Shown one piece after another: positions 1 to 64,000 of a DNA stretch of 64,000 bases; the stretch's first letter is position 1, and every line of letters starts with the position of its first letter. This stretch comes from Macrostomum lignano. Lineage: Eukaryota. The stretch lies in contig NIVC01003903.1 of assembly GCA_002269645.1 (NCBI GenBank), positions 1-64,000 on the forward strand. Direction: 5' to 3'. Made by a program: the position numbers and the translations under genes. The notes under the pieces are model-generated. The model made no database searches. It was not told where the DNA came from and worked only from the letters and a program-made list of their open reading frames with translations.

Positions 1-1294
1 GTGCGATAATTGCAGCAATATTTTTGGATTGAAGTTTTTCGCACCAAACCGCAAAAAGACCATTGCAGCGAAGTTTGGTTGAGAATTCCTACAGGTTTTA
101 AACTGTCTTGCAGCAGCATTCAATGTGCACTTTTCAGCTCAACAACTTGCTTTCTGAAAACTGCTTTCAGACCAAATTTTCTTGACAGACAACTTGCTAA
201 TGTTTACTGTGGAACTGTTCAATTACAGAGTGACAGGCAGAAGTGCAGCAAGCGCTGAATAAAGATGCACTAAAGAGACAGGAACAACGTCGGAAAAAAT
301 GAAATTCTCTGTCCTCCCGGAACTTCCGTACAAAACGCTTCAAAGCTGAACCACCTCAGATCCGCCTCGTGCATTCGGAGCAAAGGTGAAGCTTCAATTC
401 CTCTGCCGCGATGACGCACCTGCAGGAAGCAAAAATGCAATTTGGCGAGAGCCACCTGAGCACCTGCTGCTGCTCTCTTTGAGCACAGATGGCTTCATGA
501 CCAGCCAATTATCTTGAGTAGCGGCAGCTCAAAACACCTCTAGTTGGGAAAATTTTCCCAATTATCGGCTTGATAAATGTTTAGTTGGTGCAGATTCTCT
601 GCGGATAATTGCGGAAATCGCAGCGGCAGCTGGGACCAAATTAATAGAAAAATTTCGATGCAGACGATTTTGGTCCATTATCTTATTTTCCTGCAGCTGA
701 GCTCGAAATCTCTTACAGATTTGCTTTCATTGATGAAAGATGCAAATCTTTTTTTGCCCCAGCTTCGGGTACCTGTTCTCGAAGGTCCAAAAATAGTCTT
801 CTGAACTTCACGTGAAAATTCAGCTAAAAACAATTTCTACTTGTAAATACAACTCCATTTATTTCAAATTTGACGTCGCAACTAAAAAAAACTGGGGCGG
901 AGTTGGACTTCAAAATTTGAAAAACGAAAAAACGGACTTCTTGAACTGCAGGTCACTACCGAGCCTCCGGTGTATTGAGCAAATTTTATTAAATTTTTTG
1001 GTCTCTGGGCCTCTATTGACAGTTAGGTTAGTGAGCAAATTAATCCCTTGCTTAGGAATCTTCCCTCCATATTCCCCTGATTAATGGTTTTTAGCTAGTA
1101 TGGGCTCAAGCTACATGAAAATTGGTTTAAAAATGTAACTGTGCCGATAAATTTCACAGTGCCTACAGTTCGAGAAGTCCGAAAAATAGGCATACGCGAT
1201 GAAATATGCAAACGGATTGTCGGACAAACGGAGTGCTGCATGAGCAGGTGCAAGAAGGGTCTGCAATGAGAGGCAGGAAAAGCGCTCTCCAACG

Positions 1295-2170
1295 TCACTC
1301 AGAGTTGACCTTCAGCGCCCTCAGCGTCTCCGCTAGGCCCCGATTGTGCCGCTGCTCCATCAGTTTGGACACCTGCACGGAGTTTGTAGTTAATTAGTCT
1401 GGCTTTGGGCGCTTAACACACTCGCTCACACAGGATGTACAGCGGCTTATGACTTTTGCATTGTCAGGCATATGTACACCCCACTCTGCGTGTTCGAATC
1501 GAATGCAACCCCGGGGTATTTCTAGCTTGAGTCTGACGCACTCGATAGCAGCTGAGCTAGCTGTACTCTGCCCCGTCCCATACCTGCACAGTAAGGTCCT
1601 GGTTAAACGCTTCGGCGCCTCTGTCGTTGCGGTTGTTGGACAGCACGACCGGCCCAGCCAGGCGAGTCACCATCGTGTTGGCGAAGTCCAGGCGTCGCAG
1701 CACCAGCACCTCCAGATTGAAGCTGGCTCCGCTGCGCTCCAGGTGCGAGAACGAGTCCAACACCGGATAGTCGTCCTCCGTAACGATGATTCGAAGCCGG
1801 AAATCCTCCCGTTCCGGGTCCGGCTGCAGCACCGAGACCACCATTGCCTCTACGTCGCCGACAACCTGCAGGTTGTACTCGATCAGGCGGTAGATGAGGC
1901 GCGAGTCGGCGCTGGTGGAGAAGAACAAGCTGGGCGCCAGCTGGGCCAGGCCTCTCGCAGTTGTTTTTCGATGCATTTGAATTCGAGTTTCTGCTCGTTT
2001 GCAAAAACCGGCTGCGCGAAAGGACGAACTTTTATAATTTTAGTCAAGCGCTTTTTGTGCACTTTCGAATTGTCTATGTCCACTGCCGCCAAGTTTTGCT
2101 CGATCTGCTGCATTTTAATCTTGATAAACTTGAAAAATTCGTGCAAGATTCTTGAAAGATAATCTTGAAA
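1295..2170 (-). CDS. Unknown protein, two exons (about 2170-1584 and 1372-1295), apparent single-base frameshift near 1945-1960; weak PIN/XPG-like motif resemblance
   Basis: ORF 1976-1557 has host-like GC codon usage. Donor CAG|GTATGG at 1584 joins acceptor TGCAG|GTG at 1372 in phase 0, giving ...DLTVQ|VSKLMEQRHNRGLAETLRALKVNSE*. Upstream ORF 2185-1883 looks coding but is in another frame. Confidence 0.4.
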
Positions 2171-2719
2171 ATCTTTAGGGACCAAAGCAAATAACCAAAT
2201 TTTCTATTCGCCTTCTGCTTATCCAAAGATCATTTAATGGATTTTCGACTTTGATTGTAGAGTGCCACTGGTGGACAACTTTTTAGTCTCAATAACGAAT
2301 TTTGTCTTCTTTTCACTTCTCGCGCAATCAACTGACAGCTAATTTCATCTCGAACCCAATTTGGTCTTCTGACATTTCCACACTTTCTTTAAAATTCCCT
2401 AACACAATCTGCCGCACAGACAGATGAAGGTCTATTGACAGAAATCAAGAAGGCTGGGCAGACTGCAGACAGAATGCACAGACAGCCGACAGTATGCAGA
2501 CAGAAACCCGATGATGTCCCTGATCTAATTAATATCAATTAACGATAGTTCATCGTCAAAGAAAAGGATCTTTTGACAGTACAGTACGGCCTTTTTGGGT
2601 ATTTTACTTGGCGCTTACACGCTTGTTTGACTACTTCTAGTCAAGCTAAACGCATTTTAAGTTTATTTTTGCTTCAAAGTGTCTTCTTACCAAGATGGCT
2701 CGTACTATCAAATATACCT

Positions 2720-3112
2720 TTTCAACTTCGGATTCGTCAAAAGTGAGTTTAAATTCGTCAGCGTATGCAAAACTATATAGCGCTCAAGGGGAAGAGAATG
2801 AGTGTCTATGGTAAATTTTTAGAGAAAGTGACTTCGAATTCGTCTAAGTAAGTGAAATTCGTCAGTGAAAATACAGCCTGATCAGAAAAAGTGTTTGCTT
2901 TGTCCATGGCAAGAAAAGAAGGTGTCTTTGGTAAATTTAAGTAAGAAAGTGAGTGAAGTTCGTCTGTGGAAAAGTAGCCCAATTTCCTGAAATCTTCATT
3001 TCATGCTTTGATTGTTGTCAGAGATGCCCTACAATTGCCCGCAGAAATGCCCGCAGACGAATTGCCCGTCGAGATTTTCCCGCCGAGATTTTTCCCACCG
3101 AGCCCCCACATA
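2720..3112. repeat. Short dispersed direct repeats (aagtga..ttcgtc; aattgcccgcag) resembling transposon subterminal repeats
   Basis: Three ttcgtc-containing blocks at 2725-2970 and tgcccgcag repeats at 3035-3100. The motif aattgcccgcagacgaatt recurs near 54735. Confidence 0.35.
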
Positions 3113-3289
3113 AGCCAGCTAAAATTTAATATTCAGAAAAAGTTGTATGTATGCAATGAGTCAGAGTCTATGGTATGAACTAAATGGTTCGTACTGTTTC
3201 ATTTTTACCAGACTACCATAGACTGTCCTACGAAACAGTGCTATATAGGAAAGGAGAAAGGACTTCTCAGTTGACTGACGAGCTGTAAA

Positions 3290-3720
3290 ATGACTACGAC
3301 CCGGCTTCTTCATTGGGACGCTTTCCCTGGCGGAATGATAAGTGGACTTATTGGCGCCGAGATCGAGAAGTACATGGATGATTTCGACTTGAAGAAAGCT
3401 GCTGAAGCACTTTCTCTCGAGGATGTTGATCAAGTGTTCGCATTGGAACAGTTGGATAAGGAGTGTTGCGTTGCCAGTTCCGAGTATCAAGAGAGGAGCT
3501 CAGTAAAGCGACTGAATGACTTCATTGACGCGAATCGGCGAACGGATCCATTCAAGTTTGACATCGCGAAGTGTGAACGCTCTGCGCTGGCGTATGTGCT
3601 ACGCCTTTTCTATGGGACTTGAAGAAGGCCAACGGAGGTTTCTACTCGCCAGCTTCGTGCAGACCTGTATCGCTATTTTTTAGAAAATCGGGCATTCAAC
3701 ATCATTTCAGAGATTATTCC
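3290..3720 (+). pseudogene. Crypton/DUF3504-type tyrosine-recombinase N-terminal fragment, frameshifted
   Basis: Joining frames across about 3620 and 3655 gives ALAYVLRLFYGT-LKKANGGFYSPAS-LRADLYRYFLENRAFNIISE. This resembles the L..FY...RK.DG..Y...SL...R.L...FNII pattern of Crypton/ZMYM-family YR domains (recognised by eye). Confidence 0.5.
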
Positions 3721-3976
3721 TTTGTAATTTGTACGTAAAAAGCTTTCCATGAAATAATGCTATTACTGCACGGCATTGATGCACGGGCCATAGGCAAACA
3801 ACGACGATTCCGTGGGGTGTGTGGCCTGCAAAATCATTGAAAGCAGAAATTTTTTTCTTTATTTACGCATCAATTTACCGGTATGGACGATTTATAACTT
3901 TGGGCAGCCAGTGCTTATAGTGCATGCGCCTATCTATGGCTAGGAGAGGAAAGTTAGGTATGCATGTACATTTCTG

Positions 3977-6082
<2,106 letters not shown>

Positions 6083-6119
6083 CTGAGTGAAGATGGATCC
6101 GAGCGGTAATGAGTAGAAG

Positions 6120-7232
6120 GGAATGAGAGCGAGAGTAGATGAGAATGAGAGCAAGAGTAGATGAGAATGAGAGCAAGAGTAGATGAGAATGAGAGCGAGA
6201 GTAGATGAAAATGAGAGCAAGAGTAGATGAGAATGAGAGCGAGAGTAGATGAGAATGAGAGCGAGAGTAGATGAAAATGAGAGCGAGAGTAGATGAGAAT
6301 GAGAGCGAGAGTAGATGAGAATGAGAGCGAGAGTAGATGAGAATGAGAGCGAGAGTAGATGAGAATGAGAGCAAGAGTACATGAGAATGAGAGCGAGAGT
6401 AGATGAGAATGATATCAAGAGTAGATGATAAGAATGAGATCGAGAGTAGCTGAGAATGAGAGCGAGAGTAGATGAGAATGAGAGCGAGAGTAGATGAGAA
6501 TGAGAGCGAGAGTAGATGAGAATGAGAGCAAGAGTAGATGAGAACGAAAGCGAGAGTAGATGAGAATGAGAGCGAGAGTAGATGAGAATGAGAGCGAGAG
6601 TAGATGAGAATGAGAGCGAGAGTAGATGAAAACGAGAGCGAGAGTAGATGAGAACAAGAGCGAGAGTAGATGAGAATGAGAGCAAGAGTAGATGAGAACG
6701 AAAGCGAGAGTAGATGAAAATGAGAGCGAGAGTAGATGAGAATGAGAGCGAGAGTAGATGAAAACGAGAGCGAGAGTAGATGAGAATGAGAGCGAGAGTA
6801 GATGAAAACGAGAGCGAGAGTAGATGAGAATGATATCAAGAGTAGATGATAAGAATGAGATCGAGAGTAGCTGAGAATGAGAGCGAGAGTAGATGAGAAT
6901 GAGAGCGAGAGTAGATGAGAATGAGAGCGAGAGTAGATGAGAATGATATCAAGAGTAGATGAGAATGAGAGCGAGAGTAGATGAGAATGATATCAAGAGT
7001 AGATGAGAATGAGATCGAGAGTAGCTGAGAATGAGAGCGAGAGTAGATGAGAATGAGAGCGAGAGTAGATGAGAATGAGAGCGAGAGTAGATGAGAATGA
7101 GAGCGAGAGTAGATGAGAATGATATCAAGATTAGATGAGAATGAGAGCGAGAGTAGATGAGAATGATATTAAGAGTAGATGAGAATGAGATCGAAAGTAG
7201 CTGAGAATGAGAGCGAGAGTAGATGAGAAGAC
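6120..7232. repeat. 20-bp minisatellite gagcgagagtagatgagaat
   Basis: Directly visible tandem array. Confidence 0.95.
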
Positions 7233-7607
7233 AGCGAGTATAATGAGATCAGCAAAAGCAGCTCACCCATTCTCTCCAGCAGAAATATCCTGTTGCACAG
7301 TGTTAGTCGCTAAGCTGAGGTATTGATATTAATAAATTTATGCCAGAAGTCGGGTGTTTTTTGAAATGACAGAAAAGTAAATTTCATGCAAAGATCGTAC
7401 ACTCTGTGCTGCTGTGCTGCTTATCTAACACTGCTGTTCAAGCTTTTAGAAGCAATTTCTGTGACAAAAACAGAAATTCCTAAGGTGCAGTCAACATTAT
7501 CAATGTATTTATCTTAACCGCTTTGACGAACTGTATTTCTGCTTCTTTGCCAAAGCAAATGTAGTGTAAATGAACAGTGTGCTTTGAAATCGTAAACCGA
7601 GTGAGAT

Positions 7608-8265
7608 GGAGAGAGGAGAGGTGGGGCGAGGGAGAGAGGAGAGGTGGAGTGAGTGAGAGGAGAGGTGGAGTGAGTGAGAGGAGACGTGGAGCGAGGGAGA
7701 GAGGAGAGGTGGAGTGAGTGAGAGGAGAGGTGGAGCGAGGGAGACAGGAGAGGTGGAGCGAGGGAGAGAGGAGAGGTGGAGTGAGTGAGAGGAGAGGTGG
7801 AGCGAGGGAGACAGGAGAGGTGGAGTGAGTGAGAGGAGAGGTGGAGTGAGTGAGAGGAGAGGTGGAGCGAGGGAGACAGGAGAGGTGGAGTGAGTGAGAG
7901 GAGAGGTGGAGTGAGTGAGAGGAGACGTGGAGCGAGGGAGAGAGGAGAGGTGGAGTGAGTGAGAGGAGAGGTGGAGCGAGGGAGACAGGAGAGGTGGAGT
8001 GAGTGAGAGGAGAGGTGGAGTGAGTGAGAGGAGACGTGGAGCGAGGGAGAGAGGAGAGGTGGAGTGAGTGAGAGGAGACGTGGAGCGAGGGAGAGAGGAG
8101 AGGTGGAGTGAGTGAGAGAAGAGGTGGAGTGAGGGAGAGAGGAGAGGTGGAGTGAGTGAGAGGAGAGGTGGAGTGAGGGAGAGAGGAGAGGTGGAGTGAG
8201 TGAGAGGAGAGGTGGAGTGAGGGAGAGAGGAGAGGTGGAGTGAGTGAGAGGAGAGGTGGAGTGAG
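7608..8265. repeat. GA-rich 20-22-bp minisatellite gagaggagaggtggagtgagt
   Basis: Directly visible tandem array. Confidence 0.95.
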
Positions 8266-9125
8266 GAAGAGAAACGATAAGTAGATAGAAGCAAGTGTGC
8301 AATTAAACCTTTTGTCCCTTTTGCACATCCTGCTTGAAGAAAATTCTACATTAACTGAGCATTGCTATTCGCGAGGGGCACCGCGGACAGCATGAGTAGT
8401 TCTACTGGACAGATAAGCATATTGATAAGGATGTTTGTCAGACCTCTTTATCAGGATTTAGTTGACGTCAGCCAGAATCTACTAGCGCATATATTCTAGA
8501 CTAAATTGTGGACTGCAATATCCCCGATCTAAAGTAGAGCGTGATAGTTGGCAACTACTAGCTTGAGAACATGAGCGAGCCGCAGCAGCAGCAGCAGCAG
8601 CCTCCACCCTATGATGTCGTCACTCTCGAACCAAATGCCGCAACTATCGAAGAGAGCAGAAATTATCGATTTACAGAGTGTGAAATTATCGATTTATAGT
8701 GTGAAATTATCGATTTCTTGTGGGTGAAAGCATCGTATTTCATTAGGCTCAATACTTGAGAAGTTGCTGTTCCAAAAATGCAACGTCTACTCTTTGTAGC
8801 TGGCGTTTAAAACAAGCAAGAATCAACAGCCAAAAAAAACATTGGTTTGTCGTTTGCTTCTAAATTTTTACCAACCTTTGGCAAAACACTCACAGGAAGC
8901 AACCCAGCCACCCCTGATTGCTAATAAACTTAGCAGATGCACAGCCTGTGCGCAGTGCAGGGCGGGCAGTCAATGCACACCGCCAGCTGCACCCCACTGC
9001 ACACTCTACCCCAGCTGTACAATACGCACAGGGCGCAGCACTAAGACGGAAGGCGCAGGCAGTTCATATCAGCCTTCATCTCAGCAGTGAATTCTCAGCT
9101 AACTGCAAGCATCGCAGAGGCCGTC

Positions 9126-12100
9126 ATGCCGCTCCGCCAGCCGCTGAACCTGCGCACCAGACTGCACCAGGTGCGAGCTCGCTACCCATCCACCTGGGCC
9201 ATCCTGGGCCGCAAGCTGCAGCAAGGCGAATCTTGGCGAGCTCTGGTTGAAGACTACCTGGATTCTGAGGGCCGGCCTCTGTCAGCCGACCAGGCCCTGC
9301 TGGTCTGCCAGAGTCCTGGCGGAGAAGCCGCGGCCGCCCTGCTGCTGTGGGAGCGCAGCTGCAGCCTTGAAGAGCTGCTGGAGGTCCTGAGCCGTCGGGG
9401 ACTTCGCGAAGCCGAGGCCTTCGTGCGGTCCAACCTGCTGAACCAGGCCTGGCAGCCTCCGCCCACGACTGCGGAGCCGCCCCCTCCGTCTCTTCCGCCC
9501 CCGCCCCCGCCCGCGCCTCCGCCTCCGCTTCCACCAGACGACTCGCCGCTGGAGTTCCCGGCGGAGCAGCTCCGGCGCGCCGTGGCCTGCGGCTCCCTGA
9601 TCGGCTCGGGCGGCTTCGCCGAGGTCTTCCGGACGGCAGCGCTGGTCGAAGGCCGGCAGCACGCGGTGAAGGTCTACCGACCGGGCATCAGCGAGGAGGC
9701 GCGCCAGGCCATCCGCAGGTCGATCGGCGCCCTCAGCGGCCTGCGGCACCCGAGCATCGCTCGGCTGGTCGGCTTCGGCTACTCGCCCGCCGACGACCGC
9801 ATGTACTCCGTGTTCGACTTCCACAGCAACGGCGACCTCCGCCAGCTGCTCGACCGGTTCGCCGAGCCCCACAGCTGGTGGTCGTCGGCGGAGGCGGTGG
9901 CCAGCGGGTTTCACCTGGGCGGCACGCGGCTCCGCATGGCAACCGACATCGCCTCGGCCGTGGAGTTCCTGCACGCCACCGAGGAGAAGTCGATGGCGCG
10001 AGACGAGCGGGCCGGCCTCCTCAGCTTCAGCTTCGTGCACAAGGATGTGAAACCCAGCAACATCCTGGTTGACGGCGACTGGCGCTGCCGCCTCGCCGAC
10101 CTGGACTTCCTCGACCTGACCACCGCAGGGCTCGGCCAGACCGTCTGGGGTGAGCAGCGGGCCCAGCAGGTGGCCAGAGTGCACACGCTGGGCTACCGGC
10201 CGCCCGAAGACCGAGTCACCTGCAAGTGGGACGTCTTCAGCACCGGGGTCACCATCTTGGAGCTGCTCACCGGCCTGCGCGGCCAGCCCGCCAGCAGCGA
10301 CACTCCGGAGGAGTCCTGGCTCTGCTGGGCCCTGGCCGACGGTCGGGCTCCGCCGCCTCAGCCGGGGCTGCGGCTGTCCGCAGGTCTGCACGCCCGCGTC
10401 TGCAGAGAAGCCGTGGCGCCCTGCCTGCTGCACAACTTCGCCGAGAGGTGCACCGCCGCGGTGCTGCGGGGCCGCCTGCAGACGCTGCTGGCCGCGGCCG
10501 AGGCCGAGGACGGTGAGGCCGGGCTGCAGGAGTTCAGCTTCGCCGAGCTGGATGCCGCGGTCGGCGAGGAGCTCGGAGCCGGCAGCTTCGGCCGCGTGTA
10601 CCGGGTGAACCTGGCAGGGCGGCCGGTCGCCGTCAAGAAGCTGCTGCCCGACTCTGCGGGCATCCCGCTGGAGGCGCTGCGGCGCCAGGCGGGCCTCCGC
10701 CATCCCCGGCTGCTGTGGCTGCTCGGCTTCGCTCACCGCGGCGAGGCGGCGGGCGGCGACCTCCTGCTGGTCTACGAGCTGTGCGAGGCCGGCAACCTGC
10801 GGCAGCTGATTGACGACTTCGCCGCCGGCCGGGCACCGCCCGCCTGCGAGTTCCAGCTGGCCGGAGTTCGAATCCGGATGGCGCACGAGCTGGCCAGCGC
10901 CCTGGACTTCCTGCACAGCTGGCAGGAGGTCGAAGCCGCAGCGGCTGGCGACTGGCGCAGCTTCAGCCTGGCGCACCAGGATGTGAAGAGCACCAACGTG
11001 CTGCTCACTGCTGACTGGCACTGCAAGCTGGGCGACCTGGACAGCCTGCAGGTGCGTCTGGGGAGATCGGGGACAGCCTGCAGGTGTGTCTGGGGAGATC
11101 GGGGGCAGCCTGCAGGTGTGTCTGGGGAGATCGGGGACAGCCTGCAGGTGTGTCTGGGGAGATCGGGGACAGCCTGCAGGTGTGTCTGGGGAGATCGGGG
11201 GCAGCCTGCAGGTGTGTCTGGGGAGATCGGGGACAGCCTGCAGGTGTGTCTGGGGAGATCGGGGGCAGCCTGCAGGTGCGTCTGGAGAGATCGGGGACAG
11301 CCTGCAGGTGCGTCTGGGGAGATCGGGGGCAGCCTGCAGGTGCGTCTGGAGAGATCGGGGACAGCCTGCAGGTGCGTCTGGGGAGATCGGGGACAGCCTG
11401 CAGGTGTTGGGGAGATCGGGGACAGCCTGCAGGTGTGTCTGGGGAGATCGGGGACCGTCTGGGGAGATCGGAGACAGCCTGCAGGTGTGTCTGGGGAGAT
11501 CGGGGACAGCCTGCAGGTGTGTCTGGGGAGATCGCGGCTGCTCAGGCAACTGAGTTGAGGCTGCTCCGTCCTTTGAGTAGGGGCTGCTCTCCGTTCTCAG
11601 TCTCAGACTCTCCCTCCCTTCCTCCTCCCGCGCCAAGGACCACTGTAGTTTAACGCCAAGGACCACTGTAGTTTAACGCCAAGGACCACTGTAGTATAGC
11701 AACATGGACCACTGTAGTTTAACGCCAACAAGGAGGAATGAATGATTCCAAATTTTCCCTAAGCAGCCTCATCACAGTCTCCATTCCTGCCCCATCAGAC
11801 GGCCACCGCAGGATCGGGCCTCACGCGGATGGAAGACAGGCCGCAGTCCTCGCAGCCCAGAATCCGCTACTTCACCAATGGCTACTTCGTGCCGGGAGAA
11901 CCGGACAGGCCAGGCGCACCTGGCGAGCTCCTGTCCTGCAAGGTGGACGTGTACGCCCTTGGCGTCACCCTGCTGGAGCTGTTCACCGGCCGGCGCGCCT
12001 CTGGCGGCGGTGAGCCCGAGCTGCGACTGAGCCTGCTGGGCGACTCGTCAGTGCAGCAGCCGCCGTCGCCGCAGGTAGGGCTGCTTATCAGCGACAGGTG

Positions 12101-12233
12101 CTATCTAGACCTGTGCGACAGGGTGTTCAGACCGTGCCTGGCCCTGAACTCGGCTCAGCGACCGACTTCCACCAGAGTGCTGCAAGAACTCGACAGATTT
12201 TACAGCAGCTGCGAACCGGATCTGGAAAATTGA
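9126..12233 (+). CDS. Death-domain protein with two tandem IRAK/Pelle-like kinase domains; exons 9126-11051 and 11799-12233
   Basis: N-terminal death-fold-like region (W..L...L...S...A...LL..W....SL.ELL..L...L) followed by a Pro-rich linker. Kinase 1: GSGGFAEV, AVK, HKDVKPSN, DLD, GYRPPE, WDVFSTG. Kinase 2: GAGSFGRV, VAVKK, LLVYE, HQDVKSTN, DLD, VDVYALGVTLLELFTG. Phase-0 intron CAG|GT...ATCAG|ACG joins subdomain VII to VIII. Confidence 0.85.
11040..11535 (+). repeat. 32-bp intronic minisatellite containing the exon/donor junction (gacagcctgcag|gtgtgtctggggagatcggg)
   Basis: About 14 copies, most carrying CAG|GT. Confidence 0.95.
11631..11727. repeat. 23-bp repeat cgccaaggaccactgtagtttaa, about 4 copies
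   Basis: Directly visible. Confidence 0.85.
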
Positions 12234-13479
12234 GTGCAAAGCTGGGATTGCGCGCTTTGCTCTGATTTTTTTAAATTTGTCCCGATTCGATCAACACTTC
12301 GACTAGCTTTTAGTCTTGAGCTTCAAGAGTGTACCACAGGAAGACAAAAAATAGTGTTAACTTCTCGTGCATGTAGCCTTGGAAGTCTCATCACATTTTA
12401 AGCTATGAGACTAGACTTTGTAGTTTTAATATTTAACCACTATATACGCGCGCGTAGTAGAAAATAAAGAATTTGTCTTATGTGGAGGTATGCTGCGTTT
12501 TAATATTTTTTTCGTTGATTCTGCTTTATCCATTGCAAAGACACACTCGTAAAAATTGACAGTACTTCTACGTTTTACTTCCATGTATGATAAAAAACTT
12601 AGGACATCCTGCTTTCTGTTGTTGGCAGATTTAATTACTGATTGTGGGTAAAAATGGTGCTATGCTATAAAGGAATTAAAACTAATGGATTGAAAGATTT
12701 CTTTGAAAGAGAAATTTTTTAAATCATTTTAAAAGTTCTTCAAGCAGATTTCACCTTGGCTCATTTTTAAAACTTTTGTTATTTTGAAGTGTAAGTGCCG
12801 TGTTTAATATTTAAACTCAGTCAAAAAGTTTTAGTTTTAACAATTGATTTAATGATCGATTATTACGCCACGTTGCATGTGCAGCGTAGCAACACGGACA
12901 AAAAGCAGTCTCCTGCCCGACTCCTGGAAGGCATTCACCTCAGCGTCAATATAAGCAAAAATTCTTTGCGTTATTTAGTTAGTAATATGTTTGTATTTTT
13001 GGGCATGCATTTTTGCAACTTAACCTTGGCTTGGCCCCTTGCTAGCCCACTAGATTAGTCAGCTTGGCTAGGTGTTGTGCATGTACACTACAGTACACAG
13101 TATACCTTTTTTATGTCTACGCAGCTGCCAGCTGCTCAACTAAATGTACTAGGCCCCTAAATGTTATCCATTTGTACAAACAAATCTATTATTATATTGA
13201 CTATTGCCACTTTGACTGTCACCTGGATTGTTTGTTGCTGTATTATCTTGTTGCCAGTTTGACTAAAAGTTTATAGCATAGGTCTTAGACTAGTATAAAT
13301 GCTTTAAAGATAGTAATTATCATGGAAAATTTGTTTTTATTACTTGACAAACATTGTTTTGTATTAGTAGGCCTACTATATATATTATATTATACAACTA
13401 AAATAAATTGTAATTATACTATCTATATTAATATTAATAAAGGTATAGACTATAGCAATTATATATTTTAATAAATCCT

Positions 13480-15575
13480 AGGTTTTTAAAAAGGAAGTAA
13501 TGATCCCCATGGGCAAATATTTCCAATTTCATTTGCATGGATGTTAGAATTTTTACCTTGGCCTATTCATAAGCCACAGCAGCTTATTGAAATAATAAGT
13601 GACTATTTTAATTTAAGGTAGTTGTTATTGTTACGGTCAGGGGTTGGACGGGATCCCGATCATGTTCCCGAAAACTCGGGATCTCGACAACTTCAATTTC
13701 CAGAATCGGGATAGGCTAATGTCATTTTTGTTTTTTTTTTCTGCAGAGTAAAAGTTTTTGCCATAGTCATTTTACTAGAAATATTTTCATCCAAACAAAT
13801 TGTTTAAACTATTGTTTCAAGCCCCTTGCTAAAGAAGTCAAGCTACTGTTACTTCAATATCATGGCAACACGATATAATGAGGTAAGTCAAATGGTTTAT
13901 TTAAGTGCTGACTGTTTTAAGTTAGTGCTAGTTTCAGTTGAATTCGTATTTGTTATAGGTAGGCATAAATTTTTTTGAATAATTAATATAGGTGCATGAA
14001 TGTTGAAGCATCATTACATTTACATGTTTGTACTTTGTACTGTTAGCAATATTGCCAGAAAAAATATTCACAGAAATAAAACATTCTATGTCATTATGCA
14101 CTACTACAATACTATATATACATGTATTTCATTTTGCATAAGCAGTAAATTGGATGTAAAAAGTGAGTATTGGTCATACTAAACTTTGTTTTTCTACATT
14201 TTGATTTCAGAAAATTTCAATTTTGAGTTTGGAAAGTTAATAAATTTTGATTTTGAGGAAACTGCTCTTTCGGGACATCTCTAATAATCCTAAAGTGCGG
14301 GAAAATAATTTGACTCTATTCTTAAGTGCATGTCTGCGGGTTTTCAACATTTATTCCAATAGGGATGATAGGCATAGGCCTACTACTAATAAATACTATT
14401 GGATTCATTAGTCATCAATATTTTATGGCACAACCACAATACAAAAATTCCAGTATTAGAATTTAGTTTCATTTAGAATTTTATTTGTTTTAAATTTGAT
14501 TAGCCTAGGACTGAATTTTTAATTTAAGAACATTTTCTATGAATGAAAAAATTATTTAATTCATCAAAGTATTGATTACATTAAAAATATTATGAAAAAA
14601 GTAACACTTGATTTAATTATGAACTTGTAATTTACATTTAATTAGTAATATTATGTAAATTTAAATTATGCATACATGCAAACAAGAAATGTTATAAAAG
14701 TTATAATATATATTTTACTGATTTCCTCATTTATGTTGGTCCAGTAGACTAGTCCTATGGGGTATGGACTAGTCTAGTAGTTAGTTATTGGACATTGGTA
14801 TTTGTATTGGTACTAATTCTAATTTCTAACATTCATAACATAACATAAGAATTAGGATACAAATGTATTGTTTACCTAGGCATATAGTGGGTATACAATA
14901 TACATGTATGTATGATATGGATGGACTTTGGGTATGGTATTTGTATCCATATAGAGTTCATTTGCCCCTATCCCAAATCCTGATTCCCGATCCCAATCCC
15001 GATCCTGAAAATTTTGATCCCGTCCAACCCCTAGTTATGATGACCTTATAAATAACAAAATGGTTACTTTTTATGGTTAACTCAAAAGACACTATGCGAG
15101 CCTATGGTCTTTACTTAATGTAACCATATAAATAGAAAAACTGTTATTTTTATGGTCACCATAGATAGGAAGCAAAATGGCTATTTTTACAGTCATATGG
15201 AAGAAATTTCTGTTAAATTACAAGGTAATACACTAATAGTAACAATTATCTAAAGTGAGCTACCATGACAAGAACCACTAAAAGTTACCATGGTATTTAT
15301 TAATAAAATGTTTCTTTATTTTTTAAATCTAACCATCATAGTATTTGCACAGCAAGTTTGTCACTTCATTTAGATGGTATTTGTTTTAAGTGTTAACTGT
15401 AAAAATAACCATCTCACTATTTATACGGTCACTGTAACAATAACAACTGCCTTAATTTAAACTATTTTCAATAAGCTGCCATGAGGATAAGCTGAAAATT
15501 GTTGATATATCTCTATGAATAAAATTGGAATTATTGGCATAGGACTGTAGTCTAAGGATAAGCACTTCTTTTTGA
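13480..15575. mobile_element. Old foldback/MITE-like element with long, diverged inverted ends
   Basis: 13480-13637 is the diverged reverse complement of about 15430-15575 (gtagttgttattgttac / gtaacaataacaactg; cagcttattgaaa / tttcaataagctg). Confidence 0.55.
13638..15033. mobile_element. Non-autonomous hAT-like element nested in the foldback element
   Basis: TIRs (c/t)aggggttggacgggatc at both ends with cccgat subterminal repeats. The 8-bp flanks gttacggt and gttatgat match at 6/8. Confidence 0.7.
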
Positions 15576-16564
15576 CAAAGTATTATTTATAATTAGGCCT
15601 GGTAGTTTTATTTTTTTGTATAATTATAAAAACTTTTATATTTAATATTCATTTCAAAAACAAAATAGATATTTTAGAGTTAGAAAATTAATGATTTTTA
15701 ATTTAATTATTTTTAATAAATATAGACTCTTGGTTGAAAAAACTAGGCCTATGGTTTTAAATACACTTTTAATATTTTTAAAGCAATTTTGACTCAATTA
15801 TTATAATTAACATTTTAATTACTTTGAAAATAGATATTACAATTAAAGTTTTTTGTTATAATGGCTTACATATGTCTAAGGCATTTGAACAAATGAAGTT
15901 TCATAAACTGTTTATAGACTATATATCTTAGTCTTTATCTGATATAATTGACAAGCATTATCTCATAAAAATATTTAATATATGTATAGTAACTGAGCTT
16001 TTGGTTGCTCGGGCTAGGTGGACTGCTATTGGCCGAAGCAACCTTGCTGAGTATACTTATGGGGGTTGAGACTGAGGAGAAATCTAAATTAAGGGTAGTG
16101 CTGCCACCAGCATGGGAACCGTAGGATCCACAATGAAGGGGTTTGTTTGGGCTCCACGCAAATAAATAATGCTTGAACAACTAGTCTCAGATATTTCAAT
16201 GTCTAAGTGACAGGACTCAATAGTAGCAAATGGCCTGAGTGGCGCAGTCCTGGCACTGACAAGTGTCCGCGCTTGAGCATGTCTGAGTTTAGTTCTCAGA
16301 GGATCCCTAACTCCTTTACCTAATAGCTATGTCTCACGCAGATGGGCGGCAAGTAAATAGGTCTATGCACCTGAAGCAGCAATAGACTCTAAGCCTATAG
16401 TCTAACAGCTATTTCTTAGAATCGCGCACGAGTGCTGCGACTGCACACTCACTCTCACTCTTATTCGCACCTATGTTGCAAATAGACACTAGCAGAATGG
16501 CTTCAGCCAACTGATTTCCTGCCAATAGGGTAGGCTGGAAAACCAGAGCTATAGCACTAGCAAT

Positions 16565-16760
16565 GCTCTACCAAGACTTGCTCAGGAGTGTGCTTTCTGC
16601 TTGAGCGCTGCAATGCTCTACCAAGACCTGCTCAGGAGCTTGCAGCTGCTTAGCGATGCTTATAGCTCTACCAAGACCTGCTCAGGAGCCTTTGCTTTGC
16701 TGTTAACCGGCGCTAGAGCGCTTACTCAGAGATAGCTCTCAACAAGTCTGACCAGCGGTC
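16565..16760. repeat. Degenerate ~50-bp repeat with conserved 24-bp core gctctaccaagac(t/c)tgctcaggag
   Basis: Three good cores plus one degenerate core, separated by partially related 26, 26 and 46-nt segments. Confidence 0.7.
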
Positions 16761-17905
16761 AAAACGGTTCTGAGGAAAAATTCAGACAAGTGGGCCTGCA
16801 TTCGTTAATATAGAACTGGAGGGTGGAGCATTTGGGCATTCCGTGGCTTGACCATGGAACTGCAGTCCAAAAAGTGCGGATAATGATGCACAACAGATAT
16901 TGATTAAACATGGGGGGAAAGAGTAGCTTCTACAAAGCGCCGACAGTTGCCTCAAGCCACTAGTGACAATGGCATGCCAAATTTGGGCTTGTGCGCACAA
17001 GGCAGCATGTGAGGGAGGGTTCAGCTCGGGACACGGGGTCCATGAAAACCCTCAGTCTAAAAATAGAATGACGCATGGGGAGAGGCTCGGACGCAGGAGG
17101 AACGAGAGAGCAGAAGGGGGAAGGGTCCAGAGAGCGCACGGGGGAGGAGTGCGGCTAACTAGACTTGCGTACACTGAGCAATTGTATGCGGCAGGCCAGG
17201 CAACAACAGTACAGGCAAGCACCAAATTTGGTGGCTTCCACTAACTAACCCTAGGCTAGGCAAAACTTCCTAATTTCCTATGTTAAAGATTGCGCCATAT
17301 TGTGCAACTTCTGAGCGCCAAGGAAGGCTGCTTAGAGTGCATGGAGACAGCAGAAAATTCCTATTCCAGATACTAGCAGTGGACAGCAGTGCCTAAGATG
17401 TGACTGCGTCCCTATGCTTGCAGCAGAAGACTGCAGCCACATCATATGCATATGGTTAATATAGTCCTATATCTTTAACATGAAAAAATATAATTTACAT
17501 GCCCAATTGCTAGCCAATATAGCCACCATAAATTGTGGTAGACCAGAGGTAATTTGCAAAAATTCCTACCAAAAAGAATATAGATGTAGTGCTAATTAAA
17601 TCATACAGGCATTTAGCCTTGATAAGACAGTCATAGTTACTCCTGCATAATTACTCCATCATAGTTACTAATTTTGCTTTAGGTTTTCTATATGTAAGTT
17701 GTATTTTTGGTCAAAAGGTAAGTTACATGGCCAGTGTAAATCAGTGGGATTGTGCATGTATCAAATAGAACCTTAAAATATTTAAATAAAATTGTATTAC
17801 TAATATAGAAACCAACCATCTATTCTTTATTTTAGAAGCTAGTATTAAAAATAATTCTTTATTTAAACTCAATTTCTTTTATTTTAGCCAAGTACATTGA
17901 TCAAA

Positions 17906-19427
17906 ATGGACTACAATATTGGTATTAATGCATGCAAACCAGCTTCTGCTCTCAATGGGCCACCATTCCAACAGTGCATTCTTGACTCAAAGGATGTTTC
18001 AAGGTAAGAAAAAAAATTGTATTTTTCTATGTTTACTTTTTATATCTTGATACTAATTACATTTTTAAAAATAATGTATTGATCCTTATTACTAAAAAGA
18101 TAATAAGTAATAATTTTCATTTTTTAAAAACTTCCTTTAAATTTGTAATATTGATTCTGAATCTTTAGAAGTTAAAATTATAAGATATTTATCAATAGGC
18201 CTATTGATCCCATCTATTATGGATGCTGATCCCTAAACCTAGAATACTGATAACTCTAATTCTAATAATCTCTAAGCCTTGGATACCAATACCCAAGTGT
18301 TAGATACTAGCCCCTAATCCTATGATACTAATGCCTAACCCTAGCTTACAAATTTCTAATCCTAGAACACTGATCCCTAATCCTAGCATACAAATCCCTA
18401 CTCCTAGGGCACTGATTGTTAATCCTAGGATATAAATCTCTAATCCTAGGACACTAATCCCTAATCCTAGCATACAAATCCCTAATCTTAGTTCATTAAT
18501 CGCTAATCCTAGGACACTAATCTCTAATGCTAGCATACGAATCTCTTATCCTCGGACACTAATCTCTAATCCTGGGACACTAATCCCTAATCCTACGACA
18601 GCAATCCCTAATCCTAGGACAATAATCCTTAATCCTTTAAGCTACTCCCTAATCTTAAATTACCGATCTCGAATGCCGCGACTGATCCCAAACCCCTCAA
18701 TCGCAGAGCGGCCTACCGGTCCGACGGCACCGGTCGCCAGCGCCAGCCATCGGCGCCAAGCACCGCCGTGGAGGAGGCCGCCGACAGTGACTCCAGCGGC
18801 AGCCGAGTCCGGGTCCTGACGCCCAGCTGCCAGCTGTGCGAGCTGCACACTCTGCTGCGGGATCGCGACACCAGCCGGTCGGATTTCGTATTCTACGCTG
18901 ACAGGCTGATTCGACTGCTGGTTGAGGAAGCGCTGAACTACCTGCCCTACCAGTCCCTGTCGGTGCTGACGCCAGGCGGGCATCCCTACGACGGCCTGCG
19001 CGCCTCCCGCGGCAGCTGCGGCATCAGCGTTATGCCGTCTGGCGAAGCGATGGAGAAAGGCCTGCGCGACTGTTGCCGGGCAATCCGCATCGGCAAGATG
19101 CTCATCCAGGGAGGCGACTGCGCTGGCGGCGACTGCGCCGACGCACCGGAGCCGGTGTACGTCCGTCTGCCGCCTCGGGTGCACCAGCGTCGAGTCCTGC
19201 TGATGCAGCCAGTGCTTGGCGACGGCCGAGTTGCCACCAAAGCCCTGCAGCTGCTAACCGAGGATTATCAGGTGCCCGAGTCGAATCTGTTTCTGCTTAA
19301 TCTGTTCTCAACTCGGCACGGCTTAGACTCTGTGCTGTCGGAGTATCCGGACGTTCGGGTGCTCACTACCGAGGTGCACGATCTGGTGCCGTATCACTTC
19401 TGCGCCAGGTATTTCGGCATCGACTGA
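17906..19427 (+). CDS. UPRT: Uracil phosphoribosyltransferase homolog; exons 17906-18003 and 18707-19427
   Basis: LHTLLRDRDTSRSDFVFYADRLIRLLVEEALNYLPY, GISVMPSGEAMEKGLRDCC, IRIGKMLIQ, HFCARYFG. Phase-2 intron AG|GTAAG...CGCAG|A supplies an ATG-containing first exon. Confidence 0.9.
18230..18655. repeat. 21-bp intronic minisatellite ctaatcctaggacactaatcc
   Basis: Directly visible. Confidence 0.9.
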
Positions 19428-19659
19428 ATGGATGTTTTACTCATTTTTTCAGATTTTAACCATCCTGCTTGAAGGTATTCTAAATTAAATTTATCGTCAT
19501 GAGACTCTTTAATACTAACCAGAATTTTGATCAAGTCAAGGATGTCTGGAATCTGTCATTTTTAAACTCGAACTCACTGGTTTCTGTATTCATATCCTTG
19601 TTGTTTTCTAACCTTTGATGCAAGGATTTTTCAAACATATTTATGGATTTCTGTTTGAT

Positions 19660-19900
19660 TCCTAATCCATAGCCTTCCAGATTATAATCCATGGATTTCA
19701 AAATCCGAATCTATGGATTTTCAGATTCTAATCCTTGGATTTCCAAATCCTAATCCATGGGTTTCCAAATCCTAATCCATTGGTTTCCAAATCCTAATCC
19801 ACGGATTTCCAGATTCTAATCCATGGATTTCCAGATCCAATTATTGGATTTCAAAATCCTAATCCATTGGTTTCCAAATCCGAATGCAGGGATTTATAAA
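19660..19900. repeat. Degenerate ~22-bp repeat aatccatggatttccaaatcct
   Basis: Directly visible. Confidence 0.8.
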
Positions 19901-20494
19901 TTCCAATCAATTAATCCCTAGAGCAGCCCATAGATTGTGAGGGATATTGTTTTGTATTTATTTCAATGCTTGCATTGCCTTTTATTCATGATTTTTATAT
20001 GACTATCCAGTTAACCTTATACCCATTATTTAACATTAACACATTTAAAAAAATTAATGCCATAATTCACTGTTAATAATGTTGCCAATAGTATGTAGTG
20101 CTCATTATGTGCCCCTTTTTGACAAAATTTCGCTCATGACTTTGTCAATTGAGTTGGCTGTCGCTCTGTCAATGAGGTAAACTGCATCTGAACTTTGTAC
20201 ATAAAAACTATAGGGCAAAGTTTGGGATCAGAATAGTTTGTGGGATTTGTCAAAATATTTTTGTCACATTTTTATCCATTTTTTACTGGCTGCATTTTAT
20301 CACACAAAACTTCAAAAACTGTATCGGCGTTTTAGGGCAATTTTTATCTTTTGTTTTATTGTTTGCCTTCTGTGTCATTGCAAACTTCGGGACTGCATCG
20401 CATCAACCATGTGACTTCATGAGTCCACGTCTCATTCCTCACCCCCATCGCGTCCATATTCTCACTTTCCAATTCTCTCTAGATCCTCATGCCC

Positions 20495-21175
20495 CAATTC
20501 TCATTATCTTCAGATCCCATCTCCAGATCCCCATTCCAAGACCCCCATTCCCCCTAGATCCCATTCCCCATATCCTCATTCCCTTCAGATCCCCATTCCA
20601 AGACCCCCATTCCTTCTAGATCCCATTCCCCAGATCCTCATTCCCTTTAGATCCCCATTCCAAGACCCCCATTCCTTCTAGATCCCATTCCCCAGATCCT
20701 CATTCCCTTCAGATCCCCATTCCAAGACCCCCATTCCTTCTAGATCCCATTCCCCAGATCCTCATTCCCTTTAGATCCCCATTCCAAGACCCCCATTCCC
20801 CATAGATCCCATTCCCCAGATCCTCATTCCCTTCAGATCCCCATTCCAAGACCCCCATTCCCCATAGATCCCATTCCCCAGATCCTCATTCCCTTCAGAT
20901 CCCCATTCCAAGACCCCTATTCCCCATAGATCCCATTCCCCAGATCCTCATTCCCTTCAGATCCCCATTCCAAGACCCCCATTCCCCATAGATCCCCATT
21001 CCCTCTAGATCCCCAATCCTTCCAGATCCCCATTCCAAGACCCCATTTCCCCCTCGATCCCCATTCCCCAGATCCTCATTCCCTTTAGACCCTCATTCCC
21101 TTTAGATCACCATCTTCAGATTCCAATTTCCAGATCCCCAATCCCTCCAGATCCCCATACCCTCCAGATCCCCAT
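20495..21175. repeat. C-rich higher-order repeat (agatcccc/attcc units, ~60-bp period)
   Basis: Directly visible. Confidence 0.9.
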
Positions 21176-21705
21176 CCTCTAATTCTCCCATCTGATCGGA
21201 GCTGCATGTAATTTACTTCATTTTTTGTGTGTCCTTCTATCTGGCTTTCAACAACATATCGAGTGCCGCACTGTTCCCACGTCCAAAAAATTGTATTTTT
21301 TATCGCAAAATTTATCACGAGAGTTCCCAAATCTGCTATACTATTTAAGCAATGGCCAAGACCATTTTTAATTGCGTTTTAGGCATCGATTGTATTTTGT
21401 TTATTTTTGATTGACCCTGATTGGCAAACTGGTGAACTTGATCTCTTAGACAACTTTTCCTAATGTACTCGTATTTTGCTACTTGTCAATCGCATCTGCA
21501 TTGTGCTACCAATATACATTTTGTTTGGCGAATTTTTTAAAAAAATTGACCTGATTTTATCATTTCGTATAAGGCATGAATTTCAGTGAAAATTATATGC
21601 TTGTAGTAATTCTCCTCCCTTTGTCCTCTGTTGACTTTCCCTTTATCCACATATCCATGCGCCACATCCCATGTCACTTATTTCCTTTCCTAATAACCCA
21701 ATTTT

Positions 21706-21960
21706 TACCGATACCCTTTACCCGATCCCCATGCCCGAATCCCCATGCTCGAATCCCCTTTACCCGATCCCCATGCCCGAATCCCCTTTTCCCGATCCCC
21801 ATGCCCGAATCCCCATGCTCGAATCCCCTTTTCCCGATCCCCATGCCCGAATCCCCATGCCTGAATCCACTTTTCACGATCCCCATGCCCGAATCCCCAT
21901 GCCTGAATCCACTTTTCACGATCCCCATGCCCGAATCCCCCATGCATGAATCCACCTTCC
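21706..21960. repeat. C-rich repeat cccgatccccatgcccgaatcccc (~42-bp period)
   Basis: Directly visible. Confidence 0.9.
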
Positions 21961-22107
21961 CTGATCGCCATGTCCCAATCATTTCCATTGATTTTTAATA
22001 GATCCCTTTGTTCGATCTATTCATATGTTCCCAAATGTCAATTTTTTAAATAAATCTGCCAAATAGACTTCTCAATCTCAGCTACTCCAAGCCTCTTCAT
22101 CACATTG

Positions 22108-22118
22108 CTCGCCCGCAG
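22108..22118 (+). promoter_or_regulatory. Unpaired splice acceptor (ctcgcccgcag), candidate SL trans-splice site of MPG
   Basis: AG is in phase 0 with the MPG ORF. There is an in-frame TAA at 22047 and no ATG between it and the acceptor. Confidence 0.6.
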
Positions 22119-23138
22119 GCATCCCCGGCCGCAGTCCGCCTTGGCCGCGACTTCTACGCCCGCGACTGCGTGGAGCTGGCTAAGCGGCTGCTGGGCCAGC
22201 GCCTGGTCTGCGAGGCCTCGGACCCCAGCGGCTGCCGCTCAGCCGGCCGCATAGTGGAAACTGAGGCCTACCTGGGCGAGGCTGACCCGGCCGCGCACTC
22301 TTACAGAGGCCCAACTGAGCGCAACGCCGCTATGTTCATGCAGCCGGGCACCTGCTACGTGTACAGCATCTACGGCCAGTACTGCTGCATCAACGTATCA
22401 TCCAATGGCGACGGTTGCGCAGTACTAATCCGCGCCTTGGAACCGTGCGAAGGCGAGTCGGCTATGCAGTCGCGACGCGGCAAATTCGGTAAAACTACTA
22501 ATAGTAGCAATAATACCGTTGGCGCAAAATTGTTGAAACCGCACGAGCTGTGCAACGGTCCGTCCAAGCTGTGCCAAGCACTAGCAATTGATAAGCTGAC
22601 TCATAATAAAACTGACATGTGCGATCCGGCTGCCCGGGTGTACATTGAGTCGGCGCCCGGCCCGCCAACCAATCAGATTGTCACTTCGCGGCGGATCGGT
22701 ATTGACGGCTGCGGGCCGGCCGCCGCCGCCATGCCGCTGCGATTCTATTGGCTCGGCTGTTCCTGCGTTAGCCGGCGAGATAAGGACGCGGAGGCTTTGA
22801 CGGCGCCAGCCGAGGCGGCAACATCAAAGGCGTCAACTAATGCCAACTTGCCAACTTCAAAGCAGATATCGCAAGCAACTTCAAAGGCACCGCCGCCAAA
22901 TTCAAAGGCACCGCCGCCAACTTTAAAGGCACCGCCGCCAACTTCAAAGGCACCGCCGCCAACTTCAAAGGCACCGCCGCCAACTTCAAAGGCACCGCCG
23001 CCGCCAACTTCAAAGGCACCGCCGCCAACTTCAAAGGCACCGCCGCCGCCAACTTCAAAGACGTCGGCTAGGCCTAAATCACAAATCCGGAATGCCGATT
23101 CCGATTCGTCGCCACCCAAACGAAAGCGGCTTCGCTAG
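22119..23138 (+). CDS. MPG: 3-methyladenine DNA glycosylase (AAG/MPG) with SKAPPPT-repeat tail; initiator Met not in the genomic ORF
   Basis: RLGRDFY..DCVELAKRLLG, GRIVETEAYLG..DPAAHSYRG.TERNAAMF..PG..YVY.IYG.Y.C.NVS, AVLIRALEP, NGPSKLCQAL, RIGI. Confidence 0.93.
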   Translation, partial: ASPAAVRLGRDFYARDCVELAKRLLGQRLVCEASDPSGCRSAGRIVETEAYLGEADPAAHSYRGPTERNAAMFMQPGTCYVYSIYGQYCCINVSSNGDGCAVLIRALEPCEGESAMQSRRGKFGKTTNSSNNTVGAKLLKPHELCNGPSKLCQALAIDKLTHNKTDMCDPAARVYIESAPGPPTNQIVTSRRIGIDGCGPAAAAMPLRFYWLGCSCVSRRDKDAEALTAPAEAATSKASTNANLPTSKQISQATSKAPPPNSKAPPPTLKAPPPTSKAPPPTSKAPPPTSKAPPPPTSKAPPPTSKAPPPPTSKTSARPKSQIRNADSDSSPPKRKRLR

Positions 23139-23537
23139 TTAGAATATAATTTCCATTTCCATGCGTAGCTGATGTTTTTATTATTGTTTTCTATAATCAC
23201 TCTCGGCATATTTTTCAACGTATTCAACGATGCCTCTAATAGGCATTTTGACATTCCACTTACGCTCGTACTAAGCAGTAGTATTGGCAGATTTAAAAAA
23301 TATTTTTGTAGTAGCATAAATTAGCCTCTATTTGCACTTGTTTTAATGCTATTTGCAGTCATATATAAAAAAGAAACAATTTTTCCTATCACAAAATTCT
23401 TTCTTGTAACCGTTGATTACGCTCAATTAAGCTTGTTTTATTTGTTACATTTGTATTTGCCCTATTTTTTCTAGTCATTAATTTTCAACTTTTACCGGCA
23501 CTCTTTAGTTGCTGGCTCGCCCTCCTAGGTAGATTTT

Positions 23538-24175
23538 CAGGCTGGCCCTCCCAGATCCTCAGGGTAGCCCTCTCAGATCCTCAGGCTGGCCCTCTCAGAT
23601 CCTCAGACTGGCCCTCCCAGATCCTCAGGCTGGCCCTCTCAGATCCTCAGACTGGCCCTCCCAGATCCTCAGACTGGCCCTCCCAGATTCTCAGGGTAGC
23701 CCTCTCAGATCCTCAGGCTGGCCCTCTCAGATCCTCAGACTGGCCCTCCCAGATCCTCAGGCTGACCCTCTCAGATCCTCAGACTGGCCCTCCCAGATCC
23801 TCAGGCTGGCCCTCTCAGATCCTCAGACTGGCCCTCCCAGATCCTCAGACTGGCCCTCCCAGATCCTCAGGCTGGCCCTCTCAGATCCTCAGACTGGCCC
23901 TCCCAGATCCTCAGGCTGGCCCTCCCAGATCCTCAGGCTGGCCCTCTCAGATCCTCAGACTGGCCCTCTCATATCCTCAGACTGGCCCTCCCAGATCCTC
24001 AGGCTGGCCCTCTCAGATCCTCAGACTGGCCCTCCCAGATCCTCAGACTGGCCCTCCCAGATCCTCAGACTGGCCCTCCCAGATCCTCAGACTGGCCCTC
24101 CCAGATCCTCAGGCTGGCCCTCCCAGATCCTCAGGCTGGCCCTCTCAGATCCTCAGACTGGCCCTCCCAGATCCC
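23538..24175. repeat. 21/22-bp minisatellite ggccctcccagatcctcagact
   Basis: Directly visible; lies between MPG and STX5. Confidence 0.95.
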
Positions 24176-24241
24176 ATAGCAGTTGCCAAGCGCCTCACAA
24201 CGAAAATTTCCCATCGCGCTCCCTTTTGCAGCTCAGCCCCC

Positions 24242-25587
24242 ATGAACGGTGAATTTGGCGCCAGGCATCGGCGCGAGCCAGTCGGCGCCAGCTGGGGTCG
24301 CTCTGGCGCCTGGCAGGAAACTTACTACGGCTCCCCGGCGCCGTCACCGCCTGCCGCGTCTGGTTTTAGCGCCACGGCGCCGGCGTCAAACGCGTCGATG
24401 GCGCCTTCGTTGCCGAGCGGCGGCGCCGGCGGTTGTCGCGATCGGACGCCGGAATTTCGCGCCGTCGTCTCCCAGATGTGCGGCCTTGGCGGCGGTGCCG
24501 CCGGTTGGCGCCGAAGAGCTGGCGCCACACCAGGCGCCGTTGGCGAGTCCCGTTTCGCAATGCACGCGCGCCAAATTGGCGCCAATTTGAATCGGACAGG
24601 CGCCAAAATGCAGAAACTGGCGCTGCTGGCCGGGCGTACCGCCACCGGGCATCAACAGCTGCCGGTTTCTGTCGGAGAGTTCGACGAGCTCGCCAGGATT
24701 GTCGGTCAGGTGAGAGTGCAACTTCTGACTGGCGATATGTATCGTAAATAACTTTGTTTAGCGTAAAAGCTGCGTTAAATTTTTAAACAAAGCTGATGAA
24801 ATTTGGTAAAATTTAATAGTTTAAATATTGGAATTCCATCCCAATGTCTATCCTAATTATTCCCATTCTTATCCTCTATCTGAGGTTAAGCAGAGTCGGT
24901 TGTGGTTAGTATGCAACTTCAATATCCGAGAAGCTTAAAAGCGGGTATATTGCTACTCTACTGTTAGTAATATCAGCTTGATCGGAAAAACCGGCACTTG
25001 CACAGGATCTGAACGGCCTGAACCAGTCGATCGGATTGCTGCAAGACTCCATCAGGCACAGCGGCGCATCTCCGCACGGCCAGTCGGCAGCCCACAGTAG
25101 CGCTGTAGTGCTGGCGCTGCAGACCCGTCTGGCCGACATGTCCGGCCGGTATCAGGACACTGTCCAGCTGAAGCAGCAGCAGCAGAAGCAACACCAGGCC
25201 GCCTATCAATCTGATTCGATGCACCGCAGTCAATCTGACGCTTCGGTCATTGACATGTCGGGCATCGTGGAGCAGCACCAGCGGCAGGGCCAGGTGCTCG
25301 CCAATGCGCGGGAGCAGGACGAGCGGGACGATGCAATGCGAAGCATCGAACAGACCATGGTGGACCTCGGCTCCGTGTTCCAGCAGCTCGCCACCATTGT
25401 GAAGGAGCAGGACGAGCTGGTGCACCGTATCGGAGCCAGCGTTGACGACACCGCCCTCAACGTCGATGTGGCTCACGCGGAATTGTTAAAATTTTTCAAA
25501 TCTTTAACCTCAAATAGGAGCTTAATGCTGAAGGTGTTCGGCCTGCTTGTCATTTTCTTTGTCTTGTTTGTTGTGTTTCTGCGATGA
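24242..25587 (+). CDS. STX5: Syntaxin-5; exons 24242-24709 and 25006-25587
   Basis: CRDRTPEF N-peptide, Habc-like region, SNARE motif AMRSIEQTMVDLGSVFQQLATIVKEQDELVHRI, SNRSLMLKVFGLLVIFFVLFVVF C-terminal TM. Phase-0 GT-AG intron. Confidence 0.93.
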
Positions 25588-25689
25588 GAGTCTTTTTATG
25601 AGAGTAATTTGCCTCAGTGCTGTGGCGTCTCTGACATCTGGCTTTATTGGTGCCGTTGTTTGCTGTCTGAGATTTCATACTGATATATT

Positions 25690-26765
25690 GGTGAGAATAT
25701 CTAGCCCAGGTATGAGATTAGAGATTAGGCATCTACTAAAATAAATGAGAATATGAGATTAGAGATTATATATCTAATAAAATAGGTGAGATTATCTAGC
25801 CAAGGTATGAGATTTGAGATTTGACATCTACATGGTGAGAATATCTAGTCCAGGTATGAGATTATAGCTTAGACATCTACATAGGTGAGAATATCTAGCC
25901 CAGGTATGAGATTAGAGATTTCACATCTACATGGTGAGAATATCTAGCCCAGGTATGAGATTAGAGGTTAGACATCTACATGGTGAGAATATCTAGTCCA
26001 GGTATGAGATTATAGCTTAGACATCTACATAGGTGATAATATCTAGCCCAGGTATGAGATTAGAGATTTCACATCTACATGGTGACAATATCTAGCCCAG
26101 GTATGAGATTATAGATTTCACATCTACATGGTGAGAATATCTAGTCCAGGTATGAGATTATAGCTTAGACATCTACATAGGTGATAATATCTAGCCCAGG
26201 TATGAGATTAGATGTTAGACATCTACATAGGTGATAATATCTAGCCAAGGTATGAGATTAGATGTTAGACATCTACATAGGTGATAATATCTAGCCCAGG
26301 TATGAGATTAGATGTTAGACATCTACATAGGTGATAATATCTAGCCAAGGTATGAGATTAGATGTTAGACATCTACATAGGTGATAATATCTAGCCCAGG
26401 TATGAGATTAGATGTTAGACATCTACATAGGTGATAATATCTAGCCAATGTATGAGATTAGATGTTAGACATCTACATAGGTGATAATATCTAGCCCAGG
26501 TATGAGATTAGATGTTAGACATCTACATAGGTGATAATATCTAGCCCAGGTATGAGATTAGATGTTAGACATCTACATGGTGAGAATATCTAGCCAAGGT
26601 ATGAGATTAGATGTTAGACATCTACATAGGTGATAATATCTAGCCCAGGTATGAGATTAGATGTTAGACATCTACATAGGTGATAATATCTAGCCAATGT
26701 ATGAGATTAGAGATTTAAATCTAAAATAGGTGAGAATAAAGATTTGACATCTAAATGGGTGAGAA
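25690..26765. repeat. ~50-bp minisatellite ggtgataatatctagcccaggtatgagattagatgttagacatctacata
   Basis: Directly visible. Confidence 0.95.
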
Positions 26766-27384
26766 TTTCCTGCTAGGAGATGAGATCATATTTTATGTGT
26801 GAGATATACTGCAGAGAATCTAATTTACCCGAGTCTAATTGCTGTACCTCTCGGATCTCGTGTTATCAAAGCTAAGACAAAACAGCACCAGCAGTTTAAT
26901 ATTATAAGTCTTTCGCTCATAAATATAATGTGTTTTTGTTGAGTTTAAATCATTGATTTAATTGCTAAGTTAAAAAAAACTCGTAGATTTTTTCTCTTAT
27001 GATGCAAATGGTTTCTGAATGACTGAGTGAGTTTTGAAATTCATTATTTATTTAAACTAGCCTATTAATAACCTATTAACCTTTGTCTTGACTTTCAGTG
27101 GTGGCGGTTAAACATGTTAGGCAGATGTAATTCAATTATATAAATCATTAACTGTGTACTCTATGCTAGGCATAGCATGTGTACGCAATATTGGCCTATT
27201 TGGCTTTTATTGGAGGACCAAATTTCAATCATATATCTATTGCTGTGTCACCTTCTCGTAGCTCTGTAACGACTGTAATACAAGTGATGTTCACTGTTAT
27301 TGTCACTGGAGTGCCTTCTTTGTTGCTTTATAAGTCGTTTAAGTAGGTGAATGTCTTAATGAGTTATCTATTTGGTATTGCTGT

Positions 27385-28110
27385 TCAGGACTTTAGGCTG
27401 GATCCCTCACCGATTCGTCAGGACTTTAGGCTCAATCCCTCACCGATTCTTCATGACTTCAGACTCAATCTCCCGCCATTTCTCAGGACTTCAGACTCGA
27501 TCCCTCACCGATTATTCAGGACTTCAGGCTCAATCTCCCGCCATTTCTCAGGACTTCAGACTCAATCCCTCACCGTTTCTTCAGGACTTCAGACTCAATC
27601 TCCCGCCATTTCTCAGGACTTCAGACTCGATCCCTCACCGATTATTCAGGACTTCAGGCTCAATCTCCCGCCATTTCTCAGGACTTCAGACTCGATCCCT
27701 CACCGATTATTCAGGACTTCAGGCTCAATCTCCCGCCATTTCTCAGGACTTCAGACTCGATCCCTCACCGTTTCTTCAGGATTTCAGACTCAATCTCTCA
27801 CCGTTTCTTCAGGACTTCAGACTCAATCTCTCACCGATTCTTCAGGACTTCAGACTCAATCCCTCACCGTTTCTTCAGGACTTCAGGCTCAATCTCCCGC
27901 CATTTCTCAGGACTTCAGACTCGATCCCTCACCGATTATTCAGGACTTCAGGCTCAATCTCCCGCCATTTCTCAGGACTTCAGACTCGATCCCTCACCGA
28001 TTATTCAGGACTTCAGGCTCAATCTCCCGCCATTTCTCAGGACTTCAGACTCAATCCCTCACCGATTCTTCAGGATTTCAGACTAAATCTCCCGCCACTT
28101 CTCAGGATGT
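27385..28110. repeat. Alternating ~31/33-bp minisatellite (tcaggacttcag core)
   Basis: Directly visible; ends about 100 bp before METTL1. Confidence 0.95.
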
Positions 28111-28223
28111 TAGGCTAAATTCCTCAAAGCTCTTCTAGGCTTCGATCCTCAATGCTACTCCGTACTTCAAACTCGATATTTGTCCGCTCCATTTCAGACT
28201 GCAGACTCGAGCCCTCATCCTCA

Positions 28224-30139
28224 ATGGCCTCAATAAGTGAGGAGCAGCAGCTGCCGCAGAAGCGCTATTTCCGGCAGCGGGCGCACTGCAACCCGCACTC
28301 CCGGCACAGTCTGGACTCGCCAAGCCGGCCGGCTGACGTCGACTGGCCGGGCATCTTTGCCAGCGATTTCAAAGAAGGCGACGATGTGGAATTCGCCGAT
28401 GTCGGCTGCGGCTACGGCGGCATGCTGTTCGCCCTGGCCGAGCTGCACCCGGACAGGCGGGCGCTCGGCATGGAGATTCGGATTAAAGTGTGCGACTATG
28501 TGCAAGAGAAGATTCGAGCTATGCGGGCCGCTCATCCTGGTTGCTATGGCAACATTGCCTGTGTCAGGAGCAACGCTATGAAACAGTTGGTTAATTATTT
28601 TCGAAAGGTGCGCGTTCGCAGAGTTTGATAATTCTACACTCAAACAGTAACTTCTGCCAATTCCTGAGATGCCATTTTTGATCTGAAACTGTTGTCGCAT
28701 CGTTGTTAGATGTGACGCATTGAGCTGAACCACAACTTGATGCATTGATTCCAGGAAATGACACCTTAATTCCAGGAAATTACACCTTGATTCCAGGAAA
28801 TGACACCTTGATTCCAGGAAATGACTTCTTGGTTGCAGGAAATGACACCTTGATTCCAGGAAATGACACCTTGGTTGCAGGAAATGACACCTTGATTCCA
28901 GGAAATGACTTCTTGGTTGCAGGAAATGATACCTTGATTCCAGGAAATGACACCTTGATTCCAGGAAATGACACCTTGATTCCAGGAAATTACACCTTGA
29001 TTTCAGGAAATGACACCTTGATTCCAGGAAATGACACCTTGATTCCAGGAAATGACACCTTGATTCCAGGAAATTACGCCTTGATTCCAGGAAATGACAC
29101 CTTGATTCCAGGAAATTACACCTTGATTCCAGGAAATTACACCTTGATTCCAGGAAATGACTTCTTGGTTGCAGGAAATGACACCTTGATTCCAGGAAAT
29201 TACTTCTTGGTTGCAGGAAATGACACCTTGATTCCAGGAAATTACACCTTGATTCCAGGAAATTACACCTTGATTCCAGGAAATTACACCTTGATTTCAG
29301 GAAATGACACCTTGATTCCAGGAAATTACACCTTGATTCCAGGAAATGACACCTTGATTCCAGGAAATTACACCTTGATTCCAGGAAATTACTTCTTGGT
29401 TGCAGGAAATGACACCTTGATTCCAGGAAATTACACCTTGATTTCAGGAAATGACACCTTGATTCCAGGAAATTACACCTTGATTCCAGGAAATGACACC
29501 TTGATTCCAGGAAATTACACCTTGATTCCAGGAAATTACACCTTGATTCCAGGAAATTACACCTTGATTTCAGGAAATGACACCTTGATTCCAGGAAATG
29601 ACACCTTGATTCCAGGAAATGACACCTTGATTCCAGGAAATTACACCTTGATTCCAGGAAATTACTTCTTGGTTGCAGGAAATGACACCTTGATTCCAGG
29701 AAATTACACCTTGATTTCAGGAAATGACACCTTGATTCCAGGAAATTACACCTTGATTCCAGGAAATGACACCTTGATTCCAGGAAATTACACCTTGATT
29801 CCAGGAAATTACACCTTGATTCCAGGAAATTACACCTTGATTCCAGGAAATTACTTCTTGGTTGCAGGAAATGACACCTTGATTCCAGGAAATGACACCT
29901 TGATTCCAGGAAATAATGTCTCGATTCCAAGCAATGACCAAACTTGATTCCAGAGAATAACACCTTGATTACAGCAAATAATATCTTTATTCTTAAGTGA
30001 AACAATTTTTGGAAAGAACATCGTAATTCTAAGAAATTCACATCTTAGTTCTAGGAAATGATGCATTAATTTTCTGAAATGAAACTTGATAATTTAAGCA
30101 AAATCCGATTAGAAAATCAGAGGGCCGTTTTACACCCTG

Positions 30140-30189
<50 letters not shown>

Positions 30190-30812
30190 TGTATTTACAG
30201 AATTTACAAACGCTTGTATGTTTCTCAGTAGTCAGGGGATTGGGCAGAATCGCCTCAGTGTTGGTTATGAGACTATGTCGCTGGAAGCGTTGCGCCAGGA
30301 TATACTTATATGAATTGGGTTAATAAATAATATTTATTGGCCTAGTTAAAGGGTCCAGAGAGCTTCTTTCTTGGCATCGGAGACTGTTTCTGGTTTCCTT
30401 GTACATCTCACTCGTTTCTCATTGGCCATCGCGACCCCGGCAGGGCCAGCTCAGCAAGCTGCTGTTCCTGTACCCCGATCCGCATTTCAAACGGGCCAAG
30501 CACAAATGGCGAATCATCAGCCCGGCCCTGCTAGCCGAATACGCCTACGTGCTGCGGCCGGGCGGCCGGCTCTACACGGCTACTGACGTGCCCGAACTGC
30601 ACGACTGGATTGTGCAGCACGCCGCCTGCCATCCGCTGTTCCGCCAACTGTCGCCAGATGAGCTGGCGAGCGACCCATTGACGCCGCGTCTGGTCGATAC
30701 GACCGAGGAGGGCCGGAAAGCTCAACGAGAGGGTTGCAGCTGCCTGCCAGCCGTGTTCGAACGGGTGCCAGATCCGGCAGATACTACTGGCCAAACTGGT
30801 GCTGTTCAGTAG
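28224..30812 (+). CDS. METTL1: tRNA (guanine-N7)-methyltransferase catalytic subunit (Trm8/METTL1); exons 28224-28607 and 30444-30812
   Basis: LPQKRYFRQRAHCNP, EFADVGCGYGG, LGMEIR.KV.DYV, NIAC.RSNAMK, GQLSKL.FLYPDPHFK..KHKWRIIS, TEEGRK. Phase-0 intron. Confidence 0.95.
28748..29915. repeat. 21-bp intronic minisatellite attccaggaaat(g/t)acaccttg
   Basis: Directly visible; more than 50 copies. Confidence 0.97.
30145..30190. repeat. (GT)n microsatellite
   Basis: Directly visible. Confidence 0.95.
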
Positions 30813-31764
30813 TAGTGTAGTTTGCATATGCTGTTTTAATCTTATGCACGCTTTGTGAATAAATGGCTCGTAAAAAATAAATTTATTGCGTTACAATTTG
30901 CGCAAAAACTCATCCGTTTATTTGGAGAAAAACCTCTCATTTTAATTTCTCGTCTTCGACACTGATGTCTTAGAAATTTCCAATCCAGAATTCAAGCGCA
31001 GCCCATCACAGTTCAAAATGAGCAAATCAAAAACTGGACTGCGAGACGAATGATTCCTTACCAGAACAGGATATTCGACCAGATTTTTCCATAAGCGCCA
31101 GTGTATTCAGTACACCCCTGTGCGCCTGCATGTGTCTGCATCAGCTCTGACTTCGTTGGAAGCTCAACTGCTGGACATCCTCAGCTAGTCTCTTCAAGTA
31201 TTTAGTCATCACCCCGACGCCGTCGACACCTTCAACAGATTACACCAGGTGAAAGACTGCGTTGCTCCGTTCCGGCGCAGCAAAAAATTTCCAGGGTTCC
31301 CTCTTGGTAGTTCGACGGGCGGAATACATGCACGAATGGTATTATTTACCCTGCCAGCTAAGCGTACTACTTATAATCAGTAGAGAGAAGTAGAATGTTA
31401 AGGTAGCTGTCAGCAGGACAAAATCAAGGCCAGCAGACTTCTGCTCGCCACGAGTGCTGCTTGGATTCTCGAAGATAACGCTATAAACAAAATGTGACCC
31501 TACTCAGCTGCGTCTCAAAAGTGTACAAGACTGATAAGCCAAAGGTTCTTTAGACCGACCTGTACAATTTATATATGCTTATTTTGTTTGACGCTCTGGA
31601 GACAGCATTTCTTTCGGAGCAAACTCAAACCTTTTTGAGTATTCGAATTTGTTAACTGTATATTTAGGTAAGTGCAGGATCGGTTATTTGTTTTTTTTAT
31701 TCGACTACTAAAACATATTGCTTCACTTGTATTCTGCTTCCAAGCTTGCTTATGCAGCCAAGAG

Positions 31765-32041
31765 AGCAGGGCTTTGAAGGTCGGGGTTCGAATCCCGATC
31801 CCACTGGAAAAAAAATGTGTCCTTGAGCAGGGCACTTAACTCTGCATTCATTGCTTCAGTTCAGCCAGCTGTAAAATGGGTGCCAGCATTAGCTGGGGTA
31901 ATTGAGGGTGTGTGGCGACCCCCCAGTTCTTGGACTGAACAGCCGTACGCAGCCTTCAGATGCGCCGTGCAATAGCTACGGCTGAGCTGTCGGTTGCACA
32001 TCTAGCGCAATTATGGAAGGTGCATGTAATCAATTATTATT
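31765..32041 (+). mobile_element. tRNA-derived SINE with a CORE/Deu-like central domain, probably 5'-truncated
   Basis: B-box ggttcgaatccc, then gtgtccttgagcagggcacttaactc...ccagctgtaaaatggg (CORE/Deu-SINE-like), then an (att)n tail. Confidence 0.7.
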
Positions 32042-32430
32042 TAAGCGAAACTGCTTAACCATACGTTCACTTGGTGCCGTGATGCCAAAGGTAATTTTAA
32101 GTGTTTTAAGCCCCATAGCATTTTATAATTATACACCAAAATAAAGTTATCTACAGTACTCTTATCTCTGTGAACTATTGATCAAACAAAGTAAGCATTA
32201 GCTGTGATTGTGAAAACAGTCATGCCAGTCAGCTATCTGGCGCAGAACACATTTAAGGCCAGTTCTCACATCACCGCCACCAGCTCTGCGGGTCCAAAAT
32301 TGCTCAAATCAATTTCGAAATGTGTCTGAACCAACTGCACATTGATTTGAGCAATCTTAGAATCCTAACTCATCCAATTACCCAAAGAGGGCCGTTTTAG
32401 ATTTGTTATACTTCACTTGCATTCAGAAAC

Positions 32431-32862
32431 ATGAGCGACTGGGCAACGAGCAAGCCGGGCTCCGCCTACGGTGGCACCGACCGGGATCAGCTGCACTCGT
32501 CAGCCAGCTCAGTGGCCCGGTCGGGCAGATCCGGCGGCAGGCGGCTGCTCAGCGCCCGCGAGCTGCTGCTCATCTGGACACTATTCGTATTGGGCTTCGT
32601 GCTCATCCTCAGCGCTGCGGTGGCCTACTCGGCGAGGTTTGCCGGCGCCGGCACCGCCTGCCTGCTGTGCGGCATCGCCAGCATCGTCGGCGCCTTCGTC
32701 TGGCAGTGCCGGGCCAGCGGGGCGCAGCTCGCCGACCTCGGCAAGGCGGCGGCCGCCGCGAGCACCTACTCGCAGGTGCCCGCACCTGGGGTCGGCGCCA
32801 GCCCCTACAACATCCAGGATGATGCGGCTGGCGATGGGGCTCCAGCTGCCCTTCATTTCTGA
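32431..32862 (+). CDS. Small two-TM membrane protein (weak TMEM100-like resemblance)
   Basis: Single-exon GC-rich 143-aa ORF with two hydrophobic helices (LLLIWTLFVLGFVLILSAAVAYS; AGTACLLCGIASIVGAFVW). Acceptor cattcag lies 4 nt before the ATG. Confidence 0.7.
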   Translation: MSDWATSKPGSAYGGTDRDQLHSSASSVARSGRSGGRRLLSARELLLIWTLFVLGFVLILSAAVAYSARFAGAGTACLLCGIASIVGAFVWQCRASGAQLADLGKAAAAASTYSQVPAPGVGASPYNIQDDAAGDGAPAALHF

Positions 32863-33059
32863 TTTGTTTCAACTTCACTATAGTTTTATATTGTAAATTG
32901 CAAACAATATATGATTTTTATATTGTACGTAATGGACAAAATTTCTAATGAAGAAAAAACATTTGTTCTTAATTTTTACGCTCGTATGATGCTTCTCTCC
33001 AGAAAATTGTTTGATATTTAATCATCATTTTGAATGATGTGTTGATTCTGCTCGCATGC

Positions 33060-33740
33060 GTTCGGCAAGATCAAAGGCACTAGCGAGTTGGGCGGGAAGG
33101 TCAAAAAGAGACACTAGCGAGTGCGGCAAGATCAAAGAGACACTAGCGAGTTGGGGGAGATCAAAGAGACACCAGCGAGTTGAGCGGCAAGATCAAAGAG
33201 ACACCAGCGAGTTGAGCGGCAAGATCAAAGAGACACCAGCGAGTTGAGCGGCAAGATCAGAGACACCAGCGAGTTGAGCGGCAAGATCAAAGAGACACCA
33301 GCGAGTTGAGCGGCAAGATCAGAGACACCAGCGAGTTGAGCGGCAAGATCAAAGAGACACCAGTGAGTTGAGCGGCAAGATCAAAGAGACACCAGCGAGT
33401 TGAGCGGCAAGATCAAAGATACACTTGCAAGTGTCTGCAAGATCAGAGACACTAGCGAGTTGAGCGGCAAGATCAAAGAGGCACTAGCGAGTTGAGCGGC
33501 AAGATCAAAGAGACACTAGCGAGTTGAGCGGCAAGATCAAAGAGGCACTAGCGAGTTGAGCGGCAAGATCAAAGAGGCACTAGCGAGTTGAGCAGCAAGA
33601 TCAAAGAGACACTTGCAAGTGCGGCAAGATCAGAGACACTAGCGAGTTGGGCGGCAAGATCAAAGAGAGACACTACTCGTAGCAAGTGCGGCAAGATCAA
33701 AGAGATACTAGCAAGTTCGGCAAGATCAAAGAGACACTAG
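33060..33740. repeat. ~30-32-bp minisatellite gcgagttgagcggcaagatcaaagagacacca
   Basis: Directly visible. Confidence 0.93.
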
Positions 33741-34522
33741 CGAATGCAACCAAGTCATAAAAGGATAACAACTGAAGTTGAATTGACAACTTACTACACG
33801 GATAATAAATGCAATAAAATCGAAAAGCTAAATGATTCATTGTCGAAAAAGCAACGAGCCCGCAAGATGCATAACACTGTATAATAAGCTTTACGCGTGT
33901 ATTAATGCCCAGGTAACATTATTCATCAAAAGAAGTCCGAAAAATAAGAAATAACAAAAACATTGCAATAAATATTTGCTAATCATGTCACAAATGAAAC
34001 AAAATCCTTTCAATTTAGTTAGCCAGATAACCAGAGTTGCTAACGCTCTGATTATAAGCATAGCTGGATAACCCATGATTATCTACGTGTATGGATCTAC
34101 GAGTATTTATTAAATTTTTAACTGAAAGGAATGTGAATGACACTGATTTAATATAATACTTTATAAAAACCTACACGTCCTTTTTATAATCTTAGCTGGA
34201 TTCTGGAATAAAAAATAACAAGTTTAACAGCGGCACTTTAGCGGTAGAAGCTGGCATCAGTAGTATAATAAGTGCACGAGCTTCTTATTTATGATAGCAT
34301 GCTGTACATGCAACAAGGCCTAGCATTGACAGGTGGCACCAGGAAGATTTCGGTTGCAGGTCGTACAAGTTTGTTAAAAATTAAACTATATTATATTAAA
34401 TTTTGGAAGCAAAGGTTCCGCATACGGTGAGTTACTATCATAGTCTGATGATTATTTATTAAAAAATCACGCCATCAGTTCTAAAGAGATGGACCAGGCG
34501 CCTGGCAGATTTTATTCCGACT

Positions 34523-37500
34523 TTAGCCTTGCCTCAGCCGCTCCAGGGTTTGAGTCAGCAGCTGCACCTGGCCCTGAAATGCAAATAGTTGCTTGCCTAG
34601 GTAACCTTCGAACCTTTGAGCTCAAAAAAGATTCGAGCTCATAAAGATTCGAGCACATGAAGATTCGAACTCATAAAGATTCGAGCTCATGAAGATTCGA
34701 GTTCATAAAGATTTAATTTCATGAATATTTGAGCTATAAGGATTCGAGTTCATGAAGATTTGAATTCATGAAGATTCGATTTCATAAAGATTCGAGCTCA
34801 TAAAGATTCGAGCTCATGAAGATTCGAGTTCATAAAGATTCGAGCTCATAAAGATTCGAAGTCATAAAGATTCGAGCTCATAAAGATTCGAAGTCACAAA
34901 GATTCGAGCACATAAAGATTCGAAGTCATAAAGATTCGAGCTCACAAAGATTCGAGCACATGAAGATTCGAGTTCATAAAGATTCGAAGTCATAAAGATT
35001 CGAATTCATAAAGATTCGAGCTCACAAAGATTCGAGCTCATAAAGATTCGAAGTCATAAAGATTCGAAGTCATAAATATTAGAGCCAATAAAGATTCGAA
35101 GTCATAAATATTAGAGCCAATAAAGATTCGAAGTCATAAATATTAGAGCCAATAAAGATTCGAAGTCATAAATATTAGAGCCAATAAAGATTCACAGTCA
35201 TGAAGATTCGAGGCTTCGAGCTGATAAAGATTCGAGCTCATAAAGATGAGACAGCACAGCTAACAGTAACAACGGCTCACCCTGGAGTGCTTGATCTGCA
35301 GTTCGGCCAGCTCCGTGAGATTCTTGTGCAGGTAGGCCACCCAGCGCTGCTTGAAGCTGATCAGCTCGGCCCTGGCCGCCTCAGAGATGGTGTTGAACGT
35401 GTTAAACGCCGCCTCCTGATCAGCCTCGGCCTTCTGCACCGCTTTGCCCTTAGCCCGGGCCTTTTCTAATTCTTTATTAGCGGACTCAAAGTCGGCCAGA
35501 GCTCTGGCCCGCCTGTACAGCAGGTCCTTGGCGCTGTTGCAGTCGGATACGTAATAGTGCAGAGTGTCCGCCAGCTTCAGGTCGCTGTCCGAGGCTGTCC
35601 GGCCTTCCAGCTTGCGGTACCGTTCGCAGAACTCTGCGAATGAGCTCAGAAACCTGCCGGGTTCGGGGGCGGGCGGACCGTTGGAATTTTAATTGGTTTC
35701 TGTGACATTTGAAGGCGATCGCGGTTGACTATGCACGGACAATGACTAGGGGCACCAGGCTAACCATGAACGTCATCACCCGCAATCCACGACCATGCAC
35801 ATGCAGCCATCACCCGCAATCCACGACCATGCACATGCAGCCATCACCGGCAAACCATACACTGGTCAGCACCCACAAATCCAGAAATCGGTCATCACCT
35901 GCAAATCATAAATCGGTCATCACCCACAATCCATAAAATGGTCATCACCCACAATCCATAAAATGGTCATCACCCACAATCCATAAAATGGTCATTACCC
36001 ACAATACAGAAATCGGTCATCACCCACAATCCATAAAATGGTCATCACCCACAATCTAGAAACCGGTCATCACCCACAATCCATAAAATGGTCATCACCC
36101 ACAATCCATAAAATGGTCATCACCCACAATCCATAAAATGGTCATCACCCACAATCCATAAAATGGTCATTACCCACAATCTAGAAATCGGTCAGCACCC
36201 ACAATACAGAAATCGGTCATCACCCACAATCCATAAAATGGTCATCACCCACAATCTAGAAACCGGTCATCACCCACAATCCATAAAATGGTCATCACCC
36301 ACAATCTAGAAATCGGTCATCACCCACAATCCATAAAATGGTCATCACCCACAATCCATAAAATGGTCATCACCCACAATCCATAAAATGGTCATCACCC
36401 ACAATCTAGAAATCGGTCAGCACCCACAATACAGAAATCGGTCATCACCCACAATCCATAAAATGGTCATCACCCACAATCCATAAAATGGTCATCACCC
36501 ACAATCCATAAAATGGTCATCACCCACAATCTAGAAATCGGTCAGCACCCACAATACAGAAATCGGTCATCACCCACAATCCATAAAATGGTCATCACCC
36601 ACAATCTAGAAACCGGTCATCACCCACAATCTAGAAACCGGTCATCACCCACAATCCAGAAATCGGTCAGCACCTACAATCCAGAAATCGGTCAGCGCCC
36701 ACAATCCAGAAATCGGTCAGCACCCACAATCCAGAAATCGGTCATCACCCACAATCCAGAAATCGGTCAGCACCCACAATCCAGAAATCGGTCATCACCC
36801 ACAATCCAGAAATCGGTCATCACACTTAAACTATAAACCGGTTATTACCCACAAATCATAAATCGGTCATCACCCTCAAATCATAAATCGGTCCTCACCC
36901 TCGAATCATAAATCGGTCATCACCCACAATTCATAAATCGGTCATCACCCTCAAATCATAAATCGGTCATCACCCTCAAATCATAAATCGGTCATCACCC
37001 TCAAATCATAAATCGGTCATCACCCGCAATTCATAAATCGGACATCACCCACAAATCATAAATCGGTCATCACCCGCAAACCATAAATCGGTCATCGCCC
37101 ACAACAGAGATTAGCCACGGGGCGCTAAACTCACTCGGCCAGCCCATCGTCCCGTTCAAACTTGGTGCAGGCGGAGGCGCAGGCTGACACGCGAATGTAG
37201 GTGTCCGCGGTGGCTGAAACAGGTTGCCAATTCGAAATTGTAATAGATCAATAAATCAAACATGCCAGCAATCCAGATGGGAAAATCCGAGCACCTTTAT
37301 AATGCCGATTCATCCTGTCAGCCTCGGACAGAGCGGACCTCAGATGCCCGTAGAACACGGTGATGAAGCGTTTCTGAGCCTCGAAAAATTCGTCTTTCTC
37401 TTTTTGAGTTGACAGAATTGCGTCATCGACAGTTTTCCAGCCGGTCTTGAGGAAGCCCTGCACCATCTCGCGCTTGTTCTTGGACCGGACGCTCAGCTGG

Positions 37501-40169
37501 GTTGGGAAGGGAAGGGAGAATCGGGCATTAACCTAAGGGGGACTCTCTCAGGAGTAGAAGGGCGATTCTCTCAGGAGTAGAAGGGCGATTCTCTAATGAG
37601 TAGAACGGCGATTCTCTAATGAGTAGAAGGGCGATTCTCTCAGGAGTAGAAGGGCGATTCTCACGGGAGTAGAAGAGCAACTCTCTCAGGAGTAGAAGGG
37701 CGATTCTCTCAGGAGTAGAAGGGCGACTCTCTCAGAAGTAGAAGGGCGATTCTCTCAGGAGTAGAAGGGCGATTCTCTCAGGAGTAGAAGGGCGATTCTC
37801 TCGGGAGTAGAAGGGCGACTCTCTCAGGAGTAGAAGGGCGATTCTCTAATGAGTAGAACGGCGATTCTCACGGGAGTAGAAGGGCGACTCTCTCAGGAGT
37901 AGAAGGGCGATTCTCTCAGGAGTAGAAGGGCGATTCTCTAATGAGTAGAACGGCGATTCTCACGGGAGTAGAAGGGAGACTCTCTCAGGAGTAGAAGGGC
38001 GATTCTCTCAGGAGTAGAAGGGCGATTCTCACGGGAGTAGAAGGGCGACTCTCTCAGGAGTAGAAGGGCGACTCTCTCAGGAGTAGAAGGGCGACTCTCT
38101 CAGGAGTAGAAGGGCGACTCTCTCAGGAGTAGAAGGGCGATTCTCTCAGGAGTAGAAGGGCGACTCTCTCAGGAGTAGAAGGGCGATTCTCACGGGAGTA
38201 GAAGGGCGACTCTCTCAGGAGTAGAAGGGCGATTCTCTCAGGAGTAGAAGGGCGATTCTCACGGGAGTAGAAGGGCGACTCTCTCAGGAGTAGAAGGGCG
38301 ATTCTCTCAGGAGTAGAAGGGCGATTCTCACGGGAGTAGAAGGGCGACTCTCTCAGGAGTAGAAGGGCGACTCTCTCAGGAGTAGAAGGGCGATTCTCAC
38401 GGGAGTAGAAGGGCGACTCTCTCAGGAGTAGAAGGGCGATTCTCTCAGGAGTAGAAGGGCGATTCTCACGGGAGTAGAAGGGCGACTCTCTCAGGAGTAG
38501 AAGGGCGATTCTCTCAGGAGTAGAAGGGCGATTCTCACGGGAGTAGAAGGGCGACTCTCTCAGGAGTAGAAGGGCGATTCTCTCAGAAGTAGAAGGGCGA
38601 TTCTCACGGGAGTAGAAGGGCGACTCTCTCAGGAGTAGAAGGGCGACTCTCTCAGGAGTAGAAGGGCGACTCTCTCAGGAGTAGAATGGCCATTAGAAGA
38701 GCCATTCTCAAAGTCCTATTCTCATAATTATCAAGCCGCTCACATCCTTGTCGAACTCCAGAAACACCTTGAAAATGTCGTCCTCGCGCAATTTCGGGTG
38801 CTCGGCGATGCGCCGCAGAAAGACTTCGTGCATGGCGACCGTTTTCTTGAAGGTGGCCAGGTACTCGCTAGGAGACACGGCATGGTTGGGATATTGAAAC
38901 TTGAGTTCTGAATAGAAATCACACAAAAATATATTTCTGTCTTATTTATGACTACTCCAGACTGTTGTGAGCCCCCACTCTTAGACTGATGACCCTCAAC
39001 TTTAGACTGTTGTGAGCCCCCACTCTTAGACTGATGACCCCCAACTTTAGACTGTTGTGAGCCCCCACTCTTAGACTGATGTGACCCCTCCCCCCAAATT
39101 TTAGACTGATGTGACCCCAGTCCCCTTAACTCCAGACTGATGTGATTTCCCTAACCCCAGACTGATGTGACCCCCCTAACTTCAGACTGATGTGACCCCC
39201 CTAACCCCAGAATGATGTGACCCCCCTAACCCCAGACTGATGTGACCCCCCTAACCCCAGACTTATGTGACCCCCCAACTTTTGACTAATGTGACCCCCA
39301 CTCTAAAAGTGATGTGACTTCCCACTCTTAGACTGATGTGACCCCCCTAACCCCAGACTGATATGACCTCCCTAACTCCAGACTGATATGACCCCACCTA
39401 ACTCCAGACTGATGTGACCCCCCTAACTCCAGACTGATGTGACCCCCCTAACTCCAGACTGATATGACCCCCCTAACTCCAGACTGATGTGACCCCCCTA
39501 ACCCCAGACTGATGTGACCCCCCTAACTCCAGACTGATGTGACCCCCCTAACCCCAGACTGATGTGACCCCCCTAACTTCAGACTGATGTGACCCCCCTA
39601 ACCCCAGAATGATGTGACCCCCCTAACCCCAGACTGATGTGACCCCCCCAACTTTTGACTAATGTGACCCCCACTCTAAAAGTGATGTGACTTCCCACTC
39701 TTAGACTGATGTGACCCCCCTAACCCCAGACTGATGTGACCCCCCTAACTCCAGACTGATGTGACCCCCAACTCCCGACTCACGCCTCCAGCTCGGACTT
39801 CATTTTGTCGTACTCCTCCTTGGACATGGAGCTCTCGCCCTCGCCCAGCCTGGCCAGTTTCTCTCTCGACGAAGAAAAATCCGGCGTCGGCGGCACCGGC
39901 GGGATAACGCAGCCGGCGTATTCGACATTCTCGGCCAGGCGGTCGGCCAGCCAGGCGAATTCTTCGTGTGTTCGAATAACGGAGAACTCTGGCCGGGCGA
40001 ACCGCGGCACCAGGCTGGTCACGGTGCGGATGGTGAACTTCACGCGCTCCTTTTCGCTGAGAGCGTCGGAGATTTCGACCCGCAAGTCGTTGCCATTGCC
40101 AAGGTCGACACTCTCGGTGCGACCCTGGCGACTGTCGGACAGGTCCACGTGGTGCTGCTCAAGCTCGTC
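34523..40169 (-). CDS. SNX6: Sorting nexin 5/6 (PX-BAR); exons 40169-39784, 38867-38744, 37496-37295, 37213-37135, 35653-35281, 34573-34523; initiator Met not in the genomic ORF
   Basis: [80 protein letters not shown]. All five introns are GT-AG with matching phases. Confidence 0.93.
34617..35245. repeat. 16-bp intronic minisatellite ataaagattcgagctc
   Basis: Directly visible. Confidence 0.93.
35775..37100. repeat. 25-bp intronic minisatellite atggtcatcacccacaatccataaa
   Basis: Directly visible. Confidence 0.95.
37545..38690. repeat. 23-bp intronic minisatellite attctctcaggagtagaagggcg
   Basis: Directly visible. Confidence 0.96.
38958..39775. repeat. ~24-bp intronic minisatellite ccagactgatgtgacccccctaac (G-tract-rich on the sense strand)
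   Basis: Directly visible. Confidence 0.93.
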
Positions 40170-40182
40170 CTGGCGCGGTTTG
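40170..40182 (-). promoter_or_regulatory. Unpaired splice acceptor (aaaccgcgccag), candidate SL trans-splice site of SNX5/6
   Basis: Phase 0 with the ORF. An in-frame TAA lies about 33 nt upstream with no ATG in between. Confidence 0.55.
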
Positions 40183-42397
40183 GAAATCGATTGTAATTGT
40201 TACTAGCATTCAATCCATGTATACTTTACCAATCGCTATGGGAACAGAAAAATGCTAAAATATGATGCTTATAGTTGGAATGCTTTTAATTATACATTTT
40301 AGAGTCTAATCTGATTATCATGTCAACAAACTTGAAGTAAATACTTTTTTGTGACATTTTTAAGATTAGGATAAAAAAATCTTAAACATATTAAGTCTTA
40401 AGTCTTAAACATACCCTCTCCCTAAACCTAGACTATTGGAGCCATGAAGGCAATATGCATGCAGAAAAATTCCTATACATAAATAGACAAAAAGTATTAA
40501 CTTTTTATGACATACAGTGCAATTTTGTTGTTATGAGAGAGGTTGAGGAGAAGTGGGGTACAAATGTTCATTGTTGCAATGTGTCACCCATTGCTTGCTT
40601 GCTTGTTCCTTCCTTCCTTTCCCCCTTCTGTTTTGTGTATATATATGAAAGAACCTGGAAGGTTTTTGTTGCTTTTGTACAGTACTTGCTAAATATATAG
40701 GAGCAACTGGCTCTTTGGAGCAACTTTTTATATAGCTCCAATGTAGATTCTTTGCAGGTCCTACATAAGACTAATTAAACAATGTCCAATGCAAGACAAT
40801 GAGATAATTAAACAATAGAAAATGTCCAAAAAGGAAAATATATTTAGATAGGCTTATTATTTAAAGTATTGAAAATGTAAAAAATATATTTAATTAATGT
40901 TGCAATAGTAATAATCTTTGAGATAATTTATATTAAGTATCTATAAGTGTATATAGCCAAAGACTTGGGCTTTCCAGTTGTAGTTACAAAGTTTAAGTGC
41001 CTAGTGCACAGTTGCTTTATTTATATTTTATCCGCATTAGAAAAATGATACCATTGATATTTCCAATATGTATCAATGTATATACATTGTTAGATATACC
41101 TATAGATTAAGATATATTATCTATAGATATACCAATCTGCATACGTTTTTTTTGTTTATAAGCCCTAGAATTTTCCAAAATAATATATATCTCCTTAAGA
41201 ATAGATAGACATATATTAATAAAAAGGGCAAAGGTTAGGCCAAAATATAATAGTATAATGGGGTTTGAGTTCTTGTATATCATTTAGTGTGCCATTGTTG
41301 TAAGTCTTTTTGCAAAGTAATTATTGGTATTTAATTATTTTATTTAATTGTACATCTGTATACATTGTTTGACATGTTAAGCAGATTAAGTTTAGACTAT
41401 TTTGTTAAAATCTTAATACTCCAATTTCAAATGACTATTAAATCATTTTGCATTTTCTTGCAAGCTGCTTGTTTAGTTTGTTGCTCATTGCTTTTGGCTT
41501 TGTGCTGGCTCTGATATTTAATAGATAAGTATACTAAATAGTTTGCAGATATTTGACTATTTTCAATAGCTCCCTATAATTTGCCTAGTTCACTTTTACT
41601 TTCTCATATATATAAATCCTAATCGACTGCTATACAACTCATCAACATCAACAAAAGAAAAGTAGGCTTAATAAAATTGTCACAATAGTCAATATATTTA
41701 AAATTATATAAAAATATTTAGGGCCCAACTTTTAGTATCATTTCAATTATATAATATTATAATAAAATTAAGCCTACTTAACACCTTAATATCTTTAAAT
41801 TAGCAATTTACAATTAAAGATTTATGCAACTAAAAATTTATAAATCCTAAGGAGAGTCAAAGCCCAATAATAAGGCAAAAAGAATAGTCCTTTATTTGGC
41901 AAATAAAAGGAACATATCGTACCTAGGCCTAATGCCAAAAATTGATCCTTTTTAATCTCTACTAGGCCTATATGTTTAGGCTTAACAAGGCATAAGCCAA
42001 AGGTCTTAATCTTATTTTTAAAATCCTAGTTTACTAAGGCATATTTAGTATCAATAATTTTGATTCTATCTAACCCCAATTTTAACCTATTTTATATTGC
42101 ATTAGGCCCTAGACTAAATGCAACATTGCAATTGTGCAAAAAATGCAAACATATCAAACAAAGCTAGGCCTAACTTTCTATTTTGTAAATGTAAAGCCTA
42201 AGGTTAAGCCTTGCTTTTGGCCTTGGAATTTAGCATGCCACTTTTTTAAATTAGGCCTAGGCCTAGGCCTAATGCTAGATTGCTTTTGCAAAAACATAGG
42301 CCTACCTGACCTTGGTAACAATAGGATATTTAACCTTGAGCATGGCTAGAAAAAAGCAATTGTTTTACTATTATTATATACATATATGCTCAACCTT

Positions 42398-42533
42398 GGG
42401 AATCACCCGGCCATTTCTATTGGCAACACACACATGTAAGTCACTATTGGCTGAGAGCAATCACGTGACTACTATTCCATCCAATAGCAACTTACATATG
42501 TGTGTTGCCAATAGAAATGGCCAGGCGAATCCC
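42398..42533. mobile_element. Tiny MITE-like palindrome
   Basis: ggccatttctattggcaacacacacatgtaagt (from 42409) pairs with acttacatatgtgtgttgccaatagaaatggcc (to 42522) with one mismatch; the imperfect pairing extends to about 45 bp. Confidence 0.7.
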
Positions 42534-42559
42534 TAGATTGCACCTAAGCATGATTATAT

Positions 42560-44246
42560 TGAGGCAGAAGGCCTTTTAGTTTCAATAGATGGAATGGCAG
42601 CAAAGATTTTGCGCTGCTTTGCGCGTATGCTTATATTACAAACAGCGCGAGATTATAGAGGGGTCTAGGGAGGTGCGCACATGTGGCGTGGCGTGATTGG
42701 CTGGGGGGGGGTTTCCAGTGCGGCTGCACTGGTGCTGCCGGTCGCGTAGACTGGCCGCCACACAGCTCCCCCCAGCACCGAGCTAGACCACGAACGTCGG
42801 GGTAGCCGAGGCAGCGAGAGCGCCAAGGAGCGGGCGCCAAAGGCGGCGGGGGCGCGAGGCGGGCGCCGAAGGCAGCAGCAGGGCGCCAGGCGGGAGCCGA
42901 AGGCGGCAGGGGCGCGAGGCGGGTGCCGAAGGCGGCGGGGCGCCGAAGGCAGCAGCAGGGCGCCAGGCGGGCGCCAAAAGCAGCAGGGCGCCAGGCGGGC
43001 GCCGATAGCAGCAGTGCACCAGGCGGGCGCCGATGGCAGCAGGTCTCCGAGCGGGCGCCGAGCGGGCGCCAAGCGGGCGCCGAAGGCAGCAGGGTGCCAG
43101 GCGGGCGCCAGACGGGCGCCGAAGGCGGCGGGGCGCCAGGCGGGCGCCGAAGGCAGCAGCAGGGCGCCAGGCGGGCGCCGAAGGCAGCAGGGCGCCAGGC
43201 GGGCGCCGAAGGCAGCAGGGCGCCAGGCGGGCGCCGATAGCAGCCAGCGGTGCTAACCTAGAAGTAGCTGCAGCGTGTGGCGCTGGTTGGTCCAATGCGG
43301 GGGCCGAAAAGCGAGACCCCAGGAGCTACCGGGGGGCGGGCTGACTGGGCCGATTTGTGCTGCTGGGCTGCGGTGCTGCTGCTAGCCTAGCGTCCCCAGC
43401 CTCTGTGCAGGAGCATCGATCCGGCTCACGGCGGCAACTGACTGTCAATTGCCTCTGGTGTGGTCCGGCCGCGCGCCCCTGCTGCCTTCGGCGCCCGCCT
43501 GGCGCCCTGCTGCTGCCTTTGGCGCCCGCCTGGCGCCCTGCTGCTGCCTTCTGCGCCCGTCTGGCGCCCTGCTGCTGCCATCGGCGCCCTGCTGCCTTCG
43601 GCGCCCGCCTGGTGCCCTGCTGCTGCCATTGGCGCCCTGCTGCCTTCGGCGCCCGCCTGGCGCCCTGCTGCTGCCTTTGGTGCCCGCCTGGCGCCCTGCT
43701 GCTGCCTTCGGCGCCCGCCTGGCGCCCTGCTGCTGCCTTCGGCGCCCGCCCGGCGCCTGCTTGGCGAGCTGCTGCCATCGGCGCCTGCTCAGCGACCTGC
43801 TGCCATTGGCGCCCGCTCAGCGACCTGCTGCCATTGGCGCCTGCTTGGCGACCTGCTGCCACTCCACGGCTGCGGTGCTGTTGTGCTGCGGTGCTGCCGT
43901 TGCAGTCGGCCAAGGCGGTTGGCTACCAGGACCGCACAGGGCCGACCAGGTAGGCCTAGCATTCCGCGCTGGGAGTCGGGCTCACCAATGAGGCGGAAGG
44001 CCTTTTAGTTTCAATAGATGGAATGGCAGCAAAGATTTTGCACTGCTTTGTGCGTATATTTATATTACAAACAGTGCGAGATTATAGAGGGGTCTAGGGA
44101 GGTGCGCACATGTGGCGTGGCGTGACCCTCGTAGCGAGCCGGCTAGCGCGGTGCGCCACCACCCCACCTCAGCTAGACAAAGGTTGGCGGGGGGGTTTCC
44201 AGTGCGGCTGCACTGGTGCTGCTAGTCGCGTAGTCTGGCCGCCACA
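42560..44246 (-). mobile_element. Non-autonomous LTR retroelement (TRIM-like): LTRs 42560-42762 and 43989-44246, non-coding inverted GC-rich interior
   Basis: Both direct repeats run TG...CA and are flanked by a 4-bp ATAT duplication. On the minus strand TGGTGAGCCCGAC (tRNA-Trp-like PBS) follows the 5' LTR and GGGGGGAG (PPT-like) precedes the 3' LTR. Confidence 0.8.
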
Positions 44247-46911
44247 ATATATTATTAATAAATAGTCAATAGAAAAAAAGTATTGAAGTATAGGCCTAGT
44301 GAAATAAAAATACTACTTATTTATTAATACAAAGTAATAAAAAGATCCACCCTTATTCTTAACAATATTAGGCCTATCAATTGACAAATTAATTAGATAA
44401 GAATAGAGAGGCTCTTTATAAATACTCTTTTATAAATATTACTGAGCTGTTTTTTTAAGGTTAGAAATTTAGTTGCCAGCTGGCCCTTGGGGCTCAAAAT
44501 CCAGTTGCCAATGGCTATTTTTGGTTGCCCATTGGCAACTTGCCAAATTCTTGAGGATAGATATTTCCGAGGCTCATTAAACATGTATGCACTGTATGAC
44601 TATGGGAATGAGACTGTCTGGGACTTGTTATTGACATTGTCAATTTTCGCAACTTATTATTTGCCATAACTTAGATTCATATAGGCCCTAGCACTTTTAT
44701 TACACTTGCAAAATCATTTTCTGGAAGTGGCAACTGGCACAAAGAAATGAAGTTGCCAGATTGGCCTCTGATGCCAAAAATCCAGTTGCCAATGAGATTT
44801 TCAAGGGGCAAAAAACCCCATATGGTCCAAAAATAAACCTAGCTAGGCCTACTGAGGCTCTTTTTTAGGCCTAATCTTCATTTATAAAAAAAGAGCAATT
44901 GTACATAAATGTACACAGATCATGAGTGATGTACTAATGCAATGTGTAGGGCCTACTAATGAGAATATTATGTCGTTATAATTCAAAGTTCTGCTTAAAA
45001 TAGCCTAGGGCCTATAGGGATTCAGTCATTCAGCAAATGAGTGAATACAGGTTACTAGGGTAAAAGCACTAGGCCCCTAGGTTACATAGACATTCGTTTG
45101 GTTTAGTATAGTAGTACTGGACTAACACCGATATGACTACACAGAAAAAATCGATAACAGCTGTCGATTAAATTAAAAAAACTATCAATATTTCCCGTCC
45201 GCTATTAAAACAATCTGTAGCTACTATTAGCTAGCTAGCAACATTACTTACAAGCATACTTTATTACAAGTTGTGCAAGATGTAAGCGTAGTTTATTATT
45301 TGCTTTATAGAGTCAGAGTCACGTCTACCAAAGCAGTACCAACGGTCCAAGTTAAATATTTAGTTTAGCCAAGCAAGTCAAAGTGAAAATAGTAAGGTCA
45401 GGGTCAGGCAGTCTTTAAATGTACACAAGTCAAGTGCTATACAATGTACGCCTAGCATGTAAATCAGATTCAGTAAAATTGAAAACGGCAGACGGCAGTA
45501 GATTAAAAACAACGATTACCTAAAGTTTTTAAATAAGCCGCGAAATTTTGATCAAATGCGGTTATCAAAGTTTTAAATGCTCGAGCCCATTTCAATTGTT
45601 AATATTTTTGTTAAAACAGTCAGTATAATCAATTCAGGGCTTTGACATCAGCCAGCTGATAATACAATGTCGGGGGGGGGGGGCGATTTGAACGATCATC
45701 AATTATGCCTCTAAGGCATCAACAATTAATTTGATTCCTTTTGTCGACGAAAAAGCATTAGAATCATTTACAGTAAATGCATACATCTAATTTCATTTCT
45801 AGTATATATCAGGACAGCAGACATTTTAAATTTTAAGTATAGGGGAATTAGTGGATGAAATAACTTTCATGTAGGTAGTAGATAACTGCTATAACTGTGC
45901 AGGGCACAAATTAAGAAGCCAAACGGGTTCTTCTTGACAAATAACCGAATAGCAAGAAGTCCCCCATTCGGGAACAAAAAGCGGCACCGCGCTTATATTA
46001 ATTTACGTTTTTAGCAGTAAGTGTATACCATGGCCTCTCACATTTAAGCAAAATCAATTTTTAGATTTTCCTACATAAAGCCGTTGAAAAGCCATAGTTT
46101 GTATTGATTGATGCACAAAGATAGAATTATCGCAGCTCAACCAATTGGGCATGCAGGCACGCGCGACTGAACGTACGCAGCTCTGTGTTTACAGCTATAT
46201 AAGGCTATGAGATTGAGTGGACCATGACTAGAACAACGAAAACAGAATACGTTGTCAGCCTTCACGCAGTCAAGCGATCGAGTCATGAGAGGCAGAAAAC
46301 GACGTCACAGGGCGCGTTAGAGAATAGCTGCTCAAGCTGCAGGGACTGCGCATGGCTAGGCCAAGTGAACGGCGAGATTCTATTCTCTGCCCCCTTTTCT
46401 CTCCTCTCTTCCCTCTTTCCTCCAAGAAAAACACCTACATCTAAATCAGAACTGTAATTTGATGAATAGATTAATATCAATGAAAAGCTGATAGAAAATG
46501 CTTATAGCCAAAGCTAGCGCGATCGCGGCTTGTAAATTACATTAACAGACGCGGCGGAGTGGCCGGCAAAGAAGGACCGGCATGCATATTATATGTGCGC
46601 ACTACTGAGGCCATGCAGAGAGGCGCGGTAGACAGGTAAAAATTAGAGAATTCTTCTCTCAGAGAAGAGCCAACCGTGAAAAGGAGATATATAAAAGAAA
46701 CAATGCACTTGTTGAGTATTTCATTAAATATATTTTCTTTCATAATTTTCACGAACGAACGTGCAGTAGTGATTTGTAAACGATCAAGCAAAACACAATC
46801 CATCAAACCTAAATTAAGCTATGATACAATAGCTATTTTATGATTTTATAGATGCAGCATATTATAATTAGTTTTGCAGGGCATACGATTATTTCAATTG
46901 AACTTGTTGCA

Positions 46912-47895
46912 TTAGGAATTAAAGACGAATCGCCGGAAACTGAACGTCAATCGACGCAGTCTGGCCGCCAGCTTCCCGTCTGCGGCTGCTGCTTGTTGCT
47001 GCTGAGGATGCAGCAGCTGAGGCGGTTGCAGCGCTGACGACGGAGGCGGCGGAGCTCGCCGTTTTGATGCCCGCCTGTAGTCCTCGCTGCTGGCTGAGCG
47101 TCGAACTGTGGCCACTGCAGTGATCGGTGTCGGGGGCGGCGGTCGAGGCGGTGGAGTGGGCAATCGCGGTGGCGGAGGTCGCTGCGGCGGCAGCTGCCGC
47201 GATGCAGATGACTCTTGGGTTGGCGAAGTCTCTAACTGAGGCGCAGTCTGCAGACGCGGCACCGGTCCGGCTTGGGGCGGAAGCAGGTCGTTCAGCAATG
47301 CGGGAAGTTGTATGCGACGCCAATCCTGCTGACCATCGGCGACAGACAATCCGGCGATCAGGTCGGCTAGAACTGCTTCAACTGCATTCAGCCGGGCAGC
47401 GTCACTTCGCTCGGGACTTGTCAATGCCGTGGAAAGCGCGCCTGGATCACTTCCTGTGCTTGAATTTGCAACACCGGAAGCAGCACCGGAGGCAACACCG
47501 GAAGCAACTTCAGAAGTAATTCCGGAAGCAACACCGGAAGTAAAATCTGAAGAAGTATCTATAGAAATAACATCAGAAGTATTCGTGCCTTCAGAAGCAA
47601 CACCAGAAGCGTAGATTGCCGCTCTACGCCGCTCGACCAAGCCAGCCAGGCAGACATTTCTGGGCAGCTCCAGTCCCGCAGGACAGCGGCCTCGGCAGAG
47701 CGGGCAGGCGTCACCGCCGGGCTGCTGACGCCAGTCGGTCAGGCAGGCGCAGCAGAAGCTGTGGCCGCAGGGCGTCACCCGTGGATCCTCAAACAGGCAG
47801 TCGCAGATGCTGCAGGTGAGATCCGCGTCATCGTCATCATTGGATAGATCTGCTCTGACTCGCTCAGAAGTTCCTAATCCGAGTTGTGACATCAT
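46912..47895 (-). CDS. RING-HC (C3HC4) finger protein with low-complexity, Pro-rich C-terminus
   Basis: CSICDCLFEDPRVTPCGHSFCCACL...CPLCR followed by N..L..LVE. Single exon; acceptor acacag lies 3 nt before the ATG. Confidence 0.85.
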   Translation of the reverse strand: MMSQLGLGTSERVRADLSNDDDDADLTCSICDCLFEDPRVTPCGHSFCCACLTDWRQQPGGDACPLCRGRCPAGLELPRNVCLAGLVERRRAAIYASGVASEGTNTSDVISIDTSSDFTSGVASGITSEVASGVASGAASGVANSSTGSDPGALSTALTSPERSDAARLNAVEAVLADLIAGLSVADGQQDWRRIQLPALLNDLLPPQAGPVPRLQTAPQLETSPTQESSASRQLPPQRPPPPRLPTPPPRPPPPTPITAVATVRRSASSEDYRRASKRRAPPPPSSALQPPQLLHPQQQQAAAADGKLAARLRRLTFSFRRFVFNS

Positions 47896-49569
47896 TGCCT
47901 GTGTGTGTGTGGAGGATTACATTTGCATACTCTTGTTAGGTACTCATAATAAACCTATGTGTATAAGTACGTATATTTTTATAAAAAATAGTGTCTTCAT
48001 TGAGTATACATATATAATCCATAGACATAAAGATTTTCCGTGACAATATTTGCAAGACTTTGTAAGTCTTTATAAGTCATTATAAATGTCTATGGTTTAT
48101 ACGAGATTACACATTTTCATAAATCCCTCGGGCCTTCGGCCCTCGTACTTTAGTCGCCCATGGTATCGAACTTTAGTCGAATCCGGTGGGGTTCTATTTA
48201 GTGCTAAAAAGTAATTCGTCTATGGCTGAAATCGCATTCTGGTGATTGAATAGCAAAGAAGTTCATAGGATTGTACATGCGACATAAAACGAGAAAACAG
48301 ACAGAACGGTAATACACTGTAGAATAATGGGTGAAAAAAGTAAGTGTAAATTCTCGCTTCATATTAACCTGCCATTACTTTACGTTGGTCTAGTAAATCT
48401 GCATTATAATCACAGTTCCCAGGATAGTTTTAGTACGAGTATATCATGGAAGTTGTATAAGGCTTGGCCACAGACTATGCTTTTAAAGGAGTCGGCCTCG
48501 CACTTTTTAACCACATGATTATAGCGAGTTGCCGCTGACAGTCAGTAGCTCAGTAGTAGTGTCGGGACATGGACAGATTAATTTTTTGCGCTCTTTACAA
48601 AATCATGCAGCTGGAATTTAAGGTCGATGTGCGTCTAAGCTACTAAAATTTGACTCGTGATTTTTGCATAGAGGTTAGCATACACGAATCTCATTTTTAT
48701 TTAATTATATCTAATAATACAGACCATCAAGTTCAACCAATAGACGAGATCAATCCTACACGACGCTGGAGAGGGTGGGGGAGGGGTAAGAGGGAAGAGG
48801 GGATTTTGAAAATTTCTAAAAATGAATCTCAATCCGCACCTATAATACAACACAGGAGATTTTGCCTTGGCATCAAATGAGAATGCTTGCGATCACAGAG
48901 TGGCACACCTTAGGTTTATGAATTTTGGTCTGAGCTCATGTGTAATGTAGCTTACACAGGTACGAGCCTGTGTAAGGAAATTGATAGCTACATATACGGG
49001 TAAAGCTAGAGTTTAAATGTTACTACGATGTCTGTCGCACTAGAAAGACTAAAATCTATAGCTAATGACAAAGCCACAAGCACATTGACATCTTGTAATC
49101 TATTTCACTTACCATTAGTTGACTAAATTTTGATAGGATTAACTGAATTAAGACGCTACAGGTTTAGCTCAAGCGGACCAGTATTAGATTCGATTCCACG
49201 CGGTAGTGCAAGCGGCGTCACAAGGCCCATGTCGAGCTACATGTACAGGTATAACAGCTATAGTAATCAGTATTTAACTCCCTACAGCTTTGGCCAGAAC
49301 AGACGGGGTTAAAGAATCGATAAATATTTCTCAGAATTTTCAGCTGTGTTTTCTCTGCTAAATGACAAAAGTGCGTTTAGTTAAACTGTACTCAGGGGAA
49401 TTGTGTACAATCCACTATCTGTCTGAGCTGCATGTACAATTATGTAGCACGGCTGCACAGAAGGGCTAAAGGACGACATTTCTACATTTTTCGCTTTTAA
49501 AACTAAAAAAACACTTGACGTCAATTGCTACAGATGGGGCGATTAGCGGCATTTACACTCATTTTGTGC

Positions 49570-51470
49570 TCACACTAATAGCTCAGTCAGCGATGTGCTC
49601 ACATTACTAACTTACAGTCAATGATGTGCTCACACTAATAGCTTACAGTGAGTGATGTGCTCACACTAATAGCTTACAGTGAGTGATGTGCTCACACTAA
49701 TAGCTTACAGTGAGTGATGTGCTCACACTAATAGCTTACAGTGAGTGATGTGCTCACACTAATAGCTTACAGTGAGTGATGTGCTCACACTAATAGCTTA
49801 CAGTCAATGATGTGATCACACTAATAGCTTACAGTCAATGATGTGCTCACACTAATAGCTTACAGTCAGTGATGTGCTCACACTAATAGCTTACAGTCAG
49901 TGATGTGCTCACACTAATAGCTTACAGTGAGTGATGTGCTCACACTAATAGCTTACAGTGAGTGAAGTGCTCACACTAATAGCTTACAGTCAGTGATGTG
50001 CTCACACTAATAGCTTACAGTGAGTGATTTGCTCACACTAATAGCTTACAGTGAGTGATGTGCTCACACTAATAGCTTACAGTGAGTGATGTGCTCACAC
50101 TAATAGCTTACAGTGAGTGATGTGCTCACACTAATAGCTTACAGTCAATGATGTGATCACACTAATAGCTTACAGTCAATGATGTGCTCACACTAATAGC
50201 TTACAGTGAGTGATGTGCTCACACTAATAGCTTACAGTCAATGATGTGCTCACACTAATAGCTTACAGTGAGTGATGTGCTCACACTAATAGCTTACAGT
50301 CAATGATGTGCTCACACTAATAGCTTACAGTCAATGATGTGATCACACTAATAGCTTACAGTGAGTGATGTGCTCACACTAATAGCTTACAGTGAGTGAT
50401 GTGCTCACACTAATAGCTTACAGTGAGTGATGTGCTCACACTAATAGCTTACAGTCAATGATGTGATCACACTAATAGCTTACAGTCAATGATGTGCTCA
50501 CACTAATAGCTTACAGTCAGTGATGTGCTCACACTAATAGCTTACAGTCAGTGATGTGCTCACACTAATAGCTTACAGTGAGTGATGTGCTCACACTAAT
50601 AGCTTACAGTGAGTGATGTGCTCACACTAATAGCTTACAGTGAGTGATGTGCTCACACTAATAGCTTACAGTGAGTGATGTGCTCACACTAATAGCTTAC
50701 AGTCAGTGATGTGCTCACACTAATAGCTTACAGTGAGTGATGTGCTCACACTAATAGCTTACAGTCAATGATGTGCTCACACTAATAGCTTACAGTCAGT
50801 GATGTGCTCACACTAATAGCTTACAGTGAGTGATGTGCTCACACTAATAGCTTACAGTCAATGATGTGATCACACTAATAGCTTACAGTGAGTGATGTGC
50901 TCACACTAATAGCTTACAGTGAGTGATGTGCTCACACTAATAGCTTACAGTGAGTGATGTGCTCACACTAATAGCTTACAGTCAATGATGTGCTCACACT
51001 AATAGCTTACAGTCAGTGATGTGCTCACACTAATAGCTTACAGTCAGTGATGTGCTCACACTAATAGCTTACAGTCAGTGATGTGCTCACACTAATAGCT
51101 TACAGTCAGTGATGTGCTCACACTAATAGCTTACAGTGAGTGATGTGCTCACACTAATAGCTTACAGTGAGTGATGTGCTCACACTAATAGCTTACAGTG
51201 TCAGTGATGTGCTCACACTAATAGCTCACAGTCAGCGATGTGCTCACACTAATAGCTTACAGTGTCAGTGATGTGCTCACACTAATAGCTTACAGTGTCA
51301 GTGATGTGCTCACACTAATAGCTTACAGTCAGTGATGTGCTCACACTAATAGCTCACAGTGTCAGTGATGTGCTCACACTAATAGCTTACAGTGTCAGTG
51401 ATGTGCTCACACTAATAGCTCACAGTGTCAGTGATGTGCTCACACTAATAGCTCACAGTGTCAGTGATGT
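49570..51470. repeat. 31-bp minisatellite gatgtgctcacactaatagcttacagtgagt (~60 copies)
   Basis: Directly visible. Confidence 0.97.
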
Positions 51471-51737
51471 GCAGGGCATGCCCAATTCACTGATTAAAAT
51501 GAAAGACAACCAGGACTCACGTTAGCTACATAAATGTACAACACAGAGCATACGAAAGAGCAAAAGCATATTAAAATTTGTATATTTGTGTTATTTTGGC
51601 AAATTTTAAAAACATCAACACATTAAAATTCTACAGAAATTTTCAGAAAGCATAGGCTAAGAGACTTAACAGTAATTGAGATTTGAAGATTCAGTTCCAG
51701 ATAGACATGGATCATGGATTGCGGATCTAATGCCGAA

Positions 51738-54700
51738 TTAGAAATTAACAGTGCTGGCCTCCAAACCAACGGCGAAGCCTTCGCCCATGGTGACTGGCAG
51801 CCAGGCCAGCCGGTAGTACCAGTTGCTCACCGCCAGCAGCTGGCCCGGCCGCAGCACCGCCTGCAGGGGGGCGCACCGGCCGCTGCAGGCCTCGCGCGGC
51901 GTCAGCTCGATCCGAATCGTGCCTTTCACCTGGGTCAGAGAGTGGTCAGCTGGATCAGAGTGGCAACTGGGTCAGATAGCGGTCACCTGGGTCAGAGTGC
52001 TCAACAAGGTTAGGCAACTGGTCACCCGGGTCAGAGTGGTCACCTGGGTCAGAGTGCTCAACAAGGTTAGGCAACTGGTCACCTGGGTCAGAGTGGTCAC
52101 CTAGGTCAGAGAGTGGTCACCTGGGATAGAGTGGTCACCTGGGTCAGAGAGTGGTCATCTGGGTCAGAGAGTGGTCACCTGGGATAGAGAGTAGTCACCT
52201 GGGTCAGAGAGTGGTCACCTGGATCAGAGTGATCAACTGGGTCAGATAGCGGTCACCTGGGTCAGAGAGTGGTCACCTGGGTCAGAGTGGTCAACAGGGT
52301 TAGGCAAGTGGTCACCTGGGTCAGAGAGAGGTCTACTGGGTCAGAGAGTAGTCAAATGGGTCAGAAAGTGGTCACCTGGGTCAGAGAGTGGTCACCTGGG
52401 TCAGAGAGTGGTCACCTGGGTCAGAGAGTGGTCACCTGGGTCAGAAAGTGTTCACCTGGGTCAGAGAGTGGTCACCTGGGTCAGAAAGTGTTCACCTGGG
52501 TCAGAGAGTGGTCACCTGGGTCAGAGAGTGGTCAACTGGGTCAGAGAGTGGTCAACTGGGTCAGAGAGTGGTCAACTGGGTTAGAGAGAGGTCAAATGGG
52601 TCAGAGAGTCGTCAAATGGGTCAGAGAGTCGTCAAATGGGTCAGAGAGTGGTCAAATGGGTCAGAGTGGTCACCTGGGTCAGAGTGGTCACTTGGTTCAG
52701 ATAGTGGTCAACAGGGTTAGACAATTGGTCGACTGAGTCAGAAAATTGGTCAACTGAGTCAGACAATTAGTCAAATGAGTCAGACAAATGGTCAAATGAG
52801 TCAGATAACTGGTTAAATTAGTCAGATTATTAGTCAAATGAATCAGACAAATGGTCAAATGAGTTGGATAACTGGTTAAATGAGTCAGATTATTAGTCAA
52901 ATGAGTCAGATAACTGGTCAAATGAGTCAGACTATTGGTCGAATGAGTCAGACTGTTGGCCTAATGAGTCAGACAATTGGTCAAATGAGTCAGACAAATG
53001 GTCAAATGAGTCAGAAAATTGGCCAAATGAGTCAAATAACTGGTTAAATGAGTCAGATTATTAGTCAAATGAGTCAGACAACTGGTCAAATGAGTCAGAC
53101 TATTGGTCGAATGAGTCATACAACTGGTCGAATGAGTCAGACTATTGGTCAAATGAGTCAGACAACTGGTCGAATGAGTCATACAACTGGTCGAATGAGT
53201 GATACAACTGGTAAAATGAGTCAGACAATTGACCAAATGAGTCAGACCTGATGCAGCAGCAGCAGAGTGTGCTCAGGCCTGGTCGGCAGTGTCATGAACT
53301 CGTGTCCGGGATGTGACTGCCACATCAGCAAGTGGCTGTGTCCGAATGAGACGGACAGGGGGAGGCATTCCGGCCGGCCGAGATACAGGCGGAATTTGCG
53401 CACGACCTCCGGATGGCAGTTGCGCCAGGAGGCCGCCCAGCCGGTGCCGGGGCCGCTGCCCAGAACTTCAGTGGCGGCCGCCCGGAGCAGTCGAGTCGGC
53501 GAGTTGAGCGACGGCCGCGACCTAGCCAGGCTGTGCCGCATGTCGCAGACGCCTTCAACCGCGGCCGAAACCAATAAAGCCGCCGACGCGGCTTCTTTAG
53601 CTGACTGCGGGGCGACGTCCGACAGCTGAGGCTCCAGTGGAGGCAGCTGGGAGTAGAACGTGTGCAGCTGCGCCACCTGGGCGATGGACGGCCCCGCTGA
53701 GAACAGCGGAGTCGAACCCGCGGCCTGCCGTTTGGGTGGGGAAGGTTGTTGGCTAAACCCGCGATTGATGATGGAGCTTTAGAGATTTTCCTATTGGGTT
53801 TAGGGAGGGCGATTTTTCTATTAAGTCTGGGGAGGGGCGATTTTTCTATAGGGTTTGGGGGGCGATTTTTCTATTATGTGGGGAAGGGCGACTTTTCTAT
53901 TGGGTTCGAGGAGGGGCGATAATTCTATTGTGTTTGGGGAGGGCGATTTTCTTTTAGGTTCGGGAGGGCAATTTTTCGATTGGGTTTGGGGAGGGCGATT
54001 TTCTTCTGGGTTCGGGAGGGCGATTTTTCTATAGGGTTTGGGGAGGGCGATTTTTCTATTAAGTCTGGGGAGGGGCGATTTTTCTATTGGGTTTAGGGAG
54101 GGCGATTGTCCTATTGGGTTTAAAGGGGCGATTTTTCTGTTGGGTTTGAGGAGGGCGATTTTTCTATTAAGTCTGGGGAGGGGCGATTTTTCTATTGAGT
54201 TTGGCAATGGGCGATTTTTCTATTGGGTTTGGGGAGGGCGATTATTCTATTGGTTGAGGCAGGGCGATTATTTCATGGGTATCGAATTCACAAGCGCACC
54301 TCCGGGTCGATAATTGCAGGCTGCTGAGTGTTAATCAGATCGCGAACAAAGTCGGCAGGTCGGAACGGGCCCTCCCGGATGCGGATGACGCGGTCCAGCG
54401 AGGCGCAGTTGCGACAGTCGTCGGGCGATTTCAGCACAAACGGCGGAGTGTGCATCGGGTTGCCGATGAGGCAGAGCTCGTCTGGCAGGCCGAGCCACTC
54501 GGCAATGGGCAGAATGGTGGCTGCCGTTGCTACGCGGAGATGCTTCATCACCGATAGACTGGCCTGCATGCGAGAATTCAAGAGTCGGCGATTTCTCCTA
54601 TTATTTACTACTCTCATACTGCTAGTAGTATGGGCTTGATATGTGAATAAAAATTGTAACAAAATATAAATAGTTAATACGAATGAATTGTACAGCTTGT

Positions 54701-55330
54701 ACATTGCTGAGACTGTGGGGGGGGGTTCTTGAGAATTGCCCGCAGACGAATTACTCGCCCATGTTAGCCCATAATGCTTAATTAAGTCTTAAAATATAGA
54801 TTTACCCATCCAAAAACGTCTCGATAGTAACTGCATATCAAATGCATCTTTTTCTTGTACGTTTTCATTTTATATACATGCAGGGGTACATTGGAGGGGT
54901 AAATTACTCTGGGCTGCAAGTGGCGCAACTATAATGAATATGGGTCCGCAGAGTTGTATCTAAATTAGAATCCAAATGCATTTTGCATTTAAAACAAACT
55001 ATTTAGTCTACTTGAGTTAGTAGAAAGTTAAGCGCTAGCATGACTCTTGGAAAACTTTTTCACGACTCTTTCTGTGAGTTGCAAGAATTACAAAATTTAA
55101 CTTACCTGCTCATTCATATAAATCAAAATGCTTGGCACTACAATGAGCAGCACAGTTAAAACAGCAGGTCTGAGATGATACTTCATCTTCCAAGATGTGC
55201 ACACTTTTGACAGCTTTTTAGACACTGCTGAAGGTGGACATGCTTGTTGTTCAATAATTAGCTGCCTTTTGAATTCTTGTAGTAGTTGCTCTGTGTGAAC
55301 CAGATCAATTGATTCACCAGGTGTTGACAT
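51738..55330 (-). CDS. Type II membrane protein, C6orf89/BRAP-like with cupin-like C-terminus; exons 55330-55106, 54563-54300, 53724-53248, 51929-51738 (385 aa)
   Basis: All three introns are GT-AG and phase 0. N-terminal TM (AVLTVLLIVVPSILIYM), C..C..L..V..I, GW..SWRNC...V...R....RP..LP, Q..G.....L.P...C...C..L...L.PG. Family assignment is by recollection of motifs. Confidence 0.65.
51925..53250. repeat. Graded 20-22-bp intronic minisatellite (cacctgggtcagag.. changing to aaatgagtcagac..)
   Basis: Fills intron 3 and overlaps both splice junctions. Confidence 0.93.
53790..54270. repeat. ~26-28-bp intronic minisatellite gggagggcgatttttctattgggttt
   Basis: Directly visible. Confidence 0.92.
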
Positions 55331-57879
55331 AATGTAAGTTGTTCAAGTTGTCAGCAATAATTAATTGTCCATGCATTAAATTTTTATTTGCTAAACATTA
55401 TCAACTTCTTTAGATTGGAAGTACACTCAATAATATTTTTTTTCATCACAAAACCAGCTCAACAGGACTGAGGACTGAGTTGCAGCTTTTATTTAATTCT
55501 ATAGTCATAATTCTCCACTCTCCTTATCAACCCAAGCCAGGGCTTTGTGACAAAAATCGCATCACCTATAGCTTAGATAAGAATGGTGCACATGGTATAA
55601 ATTATATCACTTAATGCTAAGATATAAAGAAAATTTAATCACTGATTTTAGGATATAAACATGTTACTAAATATATAATACTATTTTGGAAGCTTTAACA
55701 GGACCAATACCAATTGAATACAGCTATATCAAAACCCCTATTAGGCATAAATCTATATCAAAGTTCTTTGATAAGCAAATAATGTCATACATAATCTTAA
55801 AGTTGCCAAGTAATTAACCCAAGCTACTATTGAAAGCCTATATTTTAGCAAAGGATCAAATTGAAGTTTTAAAAATAATATTAGATAATATTAAGATGCC
55901 AAATATAGCCAACTTTTTATTTGCCATAGACATATAGACCTTAGTATACTTGGCAAACTATTTTTACAAAATCTACAAAATACCCTTTGGTTATAGGTTT
56001 AAAAGCAAGATTTTGCTATAGTGTCCTATTCTATGACAAAATGTAAACTAAAAAGCTGCTAGCCTGACTTGGTCTTATGGAAACTAGACAAGTCTAGTTA
56101 AAGACTATTTAAATAAAGTAGAATAAAAGCTTAGGGCCTATTAGAATATATTAAATAAAAATTATTTAGGCCTATTAACTATCATCTATCTGTTTAGGCC
56201 TATTTCAATAGCTATTTGTTGTTTCAATAAAACTTATTATCAATGGATACTAGTAATTAATTTTAGGCCATTTTGGCGAATTGCCAAAAATATAGATTTT
56301 TAAGGATGCAAATATTATTTGATTGCCTTTAAAATGACTAGGCTAGGCTCCACTATACTTTAAATAAGAAACTCTTTGTATCATTTTTTACAATAAAAAT
56401 TAGCCTAGAATTAAATTGTTATAAATTATTATACGGCCTATGAAACTTAGTTTTGGCATGATTATATCCAAGATATAGCCTTGCTTATACTCTTTACTTG
56501 GAATAAACAAATATTAGTAGCTTGTTCAAATTCAAATACTAATGATTAATGTCAATTTAAATTTGCAAGACATGATATCCCTGTGATCTATATTTAGTTG
56601 ATTATTTCTTTAAAAATACAAATATAAATTATTTGTCAAATGGAATATTAAAAACATTTTTTAGTTGGCATTCAAATTTTATTTGATACTAGTCATATTG
56701 AAATTAATTATTGTCAATGATTTTACCCTTAATCTATTTCAGGCTAAGCTTTAAATTGAAAGTAATACAAAAGTATGAGTCATCAGTCAACCCTAGACAA
56801 CCGGATTGCTCATTAATTATTGTGATTGTAATTCAATTGGGAAAATTGTAAAAATTGCAATTTGCTCGTGCAATCAGCTTGCAATCTAGATAAGTGCCTA
56901 AGAGCCATCTTTTTCTACTGATGAGTAGTCAAGTTAAAATTGGGGACTTGCGATAATTGCAATCTGATTATAAGAACATGCATGGCAGAAAAAAAAAGTG
57001 TTCTATGTTTTATATATTCAAATACTTTTATGACCATACACAATATTTTTTCATGAAAATATCTTTATTTTTATAGGTTCTGATAATGCATTCTATTGTT
57101 GTTTTACTTTGCATTAAAATAATGATCTAACCAAAATAAGTAAACGGCTTGCCAGGTATAATTTTCTTTGCGGCAAATGCTGACTACAGTGAGGGCTCCC
57201 ACGGCGTTTCTTCTTCAAAGTTTCTACTACATCTGTACGAACAGAACCATTTGTTCTTTTAACTTTCTTGTAGTGTGTTTATATTCAGTCTCAGTCTAAA
57301 GTTTTTTCTTTTCGCACTGAATTTAATTTTTAACATTCACAATGCACAAAGCAAATGTAGATGCCAAGGGCAAGGCTATTCATTCATTCATTCAGTCAAT
57401 CAATAATCAGGTTATTCATTCATTCAGTCCATTCAGGGGCTGTTAAAAAATTGTAGCTATATTTAGCTATATTTAGTTTTTAGCTATATTGCCTCTAAGT
57501 CAAATCAAAATTGAAACACTCTTAATTCTTTAATAGTGATAATCAATTTTGGTTAATAGTTTGCTCTTTTGGAACTTTTAAATGCCAGTTTTTTCTTTTG
57601 GTAATCCTGCTTTATATTCTAGATTTTCAACTTCCATCCTATTCAATAGCTAGGCCTAGTACTATTCATATATTGTCTAATGTCTCCTTATTTTATTTGC
57701 ATGTATTTGCTTACTATAAAATAAATTGCTCTCTCTAGACTAGTAGTCCAATGAGTCTATACCTATGCTACCAAGTACCTTAGGCCTAACTTTAATTAAA
57801 TTGAATTGTTATGCTATAGAACCTTGAATAGCTACTAGGTATAGCTAGTTTTGAAATATAATTTGAACATTGAAGACTT

Positions 57880-58475
57880 GGAATCTGGTCCATTTCAGCA
57901 ACAAACCATTTCGGTGACACCCATTTCGGTGACAGGTTGATTTGGCAAGAACCATTTTGGCAACAGTTTTTAAATAGGATTTTGAATGTATTCTTATCTC
58001 ATAGCCACAAAAGATTTCAGAACTTACACAAATTTACAACCTTTGGTTTGATTAAGTGTTGTTAAAATGAATTATAGTGTAAAACAATTTACATTAAACT
58101 TTATAAGCTTTGTTAAAACTATGTTAAAACAATTTTTAATGTAAAACTTAAAACGAATGGATTACAATTAGAAATTAATGTTCTTAAGAAACAAGAAAAT
58201 TCAAATTCCAATTCAAAATTACAATTCGTGTATGATGTTTACTCTTCCACAGGGGCATTCATGCCACTGCATGCAAGCAGCGCCTCAAGAGTTCTGGTGC
58301 CGGCTTTGTACTTTGCCCAATAGTTTCAACAAAATGCCTGTTGGGGGTCATGTCAGCTGGGGGTAGTTTATTGTATTGTAGATACTTGTAATTTTTCTAT
58401 TATATTTGTCAAGGAAATGGTCGTCGCCAAATTGACCTGTCGCCAAAATGGGTGTTGCCGAAATGGACAGGTACC
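57880..58475. mobile_element. MITE with inverted ccattt(c/t)gg(c/t)gaca subterminal repeats and 7-bp TSD
   Basis: Left end ggaatctggtccatttcagcaac versus right-end reverse complement ggtacctgtccatttcggcaac; exact AAGACTT on both flanks. Confidence 0.75.
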
Positions 58476-59036
58476 AAGACTTAAAGTAGCTAAGCAACAG
58501 GCCTACTAGACTATAATAAGCAGTAAGGGTGGGCCTAATACTAATTGGTACTGGTATCCTTTTTTAATTGAACTATCACCTATGCCTATGCTATGGGTAT
58601 GGCTATGTTTAGATAGCTATTATATTACTATAGGCCTAGTTTATAGTAGAGCTACTATAGTTAGGCTATACAACATGTCAACAATGCTATAACAGTCAAA
58701 ACTAGCTACCCTATGGATCTATATTTTGATATGTTCTAGCTATTTTCTTTTTTACACAATGCTGAAGTCATTAAAATTGTAAACATGCAAAGGTAATGAA
58801 AATAGATACATGATTAAAATTCTATTGAATATATTGTGTTCATATTAATAGTCTATAGAGTATAGACTATATAATCATTAGGTCCAGTATAGCTATTTAG
58901 GGAAAATTAATTAATTAATTGACAAAAAATAGATAGCTATATAGCTCTAGTATCATAGTAGTATTGATCTACATTTTGTTTATTTGATTTCATTGGTATA
59001 GTAAAAAAGCTTAAATATTTTTTCATCTTTTCAGGT

Positions 59037-60148
59037 ATGAAAACTTCTCAACACATTAATTCTCGCTCAAGATCATCCAACAAGCTTGACAAGTTTGCAA
59101 CTCTAAGTTTTGACCATGTCATTCTATGGTTCCCAAAGACAAATTCCCATAGTGGACCTATTTATATAAATTCTAGTTTTCTTAGCCATTTTGACAAGGC
59201 TGAGAAAATGGAATTTAAGGAGCGTCAACAAATCAAGATTCGTGAAAAGAATGGATTCCATGATGCCATTATTGTGAAGCTCGGCACTTATGCAAAAATT
59301 AAAATTGCTGAACAAACTATTGACCGCCTTGCTGAAGAAGGTTATAGTACTGAGACAATTTTTGAGAGACTTGATAATGAAATGTCTGTTGATTTGGATG
59401 CACGAACACGAACCTCTGCTACCTATTTGGGAGATAGTGATAGCAATGAAGGTGATGATGAAGAAAATGATGAGAACTATGTGCCACCTGATGACAGGTC
59501 TACAACTTTTAAGCCTCCTTTGACAATTACTAGCCAGACTATGTCTTTGGAAAGGCAGAAGGAAGCAGATTTGTTCAAGTCTTATGGCAATGTGATTGTG
59601 GAGCCACCACTTAAGAAAGCTAAGAGTGCAAGTTGTGACCTTATTGATAATGCTAAGAATGGTGCCTGTGCACCTTTGTACTCATCTACACCACCTAGAA
59701 AACCACAGGATGTTGCCCTAGCTCAATGTATGAGACCAAGTAGCTTTTTTGTGACTTTTACAGAGCCAGCTACTGCTGCAGCAAGCCCACTTGCTCAGGG
59801 TTCCAAACTTCAAGCACCTGAGCCTAAAGTGTTAGATTTGCTTTTGCTTGAGGCTCGAGTACAAACTGGATTGTTGAAAAAGATCATCCGGCTACAGGAA
59901 GAAGGAAATGAATTGCTCAGACAAGGGTTTGGTTTCAATGATGAGGTTGTGAGCAAAGAAGATCAAGTTATTGCTGGTTGTGATGGCCGACCCTTTCGCC
60001 TGTCTCAGTTACCATTGCCACCTAACCTTTTTGCTCATGAGTTTGTACTCCGCAAATTTGGTGAACAGCTTTGTGAAACAACAATTATTGAGTCACATGG
60101 CAGAAGTGAAAGGATTGCTATGGATGTTGATTCAGTTCAAGCTCATTC
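59037..60148 (+). CDS. Transposon-associated ORF with acidic linker and a truncated BEN-like C-terminal domain
   Basis: Long ORF after acceptor ttttcag. LFAHEFVLRKFGEQLCETTIIESHGRSERIAMD resembles the start of a BEN domain; it is cut off by BEL sequence at about 60149. Confidence 0.45.
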
Positions 60149-61186
60149 AGTCGGCCGCTGTTGTATGTACCTTCAGATTCAGGCGACGGTATGGGGGTCA
60201 TCACACTGTCCCATTTCATTGCAGCTAGTCGTCTCAGCCAAGAACCGGAAGATATTGACGATGAGGCGGACTCCATTCTACCGCTTCCGAAATGGCTCAG
60301 AATGCTTAGAGCAGCTCTGGATTGGTTTTGGAACCAATGGAAGACGTCCTACTTGGAGTCTCTGCGCGAGAAAGCCCTAAAGGATCAACCTAACCACCGC
60401 CTACCAAATGTTGGTGAAGTAGTTCTTCTGGCAGGTGAAGCTCAACAACCAAGACTCAAGTGGAAATTGGGTATTGTCGAGGAAGTTCGTCCTGGCCGTG
60501 ATGGTGCTATCCGGTCGGTTCTTTGCATTGCGGGTGCTGGGAGTTCTTTGGGAACGGGTGAGACAGCCAGTCCAGTCGTTAATTCCTTTAGAGGTTCAAT
60601 CCTAAGACCGTTATTTTTTTGTCCTTTCCCACGACTCTCGAATTTGTTTGCTAACTTTTTTGACAGCCTCTTGCAAAATTTTGTAATGGGAAAAGGTTTG
60701 TTTTCTGTTTTTGAGATAATTCTCTTGGTGGTGGACAATGTTACGCGTCATTATTCGTCATTTTTCCATTTACGTTGTAATATATTTTTTCCTCATCTAT
60801 CATGCTCACATACACTTAAACTTGGCTCTAACAGTTTTCTGTTCTCTGCTGACTGTTTCACTTACAACAACAAACCAGTCCTTGTCTGTTATGCTAAGAT
60901 TTTTTTCCTTTTTCATTGTTTTTTTTGCAACAAGTTTGAATGTAATGTAGTTTTGCTGCTCCGAATTTAAAAAATCAAATGATAAATCATTTGGGGGGAG
61001 TGTCGAAAAATGAGTTGGCCTAGGCTAGCCGCTTATTTCATCTAATTTATTTTCTCTTATTTTTCACTGTATGCACAATGTATATCTCCGCCAACACCCC
61101 AAAATTCGTTAAGTTAGAAAATATAAAAGCTGGATTCTGGGCAGCGACCGCCCTAACTTCATTTTCTTTATCGCCAGTCAAAATCA
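60149..61186 (+). mobile_element. BEL/Pao LTR retrotransposon 3' fragment (DUF5641-like region, PPT, 3' LTR about 61001-61186)
   Basis: RPLLYVP...ITLSHF, WFWNQWKTSYLESLRE, VGEVVLL, WKLGIVEEVRPGRDGAIRSV. GGGGGGAG at 60993-61000 is followed directly by TGTCG; candidate LTR end ...AATCA. Confidence 0.75.
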
Positions 61187-62780
61187 ATTATTGGTTTATT
61201 TTATTATAGGAACAGGGATTAAGACAGACATACTTAAAAATTGTCCAATAATTTATGATACTGCCCAAGTTATTACAATCTTTTTGCATCTTTCCACTGA
61301 TGGCTGTAGCTTGTACTCTAATTCTCCCTCTTCTTTGTGGCCTGTTCAAGCTCAAATTTTAAATCTTCCAACATTTTTGCATTTTCAGCCAGAAAACTTC
61401 TTAATTTTTTCTCTCTTTCTTGGTGCAAAGAAGCCTAACTGGAAAACATTTCTAGAAGACCATCTGGCTTCAGTTTTTGAAAAAAACATTCTGTTTTACT
61501 ATTCAAAACAGGCCTATGCATTTTCGTGTTAAACTCTTTTCGGCTACTTTTGATCTTCCTGCCTTGGCTAGCATACTAAACCATAAGCAATTTAATGGCG
61601 AGTTTGGTTGCCTTTACTGTGAAAATCCCAGTAGTACTGTTAAAGTCGGCCATGGATCCGCACGCAAGTATTCTGAGCCTCATTTATCTACTCCAGTTTC
61701 GAATGCTGTTTATTTATCACGAGTTCAACTAGTCTGTCTCTCTGGTGAGAAGAGCCTTTTTGGTATTAAGGGTGATTCTGTTCTTAGGAAGTATGTGCGC
61801 ATTCCAAAGAATATTTTGCTTGATTCATTGCACTTTCTTTATGAAAATTGTTGTGGCACTCTAATGAAATATATGTTTGATGGTTCCTACCAACAACTGA
61901 GTTGCTACCTTGGGCAAAGTCTGCCCTTCTTTAATGATACTCTTAAAAGAGTCAGCGTGCCTAAGTCAGTAACAGTATCATTTTGTCTAGAGCTTCGCTC
62001 TTCGTGGAAAGCCAAGGATTACATGTTCGCTGCAATGTATCTATTGCCTATATTTGCTTTCCATTGCTTCAGTAGGAAAAATCAGGCATGCGCCATTGCT
62101 TTGCTTTCTTTTTCTCTTGTTTGTCATGTAGCAAATTCTGTAGACTGTGAGCACTACTTGGCGCTTCTCAATAAAGTAATTCAACACTTTATGTCAACTT
62201 TAGGAACTGCATTTGATGCCAATGTATACACAATTAATTTTCATCTCCTGTGTCATTTGCCTGAACAGCTTCTCAATTTTGGTCCTCTAACAGGATACTC
62301 TATGTTCTCATTTGAGAGTCAATTTTCAACGGTAAAGAATTATATTCAAAGGAATCGATTCCATATCAAGCAAATATGCGAAAAGCTCATTCTGCAAAAA
62401 TGTTGCACTTTCTGTCTTAAGGAGGGAGCTGCTGCTCAATCTAACAGCTGCATTTTTGAGCTGCTCACTTCTAAGTTTAGAATTTTATCAAGCAGTCCTT
62501 CCGCCTGCTGGCGATTTCTATCCACTTATGCAATAGTGCAAAACAATCGTCTCTTTTATGCTACTTCTTATTCGAAATTGCCCCCTACTCGGTCATGTAT
62601 TGTGCAGTTGAAAGATGGTTGTTTCTGCAAAGTAGTTTGTTTTCTGAATGGCACCGATATTTTAGCTGATGTAATTTTTTTAGACATCTGCAATTTACAA
62701 GACTTTTTAGGTAAAGTGGCTCGCTTGATGAAGAGTAGATAAATAAAGGTACATATCAACATGAAGTGTTGTTTGAGTTG

Positions 62781-62820
62781 CCGATGCATTTCGTCCATTT
62801 GCATTGGGACATCGTCAGGG
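62781..62820 (-). ncRNA. Candidate minimal type I hammerhead ribozyme, left-arm copy
   Basis: CC-CUGACGA-U-GUCC-CAAUGCAAAU-GGAC-GAA-AUGCAU-C-GG. Confidence 0.55.
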
Positions 62821-63456
62821 TCTTTTTATTGAGAAACAATTTGAACGAATATTCAGTATATATAGATAGTTGAGAGTAACAAGAGTAGTTGAATTGAGTT
62901 TTTAATTGATGGTTTAAAACTTGTACATAGTAATCAATTTTTGATACAGTATTGGTTGGGTAAAGTGCATATCAGTTTCAAGCCAGTCCGGTCATTGACA
63001 AATCAGCTAAAAAATTCTGAGTTGACGGCTAGCCCCACCCATCGCAAGTTGGTTGTTTAACGTGGGCTGTTTGGTCTTAATGTACATGTTTAATGTACAT
63101 CTTTAATGTACATTAGTTAATGTACATCTTTAATGATAAAGGCTATTGATTTTTGTAATAGAGATCACATGCTCTGCCTATTAGAAGCCCTGTACATTAA
63201 GACCAAACAGCCCACGTTAAATAACCAACTTGCGATGGGTGGGGCTAGCCGTCAACTCAGAATTTTTTAGCTGATTTGTCAATGACCGGACTGGCTTGAA
63301 ACTGATATGCACTTTACCCAACCAATACTGTATCAAAAATTGATTACTATGTACAAGTTTTAAACCATCAATTAAAAACTCAATTCAACTACTCTTGTTA
63401 CTCTCAACTATCTATATATACTGAATATTCGTTCAAATTGTTTCTCAATAAAAAGA

Positions 63457-63496
63457 CCCTGACGATGTCCTAATGCAAATGGACGAAATGCATCGG
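63457..63496 (+). ncRNA. Candidate minimal type I hammerhead ribozyme, right-arm copy; predicted cleavage after AUC at 63494
   Basis: CC-CUGACGA-U-GUCC-UAAUGCAAAU-GGAC-GAA-AUGCAU-C-GG; helix I is only 2-3 bp. Confidence 0.55.
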
Positions 63497-64000
63497 CGGC
63501 TCAAATGGTGCTTCATGTTGATATTTACCTTTATTTATCTACAAGACTTTTTGAATCTGTCCAATGTACCTATTGCTGCTGATATATTATGTTTAGCAAA
63601 GACTTTCTTGTTTATCTGCTGCCCGTCTTCTAACACCTGCACTATTCCAGTGGGATGTAATTTTCTGCATCAGTGTGTTTCAGTCAATAATATTTTTCCC
63701 GATAAGGACTTGTGTCTTGTTATACTAGATTCTTGCCACCATGAATATAGCTTAATTTGGGATGACTTAAAAGCTGAGTAGGAACTGTTAAAACTGAGTA
63801 AGCACTACTAAGAATTGTATCTGTCGCGGATCATTTTCAAAATATAGATCACTTGAACCAATTGCCATACAATAATTGCTTATTGCTTGCTAGTTGTGTA
63901 TCTTGTTTGATTTTTTGTTGACTGTTGTATAGTTAGAAAAAGGTAAAAATACAAGAAAACATTTTATATGTACTCAAATTTCAATTTTAATGACTTTTAA

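Follow-up and report, generated by a model that had tools for sequence, protein, structure and literature searches.

The window analysed here, 64,000 nucleotides of Macrostomum lignano contig NIVC01003903.1, carries at positions 9126-12233 (+) a two-exon gene whose product is 786 amino acids long. The start codon is the ATG at 9126, with a stop codon in frame 5' of it, and the TGA at 12231-12233 closes the frame; exons of 1926 nt and 435 nt give an open spliced frame of 786 codons. The locus is laid out as follows.

5' leader: 8884-9125, + strand; conserved, the first part of a 3.4-kb block common to two further genomic copies
Exon 1: 9126-11051, + strand; head, linker, first kinase domain (K1) and second kinase domain (K2) as far as DLDSLQ
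N-terminal helical domain (head), residues 1-110: 9126-9455, + strand; candidate death-fold, with AWQPP at its end, compare AWHPP in the IRAK1 death domain
Proline-rich linker, residues 111-145 (PPPTTAEPPPPSLPPPPPPAPPPPLPP): 9456-9560, + strand; recognised by sequence, with an indel site at 9494
K1, residues ~146-460: 9561-10505, + strand; Pfam Pkinase 73.5 bits and motif alignment
K2 part 1, residues 461-642: 10506-11051, + strand; N-lobe to Mg-binding motif, exon 1 stopping past DLDSLQ
32-nt tandem array: 11039-11534, + strand; exon end and 5' splice site repeated 14 times
Intron: 11052-11798, + strand; phase-0 GT-AG, 747 nt, cutting K2 directly after DLDSLQ (Q642)
23-nt repeat: 11631-11728, + strand; inside the intron
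Exon 2: 11799-12233, + strand; residues 643-786 and stop, with the K2 activation segment TNGYFVPGE, alphaF DVYALGVTLLELFTGRR and QRPTS

The gene is real and transcribed. It matches PAA94098.1 of M. lignano at 99%, its second exon is 99-100% identical to exon 2 of the other two genomic copies (L001 and L002), and the DLDSLQ/TATAGS junction is identical in all five public gene models. The intron is bounded by CAG/GTGCGT at the 5' splice site and by a polypyrimidine tract followed by CAG/ACG at the 3' splice site; that it interrupts K2 had not been mentioned in the sequence-only reading of this DNA. A second mini-intron at 12076-12098 (CAG/GTAGGG...GACAG/G) was considered and rejected, as it would measure only 23 nt, the frame through it is open and the public models read across it. 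The sequence-only reading had named two separate single-kinase genes as the outcome that would count against it. This is not what the locus holds, because single public RNA-guided models (labels P0001 and P0022) contain K1 and K2 together and the ORF runs unbroken from one domain into the other. The head is missing from all five public protein models, every one of which is N-terminally truncated.

The surrounding genes are ordinary eukaryotic ones, with a GC3 of 53-62% compared with 86% in this gene. Neither paralogues of the gene elsewhere in the window nor structured RNAs within it were found, and the literature search returned no paper naming the gene ID and none on a death domain combined with two kinase domains. 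The product is predicted to be soluble, having no transmembrane segment and no signal peptide. A receptor kinase was also considered and discarded, given the missing signal peptide and a highest 19-residue hydropathy of 1.49 that is located inside alphaF.

Scanned whole against Pfam, the protein gave two kinase stretches (Pkinase, E 7.6e-36, 124.3 bits), and both domains exceeded the gathering cut-off of 31.7 bits, K1 with 73.5 and K2 with 57.2 bits (Pkinase / PK_Tyr_Ser-Thr). When the domains were scanned alone, spliced K2 covered positions 3-259 of the 263-position Pkinase profile and K1 positions 5-194, the C-terminal third of K1 being too divergent for the Pfam profile. Motif positions were taken from an alignment with IRAK1, IRAK4, plant RLKs and bacterial kinases.

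K1 Gly loop: GSGGFAEV
K1 beta3 Lys: K182, 9669-9671, + strand
K1 alphaC-Glu column: Ser
K1 gatekeeper: F230
K1 catalytic loop: H305-K-D307 (HKD), D307 at 10044-10046, + strand
K1 DFG equivalent: D325-L-D327 (DLD), 10098-10106, + strand
K2 Gly loop: GAGSFGRV
K2 beta3 Lys: K504, 10635-10637, + strand
K2 gatekeeper: Y550 (LLVYE)
K2 catalytic loop: H617-Q-D619 (HQD), D619 at 10980-10982, + strand
K2 DFG equivalent: D637-L-D639 (DLD), 11034-11042, + strand

Each element of the kinase pair described from the letters alone was thus recovered: a single ORF with two full kinase domains, the beta3 (VAIK) Lys and catalytic Asp in both (K182/D307 and K504/D619), non-RD catalytic loops, DLD in place of DFG, the loss of the alphaC Glu from K1 and the Tyr gatekeeper of K2. 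The Lys, catalytic Asp, Asn and Mg-binding Asp are kept in K1 and K2 of all copies, and HKD and HQD are unchanged in all three. The alphaC region of K2 is approximately 8 residues shorter than in the reference kinases, with a Glu one position off the gap column, so its alphaC Glu is ambiguous; inserts of 13-15 residues lie ahead of the catalytic loop in K1 and K2. Degeneration has gone further in K1 than in K2, and K1 is likely the degenerate, regulatory half. Given DLD, the short K2 alphaC and the 13-15-residue inserts, both domains may lack catalytic activity.

The nearest relative of each kinase domain is the other one (36% identity, E 3e-47), and the two group together in 100 of 100 replicates of an NJ tree. 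A trace of the duplication persists in the DNA, where 10022-10111 matches 10958-11047 over 90 nt with 72% identity. These comparisons show that the two domains arose by internal tandem duplication of what appears to have been one divergent TKL-type kinase. The best-scoring relatives of this putative ancestor were shown by profile ranking to be RLK/Pelle/IRAK kinases. With a K1+K2 profile run against an unbiased PDB library, the top ~49 ranks were all plant RLK/RLCK or IRAK4 entries, from 86.7 to 62.5 bits; CERK1 led with 86.7 bits, IRAK4 reached 67 bits, and the first outsider, PknB, followed at 61.5 bits, so that the margin of IRAK4 over PknB is small. RIPK1 scored 39 bits against the same profile. 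Taken alone, K1 had CERK1 as its top PDB match (61 bits), and the best references for K2 were Pelle (40.8 bits) and IRAK4 (39.3 bits). Within the reference set the K1 score was 61 bits for a bacterial kinase and 41 bits for IRAK4; its scores against PknB-type bacterial kinases were about equal to its IRAK4 score.

The NJ tree (248 columns, 35 taxa) gave a different picture, as the sister of K1+K2 was LRRK2/other TKL in 55% of replicates, bacterial kinases in 22% and IRAK/Pelle+RLK in 1%, figures that come from a crude distance method with a long K1+K2 branch and several provisional reference sequences. The provisional kinase references were PKA, CDK2, SRC, BRAF, RIPK1/2, TGFBR1, TAK1, MLK3, LRRK2, LIMK1, EGFR, PknB, AURKA, Pelle, IRAK2 and IRAK3, and the death-domain references MyD88, IRAK2, IRAK3, Pelle, FADD, FAS, TNFR1, RIPK1, CRADD, NGFR and TRADD; the reference sequences compared with database proteins proved 100% (IRAK1, P0144) and 98% (IRAK4, P0024) identical. 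The assignment of the gene to IRAK/Pelle in the sequence-only reading agrees with the PDB profile ranking, led by RLK and IRAK4, and disagrees with the tree, which puts K1 and K2 outside that clade. Together these comparisons lend an IRAK label for the gene only weak support.

The N-terminal ~110 residues were shown by structure prediction to form what is modelled as an all-helical domain. The death-like domain that had been read from the letters could not be confirmed at this position: the head gave no match in Pfam even at E<=10, none among PDB sequences at E<=10, and none, not even a M. lignano protein, in an exhaustive phmmer search over 1.84 billion proteins. As a control, the Pfam Death profile recognised the genuine death domains of IRAK1 (52.8 bits) and IRAK4 (22.1 bits). 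What similarity exists is weak and points to the IRAK family. The Smith-Waterman score of the head against the IRAK1 death domain was 55, equalled in 2 of 5000 shuffles, and the similarity is colinear, taking in the AW(H/Q)PP end, after which the Pro-rich linker follows. Alignment with hhalign gave P 0.0087 against IRAK1, P 0.022 against a mixed IRAK-family profile and P 0.29 against IRAK4, with death-domain profiles that are very shallow (Neff 1.1-3.3) because the IRAK4 protein search returned mammalian orthologues only. The head also scored higher against forward than against reversed death domains (Wilcoxon P 0.008).

AF2 modelling of the head alone predicted seven helices across residues 9-105 at low confidence (mean pLDDT 54.8), and Foldseek with this unguided model gave no significant match, with TM <0.4 to death folds, which made up 5 of 30 weak matches. 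When IRAK death-domain rows were added, the same seven helices were predicted with a mean pLDDT of 64.9, a value of 65 being reached in only one of five models. The guided model superposes on the IRAK4, Tube and Pelle death domains with TM 0.61-0.65 (IRAK4 0.65), a comparison that is circular since IRAK rows guided it. P values of ~0.01 and an IRAK-guided structure model can thus lend no more than weak support to a death-domain label for the head.

The same results bear on a different account, in which the helical head of a tandem TKL-like kinase is an orphan rather than a death domain, and the gene takes no part in IRAK/Pelle signalling and resembles the IRAK architecture by coincidence. This account draws on the uniformly negative standard homology searches, the hhalign value against IRAK4, the non-significant unguided fold search and the position of the kinases in the NJ tree. 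It is also in keeping with the absence from the protein of the TRAF6-binding motif P.E..[FWYDE] (P-x-E, IRAK1/2/3 type) and of a C-terminal extension, and with the reported lack of IRAK, MyD88, TLR, NF-kB and TRAF6 in the surveyed flatworms (PMC4484250), planarians and parasites, a survey outside which Macrostomum stands. Coincidence would, however, have to explain the colinear resemblance of the head to the death domain of IRAK1 through AW(H/Q)PP into a Pro-rich linker, the death folds among the weak unguided Foldseek matches, the preference of K2 for Pelle and IRAK4 and the RLK and IRAK4 entries heading the profile ranking, and we regard it as unlikely.

Head and kinases are joined by the linker, in which the poly-Pro tract, also noted in the sequence-only reading, spans residues 111-139. 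A three-copy alignment with three-frame translation showed that at 9494 the other two copies, which lie on M. lignano contigs of 922 kb and 104 kb, carry +5 and +11 nt. The junction from head to kinase is consequently in frame in this copy only (one of three); in L001 and L002 the head is out of frame and meets a stop ~40 codons further on. The single fused module proposed from the letters alone accordingly holds for this copy, where head, Pro-rich linker, kinase and kinase form one ORF, and fails in the other two. Homology with L001 and L002 starts at 8884-8889, and the 3.4-kb block, which adjoins satellites, occurs as dispersed duplicates whose flanks are not shared. No terminal repeats or target-site duplications were found at the block ends; a retrocopy origin was rejected, as the intron is kept and the block does not end in poly(A). 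The Mlig_3_7 assembly was made with PacBio/Canu and polished with short reads, and the genome is highly duplicated. At +5 and +11 nt the insertions are longer than a simple homopolymer error would be, yet their site is a C-rich run of low complexity; either an assembly artefact or genuine length variation could account for them.

Substitutions among the three copies show purifying selection. There are 9 in the 242 nt of leader compared with 21 in the 2361 nt of CDS, the latter comprising 13 synonymous and 8 nonsynonymous differences (P 9e-4). In the head all three differences are synonymous and none nonsynonymous, and the head is conserved four times better than the 5' leader. Changes private to L001 and L002 likewise number 10 synonymous and 4 nonsynonymous (P 7e-4). 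The kinase frame of these two copies has no ATG upstream of mid-K1, and its K1 N-lobe motifs are intact; together with the synonymous excess, this means that an upstream start is needed. On this pattern of substitutions the kinase frame must be translated from such a start, for which the head ATG is the only one available.

This last argument weighs against the view that head and kinases are separate proteins, the ORF at this locus being a copy or assembly accident in the C-rich linker, with ~160-aa head-only products, kinase-only products or both. The frame-breaking insertions at 9494, the headless state of all five public models and the failure of the exhaustive head search to retrieve any M. 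lignano protein are what such a view would predict. Against it, in addition to the head ATG as sole candidate start, stand the exclusively synonymous changes of the head, its conservation above that of the leader, and the nature of a PacBio/Canu assembly, in which the linker insertions could be artefacts or real variants. Separate products are accordingly quite improbable.

Two further accounts fare worse. That the gene has lost its function and is decaying within a family that duplicated recently, possibly having been brought here with repeats, would suit a dispersed duplicate beside satellites with unshared flanks, frameshifts in two copies and non-canonical key kinase motifs, but it is very hard to reconcile with the synonymous excess among copies, the 786-codon ORF intact here, the RNA-supported models and the catalytic Lys, Asp, Asn and Asp retained in both domains of all copies. 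There is likewise little chance that a bacterial PknB-like kinase was acquired by horizontal transfer, or as a contaminant, and duplicated later: the best non-self database match is indeed a bacterial TPR-kinase (E 2.7e-8), and the K1 score against a bacterial kinase, the high GC3 and the bacterial sister group in 22% of replicates agree with this, but identity to bacterial kinases is only ~30%, PknB ranks under 49 RLK/IRAK4 entries in PDB, the spliceosomal intron has an RNA-supported junction, and the copies lie on large M. lignano contigs, this one amid ordinary eukaryotic genes.

The reading we favour, to which we give a probability of just under one half, is that of a lineage-specific M. 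lignano gene for a soluble signalling protein with a diverged death-fold head, a pseudokinase-like K1 and a catalytic K2. In such a protein the head would be a highly diverged death-fold module through which copies are gathered by homotypic oligomerisation. K2, with its canonical Gly loop, Tyr gatekeeper, RP(T/S) motif and best matches to Pelle/IRAK4, would be the probable catalytic unit, and K1, given its missing alphaC Glu, Phe gatekeeper and divergent C-lobe, could serve as a pseudokinase-like regulator or scaffold in cis. Proximity, and not priming of the activation loop, might then turn on the non-RD kinases, as happens in IRAK/Pelle complexes. A role in immunity or cell death would be a guess by analogy. 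A more ambitious version, in which a basal flatworm keeps or has reinvented an IRAK/Pelle-derived kinase and duplicated it in cis, so that death domain, pseudokinase and kinase form an array convergent with plant tandem kinases, is doubtful.

If the head were a genuine death domain and the kinases came from IRAK/Pelle, at least one flatworm lineage would have kept a Myddosome-type module, and IRAK/Pelle descent would provide an animal example of a pseudokinase-kinase tandem, a solution that plants reached from this kinase family too. Should the head be something other than a death domain, the gene would be a fast-evolving, lineage-specific tandem kinase, and the value of the work would lie mainly in the corrected gene model, since all public models are N-terminally truncated. 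Transgenesis works in M. lignano, and function is therefore directly testable.

The predicted layout of a helical head, a Pro-rich linker and two duplicated atypical kinases is unusual. It resembles IRAK/Pelle proteins in its ~100-aa helical N-terminus, the Pro-rich linker that starts from AW(H/Q)PP as in IRAK1, the TKL-type kinase and the non-RD catalytic loop (HGD in IRAK1 and Pelle). K2 adds the DVKSTNVLL, LLELFTGRR and QRPT signatures. A Tyr gatekeeper is a trait of the IRAK/Pelle family (PMC3498205); K2 has it (Y550), whereas K1 has Phe (F230). Unlike IRAK/Pelle proteins, which contain a single kinase domain, this protein has two, and its head escapes the Pfam Death profile that recognises IRAK1 and IRAK4. 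It also differs in DLD for DFG, the lost alphaC Glu of K1, the short alphaC of K2 and the 13-15-residue inserts, and it has no C-terminal tail with a TRAF6 motif.

RIPK1 and DAPK1 are likewise single proteins that have both a kinase and a death-fold domain, but their death domain is C-terminal and their one kinase is of other families. In JAK JH2-JH1, GCN2 and IRAK3 dimers a degenerate kinase domain regulates an active one, as K1 might regulate K2. The IRAK3 pseudokinase reportedly acts in trans; in JAK and GCN2 the degenerate domain comes first and the more canonical one second, an order that matches K1-K2. The comparison with JAK and GCN2 is one of analogy only, because the kinase groups are unrelated.

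Among solved structures, plant RLK/RLCK proteins (CERK1, FLS2, PBL2, BRI1, Pto) scored highest for K1, K2 and the K1+K2 profile, and several of them, for example FLS2, are also non-RD. Identity to them is ~25-30%, however, and the animal gene has a helical head and neither ectodomain nor transmembrane segment. Plant tandem kinase proteins such as RPG1 and WTK1/Yr15 are soluble, contain two RLK/Pelle-type kinases that arose by duplication or fusion, and typically have one degenerate half. The M. lignano protein is like them in carrying two tandem kinase domains on a single polypeptide that lacks a receptor ectodomain, but they are not known to have a death-like head, and this gene has no known resistance or decoy function. 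Since K1 and K2 each have the other as nearest relative, their tandem would have originated independently of the plant proteins. To our knowledge the tandem kinase protein family, as named, is plant-specific, and what the flatworm gene has in common with it is therefore a shared architecture rather than membership.

The window is DNA of a flatworm, and the product of the gene at 9126-12233 (+) shares 99% identity with Macrostomum lignano PAA94098.1 (BOX15_Mlig022961g1). The same frame holds an 823-codon ORF (9087-11558) and a 134-codon ORF (11829-12233), with ATG 9126 being the first start past an in-frame stop. A pair of splice sites at 11051/11052 and 11798/11799 defines a phase-0 intron, yielding a CDS of 2361 nt and a protein of 786 aa. 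The junction peptide DLDSLQ/TATAGS is present in five public M. lignano protein models (P0001, P0020-P0023); the GenBank models derive from a genome-guided RNA-seq assembly (PMC5730564). As the spliced second kinase domain (K2) spans positions 3-259 of the 263-position Pfam Pkinase profile, the gene model is sound. Database entries for the gene exist only in truncated form, as "hypothetical" or "protein kinase domain-containing", and a literature search found no paper that names the gene or describes a protein in which two kinase domains follow a death domain.

Features of the window
6111-7238 and 7599-8272: large satellites just upstream of the gene (22-mer x51 and GA-rich 44/65/109-mer)
11051/11052, +: 5' splice site, CAG/GTGCGT
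11798/11799, +: polypyrimidine tract, then CAG/ACG (3' splice site)
18768-19427, +: uracil phosphoribosyltransferase
22170-23138, +: methylpurine-DNA glycosylase (MPG)
24242-25587, +: syntaxin-5-like SNARE, two exons
28230-30041: low-complexity repeat region whose ORFs yield spurious Pfam matches on both strands
46912-47895, -: C3HC4 RING-finger protein
60161-60970 and 61477-62742, +: transposon-related ORFs, DUF5641 and DUF4218

The neighbours coding for uracil phosphoribosyltransferase, MPG, the SNARE and the RING-finger protein are typical eukaryotic genes. The gene itself displays a GC3 of 86% and an overall GC of 70%, against a GC3 of 53-62% in the MPG and RING genes, and one by-product of this GC bias is an antisense ORF, 794 codons long and free of stops (9282-11666). 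The intron (11052-11798) contains most of a 32-nt tandem array (11039-11534) that begins 13 nt within exon 1, each of its 14 repeats consisting of an exon end plus a 5' splice site (CAGCCTGCAG/GTGYGT). The frame is open across the whole array, and splicing at every third downstream donor would add multiples of 32 aa directly behind the DLD motif. The array is also found, at different copy number, in the two other genomic copies of the gene, L001 (NIVC01000016.1) and L002 (NIVC01003316.1), both of which have, directly downstream of the gene, a GA-rich repeat similar to the GA-rich satellite upstream of the window copy.

Pfam gives two kinase stretches (E 7.6e-36), confirming the two kinase domains of the sequence-only reading, and an alignment with verified IRAK1 and IRAK4, eight plant RLKs and bacterial kinases recovered every motif listed there. 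The first domain (K1) has GSGGFAEV, the beta3 lysine K182, a Phe gatekeeper, HKD, DLD and PPE, with Ser in the alphaC-Glu column; its Pfam match stops at profile position 194/263. K2 has GAGSFGRV, K504, a Tyr gatekeeper (LLVYE), HQD and DLD, followed by the intron. Its alphaC region is some 8 residues short, which leaves its alphaC Glu ambiguous. Both domains share an insert of 13-15 residues ahead of the catalytic loop. They are 36% identical (E 3e-47), retain 72% DNA identity over a 90-nt stretch and are monophyletic in 100/100 bootstrap replicates of a neighbour-joining tree, which indicates an internal tandem duplication within the lineage rather than a fusion of unrelated kinases. K1 lacks an intron at the codon homologous to the K2 intron site.

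The main uncertainties concern the head-kinase junction, the death-domain call and the IRAK assignment. L001 and L002 are mutually syntenic and share with the window only a block of ~3.4 kb (window 8884-12259, L001 9079-12296, L002 7988-11393), from 242 nt 5' of the ATG to 26 nt 3' of the stop, so the window copy is a dispersed duplicate at another locus. The block ends show no terminal repeats, target-site duplication or poly(A), and the flanks are unrelated. Among the three copies, only that of the window has head, K1 and K2 in a single frame: at window 9494, within a CCCCGC-type run of the C-rich linker, L001 carries 5 and L002 11 additional nt (lengths exactly 6 nt apart), shifting the head out of frame with a stop ~40 codons on, and L002 lacks one base at 10176. 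Because of these frameshifts, the public models begin inside K1. The linker insertions are either assembly errors or real variants. That the head-kinase fusion is an accident is argued against by the K1 N-lobe, which is intact in L001 and L002 even though their kinase frame has no upstream ATG, by the synonymous excess among copies (13 synonymous vs 8 nonsynonymous, P 9e-4; 10 vs 4 for changes private to L001/L002, P 7e-4; 3 vs 0 in the head) and by the low divergence of the CDS (0.9%, with 3.7% in the 5' leader). The junction must have been ancestrally in frame.

Standard tests did not recover the death-like domain proposed for the N-terminal head (residues 1-110). The head matched no family in Pfam and no PDB sequence at E<=10, and none of 1.84 billion proteins searched exhaustively with phmmer matched it at E<=0.001; as controls on Pfam Death, the IRAK1 death domain scored 52.8 bits and that of IRAK4 22.1 bits, slightly under the cut-off. 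Weak similarity to IRAK1 was nevertheless found: local alignment with its verified death domain scored 55, equalled in 2/5000 shuffles and within the range of genuine cross-subfamily pairs (IRAK1-IRAK4 51, IRAK1-Pelle 30). This alignment is colinear from helix 3/4 to an AW(H/Q)PP end, followed in both proteins by a Pro-rich linker. Thirteen death domains outscored their own reversed versions against the head (Wilcoxon P 0.008), and hhalign gave P 0.0087 for IRAK1, 0.022 for a mixed IRAK-family profile and 0.29 for IRAK4. AF2 without homologues predicted seven helices (pLDDT 54.8), a model with no significant Foldseek match and death folds as 5/30 of the weak ones. When the IRAK1 and IRAK4 death domains were added as alignment rows, a single model of the five reached pLDDT 64.9, and it matched the death domains of IRAK4, Tube and Pelle at TM 0.61-0.65; this indicates compatibility only, as the input alignment steers AF2. 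We estimate about a two-in-three probability that the head adopts a death fold.

The 786-aa protein contains no transmembrane segment, signal peptide or TRAF6-type motif and is predicted to be soluble. We propose a model whereby the helical head would drive oligomerisation, catalysis would probably fall to K2, and K1 would act as a pseudokinase-like partner in cis; the non-RD loops hint at proximity-driven activation.

No IRAK, MyD88, TRAF6, TLR or NF-kB was reported in a survey that covered planarians and parasitic flatworms but not Macrostomum (PMC4484250). Phylogeny did not bear out the IRAK/Pelle assignment made from sequence: the neighbour-joining tree, which is probably affected by long-branch artefacts and in which several reference sequences are provisional, leaves K1 and K2 outside the IRAK/Pelle/RLK clade, where they fall beside either LRRK2 or other TKL kinases, or bacterial ones. 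In a local reference set, K2 best matched Pelle (40.8 bits) and IRAK4 (39.3 bits), while K1 scored about equally with plant RLKs and bacterial kinases. Against all PDB sequences, plant RLK/RLCKs were the top scorers for K1, K2 and, most of all, the K1+K2 profile, for which CERK1 (86.7 bits) was followed by FLS2, PBL2, BRI1, Pto and FERONIA, then by IRAK4 (67 bits), with PknB (61.5 bits) the first outsider. The kinase is of TKL type and very divergent; profile scores place it nearest to the RLK/Pelle/IRAK family, of which it is a putative member.

What the first reader, a model, noticed from the sequence alone, without database searches (positions are those of the whole stretch)
62710..63552. 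Palindromic insertion with twin outward-facing hammerhead ribozyme cores (Penelope/retrozyme-like)
Seen: 352-bp inverted arms, a 104-bp spacer with stuttered aatgtaca repeats, a 13-bp TSD, and an insertion site that restores the transposase frame when removed. Each arm has CUGACGA-U-GUCC-loop-GGAC-GAA-AUGCAU-C. The few arm mismatches spare the core and helix II pairs and cluster just 3' of the predicted cut. Established: Penelope-like elements make inverted terminal structures with variable TSDs and carry minimal hammerheads with short palindromic helix III thought to cleave as dimers. Schistosoma Sm-alpha has a similar GUCC/GGAC helix II, and an extra base between A9 and G10.1 is tolerated in the CChMVd hammerhead. 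Inference: a non-autonomous, self-cleaving, fold-back retroelement whose transcript from either strand would be cut near its 3' end and could form a long hairpin or circular RNA. Weakness: helix I is only 2-3 bp.
Basis: partly seen in the sequence, partly recalled or inferred. Interest (0 to 1): 0.82.

Follow-up and report, generated by a model that had tools for sequence, protein, structure and literature searches.

The report
Twin truncated Penelope-type insertion with hammerhead motifs
An 831-bp palindromic insertion in a flatworm (Macrostomum lignano) transposase gene looks like the usual product of a Penelope-like retrotransposon, two truncated tail ends inserted head-to-head, each carrying the minimal hammerhead ribozyme motif typical of these elements; it is a new example of a known kind.

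Summary
There are 352-nt inverted arms, a 104-nt spacer with a 13-nt stutter, a 13-bp target-site duplication (TSD), and four empty-site paralogues in Macrostomum lignano that prove a discrete insertion. Each arm carries CUGACGA-U-GUCC..GGAC-GAAA-UGCAU-C. This meets every published feature of the minimal hammerhead (HHR) of Penelope-like elements (PLEs) except a long helix I. About 0.02 such motifs are expected by chance per 64 kb. Rfam finds no hammerhead, but it also misses bona fide PLE hammerheads in control loci. The layout matches a beetle PLE control: TSD, a 26-nt one-sided tail, an inverted 5'-truncated copy, a direct copy, TSD. The best reading is one PLE-type insertion event primed from both nicked strands, with the ribozyme motif as passive cargo. 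Not shown: a PLE ORF, other copies, or cleavage. Cleavage at this locus is unlikely, because there is no tandem partner and the motif is locked in a 352-bp hairpin. The arm mismatches say nothing about the ribozyme. All transitions give G:U on the + strand and have ADAR-like neighbours. They may be A-to-I editing imprinted by RNA-seq polishing, as documented for the Mlig_3_7 assembly; whether the window comes from that assembly is not established. New member of a known kind; modest interest.

The parts
62696..62708 (.). Left copy of the 13-bp target-site duplication TACAAGACTTTTT
   Evidence: It is present once in the empty-site paralogues L001, L005, L006 and L007.
62709..62734 (-). 26-nt one-sided extension ('tail') outside the inverted repeat. 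In sense (minus-strand) orientation it reads CTCTTCATCAAGCGAGCCACTTTACCT and continues the 3' end of the left copy.
   Evidence: It is not matched in the right arm. It is analogous to the 29-30-nt tail present only at the inverted-copy end of the Sitophilus PLE insertion L002 and to the PLE tail described in PMC8557442 and PMC11167929.
62735..63086 (-). Left arm: a 5'-truncated copy of the element's 3' region, sense on the minus strand, 3' end outward
   Evidence: Inverted repeat. No coding similarity.
62781..62820 (-). Hammerhead motif of the left copy: CC-CUGACGA-U-GUCC-CAAUGCAAAU-GGAC-GAA-AUGCAU-C|GG, with the predicted cut between 62783 and 62782
   Evidence: Descriptor hit. Chance expectation 0.023 per 64 kb.
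63077..63135 (.). Stutter TTAATGTACATCT x4.5 at the inner junction. It contains the palindrome AATGTACATT and begins inside the left arm.
   Evidence: TRF; direct-repeat family D1.
63087..63190 (.). 104-nt spacer: 49 nt of stutter plus 55 nt of unique sequence. Probably the extra length of the longer of the two cDNA copies plus junction slippage (inferred).
63191..63539 (+). Right arm: a 5'-truncated copy, sense on the plus strand, 3' end outward, without a tail. The inverted-repeat match runs to 63542 and overlaps the TSD by 3 nt.
63457..63496 (+). Hammerhead motif of the right copy: CC-CUGACGA-U-GUCC-UAAUGCAAAU-GGAC-GAA-AUGCAU-C|GG, with the predicted cut after 63494
   Evidence: The architecture is the same as the PLE hammerheads in PAc, Sitophilus L002 and Podarcis L003.
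63540..63552 (.). Right copy of the 13-bp TSD
61477..62708 (+). Host: upstream part of a CACTA/EnSpm-type transposase ORF (DUF4218; relatives carry Transposase_21)
63553..63781 (+). Host: downstream part of the same ORF, in frame once 844 bp are removed

Best explanation
The window is Macrostomum lignano DNA. The 831-bp element (62709-63539) is the product of one Penelope-like-element (PLE) type retrotransposition event into a CACTA-type transposase gene.

Inferred mechanism. A GIY-YIG-type endonuclease nicked both strands 13 bp apart. Both 3'-OH ends primed reverse transcription near the 3' end of an element RNA. One primed at the usual start site and the other 26 nt further downstream, which gives the one-sided tail. 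Both cDNAs stopped early, at about 352 nt and up to about 456 nt. They were joined head-to-head at a TGTACA palindrome with template slippage, which gives the stutter. Each copy therefore carries, 44 nt from its 3' end, the minimal type-I hammerhead motif that PLEs keep in their terminal repeats.

The parent is unresolved. It is either a PLE with an unusually long 3' UTR or, more likely, a non-coding PLE-dependent derivative of the retrozyme kind, because about 395 nt upstream of the motif has no coding signal.

At this locus the motif is passive cargo. There is no tandem second copy to build the dimeric helix III, and a transcript across the element folds into a 352-bp hairpin. That hairpin RNA, made from the + strand, appears to be an ADAR substrate.

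Shown: insertion, TSD, asymmetry, motif, and the match to control PLE loci. Inferred: double-strand priming, the junction mechanism, inactivity of the ribozyme, and editing.
For: Insertion and TSD are proven by four empty sites. A second filled copy, L004, is 99.1% identical across the locus.

Motif. CUGANGA, an extra U, G10.1-C11.1 in a 4-bp helix II, GAAA, the palindrome AUGCAU and C17 are all present. The descriptor finds only these two hits in the window plus L001. The shuffle expectation is 0.023 per 64 kb, or 0.007 if the palindromic helix III is also required.

The same descriptor on bona fide PLE loci finds paired opposite-strand hammerheads with the same extra U. Sitophilus L002 has them at +6308 and -3309. 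Podarcis L003 has them at +6959 and -2511. Poseidon_Ac has CUGAGGA-U-GCC..GGC-GAAACGUC.

Layout. L002 has an 11-bp TSD, a 29-30-nt tail only at the inverted-copy end, and the hammerhead starting 90 nt from the 3' end. Here the values are a 13-bp TSD, a 26-nt tail, and 80 nt.

Literature. PLE insertions are 5'-truncated, often have an adjacent inverted truncated copy, and carry a one-sided 30-40-bp tail (PMC8557442). A PLE protein nicks and extends both strands and starts reverse transcription at two internal sites that bracket the tail (PMC11167929). [quoted passage not shown]

Two metagenome contigs with the same CUGANGA-U-GUCC..GGAC-GAAA motif also carry PLE ORF fragments (L080, L114).
Against: No RT or GIY-YIG coding remnant is present in the arms, the window, or about 110 kb of other M. 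lignano DNA. No other copy of the arms was found in about 175 kb of M. lignano sequence or among predicted proteins, so the link to a PLE family in this genome is structural only.

Helix I is 2 bp, or 3 with a bulge. Helix II is 4 bp, against 6-8 bp in most PLE min-HHRs. Rfam gives no hammerhead hit, although the controls show this is uninformative.

The tail is 26 nt, slightly below the published 30-40 nt. The G:U-only mismatch pattern, if it is real DNA, fits a hairpin RNA intermediate better than two independent cDNAs.
Confidence: 0.7

Rival explanations
1. The fold-back itself is a mobile, non-autonomous retroelement. Its + strand RNA (antisense arm, spacer, sense arm with hammerhead) forms a hairpin, is edited by ADAR, and is then reverse-transcribed as a unit by a PLE enzyme and inserted. 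Under this reading the G:U mismatches are heritable editing footprints.
For: All 9 transition mismatches in the window give G:U on the + strand and A:C on the - strand. Changes in the two arms interdigitate within the same 5 bp of the stem. Under an A-to-G model the 5' neighbours are U6, A2, C1, G0. These 9 sites are shared by both filled loci, so they predate the split of the two loci. The arms are non-coding for about 395 nt upstream of the motif. Flatworms have active ADARs (PMC8797187).
Against: L004, which carries the same insertion by descent, has 5 further A-to-G differences of the same kind. A retro-copied edit cannot explain these. RNA-seq polishing of the Mlig_3_7 assembly (PMC5730564) can. 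The RNA 5' end would have to coincide with the outer end of the tail. No second fold-back copy with the same junction was found. The standard twin-copy PLE layout explains the structure without a new element type.
Confidence: 0.15
2. A DNA transposon of the MITE or Foldback kind with long terminal inverted repeats. The hammerhead-like string is a coincidence.
For: It has long near-perfect inverted repeats, a small size, no ORF, and a flanking direct repeat.
Against: The inverted repeat does not reach the left end: 26 nt are unpaired. To my knowledge a 13-bp TSD is longer than those of known DNA-transposon superfamilies. The motif is expected only 0.02 times per 64 kb, or about 1e-4 per arm. 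The whole layout, including the distance from motif to end, copies a bona fide PLE insertion.
Confidence: 0.05
3. The element is PLE-derived, and its hammerhead is active at this locus. It would cut transcripts 44 nt from the 3' end, for example in trans with other copies' RNA or co-transcriptionally.
For: The core is intact in all four sequenced copies (both arms of the window and of L004). The palindromic AUGCAU could pair between two RNA molecules.
Against: The monomer's lowest-energy fold pairs loop-2 AUGCA with helix-III UGCAU rather than forming the hammerhead. A 352-bp intramolecular stem of -639 kcal/mol competes with the ribozyme fold. PLE min-HHRs show little or no cleavage in vitro even as dimers (PMC4209133), and cleavage is dispensable for insertion in vitro (PMC11167929).
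Confidence: 0.1

Closest known systems
Penelope-like element (PLE) insertions with an adjacent inverted 5'-truncated copy and a one-sided tail (Evgen'ev & Arkhipova 2005; Craig et al. 2021, PMC8557442; PMC11167929)
   Same: It has a TSD of non-fixed length and two copies with their 3' ends outward. A hammerhead sits about 80-90 nt from each 3' end. A 26-30-nt extension is present at one end only. The layout matches the Sitophilus control L002 point by point.
   Different: Both copies are short fragments (352 to about 456 nt) and no RT/GIY-YIG ORF is present. The region upstream of the hammerhead is non-coding for about 395 nt, whereas the ORF stop is 22 nt (Sitophilus) or 126 nt (Poseidon_Ac) upstream in the controls. 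No parent PLE was identified in M. lignano.
Minimal type-I hammerheads of metazoan PLEs (Cervera & de la Pena 2014, PMC4209133)
   Same: [quoted passage not shown]
   Different: Helix II is the canonical 4-bp GUCC/GGAC with a 10-nt loop rather than 6-8 bp. Helix III is the 6-nt palindrome AUGCAU rather than ACGU. Loop 2 repeats AUGCA and can mispair with helix III.
Metazoan non-LTR retrozymes (Cervera & de la Pena 2020, PMC7229834; Li et al. 2026 preprint, 10.64898/2026.07.22.740005)
   Same: It is non-coding and AT-rich, carries a type-I hammerhead, has a TSD longer than 4 bp, and is thought to depend on PLE enzymes.
   Different: Retrozymes are head-to-tail tandem units of 170-400 nt, each with a hammerhead. 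Here there is no tandem repeat and only one hammerhead per 352-456-nt copy, and the copies are inverted.
Schistosoma Sm-alpha SINE hammerhead
   Same: It comes from a flatworm host and has the GUCC/GGAC helix II followed by GAAA (sequence from my memory, not tested here).
   Different: To my knowledge Sm-alpha has a canonical 6-bp helix I with loop-loop contacts, no extra base after A9, and is detected by Rfam Hammerhead_1. This motif is not detected.
L1 twin priming
   Same: It is an inverted structure created during target-primed reverse transcription, with a TSD.
   Different: To my knowledge twin priming inverts a different, more 5' segment of one RNA. Here both arms are the same 3'-terminal segment, so there were two initiations at the element's 3' end, as shown for a PLE protein (PMC11167929).

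Membership tests
PLE-derived insertion | Hammerhead motif near the 3' end or in the terminal repeat | tested here: met
   The motif starts 80 nt from the 3' end of each arm. The controls show 90 nt in L002.
PLE-derived insertion | 5'-truncated copies arranged as an inverted pair with 3' ends outward | tested here: met
   The same arrangement is seen in L002 and L003 and described in PMC8557442.
PLE-derived insertion | Optional 30-40-bp tail at one end only | tested here: met
   A 26-nt extension is present only at the left end. It is slightly shorter than published; L002 has 29-30 nt.
PLE-derived insertion | TSD of variable length | tested here: met
   13 bp here and 11 bp in L002.
PLE-derived insertion | RT plus GIY-YIG ORF, or sequence homology of the fragment to a PLE that has one, in the same genome | tested here: not met
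   tblastn with 121 PLE proteins against the window and L001 found nothing below E = 0.004, and only a chance-level hit in the spacer. Pfam on arm peptides was empty. A whole-genome search was not possible with these tools, so the homology part remains open.
Hammerhead ribozyme, PLE minimal type I | Catalytic boxes CUGANGA and GAAA with G10.1-C11.1 closing helix II | tested here: met
   Chance expectation is 0.023 per 64 kb.
Hammerhead ribozyme, PLE minimal type I | [quoted passage not shown] | tested here: met
   U at 63466 and 62811. The same U occurs in PAc, L002 and L003. The feature is listed in PMC4209133.
Hammerhead ribozyme, PLE minimal type I | Palindromic helix III (15.2-16.2) and H17 | tested here: met
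   AUGCAU followed by C.
Hammerhead ribozyme, PLE minimal type I | Helix I of 4-5 bp | tested here: not met
   Only CC/GG pairs (2 bp, or 3 with a bulge). A 2-bp helix I is reported for D. virilis PLE hammerheads (PMC4209133).
Hammerhead ribozyme, PLE minimal type I | Match to curated covariance models | tested here: inconclusive
   There was no Rfam hammerhead hit even at E <= 10 on 101 nt. The bona fide PLE hammerheads of L002 and L003 are missed as well.
Hammerhead ribozyme, PLE minimal type I | Core conserved, with compensatory changes in the helices, among copies | tested here: inconclusive
   Only four copies are available (two arms in each of two loci). The core and helix II are invariant and only loop 2 varies (U/C).
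Hammerhead ribozyme, PLE minimal type I | Self-cleavage | not testable with these tools
   Folding predicts a non-hammerhead lowest-energy fold for the monomer and sequestration of the motif in the long hairpin.
Non-LTR retrozyme | Head-to-tail tandem units, each with a type-I hammerhead | tested here: not met
   There is no direct repeat of the arm or a second sense hammerhead.
MITE / Foldback DNA transposon | Terminal inverted repeats that reach both ends, with a TSD of a fixed short length | tested here: not met
   26 nt at the left end lie outside the repeat. The TSD is 13 bp.

The most novel reading that the evidence does not exclude
The fold-back is itself a propagating, PLE-mobilised non-coding element. 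It travels as a long hairpin RNA, and the G:U-only arm mismatches are ADAR edits fixed in the germline by reverse transcription. That would be a direct case of RNA editing written back into DNA by a Penelope-type enzyme.
Probability: 0.12. Interest if true: 0.65.

Novelty: new member of a known kind. Interest (0 to 1): 0.33.

Why it matters
The finding adds Macrostomum, a basal free-living flatworm model, to the taxa that carry Penelope-type minimal hammerheads. I found no paper mentioning hammerhead ribozymes in this genus, nor one on Penelope elements in it among the titles and abstracts returned.

It is also a clean, datable example of a PLE-type insertion. Four empty sites and two filled copies are available, and both strands appear to have been primed, as shown in vitro for an anole PLE.

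There are two practical points. First, Rfam models do not see this hammerhead class, so a negative Infernal scan means little for it. Second, the one-strand A-to-G pattern in the hairpin suggests the element's RNA is ADAR-edited in vivo. It also suggests that polishing the Mlig_3_7 assembly with RNA-seq may have written edits into the reference. That would affect variant and editing calls in this model organism.

Tried and rejected
Rfam at gathering and at E <= 10 gave no hammerhead, on the whole window, on 1.3 kb and on 101 nt. Controls showed this is uninformative.

Searches for other copies all failed:
- blastn within the window;
- exact look-up of arm-spanning ORFs;
- a concatenated six-frame peptide query against 5.8 billion proteins;
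- blastn against five M. lignano loci, where only L004, the same insertion, matched;
- an exact-pattern scan of metagenomes with the full motif, which gave 0 hits.

A search for M. lignano PLE proteins using Poseidon_Ac returned 4603 hits, but none of the 120 listed were from flatworms. tblastn of PLE proteins against the M. lignano DNA in hand found nothing.

I tried to establish which assembly the window comes from, by exact look-ups of window ORFs and of the spliced transposase. None are on record.

The relaxed metagenome pattern gave 120+ hits, mostly at chance level. Only a few look like real hammerheads, and two sit near PLE ORF fragments. None show extended homology to the arms.

No other long inverted repeat was available in the M. 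lignano DNA in hand to test whether G:U-only mismatches are general.

Rejected explanations:
- Snap-back synthesis of the second arm from the first. It cannot create a tail that is absent from the template arm.
- CpG or flank-type mutation as the source of the mismatches. Flank differences fall on both strands.
- A PacBio missed-adapter palindrome. The arms are unrelated to the flanks and are bounded by a TSD.
Full report
WHAT IS THERE

The inverted repeat is real. The arms lie at 62735-63086 and 63191-63542; they are 352 nt and 97% complementary, with 104 nt between them. They differ at 10 positions. The spacer begins with a 13-nt unit, TTAATGTACATCT, repeated 4.5 times at 63077-63135. This unit contains the palindrome AATGTACATT and starts inside the left arm. 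TACAAGACTTTTT flanks the element at 62696-62708 and 63540-63552. Between the left TSD and the left arm lie 26 nt (62709-62734, AGGTAAAGTGGCTCGCTTGATGAAGAG) that have no partner at the right end.

ORGANISM AND PROOF OF INSERTION

The interrupted ORF carries DUF4218. It is 95% identical to a Macrostomum lignano protein with Transposase_21 and DUF4218, a CACTA/EnSpm-type transposase. Four copies of this transposon in assembly GCA_002269645.1 (L001, L005, L006, L007; 95-97% identical in the flanks) have a single copy of the 13-mer and no insert. Removing 844 bp restores the frame.

A fifth locus, L004 (NIVC01002163.1), is 99.1% identical to window 55901-64000 and contains the same insertion at the same site. 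There it is annotated as an 844-nt intron of BOX15_Mlig034519g2. No offset within the TSD gives GT-AG ends, so the intron is non-canonical. The insertion is therefore younger than the roughly 4% divergence from the empty copies and older than the 0.9% split between the window and L004.

THE HAMMERHEAD MOTIF

On the + strand at 63457-63496 the sequence reads CC-CUGACGA-U-GUCC-UAAUGCAAAU-GGAC-GAA-AUGCAU-C|GG. The mirror copy lies on the - strand at 62820-62781 and has C instead of U at the first loop position.

I wrote a relaxed descriptor: CUGANGA, 0-1 inserted base, a helix II of at least 4 bp closed by G-C, a 3-30-nt loop, then GAAA. It finds only these two sites in the window plus L001. In 300 dinucleotide-preserving shuffles of the window, 0.023 hits per 64 kb are expected, or 0.007 if a palindromic helix III and H17 are also required. 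For one 352-nt arm that is about 1e-4.

Cervera & de la Pena (PMC4209133) list the traits that set metazoan PLE minimal hammerheads apart:
- G10.1-C11.1;
- palindromic positions 15.2-16.2;
- a short helix I, only 2 bp in D. virilis, which also has a 2-nt palindromic insertion in helix III.

All of these are present here. The same paper reports dual min-HHRs 100-700 bp apart on opposite strands in Schistosoma.

- The Poseidon_Ac consensus (supplement of PMC11167929) has CUGAGGA-U-GCC..GGC-GAAACGUC|AGG.
- A Sitophilus oryzae PLE locus (L002) gives two descriptor hits, at +6308 (22 nt after the ORF stop) and -3309.
- A Podarcis muralis PLE locus (L003) gives +6959 and -2511.

All of these have the extra U, so that A9-U-G10.1 reads AUG, as it does here.

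Rfam detects none of these bona fide PLE hammerheads, even when only 101 nt are searched at E <= 10. The negative Rfam result for the window therefore carries no weight.

A pattern scan of metagenome contigs for CTGANGATGTCC-N(4-16)-GGACGAAA returned mostly chance matches. A few were convincing hammerheads with 5-6-bp helix I and ACGU or ACAUGU helix III, and two contigs also carried PLE ORF fragments (L080, L114).

THE LAYOUT IS THAT OF A PLE INSERTION

In L002 the insertion reads, from left to right:
- TSD TATTTTGTGTT (11 bp);
- a 29-30-nt tail;
- an inverted 5'-truncated copy;
- the full-length copy;
- the TSD again.

The tail is present only at the inverted-copy end, and the hammerhead starts 90 nt from each 3' end. 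The M. lignano element reads: TSD (13 bp), a 26-nt tail, an inverted copy (352 nt), the spacer, a direct copy (352 nt), TSD. The hammerhead starts 80 nt from each 3' end.

Craig et al. describe exactly this arrangement: 5' truncation, an adjacent inverted truncated copy, and a one-sided 30-40-bp tail (PMC8557442). The anole PLE protein nicks and extends both target strands and starts reverse transcription at two internal sites whose interval is the tail (PMC11167929).

The economical reading is one event with priming from both nicks. Both cDNAs aborted early and were joined at the TGTACA palindrome. Two identical antisense cDNAs can anneal only at a palindrome, which would explain why the arms end there and why the junction stutters. 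This last step is inference.

WHAT IS NOT SHOWN

No RT or GIY-YIG coding remnant exists in the arms, the window, or the other M. lignano loci. No further copy of the arm was found. The roughly 395 nt upstream of the hammerhead are non-coding, whereas the PLE controls end their ORF 22-126 nt upstream. The parent is therefore either a PLE with a long 3' UTR or, more likely, a non-coding PLE-dependent derivative. It does not meet the definition of a non-LTR retrozyme, because there are no tandem units.

WOULD IT CLEAVE?

Probably not at this locus. Helix III exists only as an intermolecular or tandem dimer, and the two copies here are on opposite strands. The isolated monomer's minimum-energy fold pairs loop-2 AUGCA with helix-III UGCAU; that fold is -14.1 kcal/mol, against -13.0 with helix II enforced. 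Any transcript through both arms folds into a 352-bp stem of -639 kcal/mol on the + strand. Published PLE min-HHRs cleave poorly even as dimers (PMC4209133), and cleavage is dispensable for insertion in vitro (PMC11167929).

THE ARM MISMATCHES

The sparing is not significant (P = 0.41). The real pattern is different.

- All 9 transition mismatches pair G with T on the + strand, so they are A:C on the - strand. The + strand RNA stem is uninterrupted except for one C:U, while the - strand stem has nine internal loops and is 23 kcal/mol weaker.
- In the 5-bp cluster the changes alternate between the two arms.
- L004 shares all nine sites and has five more, again all G:T on the + strand. It has A-T where the window has C:T. 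The total is 14 G:T against 0 A:C (two-sided P about 1e-4).
- Under an A-to-G model the 5' neighbours are U10, A3, C1, G0, against a background of 28% U (P = 9e-4). To my knowledge this matches the ADAR preference.
- Flank substitutions are not strand-biased in this way.

Because L004 and the window carry the same insertion by descent, the five extra A-to-G changes cannot be retro-copied edits. The Mlig_3_7 assembly was polished with Pilon using RNA-seq as well as DNA reads (PMC5730564). The simplest explanation is that A-to-I editing of the + strand hairpin RNA, which lies inside a + strand gene model, was written into the assembly. I could not establish whether the window itself comes from that assembly.

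If the nine shared sites are real DNA, a retro-copied edited hairpin becomes attractive (rival 1). Either way the pattern points to an expressed, ADAR-edited hairpin and not to ribozyme constraint. Planarian ADARs are functional (PMC8797187).

VERDICT

The 'Penelope-like with twin hammerhead cores' label is supported by motif statistics, by the published diagnostic traits and by same-session controls. The 'self-cleaving fold-back retroelement' mechanism is not needed and is partly contradicted.

This is a new member of a known kind, a PLE-type twin truncated insertion in Macrostomum. Its interest as a ribozyme finding is low to moderate. The ADAR or polishing footprint is a side observation worth a quick check against raw reads.

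Noticed in passing
window 62735-63542; L004 11220-12027: All transition mismatches between the arms are G:T on the + strand: 9 in the window and 14 in L004, never A:C. Under an A-to-G model the 5' neighbours look like ADAR targets (U10, A3, C1, G0). The Mlig_3_7 assembly was polished with RNA-seq, so in vivo A-to-I editing of this hairpin may be imprinted in the reference sequence.
   Followed up: partly
L004 10001-12266 (NIVC01002163.1), equivalent to window 61516-63781: The same insertion is annotated as an 844-nt intron of gene BOX15_Mlig034519g2 (P0126). No offset within the TSD gives GT-AG ends. The model probably reflects transcripts from an insertion-free allele or paralogue. A usable donor-like AG|GTAAAG (62709-62716) and a polypyrimidine tract plus AG acceptor (about 63521-63545) also exist; splicing there would leave +9 nt in frame.
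   Followed up: partly
window 61218-62708 vs L001 10631-12120: Differences between the window's transposase copy and the empty-site paralogue are strongly skewed. The window has A where L001 has G 18 times and T where L001 has C 12 times; the reverse occurs only 2 and 0 times. This suggests GC-to-AT decay of the interrupted copy lineage (direction not polarised).
   Followed up: no
window 59037-60970: ORFs of a retroelement lie just upstream of the transposase; 60161-60970 carries DUF5641, which I recall as typical of BEL/Pao integrase C-termini. The same pairing recurs in L001 and L004-L007, so the whole block of about 8 kb is a multi-copy or duplicated unit.
   Followed up: no
window 51926-54280: This is a long tandem array with a short period; the self-offsets are multiples of about 20 nt. 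It aligns at only 80-93% and in many registers with L004, so the satellite varies between the duplicated loci.
   Followed up: no
window 63500-63519 (+) and 62758-62777 (-): Just 3' of the predicted cut, the sense strand of the left copy can form a local stem-loop, CAACA-CUUCA-UGUUG. In the right copy all five pairs are G:U wobbles (UGGUG...UGUUG). It recalls the AC-rich stem-loop near the reverse-transcription start site of the anole PLE.
   Followed up: no
L002 3179-6409 (Sitophilus oryzae) and L003 2511/6959 (Podarcis muralis): Both PLE control loci carry paired opposite-strand hammerheads that Rfam does not detect at E <= 10. The Rfam hammerhead families therefore do not cover the PLE minimal class.
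   Followed up: yes
window 9087-11558, 22170-23138, 46912-47895: Ordinary host genes share the window: a tandem protein-kinase-domain ORF, a methylpurine-DNA glycosylase and a RING-finger ORF. G+C content varies widely along the window, from 26% to 67%.
   Followed up: no
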